64,000 nt of DNA, taken from Mobula hypostoma (taxonomy: Eukaryota). Numbering within the stretch: the stretch's first letter is position 1; every line of letters starts with the position of its first letter. The position numbers were made by a program, and so were the translations under genes. Under the pieces are notes generated by a model. That model did no database searches, had not been told where the DNA came from, and saw only the letters and a program-made list of their open reading frames with translations. This document shows, piece by piece, positions 1-64,000 of this stretch. The stretch is from positions 110,796,001 to 110,860,000 of the forward strand of contig NC_086107.1 of assembly GCF_963921235.1 (NCBI RefSeq), read 5' to 3'.

Positions 1-39
1 TGTGGAAGCTACACTTTTGAAAAAATTTGTTGTCCGGTG
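1..39 (+). mobile_element. Right terminus of a Chapaev3-like DNA transposon, cut by the window edge
   Basis: aagctacacttttgaaaaaatttgttgtccggtg matches the right ends of the copies ending at 5267 and 42556. Confidence 0.75.
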
Positions 40-987
40 TAGTCTACAACATGTCACAGATGCCAAGGTTGTGCTTACCAGGCCTGTCTTGAGCTACATA
101 CACAAAGTTCCAGCAGGTCAGGCAGCATCAATGGAGGGGAATGAACAGTCAGGCTGAGACCCTTCCTCAGGACTGGAAAGCAATGGGGCAGAAGCCAGAA
201 TTGGAAGCGTGGGGGACACTTGCGGGCTGCCCCCTGAACATGCTGGTCATTGTGCAGACGATGCATTTCACTGTATGTTTTGATGTTTCCGTGTGCATGT
301 GATAAATAAAGCTAATCTTAAAGCTGTAATCTTTAAATGTTGTCTTCTTAAGGAAGCTCCTCAGATGGGTAGTATTGATGGTGTGGAGGGATGTGTTGGG
401 CTGAGCTCGCTACTCTGTGCCAGATAAGCACAAGAGATTCTGTGGCTGTTGGAAATCCGAAGTCACACACACAACGTGCTGGAGGAACTCTGCAGGTCAG
501 GCAACAACAATGAAGGGGACTAAACAGTTGACAATTCAGGCTGAGACCCTTCTTCAGCACTGGAAAGGAAGAGGTGGGGAAAGGAGAAGGGGAGGAGGAG
601 AAGTACAAGCTGGCACGTGATGAAGGACCTCAGCCCGTAATGTCCTCGGTTGCACTGTTTATTCCTCTCCATAGGTGCTGCCTGACCTGCTGAGTGACTC
701 CAGCATTTTGTGCGTGTGTCTATTGCTCATATTTTCGAGCATCTGTCAAATCTCACGTGTCTGTATCAAAGGCAATAACCATCCCTGGATAACAGACGGC
801 TTCTGTTTTCACAGATGTCCTTAAGTCAACTTTGTCCATTCAGAAAATACACAAAAGCCACTTGATATGGTAACCACACCTCCACAGTTTTGTGATGAAT
901 GGATTTAGTGAGAGAGAGAGAGAAAGAGAGAGAGGGAGAGGGAAAAAGGGAAGAGGGATCGAGATGGAGGGGAAAAGAGAGAGAGAG

Positions 988-1950
988 GGACCCTTCATCA
1001 AGACTGGAAAGGAAGGGGGAAGAAGTCAGAATATGAAGGTAGGGGAGGGGAAGGCGCACAAGATGGCAGGTGATAGATGAAACCAGGTGAGAGGGGAAGC
1101 AGATGGGTGGAGGAAGGAGGATGAAATAAGAAGCCAGGTGATGATTGGTGGAAATGGTAAAGGGCTGAAGAAGAGGGAATCTGATAGGAGAGGAGAGTGG
1201 ACCATGGGAGAAAGGGAAGAAGGTGGTGGGCAGGTGAGAAAAAGACAAGGGTTAAGAGTCTGAATGAGGAATGGAGATGGAGAGGAGGGAGAGAAAGCAC
1301 TGGAAAAGAAATAAATGTTCATGCCATCAGGTTTGGAGATAAGCCAGCCGTGAGGTGGTGATCCTCCGACCGAGAGTGGCCTCATTGTGGCAGTGGAGGA
1401 GGCTATGGACTGACATGTTGGAATAGGATTGGGGACTGGAATTAAAATGCCTGGCCGCCGGGAAATCCTACTTGTGTGTCTCAACAATGTGGTCCCCCAA
1501 TCTGGAGTCGGGTCTCACTGATGTGGAGGAGGGCGCACCTCGAACACCGGATGCAACAGGCAACTCCCACGGACTCACAGAGGAAGTGATGCCGCTCCTG
1601 GAAGGATTGCCTGGGGCCCTGAATGTTGGTGAGGGACGAGGTGAGTGGGCAAGTGTAGCACTTCTTCCGCTTGCAGGGATAAGCACTGGGGAGGGGGGAG
1701 ATCAGTGGGGAGGGGTGAACGGGCAGGGAATCATGAGGGAAGCGATCCCTGTGGAAAGCAGAGAGTGGGGTGAGGTGAAGATATGTTTGGGGGTAGGAAC
1801 CCACTGAAGATGGTGGGTGTTGTGGAGAATGATGTGCTGGATGCAGAGGCCCATGAGATGGTAGCTAAGGACAAGAGAAACTCTATCACTGTTAAGGCGT
1901 GGGGAAAATGAGGCAAAGCCATCTTCTCTCTCCCATCTTCCCCTCACTGC
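988..1950 (-). mobile_element. Penelope-like element 3' portion (decayed Cys-rich linker, GIY-YIG endonuclease, 3' UTR)
   Basis: Minus-strand translation gives PCKRKKCYTCP and HFLCESVGVACCIRCSRCALLHISET, a decayed GIY-YIG N-terminus, then ...KPDGMNI and a pyrimidine-rich 3' UTR; frameshifted. Confidence 0.85.
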
Positions 1951-1974
1951 ATAAATTTCCTCCAGGCACTCTGG

Positions 1975-2477
1975 TTTAGATTAGATTAGATTATGAGGAC
2001 ACACAGTCCTCTTTTATTGTCATTTAGTAATGCATGTATTAAGAAATAATACAATGTTTTTCCAGAATGATATCATAGAAACATATGACGAACCGACTTA
2101 AAAACTAACAAAAACCGCATAATTATAACGTATAGTTACAACAGTGCAAACAATACCGTAATTTGATAAGAACAGACCATGGGCACAGTAAAAGTCTCAA
2201 AGTCTCTCGAAAGGCCCGTCATCTCACGCAGACGGTGAACCGCCAGCGTTGCTAACTTGCCGATGCAGCATCCTGGAAGCATCCGACCACAGTCCGACTC
2301 CGAGTCCGTCAGAAAACTCCGAGCCTCCGACCACTCTTCGACACCTAGCACCGAGCGCCATCTCTGCCGAGCGCTTCGACCCCGGCCCCGGCCCCGGCAA
2401 CAGGCAACAGGCAAAGCCAGGGATTTGGGGCCTTCCCCTCTGGAGATTCTCGATCGCACAGTAGCAGCGGCAGCGAA
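1975..2477 (-). mobile_element. Non-autonomous retroelement, 5'-truncated, (TAATC)n tail
   Basis: High similarity to 38163-38852 in reverse; simple-repeat tail ttagattagattatgagg. Confidence 0.75.
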
Positions 2478-3692
2478 GTGCTTTTCTCCCACATTTCAAA
2501 GACGTATGGGTTAGTAAGGACTAGTGAGTTGTGGGCATGCTATGTTGGTGCCAGAAGCTTCGTGGTACTTGTGGGCTGCCCAGCACAATGCTCAGACTAC
2601 CTTGATTGTTGATGCAAATGATGCATTTCACTGTATGTTTTGATGTTTCGATGTACATGTGACAACTAAAGCTAATCTTTATCTTAAGCCTTCATTTGGG
2701 CCAGTAATTATAATTGCACCAAGACAGAACCAAGTCAGAAGCTCGGATTTCCATCGACGTCTGAGGGCAAATGTCAACACGTTTCCAACTCACACGGCTC
2801 ACTGGTGACCTGCTCCCGTTCACAGCTGCTGGCCAGTCTGGATGTTCAAGGGCATGGCCAACAGCAGGGACATTTCCATTCTCACTGCCCCGAGACCGTC
2901 TGCTGTGTCAAAGAGTTTGTGTGGCGTCTGGAGACTCGAGCAAATCCCGCAAGCCGTCACTCCCTCTGACGTCTAGCCTTTCAGGAAAAACCCCGACTGT
3001 CTGCTCTCTCACCCAGCCACTAGAGATCCATTTTTGTTCCTCTCTGCGCCTTGTGGTGCATTGGGTGTCTGTGTGTGATGTTCCCTCTCTCTCTCTCTCT
3101 CTCTCTCGCTCTTGCTCGCTACTCCCAGAGGAAGATTCTTGCATTCAAATGGCCCCTCTCTCCCTCAATGCTGTCAGAGCCCTGGGTCTGGGGCAGGGTT
3201 TAATCGACGCGGTTTGTGGATTGAACTCTGTAGTTCATGTTATGATATGTTTCTGGTCACTTTTTGTTGTTGCTCTTTTGAGCGACTTTGAATCGGGGTG
3301 GTCTGCAGGTAGCGAACACAGGCGAACTGAATATGGCTGGACACTTTCGATTTTGTGCTTTGTGTGTTGTTCACTCATTCTTTTTTGGTTGATGTTTATG
3401 TAATTCATTTTTTTGTGCATAGAGTTGATTTTTTTTTTCGTGGCTGTCTATGGGGAAGACGGATCTCAGGGTTGTATACTGTATACACACTTTGACAGTA
3501 AATATACTTTGTATCTGTGAATGTTCTCCCTTGCCTGTGTGGATTTCCTCCCAGATCCCAACAACATATAGGTCAGTAGGTTAATGGACCAGTCTAAATT
3601 GCCCCGTGTGTGTGGGTGAGTGGTGGAATCAGGGGAGATGGTAGAACATAGGGATCATGGGATTGATGTAGGATTAGGAAGTGATCCTAATC

Positions 3693-3925
3693 CTGGGAAG
3701 GGAATGTCGACTCAGACCATGAGAGGTCTTTGTCGGGCATTTTCATGCCTTACAAGGTGCAGATTGGAAGTCTGGGTGGGGCGCCACCCCTCGCACAGAC
3801 AGTAGAGCAATGTGTGATTAAGTGCCTTGCTCAAGGGCACAAACATGCTACCTCAGCTGAGGCTCGAACTAGCGACCTTGAGGTAACTAGATGAACGCCT
3901 TAACCACTTGGCCACGTGCCCAACA
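3693..3925 (-). mobile_element. tRNA-derived SINE with CORE-like central domain
   Basis: Reverse complement starts gttgggcacgtggccaagtggttaagg (A box) and has agttcgagcc (B box); same family as 43353-43570. Confidence 0.85.
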
Positions 3926-4009
3926 TGGAAGGGTTAGGAAATTCGTAAACATGAATGTCTGCAGGTGGCGGAAATCTGGAATACCACACACAAAATGCTG
4001 AAGAAAGGA

Positions 4010-4255
4010 TGGCACAGTCGCGTAGTGGTTAGCATAACACTATTACGGTGTCAGAAACCCAGGGTTCAATCCCGCCGCTGACTGTAGGAGTTTGTACGTT
4101 CTCCCTGTGACTGGGTGGGTTTCCTTTGGGTGCTCCAGTTTTCTCCTACAGTCCAAAGCCGTGCTGGTTAGTAGTTTAGTAGATCACAAGCATGAAATTG
4201 GTGCAGGCTGATTGGGCCGGAAGTGCCTGTGGCTGTGTTGTATCTCTGAAAAAAT
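4010..4255 (+). mobile_element. V-SINE (HE1-like) inserted in a PLE terminus
   Basis: tRNA-like head (gtagtggttagc, ggttcaatccc) and V-domain gtttgtacgttctccctgtgactgggtgggtttcc...cagtccaaag. Confidence 0.8.
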
Positions 4256-4471
4256 AAAAGAGAAAAATCTCAGCAAGTCAGACAGCAACTATGGATGGAA
4301 ATAAACTCAACATTTTGGGCTGAGGATCCTGATGAAGGGTCTTGGCCCAAAACCTTGACTGTTTATCCCCTCCATAATGCAGCCGAACTTGTGGAGTTCC
4401 TCCAGCATATTTTGTGTGTTGATCTCACAGAAGTTGTTGGATTCTAGGGAGTTGACAGAATTTAGAGATAA

Positions 4472-5267
4472 CACTGGACAGGAAGGATTTTGCTTCCTGA
4501 ATACTTTTGGGTGTATTTTATTGATTTTGGGCTGCTGATCGTGAAAATCGCAATGAAATTTCCCTACCATGCACCCATTTTTTTGAAATCACCTATATTT
4601 GTTATTTCAATTCATAATTGAAGTCAGAATAACTGATGCCAAGATTAGGGAAGGTATTTTTGTTGGTCCACAAATCAAACAATTCATTAATGACAAGCAA
4701 TTTGAAGAACTTCTAGTGGGGCTGGAGAAAATTGCTGGATGTTGTTGAAAATTTTCTTGGCAACTACAGAGCACCAAACTACCCGCAGCTGGTTGACAAC
4801 ATGTTTCAAGCACACAAAACCATGAAGTGCAACATGTCCCTAAAGATTCACTTTCTGCATTCCCATTTAGACTTCTTCCCTGCAAATCTTAATGCTGTTA
4901 GTGACGAGCATGGTGAAAGGTTTCACCAGGACATTGCGGTCATGGAGAAACAGTATCCGGGCAACTGGAATCTATCAACGCTGGCTGATTATTGTTGGAC
5001 ACTTAGACGAGAAGCCTCAGACACTGAGTACAAATAAAAATCAACAACAAAACATATTTAGCTTCGTTGAACTATTGCAAAGCATCAGCACCATTATGCA
5101 ATTAAACACATTATATTCAATAAAAGTTAATTTCTTGTTTCACCGAATTCCTAGGCGATACAAGTAGTCTGGAATTATATCTGTGTTCAGCTTCAAATGG
5201 TCTATCATAAGCAAAAAAAAAAAAATTCTGAGAAAGCAACAATTTTGAAAAAAATTGTTGTCCAGTG
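4472..5267 (+). mobile_element. Chapaev3-like (CMC) DNA transposon, internally deleted
   Basis: Termini CACTGGACA...TTGTTGTCCAGTG; TAA duplicated on both sides; transposase C-terminus MSLKIHFLHSHLDFFPANLNAVSDEHGERFHQDI (ORF 4732-5037). Confidence 0.8.
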
Positions 5268-5274
5268 TAATAGG

Positions 5275-5740
5275 ATTAATGGAGGATTAGGAGGTGATTT
5301 TATAAAGATGTATAAAGAGTGACATAGATAGGGTGAATACACAGTTTTCTCTCCAAGGTCTGGGGAAACAGGAACCAGAGGATATAGATTTAAGCTGAGA
5401 GGGTAAAGGTTCTCTTGGAAGTTGAGAGGCAACTTTTTTTTTACACAAGGTGTGGTATCTATGTGGGACAATCTGTCAGAGGAAGTGTTTGAGGCAGGTA
5501 TAAAATCAGCTTCTACAAAACAGCTGGACAAGCACATGGGTAGGAAAGGCTTAGAGCAGGGTTTCCCAACCTGGCGTCCATGGACCCCTGCTTAATGGCA
5601 TAAAAAAGGCTTGGGAACCGCTGGTTTAGAAGGATATGTGGCAAAGGCTGGCAATTAGGATTAACTTGGTTGGGTCTCTTGGTTGGCATGGACCATACGG
5701 GCCAGGGGGCATGATTCTGTGCTGGGCCTCCCTGTGACTC
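5275..5740 (+). mobile_element. CR1 LINE 3' fragment
   Basis: Decayed ORF2 end (LGGDFIKMY...GTRGYRFKLRG) and CR1-type 3' UTR. Confidence 0.75.
5557..5623. mobile_element. 67-bp hAT/Charlie-type MITE nested in CR1
   Basis: Inverted ends cagggtttcccaa / ttgggaaccgctg; imperfect 8-bp TSD gcttagag / gtttagaa. Confidence 0.65.
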
Positions 5741-6389
5741 TGAACGTAATACAGATTTGTATTAAATACAACAAGGTAAGTAATTGAAACAAGATTGGCC
5801 AGTTAGCTTCCCCGTTCAATAAAATCACAGTAGATCCAATCTTGTCTTCTATCACCACCTTCCAGCCTGTTCCTTGGAGACCAAAAACCAATTTTAATCT
5901 TCATTTTATTCATTTTAATCTTCATTCTATTCAAGTTCAAGTTTCAGTTTATTGTCATTCAACTATACGCATGTTTTTTAATGGCTCCGTCTGTCTAAGT
6001 AGACAATCGATGCGCCCTCGGGGCACAGACCTGGGCGATGAATATGGAGATCCTGGGCTGCCCAGACATCAAGATCCCCCTCTCGGCCTTGCAGATGTGG
6101 TCCAAAGGAATGCAAAGCAGTACATTTGGCATCAGCCTGGCTGCAGGAGCTGCTGGGAGGTGACGTGATACATCATCCAACCACCTTAGGGGCTCCACTC
6201 CAGATTTGTGTAGGGTTTACTCCTCAGCCTTCTCTTCTCCTGAAGATACCCACAAGGCAGTGGGATCCGTAACCCTGGATAGGGGCCCATACCGGGTACT
6301 GTCAGCCGGAGCCAGCTGAACCGGGGACTCGTGTGAGGCAGGGTCGTCACACCCTGTAGTAGTGACATATGGACCCACTACCCACTACC

Positions 6390-6935
6390 CAAAACTATAC
6401 ACGTGTATACCAAATGAAACAACATTCCTCTGGACCAAGGTGCACAACACAATACATACGACTCATACACATAGCACATAAAGTAATATTGCCACAAATA
6501 AATTAATAAATAGTAAAATAGATTTCCAGAAGATTGACATTCAGCATAAGGTGCGTTTATGACACAAGTCAAAAAGTAAATAGTGTAACACTACTGGTGC
6601 GTCGTACGTGGGTGGTGGGGGTCCTTCATGATGGACGTCGCCTTTTTGAGACATTGCTCCTTGAAGACATCCTGGATGCTGGGGAGGCTAGTAACCATGG
6701 AGCTGATTGAGTTTACAACTCTCTGCTGCTTACTTCGATCCTGTTGCAGTAGCCACCCCACCCCCCCATACCAGACGGTGACGCAGCTATTTAGAGTGCT
6801 CCCCACGGTACATCTGGAGAAATTTGTGAGTGACTTTGGTGACATACCAAATCTCCTCAAACTCCTAATGAAATATAACTGCTGTTGTGCCTTCTTTGTT
6901 GGGCCCAGGATAGATCCTCAGAGATACTGACTCCC
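6390..6935 (-). mobile_element. Rex1/Babar-type LINE 3' fragment
   Basis: RRFGMSPKSLTNFSRCTVGSTLNSCVTVWYG...ATSIMKDPHHP, the typical Rex1/Babar ORF C-terminus. Confidence 0.8.
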
Positions 6936-7951
6936 AGTAATAATAATCCAATACTAATACCAAATTTCTATACTACATAAAAGAAAATAAAAATTAAAAA
7001 GTAGTGAGGTAGTGTTCATGGGTTCAATGTCCATTCAGAAATCTGATGGCAGTGGGGAAGAATCCATTCTTGAATCCCTGAGTGTGGGTCTTTACGCTCC
7101 TGTACCTCCTCCCTGGTAGTAGTAATGAGAAGAGGGCTTGTCCTGGTTGTGAGAGTCCTCAATGATAGCTCTGGACACCGCCACCAGGAATAAATATCTC
7201 TTACAATCCACCCTGTCAATTATCCCCAGAGTTCTATCTTTCAATGAAATCAACTCTCATTCTTCTAAACTCCAGTAAGCCTGTTTAGCCTTTCTTTCCA
7301 CACATCATCAAGTCAAATTTATTGTCATTTAACGATATACTTGTATACCGCCAAACGAGACAACACTTCTCTGGACCAGGGCGTAAAGCACAGTAGTACA
7401 CAGAACACACAATAACTTATGAAGATAAGGATGAAACCTACAGATAGATTACACATAAATAAACAAACTAAAGTGTATAAATTAAATATGTAAAGTACAG
7501 ACAGATTAACCAGTGACACTTTGAATGTGATGCGGCAGGGAGATCAGATGCCTAATCTTAGGACTTAAGCCAGTGAATGTTCTCTTTGCTGTCGCAATGC
7601 AAGTATATCCCTTCTTTTCAAATTTGAGTGTAATTATCATTCAACCATATATGAATATAACCAAATAAAACAGTGTTCCTCTAGTGCCAGGAAGCAACAC
7701 ACGTTACCAACAGCACACAGCACAAATAGCACGTATGTTACCATTTCAGAAAAGCATACAGTCACAAAGAAAAAAAAAGATCTCCTTAAATAAAGGGAGC
7801 AAAACCGCATTCAGCCCAAAAACAACTCTGATTCTCTTCCCTGCTGGTATTACTGCTCCTAAATTATCCTCAATGTCATGAGGATCATAATGTTCAAAGG
7901 TAAATAGGAAGACCTGTTCCAGGAAATCACAAACCAACTTCGGAACAGTAC

Positions 7952-8545
7952 AATCATCACCATCATCAGGTGCCATGCCCAGATTCACACACTCCTGTTT
8001 CGGGTCAAGTGGATCAATTCATTGGTATTCATTTCCAGTTCTCTGGCTGCTGTCTCCATCATCATTTGTCTTTGTCTTCCTCTTGCTTTCTTCCCTTCAA
8101 TCTTTCCCATAATTACCGTGCATTCTAACTCCTCTTTCCTAATCAAATCTCCAATGAAGTCACGTTGCCTTTTCATGATCTCATACATTATTTCTCTTTT
8201 TGTGCTTGCTCTGTTCATGACATCCTCATTCGATATTCGTTTCGTCCATGATATTCTTTGCATCCTCCTAAAAATCATATCTCTGCTGCTTCAGTTCGTT
8301 TCCTCATGTTACTAGATATTGTCCAACATTCTGAGCCATATAACATAACTGGATAAACGTAACATTTCGGTACTCTGAAGCGGGTTGTCATGCCTAGTTT
8401 AGTATTGGTCAGAATACTCTTCATTCTCGTAAAGGTGTCTTTTGCCATCCCTATTCTTCTTCTGATGTCCGTGTCGCACCTGCCATCTGATGTCACCCAG
8501 CTTCCTAAGTAGCAAAAGTTCTGTACTTGTTTTATGTCAATAGAA
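7952..8545 (-). mobile_element. RTE-clade LINE 3' fragment
   Basis: QVQNFCYLGSWVTSDGRCDTDIRRRIGMAK...YVYPVMLYGSECWT and RRMQRISWTKRISNEDV...GKIEGKKARGR; frameshift near 8277; (TGA)n-like tail. Confidence 0.9.
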
Positions 8546-9028
8546 AAGGTGAAACCAGAGTCACATAGGAACCAGTTGGGAAATGGAAGAATGGGTGAGA
8601 GCATTGAACCTAGAACAGTACGGCACAGCATGGGCCTTTCGGCCCATCATGTTGTGCCACCCTTTAGCCAACTCCACTATCAGTCTAACCCTTCCTGCTA
8701 CACATAACCCTCCATTTCTCTTTCATCCATGGGGCTTACCTAAGAGTGTCTATAGCCAGTCCCAGCAGTGCAATCTAGACACTGTGTAAAAGACCTACCT
8801 CTGACATTCCTCCACTCCTCCGGTATTAGCCATTGCTGACCTGGGACAAAGCGCTGGACGTCCACAGTGTCTGTGCCTCATCATCTTATACATCCCTACC
8901 AAATCACCTCATCCTCCTTCGCTCCATAGAGACAAGCCCTCACTTGATCATCCTTTCCTTAGAAGACATGCTTAGAGGATGCTTTAGAGAGGGTGCAGAG
9001 AAGATTTACCATGATCACGCCTTAGGGA

Positions 9029-9348
9029 TGTGACGAGAGACCGAGGCACGGATAGCTAGGGCCCCAGTGCTGGAGTAGCTGAGGCTAGAATCGAGACACG
9101 ATACAAAACTGAAACAAGGGCAGGGTTCTAAGCTAGACGCCAGACGAGAATGCGAAGTAGAACTGATGAATGAGCACCGAACTTCAGTTCAGATTCTCTT
9201 TAAATATTAAAATCCTGGTGTCAAGGCATGGCCGCCAATTAGCAGGGCGGGCCTGGCTCTTTTAAATGGGCTGTGCCAGCTATTGGTATTCCGGACAGTC
9301 AGAGTGTCTAAACCCCGAAACTGGCACAGTCAGGTGTGTATCGTAACA
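9029..9348. mobile_element. Possible solo LTR inside a CR1 fragment
   Basis: TG...CA ends with short inverted termini TGTGACGA / TCGTAACA; no clear TSD. Confidence 0.35.
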
Positions 9349-9725
9349 TCGGGCTTTTCTCTTTGAAATGGAAGAGGAGTCTTGATTGAACTGTATAAGA
9401 TGATAAGAGGTTTAAATAGAGGAGACAGCCAGTATCTTATTCTGAGGGCAGCAGTGGCTAATATGATAGGGCATAATTTTAAGGTGATTGGAGGAAAGTA
9501 TCAGGGGATGTCAGAGGTAACTGTTTTACACACAGCCTGGAGTGAACTGCCAGTAGTGGTGGCAGATACATTAGGGACATTTAAGCGAATCTCAGATAGG
9601 CAGGTGGATGAAAGGAAAGTGGAGGGCTACGTGTGAGGGAAGGGTTAGATTCATCTTGGAGTAGGTTAAAAGGTCAGCACAACATTCTGAGCTGAAGGAC
9701 CTGTACTGTTCTATGTTCTCTGTTC
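9349..9725 (+). mobile_element. CR1 LINE 3' fragment
   Basis: LIELYKMIRGLNR...GHNFKVIGGKY...TLGTFKR. Confidence 0.8.
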
Positions 9726-9918
9726 TCTCTGTCACTCTGGGCACATGGCATAAGATGGCTGAGTAGCCAAATTAGGCTGCGATTATCTTCCTGATTCAAG
9801 ATTACTTAATGTCATTTCCTGTACACAAATGTAAAGGAGAACAAAATAATTGTTACTCTGGATTTGAGGCAGCACAAAAAAAACACACTAAGATAAAGAA
9901 CGTAATAATAAAAAATGT

Positions 9919-10222
9919 GTTGGTGCGTGGCCAAGTGGTTAAGGCGTTCGTCTAGTGATCTGAAGGTTGCCAGTTCGAGCCTTGGCTGAGGCAGCGTGTT
10001 GTGTCCTTGAGCAAGGCACTTAACCACACATTGCTCTGCGACGACACTGGTGCCAAGCTGTATGGGTCCTAATGCCCTTCCCTTGGACAACATCGGTGTC
10101 GTGGAGAGGGGAGACTTGCAGCATGGGCAACTGCTGGTCTTCCATACAACCTCGCCCAGGCCTGCGCCCTGGAAACCTTCCAAGGCGCAAATCCGTGGTC
10201 TCATGAGACTAACGGATGCCTA
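9919..10222 (+). mobile_element. tRNA-derived SINE with CORE-like domain, alternative 3' tail
   Basis: A box ggccaagtgg, B box agttcgagcc, gtgtccttgagcaaggcacttaac; head shared with 43353-43570 but 3' half differs. Confidence 0.85.
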
Positions 10223-11000
10223 TAAACAATAAGAAATACACAATGAATACAAATTGATTGTATGTCCATGAGGTGATGGCAGAAGGCGACTCTGGCAGGA
10301 GATGATAAAGTAGTGGTGGTTGGGGCTGCTGAGGGGTGGGTTAGTGGATGGAGGTGTGGATCAGCCTTACCGCTTGGGGAAAGGAACAGTGTTTGGGTCT
10401 GGTGGTCCTGCTGCGACATGTTATGTAGCCTGGGAATGGGACAAACAGTCCATGGACAGGGTGTGTGGGATCCTTCCTGATGTTACTGGCCCTTTTCCGG
10501 CACCTTTTAGGCGTGTGCTTGATGGGGGGGTAGGGTGGTGCCGATGATGCGTTGGGCAGCTTTTGGCCACCCGTTGTGGAGTTTGAGTCTTGCAGACTCT
10601 CCGTAAAAGGTGGCAGCGGAACAGGCTCGTGCACTCTGGGAGCTGGTTCAGCAGGGGTTAAAGCACAGGGACTCGCGGTAGAACTCCGCGCCCTTCCTCG
10701 TGGTGAAGCCTCTGCAGAGCGTGGTGGTGGATGGGACGGTTCAAAGCTCTCGCTCAAAGTGCTGTGTCTTTGTTCTTCTAGCACAGTATAATTATACCTG
10801 TCTCACACTCCTGCCTTCAGCTGAAGGCCTGAAATTAATAGTTGAGGCGATGCTCTGGATTTTACCCTTCATTTTACAGAACACCCGCTGGAATATTACC
10901 CAGACAAAATAAATTGCCCGTGGTACTGGTGCTATTTATTAACCCATAACACGGTGAAAGTGAACGTTACGATACTGTTCCATTTGGATTCCTGCATAAT

Positions 11001-11049
11001 GTTTCCACGGCAACACCTTCACTCACTTGTTCTCTGTTTCCATGGAAAC
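11001..11049. promoter_or_regulatory. Tandem RFX X-box motifs
   Basis: GTTTCCACGGCAAC (11001-11014) and palindromic GTTTCCATGGAAAC (11036-11049) in non-repeat sequence, next to a CpG-richer stretch. Confidence 0.6.
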
Positions 11050-11413
11050 ACTTCTAGCTCTTTGTGTGAGGAGAACAATTTTCAACTTACTCCGTTTTGT
11101 GATTATTGGGGATCTGAGGATGTCCGAGACCCCCCCCCCCACCCACTCCAGCCTGGTCCGCTCAGTCCCGGGAGGCATGGTTGACGATGGAGCGGCCATT
11201 GGGCGCCTGGACTGGTGGCTGTTGCTTTGCTCTGACCCTGAGTCCCCGTCGCCCACCCTGAGGCAGGTTCCGAGTGTCTGTCATCGGGTTCCCCATCAGG
11301 ACGGCCTGTGGGGTCAGAGCGGTGGGAGAGGTTGGCACTTTGAGGTAGCAACCCCAACCCCCCCACCGTCCCCACAGTTTGGACTTTGTTTTTTGATTGA
11401 ATCACTTCTTTCC

Positions 11414-11416
<3 letters not shown>

Positions 11417-11502
<86 letters not shown>
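11417..11502. repeat. Compound (GA)n(GT)n microsatellite
   Basis: Directly visible. Confidence 0.95.
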
Positions 11503-11505
<3 letters not shown>

Positions 11506-12055
11506 GAGGGGGTGGGGAATGCCACACTAACACAATCCCTCTTCAACGCCCGTGGTTTTGTTTCCTGTCACTGTCTGCAAAGCGTCTCGATGTTTTCCCC
11601 GTGACCGCGTGGGTTTCCTCCCATACACAGTTAGGGTTAGGGTTGGTAAGTTGTAGGCACGCTACGCGGGCGCCAAAAAGTGTGACGACACCCCCAGCAC
11701 AATCCTTGCTGATTTGATTTGGCGCAAACCATACGACAAGACCATAAGATACAGGAGCAGAATTAGGCCATTCGGCCCATCGAGTCTGCTCCACCATTTC
11801 ATCATGCCGGATCCATTTTCCCTCTCAGCCCCAATCTCCTGCCTTCTTCCCGTATCCCTTCATGCCCTGACTAATCAAGAACCTATCACCCTCTGCCTTA
11901 ACTATACTCAATGACTTGGTCTGTACAGCTGCCTGTGGCAACAAACTCTGGCTGAAATGACGCATTTCACTGTATGTTTCAATATTTCGACATACACATG
12001 ACAAATAAAGCCAGTCTTCGAAATCTTTTGAGTGTGGGGTGTGTGAAAATGTGTG

Positions 12056-12092
<37 letters not shown>

Positions 12093-12693
12093 TTACTATA
12101 TCTGCTGGTGTGTACATGCATACCTGATGATTTGTATGCTTTCTTGTGCCATGTTTCTGCATTAGCGTAGCCTGTGATTGTGTTTGAGACTGTGACTCTG
12201 CCTGGTTATGTAGGTGTCAGGGCTGCCCGGGCACCGTCCCTCGCATAAACACGGATGGAAGATAAAAGCTGGCACCAGCTTGGAGTCACCAAGCCTAAGT
12301 GAGCGGCTAATTTGCACTGGGAGTGCTGGCGTCGAGACCCCCAGCGGAGGGCCTCTCTGTTCCAGTTGCTGATTAAAGGCGCTAACACATGGCCTCCGTA
12401 AAGGTGCCATTATCTGGGCACCGGTGCCGGTGGTGTTGTATGAATGAGCTGTCTTTGCGCGAGGGTGGGAGGCTGTCGTGTGAGGAAATCCACAGGATGC
12501 TTTGCAGTTGCTCGTCAAGCTTGTTCCAGAGCCGTGATGACCTCCAGCGCACACACAAGGGCGTCAGGTGTAGGGGGAAGGGGGAGGAGGAGGGCACGTT
12601 TTTTTCAACTTGCAATGTTGCAAAGGCAGATTTTAGGAGGCATTGTTTTGTGTCTGCATTACATTTTCATCGATATGCCTTCGCTCGTTCACC

Positions 12694-12707
12694 GTTTCCA
12701 TAGAAAC
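12694..12707. promoter_or_regulatory. RFX X-box-like motif
   Basis: GTTTCCATAGAAAC. Confidence 0.4.
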
Positions 12708-25782: not shown

Positions 25783-25815
25783 AGTGCAAAGTGATTGGAG
25801 TGAACATAGAATTGC

Positions 25816-26293
25816 CAAGCAACACACATCAAAGTTGCTGGTGAACGCAGCAGGCCAGGCAGCATCTCTCGGAAGAGGTACAGTCGACGTTTCGGGCCGA
25901 GACCCTTTGTCAGGACTAACTGAAGGAAGAGCTAGTAAGAGATTTGGAAGTGGGAGTGGGAGGGGGAGATCCAAAATGATAGGAGAAGACAGGAGGGGGA
26001 GGGATGGAGCCAAGAGCTGGACAGGTGATTGGCAAAAGGGATGTGAGAGGATCATGGGACAGGAGGCCCAGGGAGAAGCAAAAGGGGGAGGGGGGGAAAC
26101 CCAGAGGATGGGCAAGGGGTATAGTCAGAGGGACAGAGGGAGAAAAAGGAGAGAGAGAGAAAGAATGTGTGTATAAAAATAAATAACGGATGGGGTACGA
26201 GGGGGAGGTGGGGCATTAGCGGAAGTTAGAGACTCACCAGCAACTTTGATGTGTGTTGCTTGAATTTCCAGCATCTGCAGAATTCCTGTTGTT
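25816..26293 (-). mobile_element. Short PLE insertion with inverted terminal segment
   Basis: PLE 3' UTR and terminus on minus strand plus an inverted copy of the terminus at 26233-26293; TSD atagaattgc at 25806-25815 and 26294-26303. Confidence 0.85.
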
Positions 26294-26716
26294 ATAGAAT
26301 TGCTAAACTGTCGTGATGAGTATTTTTCTGGTTGGTTTAGAAACAAAATGGTTGAAGGGAAGTAACTGCTCTTGAACCTGATGGTGTGTGACTTCAGGCT
26401 TCTGTACCTCCTGTCTGATGGGAGCTGTGATATGGGATTGTCTGGTTTGTGTGAGTATTTGAAGGACGGTGGGAGTGTGTCAACATTTGGAGTTCCCTGC
26501 TGTAAATATTTGAGAGGATTCAGAAAGTGTTAATATTGGTGTTTGGGGAAGTTGAGCATGTTTTTTGGGTTTCTGAAATATGACTTTATCTGCTGGATTT
26601 CTAGAGTGTATCAAGTTTGGAAATTAACAAGTCATTAGTAATTGAGAGTCTCTGGGAGTGTCTGTATTTGAGATAGTTTTATGGGACAGACTTGGGATGT
26701 TTCTATATTGAGACTC

Positions 26717-27408
26717 TCAGAATCAGGTTTAATATCACCTGCATTAGTTGTGGAACTTGTTAACTTTACAGCAGCAGTACGATGCAATACATGATAAAAT
26801 AGAAAAAAAAAGAATTACATTAATTATATATATGTATATTAGATAGTTATATTAAAAAAAATTAAGAAGTAGTTAGTAGTGTTCAACGTCCATTGAGAGA
26901 TCTGACGGCCGAGGGGCAGAAGCTGTTCCTGATTCATTGAGTGTGTACCTCCTTCCCGATGGTAGCAATGAGAACAGGGGGTGTCCTGGGTGATGGGGGT
27001 CCGTAATGATGGTTGCTGCCTTTCTGAGGCATCGCTCCTTGAAGATGTTTTGGATAGTAAGGAGGCTGGTACCCATAATGGAGTTGACTAATTTTACCAG
27101 ACTCTGCAGTTGACTTTGATCCTGTGCAGTAGACCCCCAAACCCCCCATATCCATATGGTGATACAGCCAGTCAGAATCCTCTCCATGGTACATCTGTAG
27201 ATGTTTTTGAGGATTTTAGGTGACAAACCAAATCTCCTCGAACTCCAAATGAAATATAGCCACTGTCTTGCCTTCTTTATAGCTGCATCAACATGTTGGG
27301 TCCAGGGTAGATCCTCAGAGCTATTGACACCCAGGGACTTGAAGTATCTCACTCTCTCCACTTCTGACCCTTCTATGAGGATTGGTTTATGTTCCCTCAC
27401 CTTACCCT
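26717..27408 (-). mobile_element. Rex1/Babar-type LINE 3' fragment
   Basis: EVERVRYFKSLGV..EDLPWTQHVDAAIKKARQWLYFI...YRCTMERILTGCITIW...DPHHPGHPLFSLLPSGRRY. Confidence 0.9.
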
Positions 27409-28251
27409 AAGGAGGAGTCTCACCTCATGTTCTTGCCCACCCATCACCTCCCTCTGGTGCTCCTTCCTCATTTTTCATTCTTCCATGGCCTCTGTCTCTC
27501 TCAGCAATCATCTCCCTAGCTCTTTACGATTTCAATGTATGGGGAGGGGAGCAGAAGTGACAACACTATTGGTTCTATCTGAGGTATCATAATAGCCTTT
27601 TCTTTTTCTTTTCCTTGTTTTCTTTTAGTTTGGGTAGGTTAGTTTTTTTCTAAGGGGATATATTTTTTTTCTTTTTCTGTTTTTTTTACGATATTTTTGT
27701 ATTTTGTGTATACCCTTTATATATTTTATTGTTAATTGGTGAGATTTTGGGAGGTTTACTAACTATGTGTTACTTGACTATACTTTTATAATATAATTAT
27801 TATTAATTAATACAATCCCAATTGCTCTGTACTTATTTTTTGTAATGTGTATGATGTTGAAACTAATAAAAAGATTGGAAAAGAAAAAAGTTCTTTACTT
27901 CATCCATCCCTCCCGGTTTCATCGATCACCCTGATGCTTGTCTCTCCCCTGACCCCACCTTTTAAATTTACTCCTCAGCTTTTTTTCCTCCAGCCCTTCC
28001 GAAGGGTCTCGGCCCGAAATGTCGACTGTACTTTTTTCCGTAGATGCCGCCTGGCTTGCTGAGTTCCTCCAGCATTTCGTGTGTGTTGCTTGGGATTTTC
28101 AATGTCTTGCTTTGTTGTTGGCCTTTGGGGGTTATTGCTTCGTTTGGACACTGGAGGCTGTCTGAATGGTCCTGAATTCCCACATGCTCCAGGGTGTATT
28201 TGGGGGGGGCAGGGTTAGGGTGGGGGGGCTTGCCAACCCCCCTTTGCTTGG

Positions 28252-28458
28252 AAACACGAGGAATTCTGCAGATGCTGGAAATTCAAGCAGCACACATCAA
28301 AGTTGCTGGTGAACGCAGCAGGCCAGGCAGCATCTCCAGGAAGAGGTACAGTCAACGTTTCAGGCCGAGACCCTTCGTCAGGACTAACGTTGACTGTACC
28401 TCTTCCTAGAGATGCTGCCTGGCCTGCTGGGTTCACCAGCAACTTTGATGTGTGTTGC
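28252..28458. mobile_element. Fold-back PLE-derived element
   Basis: Two PLE terminal arms in inverted orientation; flanking direct repeat ctttgcttgg at 28242-28251 and 28465-28474. Confidence 0.85.
28349..28386 (-). ncRNA. Minimal type-I hammerhead ribozyme motif (GUU site)
   Basis: UAGUC-CUGACGA-AGGGUCUCGGCCU-GAAA-CGUU-GACUG. Confidence 0.7.
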
Positions 28459-30254
28459 TCCCCTCTTTGCTTGGTTGTTGTGGATCCTTGTCTGGTGAAA
28501 CTTAGTCCAAGTTCTTCTGTGTATCATAAGTGATTTCAGTTCTTCATGATTCTGTATCGTTTGCCTGAGTTCTCATTAGTTTGCTGGTTAAATTCTGTAA
28601 TAAATCTTGTGTGTTGTTTGAATTGCCAGAGTCTCTGGGATTCCTGCATTTGACTCTGCGAGTGACCCTGACAGTCGGTCACTGACGCAAATGGCACATT
28701 TCACTGGATGTTTCGGTGTTTCACTATACAATGTGACAAATAAAGTCTTTTAAGAGACTCTTAGATAGGTACATGGAGCTTAGAAAAATAGAGGGCTATG
28801 TGGTAGGGAAATTCTAGGTAGTTTGTAGAGTAGATTATGTGGTCGGCACAACATTGCGGGCCGAAGGGCCTGTAATGCGCTGTAGATTTCTATGTTTCTG
28901 TGTAAATAAAGCTAATCTTTGATCTTTCTTTACCTGCCCCTGATTTACCTGCCAGTTTGTACTTCTCCTCTCCCCCATCATCTTCCTATTCTGCCCCCTC
29001 CTTCGCCAGTCCTGATGAAGGGTCTCGGCTTGAAATGTTGGACTGTTTATTCCCCTCCATAGATGCTGCCTGACCTGCTGCGCTCCTCCACAACTCTCTG
29101 CAGCCCCTAACATTCCTGCAGGTTCGAATCTCCGTACCAGACCACGATGCAACCAGTCAGGATGCATCCATTTGCTACACTCGTACCGCAGCGACCATGG
29201 GAATGAGGAAAAGAATTATGGATAAAGGTGTCACTGAAACACAGTAACAAATAACAAAGCAGTTCATGCCAGCTCGTCATAATAAACATCAATGGTTTGG
29301 ATCAGGGAACTGAATGTAATATTTCTAAGGTTGCCAAGGACATAACACTGGCTGTAAGAGTGAGTTATATGGAGGATGTGATGAGGTTTCAAGGTGATTG
29401 GAACAAGTTGAGCAAGCAGGAAGATGTGCTAGATGCAGAATAATGAGGATAAATGTAGCGTTATCCACCACTGGGAACAAAAAAACTACAAGTTAGAATG
29501 TTAAGTGGTGATTTATTGAGAAATGTTTTGGTTCAATGGGAGCTGGTTGGCCTTGTGCGCCAAACACAACAACCTCTCGCTCAAGGTCTGCAAAAGCAAA
29601 GAGATGATTGTTGACTACAAGCGGTCCGTGAGCCCGTTCTCATTAGGGATAGGAGGTGGAGAGGGTCAGGAACTTGAAATGATCGTATCAGAGGGTCTGT
29701 CCTGGGATCAGCACATGACGGCGACCACAGAACAGGCACGGGGGCACGTTCATCGCACAGTTTTCACAGGTTTTTTTTGCACAGTTCGTCTTTTGCACAT
29801 TGGTTGCTTGTCAGTCTTTGTGTGTAGTTTTCCATTCATTTCTTTCTTCGACTGAGATTGCTCGCAAGCAATGCGGCATGCTGGGCGGCCCGCTATTAGA
29901 GCACCAGTGACATTTTTTTTTCATCACGTGCAATCGTGAACAATAGCCAGATCAGAAGTGCTGATCCAGTCAACCAGCTCCCAAAGAGAATTCTGACAGG
30001 CCAATCAGACGGTTCACTGCCACTCAGCGGTAACAGGCACAAGGGTCGCTAGCCCCTGTACCCCAGAAACACACCTGAGCGGTGTGGCGGAGGTACGTGC
30101 TATGCATGACCTGATCTGAAAGCATCATGTTGACTCATAACAGATCATGTTCACGGTGGGACAGCTTAGTCAAGGATGGGGTGATCAGCACAGATGGACA
30201 AATTATACCTCCACTACCCCTTGAGTTTGATTCCCACTGATGTCTGGGAGGAAT

Positions 30255-30845
30255 TTATAGGAAGAGGTACAGTCGACGTTTCAGGCCGAGACCCTTCATC
30301 AGGACTAACTGAAAGAAGAGATAATAAGAGATTTGAAAGCGGGAGGGGGAGGGGGAGATCCGAAATGATAGGAGAAGGCAGGAGGGGGAGGGATGGAGGT
30401 AGGAGCTGGAAAGTTGATTGGCAAAAGGGATACGAGGCTGGAGAAGGGAGAGGATCATGGGATTCTGCCAGAGAAAGCAGGATCTCCCAGTGGCCACACA
30501 TTTTAATTCCACGTCACATTCCCATGCTGATAGGTCTATCCACGGCCTCCTCTTCTGTCAAGATGAAGCCACACTCAGGTTGGAGGAACAACACCTTATA
30601 TTCCGTCTGGGTAGCCTCCAACCTGATGGCATGAACATTGACTTCTCAAACTTCCGCTAATGCCCCACCTCCCCCTCGTACCCCATCCATTATCTATCTA
30701 TCTATCTACCTATCTATCTATTTATTTATTTATTTTTCCCTTTTTCTCTCTCTTTTTTCTCCCTCTGTCCCTCTCACTATAACTCCTTGCTCATGCTCTG
30801 GGCTCCCCCCCCCATTTCTCCCTAGGCCTCCCATCCCACGATCCT
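30255..30845 (+). mobile_element. PLE: inverted terminal segment plus GIY-YIG C-terminus and 3' UTR
   Basis: LPVATHFNSTSHSHADRSIHGLLFCQDEATLRLEEQHLIFRLGSLQPDGMNIDFSNFR; inverted UTR piece at 30255-30460. Confidence 0.88.
30270..30307 (-). ncRNA. Minimal type-I hammerhead ribozyme motif (GUC site), intact core
   Basis: UAGUC-CUGAUGA-AGGGUCUCGGCCU-GAAA-CGUC-GACUG. Confidence 0.8.
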
Positions 30846-31172
30846 AAGTTCCAGTGAGTACAGGCCCAAAGCTGCCAAATGCTCCCTTTGTGTCAACCCC
30901 TTCATTCCCAGAATCATCCTCGTGAACCTCCTCTGGACTCTCTCCAATGACAACGCAACGCATCGTTTCTGAAATATGGGGCCCAAAACTGTTGACAATA
31001 CTCTAAGTGCGGCCTGACTGGCGTCCTATAAAGGCTCAGCATTATCTTCTTGTTTTTATATTCTAATCCCTTGAAATTAATGCCAACATTGCATTTGCCT
31101 TCTTCACCACAGACCCAATCTGTAAATTAACCTTCTGGGAGTCTTGCACGAGGACTCCTAAGTCCGTCTGCA
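30846..31172 (-). mobile_element. CR1 LINE ORF2 fragment
   Basis: Reverse strand encodes VRPHLEYCQQFWAPYFR and LERVQRRFTRMI. Confidence 0.8.
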
Positions 31173-32049
31173 CAACCTCAGACGGTCTTGGTTGTTGACA
31201 CAAGTTACACACTTCACTGTATAGTTTGATGTTTCTGTGTGCATGTGATAAATACAGCTAATCTTAAATCTCTCTCATTATTGCTTTCTTAAAGTAGCAC
31301 CTCAGATGGGATAGTATTGATGTATTGGGCTGCGTCTAGCATTCTCTACAACATAAGGACAAGAGATTCTGTAGATGCTGGAAATCCAGAGTAACGCACA
31401 CAACATTATGGAGGAACTCAGCAGGTCAGGCAGCACCTATGGAGAGGAACAAACAGTCGATGTTTTGGGCCGAGACCTAATTCTGGTTCAGGTCCTGCCC
31501 TCAGCTCGGCCTCTTCAGTTATACCCTTTCCAGCGGCTCTCTGAGTGGGTGCTTCATAGATTCAAGATTGTTTAATGGCATTTCCAGTACATAAGTGTAA
31601 AGGAGAACAAAATAATTGTTGCTCCAGTTCTGATACAGAGCAAAAAGGAAACTCAGTAAAATAAGGAACACGATAAATATAAATACATAAGAGAGCTTAT
31701 ATACATAACTGATCATATAACCATGAAGTGACGTTAGGTACAGGAGTGCCTGTACATATGGTGACTGACAGGAAGTGATAAAGTTGTGTTGGTGGAGGTG
31801 TTGATCAGCCTTACTGCTTGGGGAAAGGAACCGTTTTTGAGTCTGATGGTTCTAGCCTCCTCCCTGATGGGTGTAAGTGTAGTACTGAATCAAGGTGACG
31901 AGTGAGAGGGAAATTTCTTGCCTGTGAGTGTTGAATAGGTTGACCTCCATTGGAACAATGACCTCAGGAACGAATGGTTGTCAGCAGTGACCTCCGGTAC
32001 ATAGGGCAGGCCAGCCAAAGACGTCAATTTGAGAAGTTTCTTTACCTCA

Positions 32050-32520
32050 GTGACATATACTTTATACTTAATTGTCACCAAACAATTGATACTAGAATAT
32101 ACAGTCATCACAGCGATATTTGATTCTGCGCTTCCCGCTCCCTGGATTACAAATATTAAATATTAAAAATAGTAAAAATTAGTAAATATTAAAAATTTAA
32201 ATTATAACTCATAAATAGAAAAATGGGAAGTAAGGTAGTGCAAAAAAACTGAGAGGCAGGTCTGGATATTTGGAGGGTACGGCCCAGATCCGAGTCAGGA
32301 TCCGTTCAGCAGTCTTATCACAGTTGGAAAGAAGCTGTTCCCAAATCGAGCCTTCTCCGGGAGGAAAGAGGGATGAAAAGTGTGTTGGCTGGATGGGTCG
32401 TGTCCTTGATTATCCTGGCAGCACTGCTCCGACAGCCTGCGGTGTAAAGTGAGTCCACGGATGGAAGATTGGTTTGTGTGATGTGCTGCGCCGTGTTCAC
32501 GATCTTCTGCAGCTTCTTAT
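32050..32520 (-). mobile_element. Rex1/Babar-type LINE 3' fragment
   Basis: TAQHITQTNLPSVDSLYTAGCRSSAARIIKDTTHPANTLF. Confidence 0.8.
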
Positions 32521-33621
32521 GGATTATAAGAGTAACAAGCAGTGACGTTCACAAGAGATTCTGCAGATGCGGGCAGTTCAGAGTAGCACACACAACATGC
32601 AGGAGAAACTCAACAGGTCAGGCAGCAACTCAGAGGCTGGAATATTCCTCTCCATAGACCTGCTGAGTTCCTCCAGCATTTTGTGCGTGTTGTTCAGTGG
32701 GTCTATCAGCCTTAGGAAGAACATTCTGGAGACAGCAAACAGCTTAATTAAAAAAGTAATTCCAGATTAAGCCCGTCTCAAAAACTAATTTATTTTAATT
32801 TCCCCAGAAATATCCTAGAACCCTGCAGAGATTAAATACTGAACCTTATGTGTGCTGCTGTAGCCCATCCAATTCAAGGTTCGACACCGCTGTTATAACG
32901 TGCCTGAGTTACTGTCGCCTTCCTGTCACATTCAACCAGTTTAACCATCTCCTCTCACCTCTCTCATTGTTGTTGTCATTCCTCTCCGCGCATTCACAGG
33001 TTCAAAGGTTCGAAAGTTAATTTTATATAAGGGTTTCTTCTTTTATGTTACTGTTAAGGTGAATAAAATGGCTTCTCTGTACTGTTAACTGCTGAGACAG
33101 TGGTTCTCTATAGCAGTATGTTTGGATTATAATTAGTGATAATGGGACTTGCATTCACTTGCTAACCAATTGGGATAGATGTTATTCTTTCTGTCTGTGT
33201 GAAAGCTGTTGGTTTGCACGGGCTTTGAGAAGAAGGCATGTGGAGGATGAAGAGAGAAGATGTGGCTTGAGGAGATGGTTGCCGGACTCGCTGGGCCTGG
33301 GCTCGGGGCAGCGGCCCAGGGGTTGACGACGAGAAAAGGGGGATCAGCGAAAGGGAATCCGTGAGCTCCAACGTTTGTGCACTGGACATGTTGATGAGAT
33401 TATTGGCGCCTTTTATTTGTTTTCCTTTTCTTTTGTTTCTCTACTAACCCCATACTTAAATATAAAATCTTAATCGTTTAACCGCACATTGTGGACTGAA
33501 TGTTATTTCAGCGTACTGATGTTACACAGGGGACACAACATGCAGCATCCACCCAAACAAGAGTGCTAAAATTTGGTCGGGGAGCGGGCGTCACCCCCGA
33601 GATCATGCCACTAGATGCAAT

Positions 33622-34735
33622 GAGTCTTAAATTTATTATCAAAGTATGTATGCAGAATACAACTCTGAGATTCGACTTCTCCAGATAGCCACAAAATACA
33701 GAAAAACCTGTTGAAAGATATCAACCGGCGCCCCCCCCACACGAAAAAGAAAAAGAAACAAAACTCGCAAACCCCCCAAACCCCCCCTTGCACAAAGCTA
33801 ACAGATTGCCCACCCAGACATGGCAGCTAAAACATCAAACCCCTAACCCCCAAGCCCCGCTCATGCAAGAGAAACAGTGACAATATAATCAAACCCCACA
33901 ACCTCTCTCACACACACAAAAAACTAACAGATTACTCACATGAAAAAACACCAAGAACATCAGACCTCAAATCCCCAACCCCTCCCTTGCCCAAAAAAAG
34001 TAACATATCGCCCACCCGCCAATTGGCAATAAGAAGAAAACAGTGAAAAACTTACGGAGACCAATATCAAATACAGTCCACACCAATAATCACATAGATC
34101 TCGGAATTTCAAAAACATCCAACATCAGTAACATCGAGGAGAGCAACAGATTGACCTCAGTCCTTCCAGGGGGATTGACTGCTGACCCACAGCCTTCTTC
34201 CTCTGACCCGCGGCTGCTCGACCTCTGGCCTGACCCGCGAAGAGTGACTAACGACGCGCGACCTTCATCCACTGACCCCTGACCTCTCGACCTCTGGCCT
34301 AACCTATGGAGAGCCACTGGCAACCTGACCCCTGGCCCAACATGGCTTCTTGACCTCCAGCCTGACATGGCCTCTCGGCCCCCAGTTCAACCCATGAAGA
34401 GTGATTGGACAGACCGGCACCCTCCACATTCGCCTCCATGTTTCAATCTTCCTCGACGCTTCGAAGTGCGAGAAATTGAGTCGATCATAGCCCTGCACCT
34501 TGTCTCTGGTCTCTTGTTCGGGACAACCATGCACGTGGCCCTCTCCTGGAAATTTCTTTGGGACAACAGAGTTCTAAATCACTCGACTGGACTCCAAACT
34601 ATAAGTCACGGTCTCCAGTAGTTTCTGAAAAACAATTAAGATAAAAAGAATAAGTTAAAGGCATTTAAAAAGTGAAATAATGGAATAATCTGGAAGATGT
34701 CACCCAAGGAATCATTGCTTTTTTTATGGGGCCAA
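33622..34735 (-). mobile_element. Non-coding non-autonomous retroelement
   Basis: 5' motif gacatcttccagat shared with 38033-38046; 3' end gtggctatctggagaag...tactttgataataaat resembles 3440-3510. Confidence 0.55.
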
Positions 34736-34839
34736 GTAGCTAACTTGAAGCTCAACCCAGAATGGATGGAAATTGAGCAAGGAGCCAGCTGGATTTGCCT
34801 CGAAGTCCAGTGCGGATGCCACTACACCACCAGCTGGCT

Positions 34840-35145
34840 ACCCCTCTCATGAACAAGGAATTTTCACCCACTGAACTGCTGCTCACTTTTTAAAAAGTTT
34901 TTTGCACCATTCTCTGTAAACTCTAGAGACTGCTGTGCATGAAAAACCCAGGAGATCAGCAGTTTCTGAGATACTCAAACCACCCCATCTGGCACCAACA
35001 ATCAAAGTCACTTAGATCACACTTCTTCCCCATTCTGATGTTTGGTCTGGATGACAACTGAACCTCTTGACCATGCATGCATGCTTTTATCCATTGAGTT
35101 GCTGTCACATGATTGGCTGCTTAGATATTTGCATTAACGTGCAGC
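34840..35145 (-). mobile_element. Tc1/mariner transposon fragment (transposase N-terminus)
   Basis: Reverse strand gives MGKKCDLSDF..VGARWGGLSISETADLLGFS; homologous to 50570-50945. Confidence 0.8.
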
Positions 35146-35469
35146 AGTACATCAGACACACTGTTGTTGTTTCTCGTTTCTCTGGCTTCTATCGTCACCC
35201 CCTTGGATACATAGACATAAAATGTTCAGTACAGTTCTCAACTTAAGATGTTGCCAGAACTTGAGGGACTGAGATATAGGGAGAGTTTGGATAGGCTAGG
35301 ACTTATTTCCATGGAAACTGAGGGGTGATCTTATAGAGGTATACAAAATCATGACCGGCATAGAAACGGTGAATACGCACTGTTTCCCAGGTTTGTGGAT
35401 TCATACATTAATTTAAGGTGAGGGGAAAGATTGAATCAGAATCTGAGGGGCAACTTTTTTACACTGTAC

Positions 35470-35997
35470 AGTATTGTGCAAAGGTCTTAGGTACATATAT
35501 ATGTATAGCTATATATGCAGTAGCACAGAGTACCAGAGTAATTTTATGTATTGCATTGTACTGCCACCAGAAAAAGAAACAAATTTCCTGACAGATGTGC
35601 GTGATGATAAACCTGATTCTGATATGGGTCTCTTGTTGTGGACTGAGAGTGGGAAGGGGGCAGGGAGAGGGGAATCATGGTTCGGAAAAGGAGAAGGGAG
35701 CAGGAAGCACCAGAGAGAGATTCTGTAATGATCAATAAACCAATTGTTTGGAATCAAATGACCTTGCCTGGTGTATCAGGGCTGGGTGTGCCTGCACCCG
35801 CTCTACATCCCTGCGCCTGACACTCCTTTCCTGTCACCTGTCCCACACCGCACCCTGCGGTGCTCCACCCTCGCCGTTCACAGCAGCCTTTGCTCCCGCC
35901 AGATTTACAATGCTTCACATCGACAAATACAGTACTGTGCAAAAAGTCTTAAGCACCCTAGCTATATATATGTGCCCAAGACTTTTGCGCAGTACTG
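35470..35997. mobile_element. Tc1-like MITE with palindromic right end
   Basis: After TA: cagtattgtgcaaaggtcttagg ... ccaagacttttgcgcagtactg; internal terminal copy at 35930. Confidence 0.7.
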
Positions 35998-36024
35998 AAT
36001 GAGATGAAATAGTTGAGGCAGGTT

Positions 36025-36340
36025 CGTTAGTTAGTTGTGTGTTGTGTCATTGACATGGGAGATCAGATCATTTCCATGACTGTGATTGTTTTTGGCAAAT
36101 TTTTCTACAGAAATGGTTTGCCATTGCCTTCTTCTGGTCAGTGTCTTTACAAGAACCAGGACTTGTGATACGCAGCAGTTGTTCATACGACCGTCCACCC
36201 CCTGCTCCTGTGGCTTCACGTGACCCTGATCGGGGGGCTAAGCAGGTGCTACACCTTGTCCAAAAGTGATCTGCAGGCTAGCGGAGAGGAGGAGTGCCTT
36301 ACACCTCCTTTGGAGGAGACATATCTCCATCCCACCATCC
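36025..36340 (-). mobile_element. RTE-related short non-autonomous element
   Basis: Reverse strand contains gaaggcaatggcaaacca, typical of BovB/RTE-related elements. Confidence 0.55.
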
Positions 36341-36359
36341 TAGGCAGGTAGACCTATTT

Positions 36360-36830
36360 TTGAACAGTTATATGGACAGAAGAGATTTAGAAGGACATGG
36401 GCAAATCCCGGCCAGATGGGGCTTGCTTGGATGGTGACAGTGGTTGGACAGGCTTGGATTTTATTCCCTGGGGTGTCAGAGACTGAGTGGTAATCGTATA
36501 GAGGCATATGAGGGCCATGAAGAGGGCAAATGCACTCTGTGTTTTTCTCAGGATTGGAGAAACAGGTACCAGAGAACATGGTTTAAGGTTGGATGGGAGC
36601 GATTTAATCAGAACTTGAGAGGCTATTTTTCTTTTACAAAAGGAGTGGAGTTTGTTATGGAATGAGTTGCCAGAGGAGGTGGTTGGGGCAGGTATACTAA
36701 CAACATTTAAAAGACATCTGGACAGATGCATGGGTTGGAAAGGTTTAGAAGGTTACAGGTTAAATGGGACTAACTAGAATGGGTCTTGGTCAGCATGGAG
36801 CAATTGGGCCGAAGCATGTTGTATGACTCT
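36360..36830 (+). mobile_element. CR1 LINE 3' fragments
   Basis: LDRLGFYSL...WNELPEEVV...TFKRHLDR. Confidence 0.8.
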
Positions 36831-38162
36831 TATGAAGTCTAAAGGCCAACAATGCAACTGCAGGAGCTGGGTGCTCAACCCTTGGATCTGCTGCTCCATG
36901 CGGTACATTCATGACTGCTCCAGTACTGGTTCCAGCAGCTCTTTCCCAAGGTTTTCCTCAAGCCCCTGGACTCCCTTTCCCTCATTCCTTGAACTCCTTC
37001 CCTCAGACACAGCCTCAGAATACAGCCTACAGAATCCCTTTAGAACGGAGGTGAGGAGGAATTTCTTTAGCTAGAAGGCGGCAAATCTGTGGAGTCCGTT
37101 GCCATGGACGGCTGTGAGGCCAAGTCATCGGGTATCTTTAAAACAGAGATTGACAGGCTCTTGATTAGTCAGGGCGTCAAAAGCTGTGAGGAGAAGGCAG
37201 GAGAATGGCATTGAGAGGGATAATAAATCAACCATGATGGAATGGCGGAGTAGACTCAATGGGTCAAATGTCCTATTTCTGCTCCTATATCTTATGGTCT
37301 TATGGTACACCTTCCCCTCTTTTTCCTGACTGCTTTTGCATCTGTTCCTCCAACACTTCATATACCTGTTGTCAGTCATTTCTCATTGTTGTTTTCTCAA
37401 ATACTTGGCAATTATTCTCACAGATACCTGTCATTACTCTTCGCTTCGAACTGGTGTTACCTGGTCTGTGACACCTGTCATCACTCATCCCAGTAGACAT
37501 TTTCATTACTTGTTGCTTGGGCACCTGCCATTTGCTCATTTTCCTTTGACATCCTGCACTTAATCACCCCTGCCCGGCGAATGACATTGGGTCGGAAAGC
37601 AGCCCAGTCAAGGTGACTGCAGGATTCATTTCAGGTCGATCTGTCAGCGGCCGCTGGCGACAGAGGCTTTGATCGGCTTGTCTGTGAGTGACGGATGGAT
37701 GGATGGTACGGGGCCATTGAGACTGCCTGCACACCGACGTCAGACAGTGACACGTTGTTCCAACTGCGGTTGTTGTTACCGGTTCCTCCGCCTCCTGGCC
37801 TCGCTCGTTTGTCAGACACCTGTCCAAGACAATTGTCCTCGGATACCTGTCGCTTCTGGCTTCTCATATACGTGACATCATTCAATCCTAGAACGCCAAT
37901 TGTCACCGACTCCTTCACACGTTCCTGGACACTTGTCCCTCACTCCTCATACATCCCTTCTTGAACACCTGTTCTCACTCAGGATGGATTCATCCGGTCC
38001 AGATGGCGCCAGACAGCAACGCTTCCTCAGTCGACATCTTCCAGATGGTCAACAAAACTGTTTATTTCTCTTCTTTGATGTCTTCTTTTTCATCTTAAAT
38101 GTGTTTCTGGGACTGTTAGAGCCTGCAACTTATAGCTTGCAGATCGATTGAGTGATCAATCC

Positions 38163-38852
38163 GGGAGGAGAAGATGGCGGCGCGACGCAGCACACGCGGC
38201 CTCTCTGGTGAAATGATATCGTATTTGTTAAATAGGGGCCGTGCACAATTCTGATTTGATGGAGACAGACGTGAGAAGCACGGAGGAACATCTGGAGAAA
38301 CTTCCGAAATGCCTGGTTCGCTACCGCTGCTACTGTGCGATCGAGAATCTCCAGAGCGAAGGCCCCAAATCCTCGGCTTTGCCTGTTACTGGTGGCCGGG
38401 GATGGGGTCGAAGTGCTCAGCAGAGATGGTGCTTGGTGTTCGGTGTTGGAGGGCTGGTTGGAGGCTTGAAGTTTTCGAATGACTCCGAGTCGGACTGTAG
38501 TCGGGTGCTTCCAGGGTGCTGCATCGGCAAGTTTGCGGCGCTGGAAGCTCATGGCAGGGAGAGCTTTCTTCCTTCTACCGTCTGTGTGAGGTGATTGGAC
38601 TTTTGAGAGACTTTGAACCTTTTTTACTGTGCCCATGGCCTGTTCTTCATCAAGTTACGGTATTGCTTGCACTGTTGTAACTATATGTTATAATTATGTG
38701 GTTTTTGTCAGTTTTTCAGTCTTGGTCTGTCTTGTGTTTCTGTGATATCACACCGGAGGAACATTGTTTCATTTCTTAATGCATGCATTACTAAATGACA
38801 ATAAAAGAGGACTGCGTGTCCTCATAATCTAATAATCTAATAGTCTAATCTA
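38163..38852 (+). mobile_element. Apparently full-length non-autonomous retroelement nested in another (about 37995-39505)
   Basis: Starts gggaggagaagatggcggcg (YY1-like AAGATGGCG), ends with (TAATC)n; same family as 1975-2477. Confidence 0.75.
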
Positions 38853-39831
38853 GCGCTTTGCTGCCTCTGAGAAAGTTCCAGGAGGCAAGCGGCTTCGAGG
38901 TGAGGAAGCTCAGAGATGGATTGTGAGCCCATGATCGACTCCATTTTCTCATTAATTAAAGCTGAGAGGAAAACTGAAGCATTGAGGCAAATGCAGAGAC
39001 CAGCGAGAGTTCAGCGCCGACTGCCTGCCTCTCACTCGGTGCTGCCGGATTAGGTGTCTGTGTGTGATGGCTTATTGCTGGTTGCTCCTGAGGGTAGGCC
39101 TCTGGATTCGAGTGATGTCTCTCTCTCTCCCTCGATGTTGTTGGAGGATGTTACCGGTGTTCTGCGATTTATGGACTCGACTGTGGACTCTTTCAGTTGG
39201 ATATTTTTTATATTCTGTGTTTGTTCTTTCGTGTTGCCTTTTGGCATGATTTGTTCGGATTTTTTTATGTGGAGAGGGGTTTGGAATTTGATGTTCTTGC
39301 CGTTTGCACAATTTGTTTTTCTGCCTGGTTGCGGGGGGGGGGAGGGTGCGCGGGTTGATGACCGTGTTGCTGTTTGCGAGATTTGTTTTTTTTTTCATGT
39401 GCAGGGGTGTGGTTGACATTTTTCTTTGAATGACCTCCATGGTTTTCTTTGCTTCATGGCTACCTGAGAAATCCTTGGTAATAAATGAACCTTTGAACCT
39501 TTTTTCAACCTTTAAACTTGTTCTCCATCCCTTCTTGAACACCTGTCGTCACTCTCTCCTCGAATGCCCTTTTTTGTTGTTGGTTTCGTTCTTCTTTCTT
39601 CTTTTTACCCGTTATGCCGCTGGCGTTTAGGGAAGCCATGAAGTTTCCTCCATCTCTGGCAGCGTTCATGGCTTCCTTCATTGTGTCAGTAGCTTCCTCT
39701 CGGTTTACTGTCAGCCACGCAAGTCCCAGGAGACTTAGGAATACTAAGTCACACTCAGGTATAGAAGGATTCTTCACTGCTGCTCTAGTAGCAGTTTTGT
39801 TTGACCAGACAGGGTTGTTAGTCCCAAGTAC

Positions 39832-39990
39832 GGTGGACCACTCTTAGTCTGGCCTCTACCCTTTGACCTGTTTGGCATGGGTGACCCCACCAAGAGCTAA
39901 AGCATAAAGCCGTGACCCCAGCCAGCGTAGCTCTCCGGGTCATTGAGGCATGAAAGCCTCCAAACTCTACAACAAGGTTGTGATCCTCTT
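39832..39990 (-). mobile_element. RTE (Rex3/BovB-like) 5' UTR fragment
   Basis: Reverse strand ccttgttgt...ctcaatgacccggagagctacgc...gggtcacccatgccaaacaggtc; related pieces near 43000-43245 and 50250-50505. Confidence 0.6.
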
Positions 39991-40334
39991 GCAGCCCAGA
40001 ATTATTAGCTCAGTTGACGTCCTCAAAGCCCTGGAGGGACAGTAAATGTACACAGGGAGAGGTGTGCACACACAGATCTGCACACACACGCGTACCAGGA
40101 GTGAAGTTCTCAGAGAGTGCTTTGGGCACCTGGGGGAGAGTGGAAGCACTTGATAGTGGGAGAAGAGATGGGAGGCAGGAGAAAGATTGGGGTAATCCAG
40201 ATATAGGAAGCATTTGATGCTTTATCTTTAGAATGAATCAGTGGCATTTGACCAGACTGGTGTAAGTCCCTTGACAACTATGAAGTCCCAAATGAGAGCA
40301 TAAAGTGAATCTGCTCCTCCTTTGCCGAATTGAA

Positions 40335-40865
40335 ACCAAACTTCTACAGATGTACCGAGGAGAGCATTCTAACTGGCCGTATCACCGTCTGGTATCGGGA
40401 GGGGACGGGGGTAGCACTGCACAGGATCGAAGTAAGCGGCAGAGAGTTGTAAACTTAGTCAACTCCATCATGGGCACGAGCCTCCATAGTATGCAGGACA
40501 TCTTCGAGGAGCGATGCCTCGAAAAGACGGCATGCACCATTAAGGACCCCCATCACCCAGGACATGCTCTGTTCTCATTGCTATGTCAGGAAGGACGTAC
40601 AGGAGCCTGAAGTCACACACTCAATGAGTGAGGAACAGCTTCATCCGATTTCTGAATGGACATTGAACCCATAAACTCTACCTCACTACTTTTTAAATTC
40701 TGTTTTTGCATTACTTATTTAATTTAACTATATATAAAGTAAGAATATATATATATATATTTACTGTAATTCACATTTTTTCTATTATTATGTATTGCAT
40801 TGTACTGCTGCTGCAAAGTTAACAGATTTCATAACATACGCTGGTGATATTAAACCTGATCCCGA
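40335..40865 (+). mobile_element. Rex1/Babar-type LINE 3' fragment
   Basis: STAQDRSKRQRVVNLVNSIMGTSL...IKDPHHPGHALFSLL. Confidence 0.85.
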
Positions 40866-41631
40866 TTTCGATGTCCTCTGCCCAGTGGTGGAAGAGAGAA
40901 GAGGGAATGTCCAGGGTGGGGGGGGTTATTTGCTTTACTGAAGGAGCGGGAAGTGTAGATGGAGTCTGTAGCAGGCAGGCTGATTTCCGTGATGTCTTGC
41001 GCTGTATGCAACTGTCTGCAGCTACTCGTGGTCATGTGCGGAGCAGTTGCTGCTCCAAGCCGTTACGCATCCAGACAGAATTCTTTCTGTGGTGCGTCGA
41101 TAAAAATGAGTGAGAGTTGACAAGGACGTGCCAAATTTCATTAGTCTCCTGAGGAAGTAGAGCTTTGTTGGCCGTGACGGCCATGTGGCTGGACCAGAAC
41201 ATTTGCTTGGCTGTGACTGTGAGTATGAGCACAACGATCCAGGATGAGTTATCCTGACTTTGAACAATCAAGCATTGAGAGGCAGACAAACAAACAACAC
41301 GAGGTGAGGCAGAAACTAGGGAGAGAGCTCATTTTCAGTTAACATATTAAACATTTAAAAATAGTAAATGTCATCATTTATGCAGAAGCCCGGAGCTACA
41401 TGATAAATATTTTATAGTTGTGTTCATTCATCCATGAATATCGCATTTCTTCAGCTGTCCAGATGGTAAGAGGGAGCTTGCTAAATAGTGAAGATAAAAG
41501 AATTCATCTTCCTAGAATGGGAGATACTTGAAAACCTCTGGATCAAGCAATGGCAAATGAAGAGACAGCAAGTTAGCATCAGGCCACTCTGAAGCTTGCC
41601 ACATCCCCAGCCAGGGCTGATAAACTAACAA

Positions 41632-42556
41632 CACTGGACAACAAAGGTTTTGCCTCCTGACTTGGGCTGCTGATCATGAAAATCACCATGGAATTTCCCT
41701 ATCAAGCACCATTTTTTAGAAATTGCTTGTATTCGTTACTTCAGTTCATAATTCAAGTGAATTAAAATGTTGTCCACAGTGTAAGCTGAAAAGTTTTCTA
41801 TCTTGTCTAGGCATGCTTGGGCATGGTGGAACCTGCATGGCATGACAGGATTTAGAAAGGCTATACATTTCCGTGAAGGATTTCGATATTCGAAACAGAT
41901 GTTTCCCAGAGTAACTGATGCCAAGATTAAGGAAGATATTTTTGTTGGTCTACAAATCAAACAGGTCCTCAAAGACAGGCAATTCAAAGAACGTCTCGTG
42001 GACTGCAGAAAATCGCATGGAAGGCATTCAAGGATCTTGTTGAAAATTTTCTTGGCAACTACAGAGCACCAAACTATGTGCAACTGATTGACAACATACT
42101 TCAAGCATACAAAACCATGAAGTGCAACATGCCACTAAAGATTCGTTTTCTGCATTCCCATTTAGACTTCTTCCCTGCAAATCTTGGTGCTGTCAGAGAT
42201 GAGCATGGTGAAAGGTTTCACCAGGACATTGTGTCATGGAGAAACGGTATCAGGGCAACTGGAATCCATCAACACTGGCTGATTATTGTTGGACACTTAA
42301 GCGAGAAGCCTCAGACACTGAGTACAAATGAAAATCATCAACAAAATGTTTTTAGCTTAGTTGAACTACTGCAAAGCATCAGCACTGTTATGCAATTATA
42401 CACATTTTATTCAATAAAAGTTATTTTCTTGTTTCTACAAATTCCTAGGTGTTACAGGTAGTCTGAAATTATATTTGTGTTAAGCTTTAAGCAGTCTTTC
42501 ATAAGCAAAAACAATTCTGAAGAAGCAACACTTTTGAAAAAATTTGTTGTCCAGTG
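41632..42556 (+). mobile_element. Chapaev3-like DNA transposon, internally deleted, intact ends
   Basis: Perfect TIRs CACTGGACAACAAA / TTTGTTGTCCAGTG; CAA duplicated on both sides; FPRVTDAKIKEDIFVG...PLKIRFLHSHLDFFPANLGAVRDEHGERFHQDI. Confidence 0.85.
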
Positions 42557-43352
42557 CAATCACACACATTGGAATCCATTATATTTTGGCCGTGGCCCAC
42601 TCTCACACCTGTCAGAACTGAGGCTTGGAGTCCTACTTGAGGACATAATCCAGGCAGATACATAACCCAGTGCTGAAGGAATATGGCCTTCAGCTGAAAT
42701 GAGAACTGGAGAATCCTGTGTCTATTAAGATTACAGTAGTAGTAGATGTGCGTTAATTTGAGTCGAGAATGATGTTCTCCTAAGGGGTTGTTTATTGGTG
42801 GGTCTTTAAGTGGCGCTAGAGGCCAGTCTGGGATCCACATGTTCTGGTGCTGTGCATGCCTGGCCTCACAATGCTGTCCCCTCGCCTCTCGCGGAATGTT
42901 GGAGTGGATTCCCTCAATAGAGAATACCTGCGTATGAATTTGTTTAATGTGCGGAGGCTGATGCATGGGCAGCCACCACATGGTTCTAGACTGATTGGGA
43001 GTCAGGGTCCAGTGATGTGGAATGCAAGATGACTGGTGCAGCCTGCTCCACTTTCACAGCCAATTTGATATGGCATCATCTTCTGTTGAGGTCTTGGTTG
43101 CATCGTTCTTTGTCTGGAACTCCCCCTTGGCCTTACCGCCATGGGTGACCATATCAGGAGATAGGCACCATATGGTTAAACTCCAGAAGGCATCACTCTT
43201 GGGACCTCAGGAACTCACAAGCCACTCCACCATGAAAAGGTGACTATACCATAAGACCACAAGACATTGGAGCAATATTGGGCTATTCAGTCCACCACAT
43301 CTGCTCCACCATTCCATCATGGCTGATTTATTATCCCTCTCAACCCCATTAT

Positions 43353-43570
43353 GTTGGGCACGTGGCCAAGTGGTTAAGGCGTTCGTCTAGATACCTCAAG
43401 GTCGCTCGTTTGAGCCTCAGCTGTGGCAGCGTGTTTGTGTCCCTGAGCAAGACACTTAACCACACATTGCTCTAGTCTGTGCGAGGAGTGGCGCCCCAAT
43501 CTGCGCCTTGTAAGGCATGAAAATGCCCGACGCAAGCCTCTCATGGTCTGAGTCGACATTCCCTCCCTCC
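43353..43570 (+). mobile_element. tRNA-derived CORE-like SINE inserted in a CR1 3' UTR
   Basis: A/B boxes, (CCCT)n tail, flanking repeat caaccccatt (43341) / caactccatt (43571). Confidence 0.85.
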
Positions 43571-43849
43571 CAACTCCATTCTCCTGCCTTTGCCCCGTAT
43601 CTTTTGACGCCCTTACTAATGAAGAACCTACCCAAAGATGAGGCCTCCACAGCCGAATGTAGTAATGAATTCCAGAGGTTCACTACCCTCTGGCTAAGGA
43701 AATTCCTCCTCATCTCCATTCTTAAGGGATGCCCTTCCATCCTGAGGCTGTGCCCTCTGGTCTTAGACTCCCGCACTATTGGAAACATCCTCCAAATGTC
43801 CACCATTCCATCACAGGCCAATATTTATTTCTGAAGCAGCATATTTCTG

Positions 43850-44432
43850 CAGTTGTACAGGGCCCTGGTGAGACCACATTTGGAGTATTGTGTACAGTTT
43901 TGGTCTCCAAATTTGAGGAAGGACATTCTAGCTATTGAGGGAGTGCAGCGTAGGTTCACGAGGTTAATTCCCGGGATGGCGGGACTGTCATATGTTGAAA
44001 GATTGGAGCGACTGGGCTTGTATACTCTGGAATTTAGAAGGATGAGAGGAGATCTGATTGAAACATATAAGATTATTAAGGGATTGGACATGCTAGAGGC
44101 AGGAAACATGTTCCCGATGTTGGCGGAGTCCAGAACCACAGTTTAAGAATAAGGGGTAGACAATTTAGAACGGAGTTGAGGAAAAACTTTCTCACACAGA
44201 GGGCTGTGGTTCTGTGGAATGCTCTGCCTCAGAAGGCAGTGGAGGCCAATTCTCTGGATTCTTTCAAGAAAGAGTTAGACAGAGCTCTTAAAGATAGCAG
44301 AGTCAAGGGATATGGGGAGAAGGCAGGAACTGGATACTGATTGTGGATGATCAGCCATGATCACAGTGAATGGTGGTGCTGGATCGAAGGGCTGAATGGC
44401 CTACTCCTGCACCTATTGCCTATTGTCTATTG
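43850..44432 (+). mobile_element. CR1 LINE 3' end
   Basis: YRALVRPHLEYCVQFWSPNLRKDILAIEGVQRRFTRLIPGM...RRMRGDLIETYKIIKG; (CTATTG)n-like tail. Confidence 0.93.
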
Positions 44433-45194
44433 TCATATTAGAAACAAACTGGTTGTCTTCTAGTTGCTTTGCTGGAGTTTGCTGTGTACTGCTTGATTGC
44501 CGAGACTTCCAGATTATAACAATAACTCCTACTTTCAAGTATCTCAGTGGCTGTTAACTTTATTGAAGAATGGGTTATTATTGTTCAGTGCACGGAGGAA
44601 TGGTGAGAAAATATTGCTGTACACACTATCCGTAAAGGTCATTCCCAGACAGTGATACATCAAGATGGTACAAAGGAAAAGGAATAACAAAATGCAGAAT
44701 AAAGTGTAGTGCAGGTAGACAATCAGGTGGAAGGTCGCGACGAGGTGGATGGTGAGGTGAAGATTCCACCTTATCATACCAGGGGAACTTTCAGTGGTCT
44801 TACAACAGCAGGCATGAAGCTGTTCATGAGCCAGGTGGTACGTGCTTCCAGGCTTTTGTATCTTCTGCCCAAAGGGAGGGTGAAGAAGAGAGAATGAATG
44901 GGGTGGGAGGGGAATTTGATGATACAGTGCGAGGTATAGGTAGGGTCTATCTTGAGACCCAGTGCGGGTTGGGGGCTCCACTTCGTCAGATCGCCTTTGT
45001 CATGCATTTCGATGTATCTGTATAAATAAGTGAATTTGAATCTGAATTTATTTACAAAGTTGGATCCAGCGGGACAAAGAAGGAGAGATTATCATTGACT
45101 AGGTAATGTAGGGTTAACTCATAACCTGGTAAATGTCCCACTCTGCCATTGTTATCAAGGCAGGAGAATAAATCCTGGTTGAGTGGGCAGAGCG

Positions 45195-45800
45195 GAGGAG
45201 ATTGCCGAGAGCAGCACTGGGAAAAATTGGGGATCCACTTCACCGAGCACCTCTATACCATCTGCCACAAATGGGACTTCCCGGCGGCCAAACATTTTCA
45301 TTCCAATTCTGATTCCCGTTCTGTTGTGTCGGTCCATGGCCTCCTCTTGTGTCAAGATGAAGACAACCTCAGGGTGGAGGAGCAACACCTTATATTCTGT
45401 CTAGGGGTAGCCTCCAACCAAATGGCATGAATATTGATTTCTCTTTCCGGTTAACAAATTTCCCCTCCCTTTCCTTCTTCTTTTATTCCCTACTGTGGAT
45501 TTTTACCTCTCCTCACTTGCCTATTACTTTCCTCTGGGCCCCCTCCTCCTTCCCTTCTTCCTATGGTCCACTGTCCTCTCCTATTGGATTCCTTCTTCTC
45601 CAGCCCTTGACCTTTCCCTCCCACTTGGTTTCACCTATCACCTTTGGGCTAGCTTTCTTCCCCTCCCCCCCACCACCTTTTTATACTGGAGTCTCAGTGC
45701 AAACTATCTATTCATTTCCACAGATGCTGCCTAGCCTGCTTTTCCTCTGGCATTTTGTGTGTGTTGCCCTGGACTTCCACCATCTGCAGACCTTCTCAGG
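45195..45800 (+). mobile_element. PLE 3' fragment (GIY-YIG C-terminus and 3' UTR)
   Basis: KLGIHFTEHL...FPAAKHF...VHGLLLCQDEDNLRVEEQHLIFCLG. Confidence 0.85.
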
Positions 45801-46461
45801 TTTAAAATATTTATTTATTTATACAGAGACATAGCCAGAGAAGGCCCTTAAGCAGCACAGCCCGCAACACACCAGTTCAACCCTAATCTAATCACGAGAC
45901 AATTTGCAAAGGCCTACTAACCTACTAACCGGTACGTCTTTGGAATGTGGGAGGAAACTGGAGCATGCGGAGGAAACCCTTGCATTTGCAGGGGACACCG
46001 GAATTGAACTCCGAACTCCGATGCCCCGATATAGCGTCATGCTAACCACTACGCTAATGTGGCGCTCCGGTACGAGGAGACGCCAGCCTCTTGAAGCTGC
46101 AGCAAAGGGCTAAGCAGTAAAAAAAAGAGTGAGATCAGAACTCAGACAGTAAATCAGGACAAAGTCATCTCACAACAAGCAGATCGGATCAAAGCTCTGC
46201 TGGACTACTGCACTGAGTCAGGAGTGATGGTGTACTGTTAACAGGAGGAGAAGACTCCAGGAGAAACATCGTTCTGAATGATGGTGCAGACCAGCACCAG
46301 AGAGATAAAATAAAGTCTGAAGGAATTTGTAGATGGAATTTACTGCAGACAATTGCAAAGTATTGCACTTTGGTCGGACCAACCAGAATAGGTCTTACAC
46401 AGTGAATGGTAGAGCATTGAGGAATGTGCTCGAACAAAGGGATCTGAGAATACAGGTACAT

Positions 46462-46687
46462 TTAAACGCAAACAACAGGAATTCTGCAGATGCTGGAAAT
46501 TCAAGCAACATACATCAAAGTTGCTGGTGAACGCAGCAGGCCAAGCAGCATCTATAGGAAGAGGTGCAGTCGACGTTTCAGGCCGAGATCCTTCGTCAGT
46601 CCTGACGAAGGGTCTCGGCCTGAAACGTCGACTGCACCTCTTCCTATAGATGCTGCTTGGCCTGCTGCGTTCACCAGCAACTTTGAT
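46462..46687. mobile_element. Near-perfect palindromic PLE-derived insertion
   Basis: Inverted repeat 46514-46688 centred near 46601; TSD gaatac(a/t)ggtacat at 46448-46461 and 46688-46701. Confidence 0.9.
46597..46634 (+). ncRNA. Minimal type-I hammerhead ribozyme motif (GUC site), intact core
   Basis: CAGUC-CUGACGA-AGGGUCUCGGCCU-GAAA-CGUC-GACUG; perfect stem I CAGUC/GACUG; predicted cut after 46629. Confidence 0.82.
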
Positions 46688-48046
46688 GAATACTGGTACA
46701 TAATGCATTGAAAGTGATGTAATAGATAGATAGGGTCGTAAAGAAAGCTTTTGGTATGTTGGCCTTCATAAATCAATGTATTGAGTACAGGAGATGGGAT
46801 GTTATGTTGAAGTTGTATAAGACATAGGTAAGGCCTAATCTGGAGTATTGTGTGAAGTTTTGGTCACCTACCTTCAGTGTCGCTCTAGTGTCTATGCGAG
46901 GAGTGGTGCCCCACACAGACTTCCAATCTGCGCCTTGTAAGGCATGAAAATGCCCGACGCAGACCTCTCATGGTCTGAGTCAACGTTCCCTCCCTCCCCT
47001 TCAGGAAAGATGAAAATAAGGTTGAAAGAGTACAGAGAAAATTTACAAGGATGTTGCCAGGTCTGGAGGACCTGAGTTATATGGAAAGATTGAATAGGTT
47101 AGGACATTATTCCTTGGAACACTGAAGATTGAGAGGAGATTTGACAGAGGAATATAAAATTACAGAGGGTAATTTTATAGATAGGGCAAATGCAAGCAGG
47201 CTTTTTCAACTGAAGTTGGGTGGGACTACAACTAGAGGTCATGGGTTAAGGGTGAAAGGTGAAAAGGTTAAGGGGAACATGAGGGGAAACTTGTTCATTC
47301 GGAGTGTGAGACTGTGGAATGAGCTGCCAGCACGAGTGGTGGAGGTGAGCTCGATTTCAACATTTAAGAGAAGTTTGAATAGGTACACAGATGGTAGAGG
47401 TATGGAGGACTATGGTCCTGGTGCACGTTGATGGGAGTAGGCAGTCTAAATGGTTTGGCATGGACTTGATGGGCCGAAGGGCCTGTTTCTGTGCCATACT
47501 TTCCTATGACTAAGCATTTGCAATCCCCTTCAATCAGAAGTAAGGAATTGGCGTCAGAATTAGAATAAGATTGATTACCGCTGACTTATTTGATGTGAAA
47601 TGTGTTATTTTGCGGCAGCAGTACAGAACAAAGCATGAAAATTACTATAAACTACAAAATAAATAAATAGTGCAAAAAAAGGGATAAAAGCTACATGAGT
47701 GTAATTTTGCTGAGCGTAAAGAGAAACACAAGAGTCTGCAGATGCTGAAATCAGAATCAGATTTACTATCACTGACCTATGATGATAAATGTGTTGTTTT
47801 GTGACAGCACCATATTGCAAATACATAGAAATCTAGCAACTACAAAATAGTGCAAAAAGAAGGAATAATGAGGTAGTGTTCATGGGTTCAATGTCCATTC
47901 AGAAATCTGATGGTGGAGGGGAAGAAGCTGTTCCTGAATCACTGAGTGTGGGTCTTCAGGCTCCTGTCCCTCCGCCCCAACGGTAGTAATGACAAGCGGG
48001 CATGTCCTGGGTGGTGAGGGTTCTAACGGATGGATACCACCTTCTT

Positions 48047-49935
48047 TTTTTTTAATATAATTTTTATTAAATTTTCAAAAAGAATACATGAAAAGATAAA
48101 ATCTACCCACCCCCCTTAACCCTCCCCCCCCCATATATAGTCCTACCTAAAAAGAAAGAAAAAAAAAGAAGCCGCCTGGGTATTGGAAGGTTTCCACATG
48201 CTCCATGGGATTCAAAATAAATTTGGTATAATTATTCGTTACTTATTCGTTACTTTCCCCAAGTAACCAAACTCTTTATCGGAGCACTTAAATATGCCAT
48301 CCTATCTTTTGTAAATAAGGGCGCCAAATATTCAAAAATGTTACATATTTATCTCTTAAATTATAAGTAATTTTTTCAAGTGGAATTGAACTAGCCATTT
48401 CATTATTCCAACGATCCATACTTAAATACGAATCAGATTTCCAAGTAACTGCTATAGTCTTCTTAGCTACTGCCAATGCAATTTTTATAAATTCTTTCTG
48501 ATATTTATTCAATTTAAGTTTCGGTTTTATCCCTTCAATATCACCTAATAGAAATAATGCAGGGTTATGTGGAAGTTGAATTCCAGTAATTTGTTCCAAT
48601 AAGACTCTTAAATTTATCCAAAAGGGTTGAATTTTAAAACAAGACCAAGTAGAATGTAAAAAAGTACCAATTTCTTGATTACACCGAAAACATTTATCAG
48701 ATAGATTTGAATTTAATCTATTTATTTTTGTGGTGTAATATATAATTAGTGTAAAAAATTATATTGTACTAATCTAAGTCGAACATTTATTGTATTTGTC
48801 ATACTGTCAAGACAAAGTCTTGACCAATTTGTTTCATCAATATTAATATTCAGATCTGTTTCCCATTTTTGCTTTGACTTGTTCCTTGTTTAATTGTCTG
48901 TTCTTGAATCAAATTATACATACAAGAAATAAATTTTTTAATTTTCCCTTTTTGAATTAAAATTTCAATTTCATTAGGCTTTGGCAAAAACATTGTTTGA
49001 CCCAGCTTACCTATTAAGTAAGCCCTTAATTGAAAGTAACAAAAGAAAGTATTATTAGATATTTTATATTTATCCTTTAATTGTTCAAATGACATCAATA
49101 TACCTCGCTCAAAACAATCTCCTATAAATTTAATCCCTTTTTGGTACCAATTATATAAAAGTTGATTGTCCATTGTAAAAGGAATAAGTCTGTTTTGGAA
49201 CGAAGGTCTCCTTGCTAATAGAGATTTCTGTGTTTCCTTATCAACATTTATCTTATTCCATAGATCAATCAAATGTGTTAATATAGGAGATTCTTTCTTT
49301 TTCCATATCCATTTAGATTCCCATTTATATATAAAATCTTCAGGTTTATTTTCTCCTATCTTGTCTAGTTCTATTTTAATCCATGCTGGTTTTTGATCAT
49401 CGAAAAAAGATGCAATAAATCTAAGTTGATTTGCTTTATAGTAGTTTTTAAAGTTTGGAAGTTGTAACCCTCCTAACCCAAATTTACATGTCAGTTTTTC
49501 CAATGATATTCTTGACATTTTACCTTTCCAAAGAAATTTTCTCACACATTTATTTAACTCTTGAAAAAATCTCTGTGGCAATTGTATTGGTAATGTTTGA
49601 AACAAATACTGTAATCTAGGAAATATATTCATTTTTACAACATTGACTCTACCTACTAATGTTATTGGTAGTATCATCCATTTGTCAAGATCTTCTTGAA
49701 TTTTTTTCAATAGTGGTAAATAATTAAATTTATATAAATTCTTTACATCATTATCAAGTCTTATACCTAAATACTTTATACCATTTACCGGCCATCTAAA
49801 TTGGGTTACTAATCGACATTGACTATAGTCTCCTTTAGTAAAAGGTAAAATTTCACTTTTATCCCAGTTTATTTTGTAACCTGATACCTTCCCATATTCA
49901 TCCAATCTAGAAGATAATTTATGTAACGAATGTTG
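48047..49935 (-). mobile_element. 5'-truncated L1-clade LINE (ORF2 3' part), inserted in a Rex-type fragment
   Basis: SGYKINWDKSEIL...IKYLGI...ITLVGRVNVVKMNIFPRLQYLFQTLP...GGLQLPNFKNYY; C-terminal CFRC...H...C knuckle; poly(A) tail; 15-bp TSD ggataccaccttctt at 48032-48046 and 49936-49950. Confidence 0.93.
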
Positions 49936-50569
49936 GGATACCACCTTCTTGAGGCACTGCCTTGAGGAAGAGATGATCGCTCATCCTGAGAAGTTAGCAG
50001 TAGTGTGATCACTTGAGTTGAGTATGATGTTCTCCGAAGGAGTTGTCTATTGGTGGGCCCCCAGGAGGCTGTAGTGGCTGATTTGGGCCAGGCATCACCA
50101 TTCTGCCCCTTTTGCCACTTGCTGATCGTCATGGGACTTAATCTGGGATATTGGGGGGGGGGATTCTCTTGATTGAGAACACCCGTGCGTGACTTTGTCC
50201 AATGTGTGGCTGACACACGGGCAGTCACCACGTGGTCCTTCGCAGATCGGGGCCAGGGTCCAGTGTCATGGAATGCAAGGTGACTAGGGACCCTTCTCTG
50301 CTGCAGCCTCCCTCCATCTTCACCACCATTGTGATGTGTCATCATCTTCTGTCAGCACCATTGTTGAGATCTTGGTTGGATCGCTCTTTGTCTGGAAGCT
50401 CTCCCTTGACCTTACCACCACGGGTGACCCTACCAGGAGCTAAGCTCCAGGCAGCATTGCTCTCGGGATCTCAGGAACCATCAAGCCTCTCCACCACGAC
50501 ATGATGACAATACCATACACCCAGCAAGTCAATGCTGAAAAGCATGCAAATGTGGTCACAAGGTTCAGT

Positions 50570-51003
50570 CGTTGTTCAGACCAAATATCGAAATGGGGAA
50601 GAAGTGTGATCTAAATGACTTTGACTATGGAATGATTGTTGGTGCCAGATGGGGTGGTTTGAGTATCTCAGAGACTGCTGATCTCCTGGGATTTTCACAC
50701 ACTCTAGAGTTTACAGAGAACGATGTGAAAAACAAAAAAAAAAACATCTAGTCCTGTGGGCAAAAATGCCTTGTTAATGAGAGAGGTCAGAGGAGAATGG
50801 CCAGACTGGTTCAAGCTGACAGGAAAGAGACAGTAACTCAAATAACCATACATTACGACACTGGTGTTCAGACGAGCATCTCTGAAAGCACAACATGTTG
50901 AACCCTGAAGTGGATGGGCTACAGCAGCAGAAGACCATGAACATACAGTCAGTGGCCACTTTATCAGATACAGGGGGTACCTGTATGAATGGCTACTGAG
51001 TGT
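50570..51003 (+). mobile_element. Tc1/mariner deletion derivative (transposase DNA-binding region and palindromic end)
   Basis: MGKKCDLNDFDYGMIVGARWGGLSISETADLLGFS...GQKCLVNERGQRRMARLVQADRK; end cagtggccacttt...tggctactgagtgta. Confidence 0.85.
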
Positions 51004-51779
51004 ATGTATTAAAGCACGCTAAATGTTGGCCAGGCCAACAACACCCACATTCTGCCAGCTGAGAAGAAAAAGATTTATTGACAGAAATAGACTAAACTGT
51101 AAGAAAAAGATAAAACGCACTTGTGACCAAGAGAAAGGATATGTAAGATTGTGCTGGGACTCACAGCTCAGGGAAGTGACTGCTGAAAATAGTTATCAGA
51201 AAATTAAATTAAAATCACTCTAATTACAGTTTGGAATGACAGCGAGCGAAACCGCAGCCTGGTGAGAGTGAGAGATCTGTCTCTTTGGCGTATGGGATTA
51301 CTGAAAATCAAATTGATTCCGCAGTGAAATTATGGACTTCCTAATGGGAGGAAAGAGCAAAGACGTTGTGCCTGTTTGAACTAATTGCATGTGGCAAATG
51401 GCTTGCAAGTTGTGAGGGAGTGATTGAGAGGCAGCTTCAGGACTGCTGGAAGCTCTCCCACGTGCTACCCAGCCGCTGTCAAGAGAGCGTCAGTTGTGTT
51501 CCGAGGAATGGCACAACAGTTGGCAGGCTGTTTCAGGGACAGGAGTGCCTTCTGGCACAGAACTGTTGTTTATAGGTGGTAATTAAGCAAGAAAGTTCAG
51601 GTGGCCTACCGGGGTCCAATAAGCTGCCTTGTCTGCTCCAGGTCATTGTTACAGTTCTGGATCAGGCTGCGCAGGCCAGAGTTTCTCTTCTTTCCTCTCT
51701 CTGCAATGTTACAATTTCTCAGCCTCTGAGTCATGAAACTGAGAAAGACGACTCTGCCAAACCGGAATTTCTAATTTCA

Positions 51780-52048
51780 TTTATTTAGAGATACAGTGTG
51801 GGGCAGGCCCTTCCGGCCCAATGAGCCGCGTTGCCTAGCAACCATCTACTTAGTACCGTCCTAATCACAGGACAATTTAGAACGACCCATTAATCTACTA
51901 ACCGGTATGTCTTTGGAATGTGGGAGGAAACTGGAGCACTTGGAGGAAACCCATGTGGTCACGGGGAGAAAGTACGAACTCCTTATAGATGGTGCAGGAA
52001 TTGAAATCCGATGCTCCATTGCGCTAACTGCTACGCCACTGTGGCATG
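51780..52048 (-). mobile_element. V-SINE (HE1-like)
   Basis: tgggaggaaactggagcacttggaggaaacccatgtggtcacggggaga; similar minus-strand copies at about 23400-23615 and 45820-46065. Confidence 0.85.
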
Positions 52049-52289
52049 GGAGCAAATCTCATCCCTGGTTAGAGAAGATGTTTAGAAATGCTTAGAAGGA
52101 TGAGAGGGGATCTCATTGAAACCTATCGAATATTGAAATGCTTAGATAGAGTGGATGTGGAGAGGATGTTTCCTATAGTGGGGGACTCAGAGGGCACAAC
52201 AGCAGAATAGAAATAAGTTCCTTAAGAACAGAGAGGAGGAGGAATTTCTTTAGCCAGAGGGTGGTGAATCTGTGGAATTCATTGCCACA

Positions 52290-52750
52290 TGCAGATGGTA
52301 GCAGACACCAACAGAATCAACAAACTCATTTGTAAGGCCGGTGATGTTGTGGGCATGGAACTGGACTCTCTCACGGTGGTGTCTGAAAAGAGGATGCTGT
52401 CCAAGTTACATGCCATCTTGGACAATGTCTCCCATCCACTACATAATGTACTGGTTGGGCACAGGAGTACATTCAGCCAGAGACTCATTCCACCGAGATG
52501 CAACACAGAGCATCATAGGAAGTCATTCCTGCCTGTGGCCATCAAACTTTACAACTCCTCCCTTGGAGGGTCAGACACCCTGAGCCAATAGGCTGGTTCT
52601 GGACTTATTTCCTGGGATAATTTACATATTATTATTTAATTATTTATGGTTTTATATTGCTATATCTATACTCTATTCTTGGTTGGTGCAACTGTAACGA
52701 AACCCAATTTCCCTCGGGATCAATAAAGTATGACTATGACTATGACTATG
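52290..52750 (+). mobile_element. Rex1/Babar-type LINE 3' end with (TATGAC)n tail, inside a CR1 (about 52090-52930)
   Basis: DTNRINKLICKAGDVVG...ILDNVSHPLH...RCNTEHHRKSFLPVAIKLYN. Confidence 0.85.
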
Positions 52751-53426
52751 TGGAGGCCACGTCCTTGGGTATATTTAAAGCAGAGGTTGATGGGATCTAT
52801 ATCAGTGAAGGTGTCAAAGGTTACGGGGAGAAGGCAGGAGAAAGGGGTTGAAAGGGATAATAAATCAGCCATGATGGAACAAACTTGAGGGGCCGAATTG
52901 CCTAATTCTGCTCCAATGTCTAATGTAAAACAGTCAAATAGTTACTAGCTATTGAGATGAAGTATCTCAACTCTACTGCCTCTGTCCTTGCCTGATCCAC
53001 TCAGTGATCCAGTAGTTCGTCCTTTGCTACAGATTCCAGCTTCTGCAGTCTCTAGTCTGGAGGTCTGACAGAGTCATAGAGCACTATGGAACAGAAACAG
53101 ACCCTTTGGCCCATCTAGTCCATGCCAAACTTATATTGTGCCTCGTCTATCGACCCCCCCACCTGGACCATAGCCTCCCAAACCCCTCCCATCCATGTAC
53201 TTAACCAAACTTCTCTTAAACGTTGAAATCGAACCTGCATCCACTTCTTCTGCTGGCAGCTCGTTCCACACTCTCACCACCCCCTGAGTGAAGAGGTTCC
53301 CCCTCAGGTTCCCTTTAAATATTTCACCCTTCACCCTTAACCTCTAGTCCTAGTCTCACCCAACCTCAGTGGAAAACAGCCTACTTGCATTCATCCTATC
53401 CGTACCCTTCATAAATTTGTATACAT

Positions 53427-54290
53427 CTCAAGTCAAGTCAAGTCAAGTCACTTTTTATTGTCATTTCAACCATAACTGCTGGTACAGAACATAGTAAAAA
53501 CGAGACAACGTTTTCAGGACCATGGTGCTACATGAAACAACACAAAAACTACACTGAACTACGTAAGAAAAAAAACACCAAAACTACACTAGACTACAGA
53601 CCTACCCAGGACTGCATAAAGTGCACAAAACAGTGCAGGGACTACAATAAATAATAAACAAGACAATAGGCACAGTAGAAGGCAGTAGGTTGGTGTCAAG
53701 CCAGGATCTGGGTATTGAGGAGTCTGATGGCTTGGATGAAGGAACTGTTACATAGTCTGGTCGTGAGAGCCCGAATGCTTCAGTGCCTTTTGCCAGATGG
53801 CAGGAGGGAGAAGAGTTTGTATGAGGGGTGCGTGGGGTCCTTCATAAGGCTGTTTGCTTTACGGATGCAGCGTGTGGTGTAAATGTCTCTAATGGCGGGA
53901 AGAGAGACCCCGATGATCTTCTCAGCTGACCTCACTATCCGCTGCAGGGTCTTGCGATCCGAGACGGTGCAATTTCCGAACCAGGCCGTGATGCAGCTGC
54001 TCAGGATGCTCTCAATACAACCTCTGTAGAATGTGGTGATGATGGGGGGTGGGAGATGGACTTTTCTCAGCCTTCGCAGAAAGTAGAGACGCTGCTGGGC
54101 TTTCTGTGCTATGGAGCTGGTGTTGAGGGACCAAGTGAGATTCTCCACCTGGTGAACACCAAGAAATTTGGTGCTCTTACCAATCTCTATGGAGGAGTCG
54201 TCGATGTTCAGTGGAGAGTGGTCGCTCCGTGTCCTCTTGAAGTCAACGACCATCTCTTTTGTTTTGTTCACATTCAGAGACAGGTTGCTG
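53427..54290 (-). mobile_element. Rex1/Babar-type LINE 3' end with (TTGAC)n tail, inside a minus-strand CR1
   Basis: NKTKEMVVDFKR...TKFLGVH...LTWSLNTSSIAQKAQQRLYFLRRLRK...FYRGCIESILSSCITAWFG. Confidence 0.92.
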
Positions 54291-54967
54291 GCTATGATCT
54301 CCCCTCATTTTCTTCTCTTATTCAAAATTCAAAGTCCAAAGTAAATTTATTATCAAAGTATGCTTATGTCCTCAGACACTACTTTGAGGTTCATTTTCTT
54401 GTGGGCATTCACAGTAGAGCAAAACAATACAATAGAATCAGTGAAAATCTACATACAAACACTGACAAGAAGCCAATGTGCAGAAGAAGACGAACTGTGC
54501 AAATAATGAATCAATAATACTGAGAACATGAGTTGCGGAGGCCTTGAAAGTGAGCTTGTAGGTTGTGGAATCAGTTCAGTGTTGAGGGGAGTGAAGTTAT
54601 CCATGCTGGTTCAGGGGTTCAGGGGCCTGTCGGTAGAAGGTAGTAACTGTTCCTGAACCTGGTGGGGTGGTCCTGGCAACAACCTTGTGAATTTTCCCCG
54701 CAATCTTTCCATCTCTTTGTTATCTTTCCTGCAGGAGGGCGAGCAGAACTGCACACAATACCTGAACAGCCAGAGCTAGCATTGTAGGCATGTCCCGGAG
54801 GGGAAAGGACAGCTTATTGCATGTCAGTAGGTCACCCAAACCTCCCTGCCTAATCATCACCAATAGACAATGGTTTTGTGCCAGAAGGTCCTTGTGCTCC
54901 AGGGCTTCGCAGGTGGTGTTCTTGTAGAAGTCAGAAATGAGAACCTGTTGTGCTTCTTCACCAACAC

Positions 54968-55480
54968 AGAACATAGAATGGTGCAGGCCCTTCAGTCCAC
55001 GATGCTGTTCCAACCTTTTAACCTACTCCAAGGTCAATCTAACCCTTCCCTCCCAGATAGCCCTCCATTTTTATTTCATCCATGTTCATATCTGAGAGTC
55101 GCTTCAATGTCCCTAATGTATCTGCCTCTAGACCCAGCCCCGGCAGTACGTTCCTTGCATTTACCACTTTCTGTGTAAAAAACCTACTCTAACCCTGCCC
55201 CCCCACAAACGTTCCTCCAGACACCTTGAAATTACGTCCACTTCAATTAGCCATTTCTACCCTGGGAACAAGGTCCTGGCTGTCCACTCTGTCTTTGCCT
55301 CATCATCATATACATCTCTAATCAAGTCACCTTTCACCTCCTTTCACTCCAAAGGGAAAATCCCTAAGGCATGCTCTCTAATCCAGGCAGCATCCGGGTA
55401 AATCTCCTCTGCAACCTCTCTAAAGCTTCCTCACCCTTCCTACAGTGAGGCAACCGGAACTGAGCACGTCACTTCAAGTA
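54968..55480 (-). mobile_element. CR1 LINE 3' fragment, decayed
   Basis: Reverse strand EALERLQRRFTRMLPGLE; acagaacatagaa tail. Confidence 0.75.
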
Positions 55481-55742
55481 CCTTGGTACTTACAGAGTTC
55501 TGGATACACGTAGGTCCTCACTGAATGGTTGCAAGGGATTGCAAAGCCTGCTGGAGTTCCGGTGTTAGTCAGCACTCAGAAGCATGGACGGCCTTTAGAA
55601 GCTGCGGTGTGGAAGAGGGTGTCTGATTGTTGACCGGCGCAGAAACAAGGGGTAACCCGTTCCTGAGTGGGCTGCCTTTACAGCAGGCAATTCCAGCTGA
55701 CCTGATGTCATGGACCATTCTTCAGGCTCAGCCTCTGCAGTC

Positions 55743-55746
55743 TCAC

Positions 55747-55780
<34 letters not shown>

Positions 55781-58330
55781 ACACACACGCACACACACAC
55801 ACACACTCACACACACACACACACACTCACACACACACACAAACACACACACACACACATACACACACAAACACAAACAGACACACACAAACACACACAC
55901 TCTCTCACACACACACACACACACATACACACACAAACACAAACACACACACACACACACACTCACACACACACTCACACAAACACACACACACAAACAC
56001 ACACTCACACACACACTCACACAAACACACACTCACACACACACTCACACACACACATACACACACACACTCACACACACACATACACACACACACTCAC
56101 ACAAACACACACTCACACACACACTCAAACACACACACACATACACACACAAACACAAACACGCACACACACACACATACACACACTCACACACACACTC
56201 ACACAAACACACACACACAAACACACACTCACACACACACTCACACACACACACTCACACACACACTCACACAAACACACACTCACACACACACTCACAC
56301 ACACACAAACACACACACACACACACTCACACAAACACACACACTCACAAACACACACTCACACACACACTCACACAAACACACACTCACACACACACTC
56401 ACACACACACACAAACACACACACACAAACACACACTCACACACTCACTCACACACACACACATACACACACTCACACACACACACACAAACACACACTC
56501 ACACAAACACACACTCACACACACACTCACACACACACACAAACACACACACAAACACACACTCAACACACACTCACACAAACACACACTCACACACTCA
56601 CACACACACACACAAACTCACACACACACTCACACACACACACTCACACACACAAACACAAACACACACACACACACTCACACACACTCACACACACACA
56701 CACTCACACACACACACTCACACACATACTCACACAAACACACACACACAAACACACACTCACACACACACACACACAAACTCACACACACACTCACACA
56801 CACACTCACACACACACAAACACAAACACACACACACACACACTCACACACACACTCACACACACACACACACTCACACACACACACACTCACACAAACA
56901 CACACTCACACACATACTCACACACACACATACACACACTCACACACACACACTCACACACATACTCACACACACACACAAACACACACACACACTCACA
57001 CACACACTCACACACACACACACTCACACACACACACTCACACAAACACACACTCACACACATACTCACACACACACATACACACACTCACACACACACT
57101 CACACAAACACACACTCACACACACACTCACACACACACAAACACACACACACACAAACACACACTCACACACACACTCACACAAACACACACACACTCA
57201 CACAAACACACACTCACACACACACTCACACACACACACAAACACACACACACAAACACACACTCACACACACACTCACACAAACACACACTCACACACT
57301 CACTCACACACACACACACAAACACACACTCACACACTCACACTCACTCACACACACACACACAAACACACACTCACACACACACACACTCACACACACA
57401 CTCACACACACACACAAACACACACACACAAACACACACTCACACACTCACTCACACACACACACATACACACACTCACACACACACACAAACACACACT
57501 CACACACACACACAAACACACACACACAAACACACACTCAACACACACTCACACAAACACACACTCACACACTCACACACACACACAAACTCACACACAC
57601 ACTCACACACACACACTCACACACACACACTCACACACACACAAACACAAACACACACACACACACTCACACACACACTCACACACACACACTCACACAC
57701 ACACACTCACACAAACACACACTCACACACATACTCACACAAACACACACACACAAACACACACTCACACACTCACACACACACACACAAACTCACACAC
57801 ACACTCACACACACACACTCACACACACACAAACACAAACACACACACACACACTCACACACACACACTCACACACATACTCACACACACACACATACAC
57901 ACACTCACACACACACTCACACAAACACACACTCACACACACACTCACACACACACAAACACACACACACACACAAACACACACTAACACACACACTCAC
58001 ACAAACACACACACACTCACACAAACACACACTCACACACACACTCACACACACACAAACACACACACACACAAACACACACTCACACACACACTCACAC
58101 AAACACACACTCACACACTCACTCACACACACACACAAACACACACTCACACACACACACTCACACTCACACACTCACTCACACACACACACACAAACAC
58201 ACACTCACAGACACACACTCACACTCACACACTCACACACACACTCACACACACACACTCACACACAAACACACACACACACACACACAAACAGATATGC
58301 ACAAACATGAACACACACACACACACACTT
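55743..58330. repeat. About 2.6-kb compound (CA)n tract with CT/AA/AT interruptions
   Basis: Directly visible; explains the 786-aa and 866-aa His/Thr ORFs. Confidence 0.97.
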
Positions 58331-59686
58331 ACACAATTGGGCTTGCACACACATACACATACACTGCTACACATATGCATTCATGCACACACTGACATAC
58401 ACGTATGCACACACATGCAAACACGGACGCACACATGCATTCATGTATGCACATAAACATAAGTGTACATGTGCACGCGCACACACACACACACACACGG
58501 GATCTTCCATCTTCCTCTGAGTCTGGTTCACCAAGGGGTGCCAGCACCTTTCACTTGCAGGCACTGGGGACGCCCCTCCCGTGTGAATGATAGCCTCAGG
58601 GCTGGGGAATACCTGGGGCGTGTGCTAAACAGGAGCTGCAAGGTTGGACTTGGCTGAGCCCTATTCTGTGGCCTGCCAAAACTTTTGGACAAAGAGCAAG
58701 CTGAAATGGGACGTTGAGGAGTCAAGCTAACCCAGGGTTCCCGTTAGAAGGTGTTGCAGGAGTGATGTGAATGTCCCTTTATCTGTCTCAGTGAGAATTT
58801 GGTTGGAGCTCACAGTGAGATTCACCTCTTTCAACTCTCTCCAACTCAGCACCAACCTCGTGGTTACCAGAGCTGAAGGCTCATTATCGTGACTGCACAC
58901 AACTAACAGTTGGTCTGTGTGTGGACATTTGATTGCATGTTCAGCAACACACATAATACTGCAGGGACTCTTCCCAAAATGGCTATTGCAAGGGAGCATA
59001 CTGTAATTTAAGGTAATTGGAGGGAAATACAGGCAGGATGTCAGAGGTAAGCTCTTTACTCAGAGAGTGGTGGGTGTGCAGGGACATTAAAGTAACTCTT
59101 GGATAGGTGCATAAATGAGTGAAAAAAAGGAGAACTATGTAGGAGGGAAGGGTTAGATTAATCTTAGAGTAAAATCGTGGGCTGAGGGCCTGTACTCTGT
59201 AATATACTATGTCCTGACCAGAACTTCACTCACCCCAACACTGATCTGATTCCACAAACTATGGACTCACTTTCAAGGACTGCAGCTCATCTTCTCCGTA
59301 TGTATGCATGTACAGTATGCATTTAAAAAAATTATTATAATTTGCACAGTTTGTCTTCTTTTGCACGTTGGTTGTTTATCAGTCTGTGTCTGCGTGTTGT
59401 CTTTCATTGATGCTATTGTACTTCCTTGTTCTACTGTGAATGCCTGCAAGAAAATGAATCTCACAGTAGTATCTGGCGACATAAAATTACATTGAACTTT
59501 GACCTTTGAACTACGTTCTCTGTCCTCACTCAATGAGCCCGGCAGCATCTATGGAGGGAAGTAAGCAGTCAACATTTTGGGCCGAGGCCCTTCATCAGCG
59601 CCGCCCAGATGAAGACTCCCGGTTTGAAGCGTTAACTGTTTCTTCCCCTTCGTAGATGCTGCTCGACCTGCTGAGTCCCTCTGGCA

Positions 59687-59725
<39 letters not shown>

Positions 59726-60089
59726 GCTGAAGTTTAGGGTTAGAGTTAGCATCTGCAGGATCCCTAGTGTTCAGCTCTCACGAGTCAACGTCTGGTACTG
59801 TGAGAAAGAGAGAGAGTCACAGTCAAAGCCTGTTACACCGTCAAGTTTTGATTGATGACTGGAAGTAAACACAGAGAAGGCAGATAAACACTTCTTCTGA
59901 TAACAGTTTTTCTTCCTAATTTATTGCCTCTTTCCCTTTGCTAAGGAGAGTTAAAGAGTGCCCATCGTTTGGTACTTCTGCGGCATCTTTGATGAGTAAA
60001 GACTAACTCCAGGCCCACTCAATATCACAAAATGAAGTAAAGCTGTCACCTCTCCCTGGCTCCCTAGAAGATGAATGGTTAAGCATTGG

Positions 60090-60612
60090 TATTCTGAGCA
60101 ACACGCACAAAACGCTGGAGGAAGACAGCAGGTCAGGCAACACGTACGGGAAATGAATATACAGTCGGCGATTTGGGCCGAGGCTCTTCATCCAGATTGG
60201 AAAGGAAGGGGGAAGACACGAGGATAAAAAGATGGGGGAGGAGGGGAAGGAGGACAAGCTATAGAAGATGATAGGTGGGTGGAGAAGTAAAGGGCTGGAG
60301 AAGAAGGAATCTGATAGGAGAGGAGAATGGACCATGGGAGAAAGGGAAGAAGGAGAGGCACCAGGGGGAGGTGATAAGCAGGTGAGGAGAAGATGTTAGA
60401 AGCCAGAGTGCAGGATAGAAGAAGGGGGAAAGGAGAGGGGAAAAATTACTAGAAGCAGAAATTGATGTTCATGCCATCGGGTTGGAGGCTACTTAAGCGG
60501 GGCGCAAGGTGTTGCTTGAGGGGCCTCATCATGGCAGAAGAGGAGGCCATGGACCAGCATGTCGGAATGGCAATGGGGATAGGAATTAACATGGTTGGCC
60601 ACCATGAATTTC
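60090..60612 (-). mobile_element. PLE 3' fragment
   Basis: Reverse strand RLSSLQPDGMNINFC followed by PLE UTR and terminus. Confidence 0.82.
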
Positions 60613-60689
60613 CATTTTTAGTGGTTGGAGCAGAGGTGCTTGGTATTCTGATCCCAGGAAGGTGTTGGATGATCCTCAGAGCTTCCCAC

Positions 60690-61378
60690 AATGCTTCTCA
60701 ACAAAGGAGCTGGTTGTGGATTACAGGAGGAATGGAAACGGGCTAACTCTTATTGACATCAATGGATCTGGGGCTGAGAGGGTGAACAGCTTCAAGTTTC
60801 TCTGCATCCACATCACCGAGAGCCTCACGTGGTCTGTACACACCAGCTGTGTGCTGAAAATGGCACAACTGCGCCTCTTTCACCTCAGATGGTTGAGGAA
60901 GTTTGGTATGGGCCCCCAAATCCCAAGAACTTTCTACAGGGGAACAACTGAGTGGCTGCATCACTGCCTGGTATGGGAACTGTACCTCCCTTAATGGCAG
61001 GACCCTGCAGGGAGTGGTGTGGACAGCCCAGCGCATCTGTAGTTGTGAACTTCCCATGATTCAGGACATTTAGAAGGACAGATGTGTAGGATCACTGGGG
61101 ACCCAAGCCATCCCAACCACAATCTATTCCAATTGCTACCATCCGGGAAACGGTACCGCAGCATAAAAGCCAGGACCAACAGGTTCCGGGACAGCTTCTT
61201 CCACCAGGCCATCAGACTAATGAACTCATGCTGATTTGAGTATACTGTTCCATTTATTATAAATTATTATAAATTACTATGATTGCACATGGCATATTTA
61301 GATGGAGACATAACATAAAGATTTTTACTCCTCATGTATGTGAAGGATGTAAGAAGTAAAGCCAATTTAATTCAATTC
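60690..61378 (+). mobile_element. Rex1/Babar-type LINE 3' fragment
   Basis: TKELVVDYRR...ERVNSFKFLCIHITESLTWSVH...AQLRLFHLRWLRKFGM. Confidence 0.88.
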
Positions 61379-62459
61379 ACCAGAGCAACCTCAGCACGCC
61401 AGTCATTTGATGAAAACTTACCGAATGCTCTGTATTGCTCTAACTCGTGCGAGGGCTTCTCCGGAGCTGATTCTGGTTAAATATTCATTGTGACATGTCA
61501 GTAATCAGATTTTAGAGTGGTAATCTGCTAATTTACTCCAATGAGGTAATTAATTGCAAAGCAAACCGATTCCAGATAATTTAATTTTCGATGGGGGTTG
61601 ATACTTTGAAATATTGTGAAATATGACCGTCTGATTCCCATCGGGGAATTGCGAGGCATCCGACTGAAAGTCCCTACAAAGGATTGTGAGGATCACTGGG
61701 CTTTCTCTTTCAGCCATCGGAAATATTTATCAGGTGTGCTGCATACACAGAGCCCTTAGCGTGGTCAAGAATCCCTCCTTTTTGTCCAACAACCTATTTG
61801 ACCCCCTTACCATCAGACAGGAGGTACCGTAGCATTAGGACAAGGACTGTAGGGATGGGAAACAGCTTCTCCCACCAGGCCCTAAGACTACTGAACTCCC
61901 TGCCACCACCTGGATCTTATCACTTGTGAAGCGCCAGTAGCATTACACTGTTCTTGCTCTTGAGCTTGTAAGTGCACCCTTTTACTAAATGTCAATCTTC
62001 TGGAATATATTTTATTATTTCTTAACTTATTTGTGGTAATATTACTTCATGCGTGAGTTATATGTTCTGCACCTTGCTCTGGAGGAACATTGTCCCATTT
62101 GGCAATATACATGAATGACAATAATCTTGAAGTTGAGTGTTCTACACTCTTCAACGTTTAACAATTTTCAGATCTGACTTTAATCTGCCTTGTCTGGTCA
62201 TAAAGAGAAGTATGGTAGAATCAATATGTTTAATGTTTCACTGATTTCATTGTTCTCCTGTAAATGCCTGCAAGAAAATGAATCTCAGGGTAGTATATGA
62301 TGACATTTCTGTACTTTGTTAATAAAATTCACTTTGAACTTTTAAAGAACAGGGAGTTCAGAATCAGAATCAGATTTATCACCACCATCTTATATGATGT
62401 GAAATCTTCTTATTCCCCTCCCTCCACCTTCTTATTCTGACTTCTTTCCCTGTCTTTTC

Positions 62460-62497
62460 CAGTCCTGATGAAGAGTCCGGGTCTGAAACGTTGACTG
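62460..62497 (+). ncRNA. Hammerhead ribozyme motif in a PLE terminus (weakened stem II)
   Basis: CAGUC-CUGAUGA-AGAGUCCGGGUCU-GAAA-CGUU-GACUG. Confidence 0.6.
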
Positions 62498-63194
62498 TTC
62501 ATCCATTTCCATAGATTCTGTCTGACCCGCTGAGTTCCTCCAGCATGTTGTGTGCAAGCTCCTTAAGATTTCCGGCATCTGCAGAATCACTTGTGTTTAT
62601 GAAGTGAAATTTGTCGTTTTGCGGCATCAAGCTGTTCTCTGTCCTAAAGCAGGCCACTTGATCATTGCTAGCTTGCTATTTCTGACTTGATATGTATGAC
62701 TGATGAAACCCTCTGAATCTGAGGTAATAACTTTCTCCCTCCATATGCGCTGCCCGACCTGCTGATTATTTCCAGCTTCTGCAGGTCTTTGCTCATTACA
62801 GGATATACACCACTGAGCATAAAACACGTTGGACCACCAGGAGTGGCTGAGGTCAGGATTCAGTCAGTAAAAGGGTGTCTTTGCTTTCCAACGGTGAAGC
62901 AACTTTCATGACCCTGACCAAACTCAGGTGCCTCACTGACGTGGTTGATGTTGTTTCTTGCTCAAGGTTAGCCTGGAGCTTAAACTGAGACACGGTAATT
63001 GACACACCTATTGACAGGAGTTCAGTGATGGCCCAAGTGTAGCTGGAAGGACATAGACATGGAATGAATGGTTGACAGGGCTTTCCTAAGAACTGTACCC
63101 AACTAAGAGAAAAAAATAAACGCTAGGCCGACCGGGCCGCAAACTGAAAATTCTCAAACTAACTAAAAACTAAGCTGTCACTGCGGCTCGAAAG

Positions 63195-63540
63195 CTATAG
63201 AGTCGTAGGATCATAGAAAAGTACAGCACAGAAACAGGTGCTTCGAGTTGTCTTGTCTGTGCCAACCTATTTATACTGCCTACTCCCATCAAACTGCACC
63301 AGGACCATAGTCCTCCATACCCCGACCATCCATGTACTTTTTCTTAAACGTTGAGATCAATCTCGCCTTCGCAGCTTGTTCCACACTCTCAGGACCCTCT
63401 GAGTGAAAAAGTTTCCCCTCATGTTCCCCTTAAACATTTCACCTTTCACCCTCGACCCATGACCTTTAGTTGTAGTCCTACCCAACCTCAGTGGAAAAAA
63501 TCTGATTGCAATTACCCTATCTATACCCCTCATAATTTTG
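63195..63540 (-). mobile_element. CR1 LINE 3' fragment
   Basis: Reverse strand RGHGSRVKGEMFKGNMRGNFFTQRV; catagaaaagtacagcacag tail. Confidence 0.8.
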
Positions 63541-64000
63541 AAACCTGGAACTAAATTAAATCTGCTCCTTGACCAGTGTCTAGCTAAATCATTAATTTTC
63601 TTTCCTGGAATGTGGAATAAGGTAATCAGGGAGCATTGTCATTGCTGTGCTTCTCAATGAAGACTTGACAAGACTGAAACAGAAAGAAGAGGGTTAAATA
63701 CAATTACAAAGAATCCCTAAATGGCTAGAATCCTCACAAGCGTGACTGCCATCTTCTTTCAGCTGCCCACGTGCGCGAGCAGCCAGACTCTGCGGCAGTG
63801 TCCACGGTTGTGACACCTATCACAGCAAGGCAGCTGAAACGTGACTGACATTCCTTTGTCGTTATCAAGACAGTGATTTCCTTGCCTCCATTTTGCTTCC
63901 TTCCTAAAGACAGTCTCGTCCTCAAGGCCTAATATATAATGGATGGGTCTGAAAAATATTTAAAGATTAGTTTAATGAGGCCACCCTCAGGGTGGAAGAG

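What the first reader, a model, noticed from the sequence alone, without database searches (positions are those of the whole stretch)
46462..46687. Fold-back, non-coding, ribozyme-carrying mini-retroelement with its own TSD
Seen: a 226-bp insertion into a CR1, flanked by a 14-bp TSD with one mismatch. It consists of two Penelope termini in inverted orientation, forming a near-perfect palindrome of about 175 bp. The plus strand carries an intact hammerhead (46597-46634). The minus strand carries a second core (CUGACGA...GAAACGUC-GACUG) whose stem I is broken at the centre. Known: PLE pseudo-LTRs contain minimal hammerheads, and PLE insertions often have inverted 5' ends. Inference: this may be an extreme truncation product or a distinct mobile hairpin family. 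Transcription in either direction would give long dsRNA that masks the ribozyme and could be an ADAR or Dicer substrate.
Basis: partly seen in the sequence, partly recalled or inferred. Interest (0 to 1): 0.75.

Follow-up and report, generated by a model that had tools for sequence, protein, structure and literature searches.

The report
Short head-to-head Penelope retroelement insertion
This 226-base hairpin-shaped insert is two very short, back-to-back end pieces of an abundant Penelope-like jumping gene, a known by-product of how such elements insert, and most likely not a separate mobile hairpin family.

Summary
In detail: a 226-bp insert in a decayed LINE, a 14-bp target duplication (1 mismatch), 86-bp arms (1 mismatch) around a 2-nt centre, and a minimal hammerhead at 46597-46634. 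The arms are ends of a Penelope-like element (PLE): a sibling carries the GIY-YIG end of the ORF, 91% identical to a ray protein. The window holds 19 family loci; 8 are head-to-head inversions, with 8 different junctions. No high-copy joint of the focal type appeared among the joints shown from four runs, a weak bound. Best reading: one integration in which both target strands primed short cDNAs, joined at a 2-nt overlap. The ribozyme lacks a helix III loop (dimer type), was uncut in the template RNA, and is buried by about 60 kcal/mol in a read-through hairpin. One lead remains: 5 of 8 inversions have an arm stopping at the hammerhead's 5' edge, a possible hot spot. dsRNA processing is untested. 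This scan found the same pattern before, elsewhere in this genome and in sharks.

The parts
46448..46461 (+). Left target-site duplication, 14 bp (keeps the ancestral letter at position 7; last 2 nt also match the element's continuation)
   Evidence: loose end of run X14
46462..46513 (-). Unpaired 'tail' of the longer arm (+59 to +110 from the predicted cut); outer end is a family-wide insertion end
   Evidence: 111-150 contigs per place with unrelated flanks before 46464, 46469 and 46470 in each of two DNA runs
46514..46599 (-). Paired part of the tailed arm, PLE end down to -27; gives the minus-strand hammerhead core with broken helix I
46598..46601 (.). Inversion junction: 2-nt overlap (46598-46599) shared by both arms; the 2-nt centre (46600-46601) belongs to the tail-less arm
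   Evidence: comparison with siblings
46598..46687 (+). Tail-less arm, PLE end from -31 to +58
   Evidence: 80-81 of 86 identical to siblings at 25816 and 28284
46597..46634 (+). Minimal type I hammerhead pattern: helix I 46597-46601/46630-46634, core 46602-46608, bulged A 46609, helix II 46610-46621 (closing pair G-U), core 46622-46625, loop-less palindromic helix III 46625-46628, predicted cut after 46629
   Evidence: sequence against the min-HHR description in PMC4209133; no Rfam hit
46688..46701 (+). Right target-site duplication (derived T at position 7)
46320..47500 (+). Host: decayed 3' part of an AP-endonuclease/RT LINE (clade name CR1 recalled from the motif); borders approximate
   Evidence: translations with stops; window paralogue at 78-83% identity, whose longer relatives carry PF00078 and PF03372/PF14529
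25806..26306 (.). Sibling young inverted insertion with own duplication (13 bp, 1 mismatch, or 10 bp exact); long tail-less arm reaches the ORF end (-346), short tailed arm starts at +42
28237..28474 (.). Sibling young inverted insertion with own duplication (15 bp, 1 mismatch); arms end at -34 and -5 with a 3-nt overlap
30253..30845 (.). Sibling inversion with nearly non-overlapping arms; 30463-30660 encodes the last 65 aa and stop of the PLE ORF (end of GIY-YIG); no duplication found
59528..59698 (.). Older, decayed near-symmetric inversion (arms end at -27 and -28, 6-nt centre), outside the young subfamily

Best explanation
It is one integration product of a very abundant, Neptune-like endonuclease-bearing Penelope-like retroelement of a ray-like fish, in its shortest head-to-head form. 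Shown: both arms are ends of that element, one with and one without the tail, 3' ends outward, inside one 14-bp duplication; both arms run through the predicted ribozyme cut, so the template RNA was uncut there. Inferred: the GIY-YIG endonuclease nicked both strands 14 bp apart; each 3' end primed reverse transcription at one of the element's two internal start sites (+110 and about +58); both cDNAs stopped after about 140 and 90 nt at the 5' edge of the hammerhead and were joined at a 2-nt overlap. The near-perfect palindrome arises because the two stops nearly coincide. The copy is a dead end; its hammerhead is a passenger, dimer-dependent and buried in the hairpin. I put by-product of integration at about 0.87; within that, two primed cDNAs about twice as likely as all other routes together.
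For: 8 of 19 family loci in the window are inversions, all 8 junctions differ, and the two young siblings with both ends have their own duplications. The exact focal centre occurs once in the window. Sibling 30253-30845 links the end to a GIY-YIG ORF end, 91% identical to P0001, which has the RT motif, linker cysteines and GIY-YIG; of 8 longer relatives scanned 7 hit both RVT_1 and GIY-YIG. Focal arms fall with the young siblings in a 100/99 branch. Letters shared by both arms are common subfamily letters (46544 A about 30%, 46566 G about 66% of laid depth in run X3). One folded strand cannot give the focal centre, which belongs to the arm lacking the tail, nor the siblings at 25816 and 30253. 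Published: inverted 5'-truncated copy with one-sided tail (PMC8557442; PMC3846280); both strands cut and extended, two internal start sites, uncut RNA as main template (PMC11167929); paired opposite-strand min-HHRs 100-700 bp apart (PMC4209133).
Against: No whole genome was held, so loci with the same junction were not counted. One search showed only 15 of 69 joints and 12 of 25 joints with inserted letters; 235 and 237 contigs that 'run over the ends' could not be assigned, and the focal locus's own junction contig was not shown. No contig bridged the flank-element border, so no empty allele was seen. 5 of 8 inversions stop at nearly the same place, which plain random truncation does not explain. 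The sibling at 28252 fits single-strand self-priming equally well. The tail (52 nt) is longer than the published 30-40 bp.
Confidence: 0.87

Rival explanations
1. A non-autonomous hairpin family that is transcribed and re-inserted as a unit by the PLE protein.
For: Clean duplication around the whole unit; both outer ends are PLE priming sites; arms 85 of 86 identical. Cis-acting pLTRs can mobilise unrelated sequence in trans (PMC3846280).
Against: 8 of 8 junctions differ; the two near-symmetric copies are not one clade (0% of 200 bootstrap trees); no focal joint among the best-supported rows, whose DNA depth tops out at 36 against about 5 for unique flank; an 86-bp duplex would hide the template.
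Confidence: 0.05
2. Self-primed fold-back: one cDNA (or antisense RNA) folded on itself and was copied back, as proposed for rotifer PLEs. This is a different route to the same by-product.
For: Proposed in PMC3846280 from palindromes at inverted junctions. Fits the sibling at 28252 (3-nt overlap, 26-nt loop, both arms share the changed cut-site letter).
Against: For the focal copy the centre belongs to the tail-less arm, whose copy cannot contain the tail; the turn would be a 2-bp stem with a 2-nt loop, and the predicted fold of that 3' end pairs with the helix I mirror instead. It needs an extra template switch or a later inversion of the centre.
Confidence: 0.2
3. A longer, asymmetric inverted insertion (like the one at 25816) later lost its centre by microhomology-mediated deletion.
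For: 2-nt overlap at the junction; such deletions are reported in PLE copies (PMC3846280).
Against: The copy looks young (1 mismatch in 86 between arms; 46511 T is about 20% of laid depth in organism A against 2.6% in B and 0.2% in C). Deletions usually break palindromes instead of perfecting them (own knowledge).
Confidence: 0.06
4. Assembly or library artefact (fold-back chimera).
For: Palindromes are a known chimera class (own knowledge); the junction was not seen in the rows shown.
Against: The sequence returns to the host LINE with a 14-bp duplication, has a one-sided tail and an arm mismatch; seven other inversions share the layout.
Confidence: 0.02

Closest known systems
Inverted (head-to-head) pLTR insertions of endonuclease-bearing Penelope-like elements, e.g. 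Pen2a_Av (PMC3846280) and the general layout in PMC8557442
   Same: Inverted 5'-truncated copy joined to a direct copy, one-sided tail, one duplication around the whole unit, palindrome at the junction.
   Different: No ORF left; both arms shorter than a pLTR; duplication 14 bp against 8-10 bp in the rotifer cases; tail 52 nt against 30-40 bp.
Minimal hammerheads (min-HHR) of metazoan PLEs (PMC4209133)
   Same: Type I core, 5-bp helix I, bulged base before helix II, loop-less palindromic helix III; opposite-strand pairs already noted there.
   Different: Closing pair of helix II is G-U here; the two cores are 2 nt apart, against 100-700 bp in that paper.
PAc, Poseidon element of Anolis (PMC11167929)
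   Same: Two internal priming sites downstream of the hammerhead; both target strands cut and extended; uncut RNA used as template.
   Different: This family has linker cysteines of the Neptune/Nematis type; that paper's text as read does not explain the inversion junction.
Non-LTR retrozymes (bioRxiv 10.64898/2026.07.22.740005)
   Same: Short, non-coding, PLE-derived, type I hammerhead.
   Different: Retrozymes are head-to-tail tandem units with a hammerhead in each; this is a single head-to-head unit.
Twin-priming 5' inversions of LINE-1 (recalled; no full text read)
   Same: Two primed cDNAs joined by microhomology inside one duplication; the sibling at 30253 has this layout.
   Different: Here both cDNAs copy the same stretch, which needs two pLTR copies or two RNAs.

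Membership tests
Endonuclease-bearing Penelope-like element (family of origin) | Single ORF with RT followed by C-terminal GIY-YIG endonuclease | tested here: met
   Met for the family, not for the insert itself, which has no ORF. Sibling ORF end 30463-30657 is 91% identical to P0001; P0001 has the RT motif and GIY-YIG at E 5e-4, below Pfam's cut-off; 7 of 8 longer relatives hit RVT_1 and GIY-YIG. No full-length ray copy was seen.
Endonuclease-bearing Penelope-like element (family of origin) | Hammerhead motif in the terminal repeat, downstream of the ORF stop | tested here: met
   ORF stop ends 330 nt upstream of the predicted cut in the sibling at 25816; motif aligned.
Endonuclease-bearing Penelope-like element (family of origin) | Inverted 5'-truncated copy, one-sided tail, target duplication | tested here: met
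   focal and both young siblings with intact ends.
Neptune clade of PLEs | Zn-finger-like cysteine motif between RT and EN (shared with Nematis) | tested here: met
   Linker cysteine motif in P0001-P0003 and all 8 longer relatives; definition from PMC8557442.
Neptune clade of PLEs | RT tree placement in Neptune and not Nematis | not tested
   No named reference sequences were at hand.
Minimal hammerhead ribozyme | Catalytic core boxes, helix I of 4-5 bp, palindromic helix III | tested here: met
   against PMC4209133.
Minimal hammerhead ribozyme | G10.1-C11.1 pair closing helix II | tested here: not met
   G-U at 46610/46621; G-U in 7 and G-C in 5 of 12 aligned copies.
Minimal hammerhead ribozyme | Compensatory changes in the helices | tested here: inconclusive
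   89.8% of 108 cells pair, 0 of 9 pairs change on both sides, 215 of 500 shuffles as high; 14 related rows only.
Minimal hammerhead ribozyme | Self-cleavage as a dimer | not testable with these tools
   Needs an assay; contigs cannot show RNA ends.
Propagating non-autonomous hairpin family | Same junction and same ends at many loci with different duplications | tested here: not met
   Within the window: 1 exact centre, 8 junctions in 8 inversions. Genome-wide only a weak bound.
Non-LTR retrozyme | Head-to-tail tandem units, each with a type I hammerhead | tested here: not met
   Arms are inverted and single; definition.
CR1 clade (host LINE) | AP-endonuclease plus RT ORF; clade by RT tree | tested here: inconclusive
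   Domains shown through relatives of the window paralogue; the clade name is recalled from the C-terminal motif, no tree made.

The most novel reading that the evidence does not exclude
The hammerhead's 5' edge is a fixed stop for PLE reverse transcription, so near-identical mini-palindromes are built anew many times. In the boldest form the uncut ribozyme works as a clasp: two PLE RNAs pair through the palindromic helix III, each is primed from one target strand, and both cDNAs halt at helix I. That would give the dimer-type hammerhead a structural job in integration and explain head-to-head PLE insertions. A transcription start or 3' splice site at the same place are the plainer alternatives. 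Basis: 7 of 16 junction arms, in 5 of 8 inversions of different ages, end 26-34 nt upstream of the cut.
Probability: 0.15. Interest if true: 0.65.

Novelty: new member of a known kind. Interest (0 to 1): 0.2.

Why it matters
As it stands, little: it is a tidy example of a published insertion pattern. Its value is as data. How PLEs make inverted junctions is still open (PMC8557442), and this genome has a very large number of copies (about 33,000 contigs laid per DNA run), so mapping all junctions would test two-primer against self-priming models and the hot spot at the hammerhead. A propagating ribozyme-bearing hairpin would be a new kind of non-autonomous element, but the evidence here points away from it.

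Tried and rejected
Whole genome: none held. Rfam: no hammerhead family at E up to 1 in the window or up to 10 in 46590-46700; the mir-3926 match (47.8 bits, gathering 82) reflects the hairpin only. Pattern scans for more loci: metagenomes 0 hits; a second, shorter pattern gave 119 loci, all chance matches of at most 24 nt; viral contigs 0; prokaryote genomes 0. Sequencing runs: no RNA holder listed; X9 is only guessed to be RNA, so nothing is concluded on expression. Empty allele in organism B: no contig shown bridges the border. Idea that the arms were homogenised after insertion: not needed, the shared letters are common subfamily letters. Pfam on the 65-aa ORF end alone: no meaningful hit; on 27 of the 62 listed window frames: no PLE or LINE core domain. 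One search had a misplaced bracket and is replaced. The dimer energy is not used. Target duplications for the older inversions and the copy at 30253 were sought and not convincingly found (not sought for 4268-4426). Luense et al. on dimer cleavage was not held; only its title was seen. Literature searches listed no paper whose title or abstract start describes a propagating PLE hairpin family or this ray family; only listings were seen for most, Repbase and Dfam were not available and no supplements were read, so absence from print is not established.

Full report
Observation. The insert 46462-46687 is flanked by 14-bp direct repeats with one mismatch. A paralogue of the host LINE at 14075-14310 carries this target once, with the left copy's letter at the mismatch, so the repeat is a true duplication and the right copy bears the change. 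The arms 46514-46599 and 46602-46687 pair at 85 of 86 positions around a 2-nt centre; the fold is -185 kcal/mol, z -25. The left arm has a further 52 unpaired bases. It has no helix III loop, and helix II closes with G-U, where PMC4209133 (parts 1-2 of 4 read) names G10.1-C11.1 as highly conserved. Its outermost helix I base is supplied by the other arm. Rfam gives no hammerhead hit, and 14 aligned window copies show no compensatory change, so the ribozyme call rests on the match to the published description.

Family. A profile built from 14 window copies gave 26 hits, which group into 19 loci; the 14 match by construction. The sibling at 30253-30845 carries the last 65 codons of an ORF followed by the 3' region that leads into the hammerhead. 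That peptide is 91% identical to P0001, and 10 of its 11 hits are named from rays or a skate. P0001 has the RT motif, a cysteine linker and GIY-YIG (E 5e-4, under the Pfam cut-off). Of 8 longer relatives scanned from the best 150 listed, 7 hit both RVT_1 and GIY-YIG and all 8 have the linker cysteines. This is an endonuclease-bearing PLE of Neptune/Nematis type by the definition in PMC8557442 (passages); no tree was made. The host is an AP-endonuclease/RT LINE; the name CR1 is recalled. Laying 4 of the 24 listed runs on the left flank and left arm gave 32,827, 33,132, 2,648 and 2,429 contigs; summed depth on the arm was 4.8-6.1 million in X3 against 4.9 on unique flank, which is no copy number but shows a very large family. 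At the tail end, 111-150 contigs per place lead into unrelated flanks. The letter at 46511 makes up about 20% of laid depth in organism A, 2.6% in B and 0.2% in C, so the copy belongs to a subfamily that grew in A's lineage (figures biased by the 88% filter).

Is it a propagating hairpin? Eight of the 19 loci are head-to-head inversions. Their junction ends, counted from the predicted cut, are: 434-752, -120 or beyond and -26; 4268-4426, about -15 (by eye) and -29; 25816-26293, -346 and +42; 28252-28459, -34 and -5; 30253-30845, about -187 (by eye; aligned to -156) and inside the ORF; 32555-32697, +21 and +34; focal, -27 and -31; 59528-59698, -27 and -28. All eight differ. The two young siblings with intact ends have their own 13-15 bp duplications. 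The exact focal centre occurs once in the window. In a tree of 18 arms (two short arms left out), the focal arms sit with the young siblings at 100/99 support, and the two near-symmetric copies never form one group. In the read data, none of the joints shown is the focal one, and the best-supported DNA joints reach depth 36 at most. This bound is weak: 54 of 69 and 13 of 25 rows were hidden, 235 and 237 contigs running over the ends could not be assigned (in X14 the 43 such contigs nearly equal the 42 with the normal continuation), and the focal junction's own contig was not shown. No whole genome was held, and scans of other collections gave no true relatives.

Mechanism. Shown: both arms have their 3' ends outward, one with and one without the tail, and both cross the predicted cut, so the template was not cleaved there. 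Published: the Anolis PLE protein cuts and extends both target strands, starts at two internal sites separated by the tail, uses mainly uncut RNA and is predicted to be a dimer (PMC11167929, parts 1-2 of 4 read). An inverted truncated copy with a one-sided tail is the usual PLE layout (PMC8557442; PMC3846280, passages; PMC2377424, passages; PMC8969392, passages), and opposite-strand pairs of minimal hammerheads were noted in 2014. Inferred: nicks 14 bp apart, two cDNAs of about 140 and 90 nt, joined at a 2-nt overlap. Self-priming, proposed in PMC3846280, fits the sibling at 28252 but not the focal copy without an extra step: the centre belongs to the arm that lacks the tail, the turn would be a 2-bp stem with a 2-nt loop, and that 3' end is predicted to pair elsewhere. 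It also fails for 25816 and 30253. Two primers cover all four; the LINE-1 twin-priming model behind this is recalled, not read (one search gave listings only).

Ribozyme and dsRNA. Forcing the hammerhead fold in the 226-nt RNA costs about 60 kcal/mol (-124.8 against -185), and apart from two bases at the hairpin loop the core is paired more than 99% of the time on either strand. A single minimal motif did not cleave in PMC4209133. So cleavage from this locus is unlikely. A read-through RNA would form an 86-bp duplex, a plausible ADAR or Dicer substrate (own knowledge), but no RNA run was on record and contigs cannot show ends or edits.

Open lead. Seven of 16 junction arms, in 5 of 8 inversions, end 26-34 nt upstream of the cut. 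Under an assumed geometric truncation the chance is 1e-4 to 3e-3 after allowing 40 bands; the band was chosen after the fact, old ends are blurred and the null is assumed, so this is suggestive only. The place is the 5' strand of helix I and looks like a splice acceptor in 7 of 8 copies viewed; in Drosophila virilis the intron ends at helix I. A hot spot would make repeated junctions a poor test for propagation.

Comparison and verdict. It works like, and by the tested features is, a severely shortened inverted PLE insertion. It is not a tandem retrozyme (bioRxiv 10.64898/2026.07.22.740005, part 1 of 5 and passages). Six literature searches listed nothing on a propagating PLE hairpin; Repbase, Dfam and supplements were not seen. 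Earlier notes of this scan on this genome and on sharks reached the same reading; they are unchecked and not counted as support. New member of a known kind; interest 0.2.

Noticed in passing
window 46871-47004: A second insert of about 120 bp interrupts the same LINE, apparently between 7-bp direct repeats at 46871-46877 and 46998-47004 (read by eye; the LINE frame resumes after it).
   Followed up: no
window 46694, 25816, 28464: In all 3 young duplications the tail-less copy's letter at the single mismatch equals the letter the element would have at that offset (by eye). The ancestral letter is known only for the focal copy. May be chance or primer-template repair.
   Followed up: partly
window 46597-46601 and copies at 25905-25945, 30295-30335, 20872-20912, 28980-29020, 62432-62472, 550-590, 27964-28004: A pyrimidine tract ending in AG precedes or overlaps helix I, like a 3' splice site; the focal tail-less arm begins at that AG. 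The whole 3' region is pyrimidine-rich, so this is weak.
   Followed up: partly
window 46462-46599 (-): One frame is open through the hammerhead and the tail (45 codons), as expected if the pLTR holds the start of the ORF.
   Followed up: no
window 30253-30845: Inversion with nearly non-overlapping arms, the layout of twin priming on one RNA; its tail end is missing and no duplication was found.
   Followed up: partly
proteins P0003, P0004, P0007, P0009, P0010: Annotated ray and skate host proteins (kinase-domain, receptor, mucin and others) contain the PLE ORF end: gene-model artefacts or exonisation.
   Followed up: no
window 26873-27406, 53780-54304, 60608-60994: Frames hit Pfam ALKBH8_N (PF09004), probably ends of another LINE family (own knowledge).
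   Followed up: no
window 16112-18783 and 55627-58456: Long frames open in several registers, probably tandem repeats.
   Followed up: no
joint 46599 to 46513 in runs X3 and X6 (table 5c): One joint that starts at the same helix I edge is present in both organisms (depth 32 and 10); its kind is not given.
   Followed up: no
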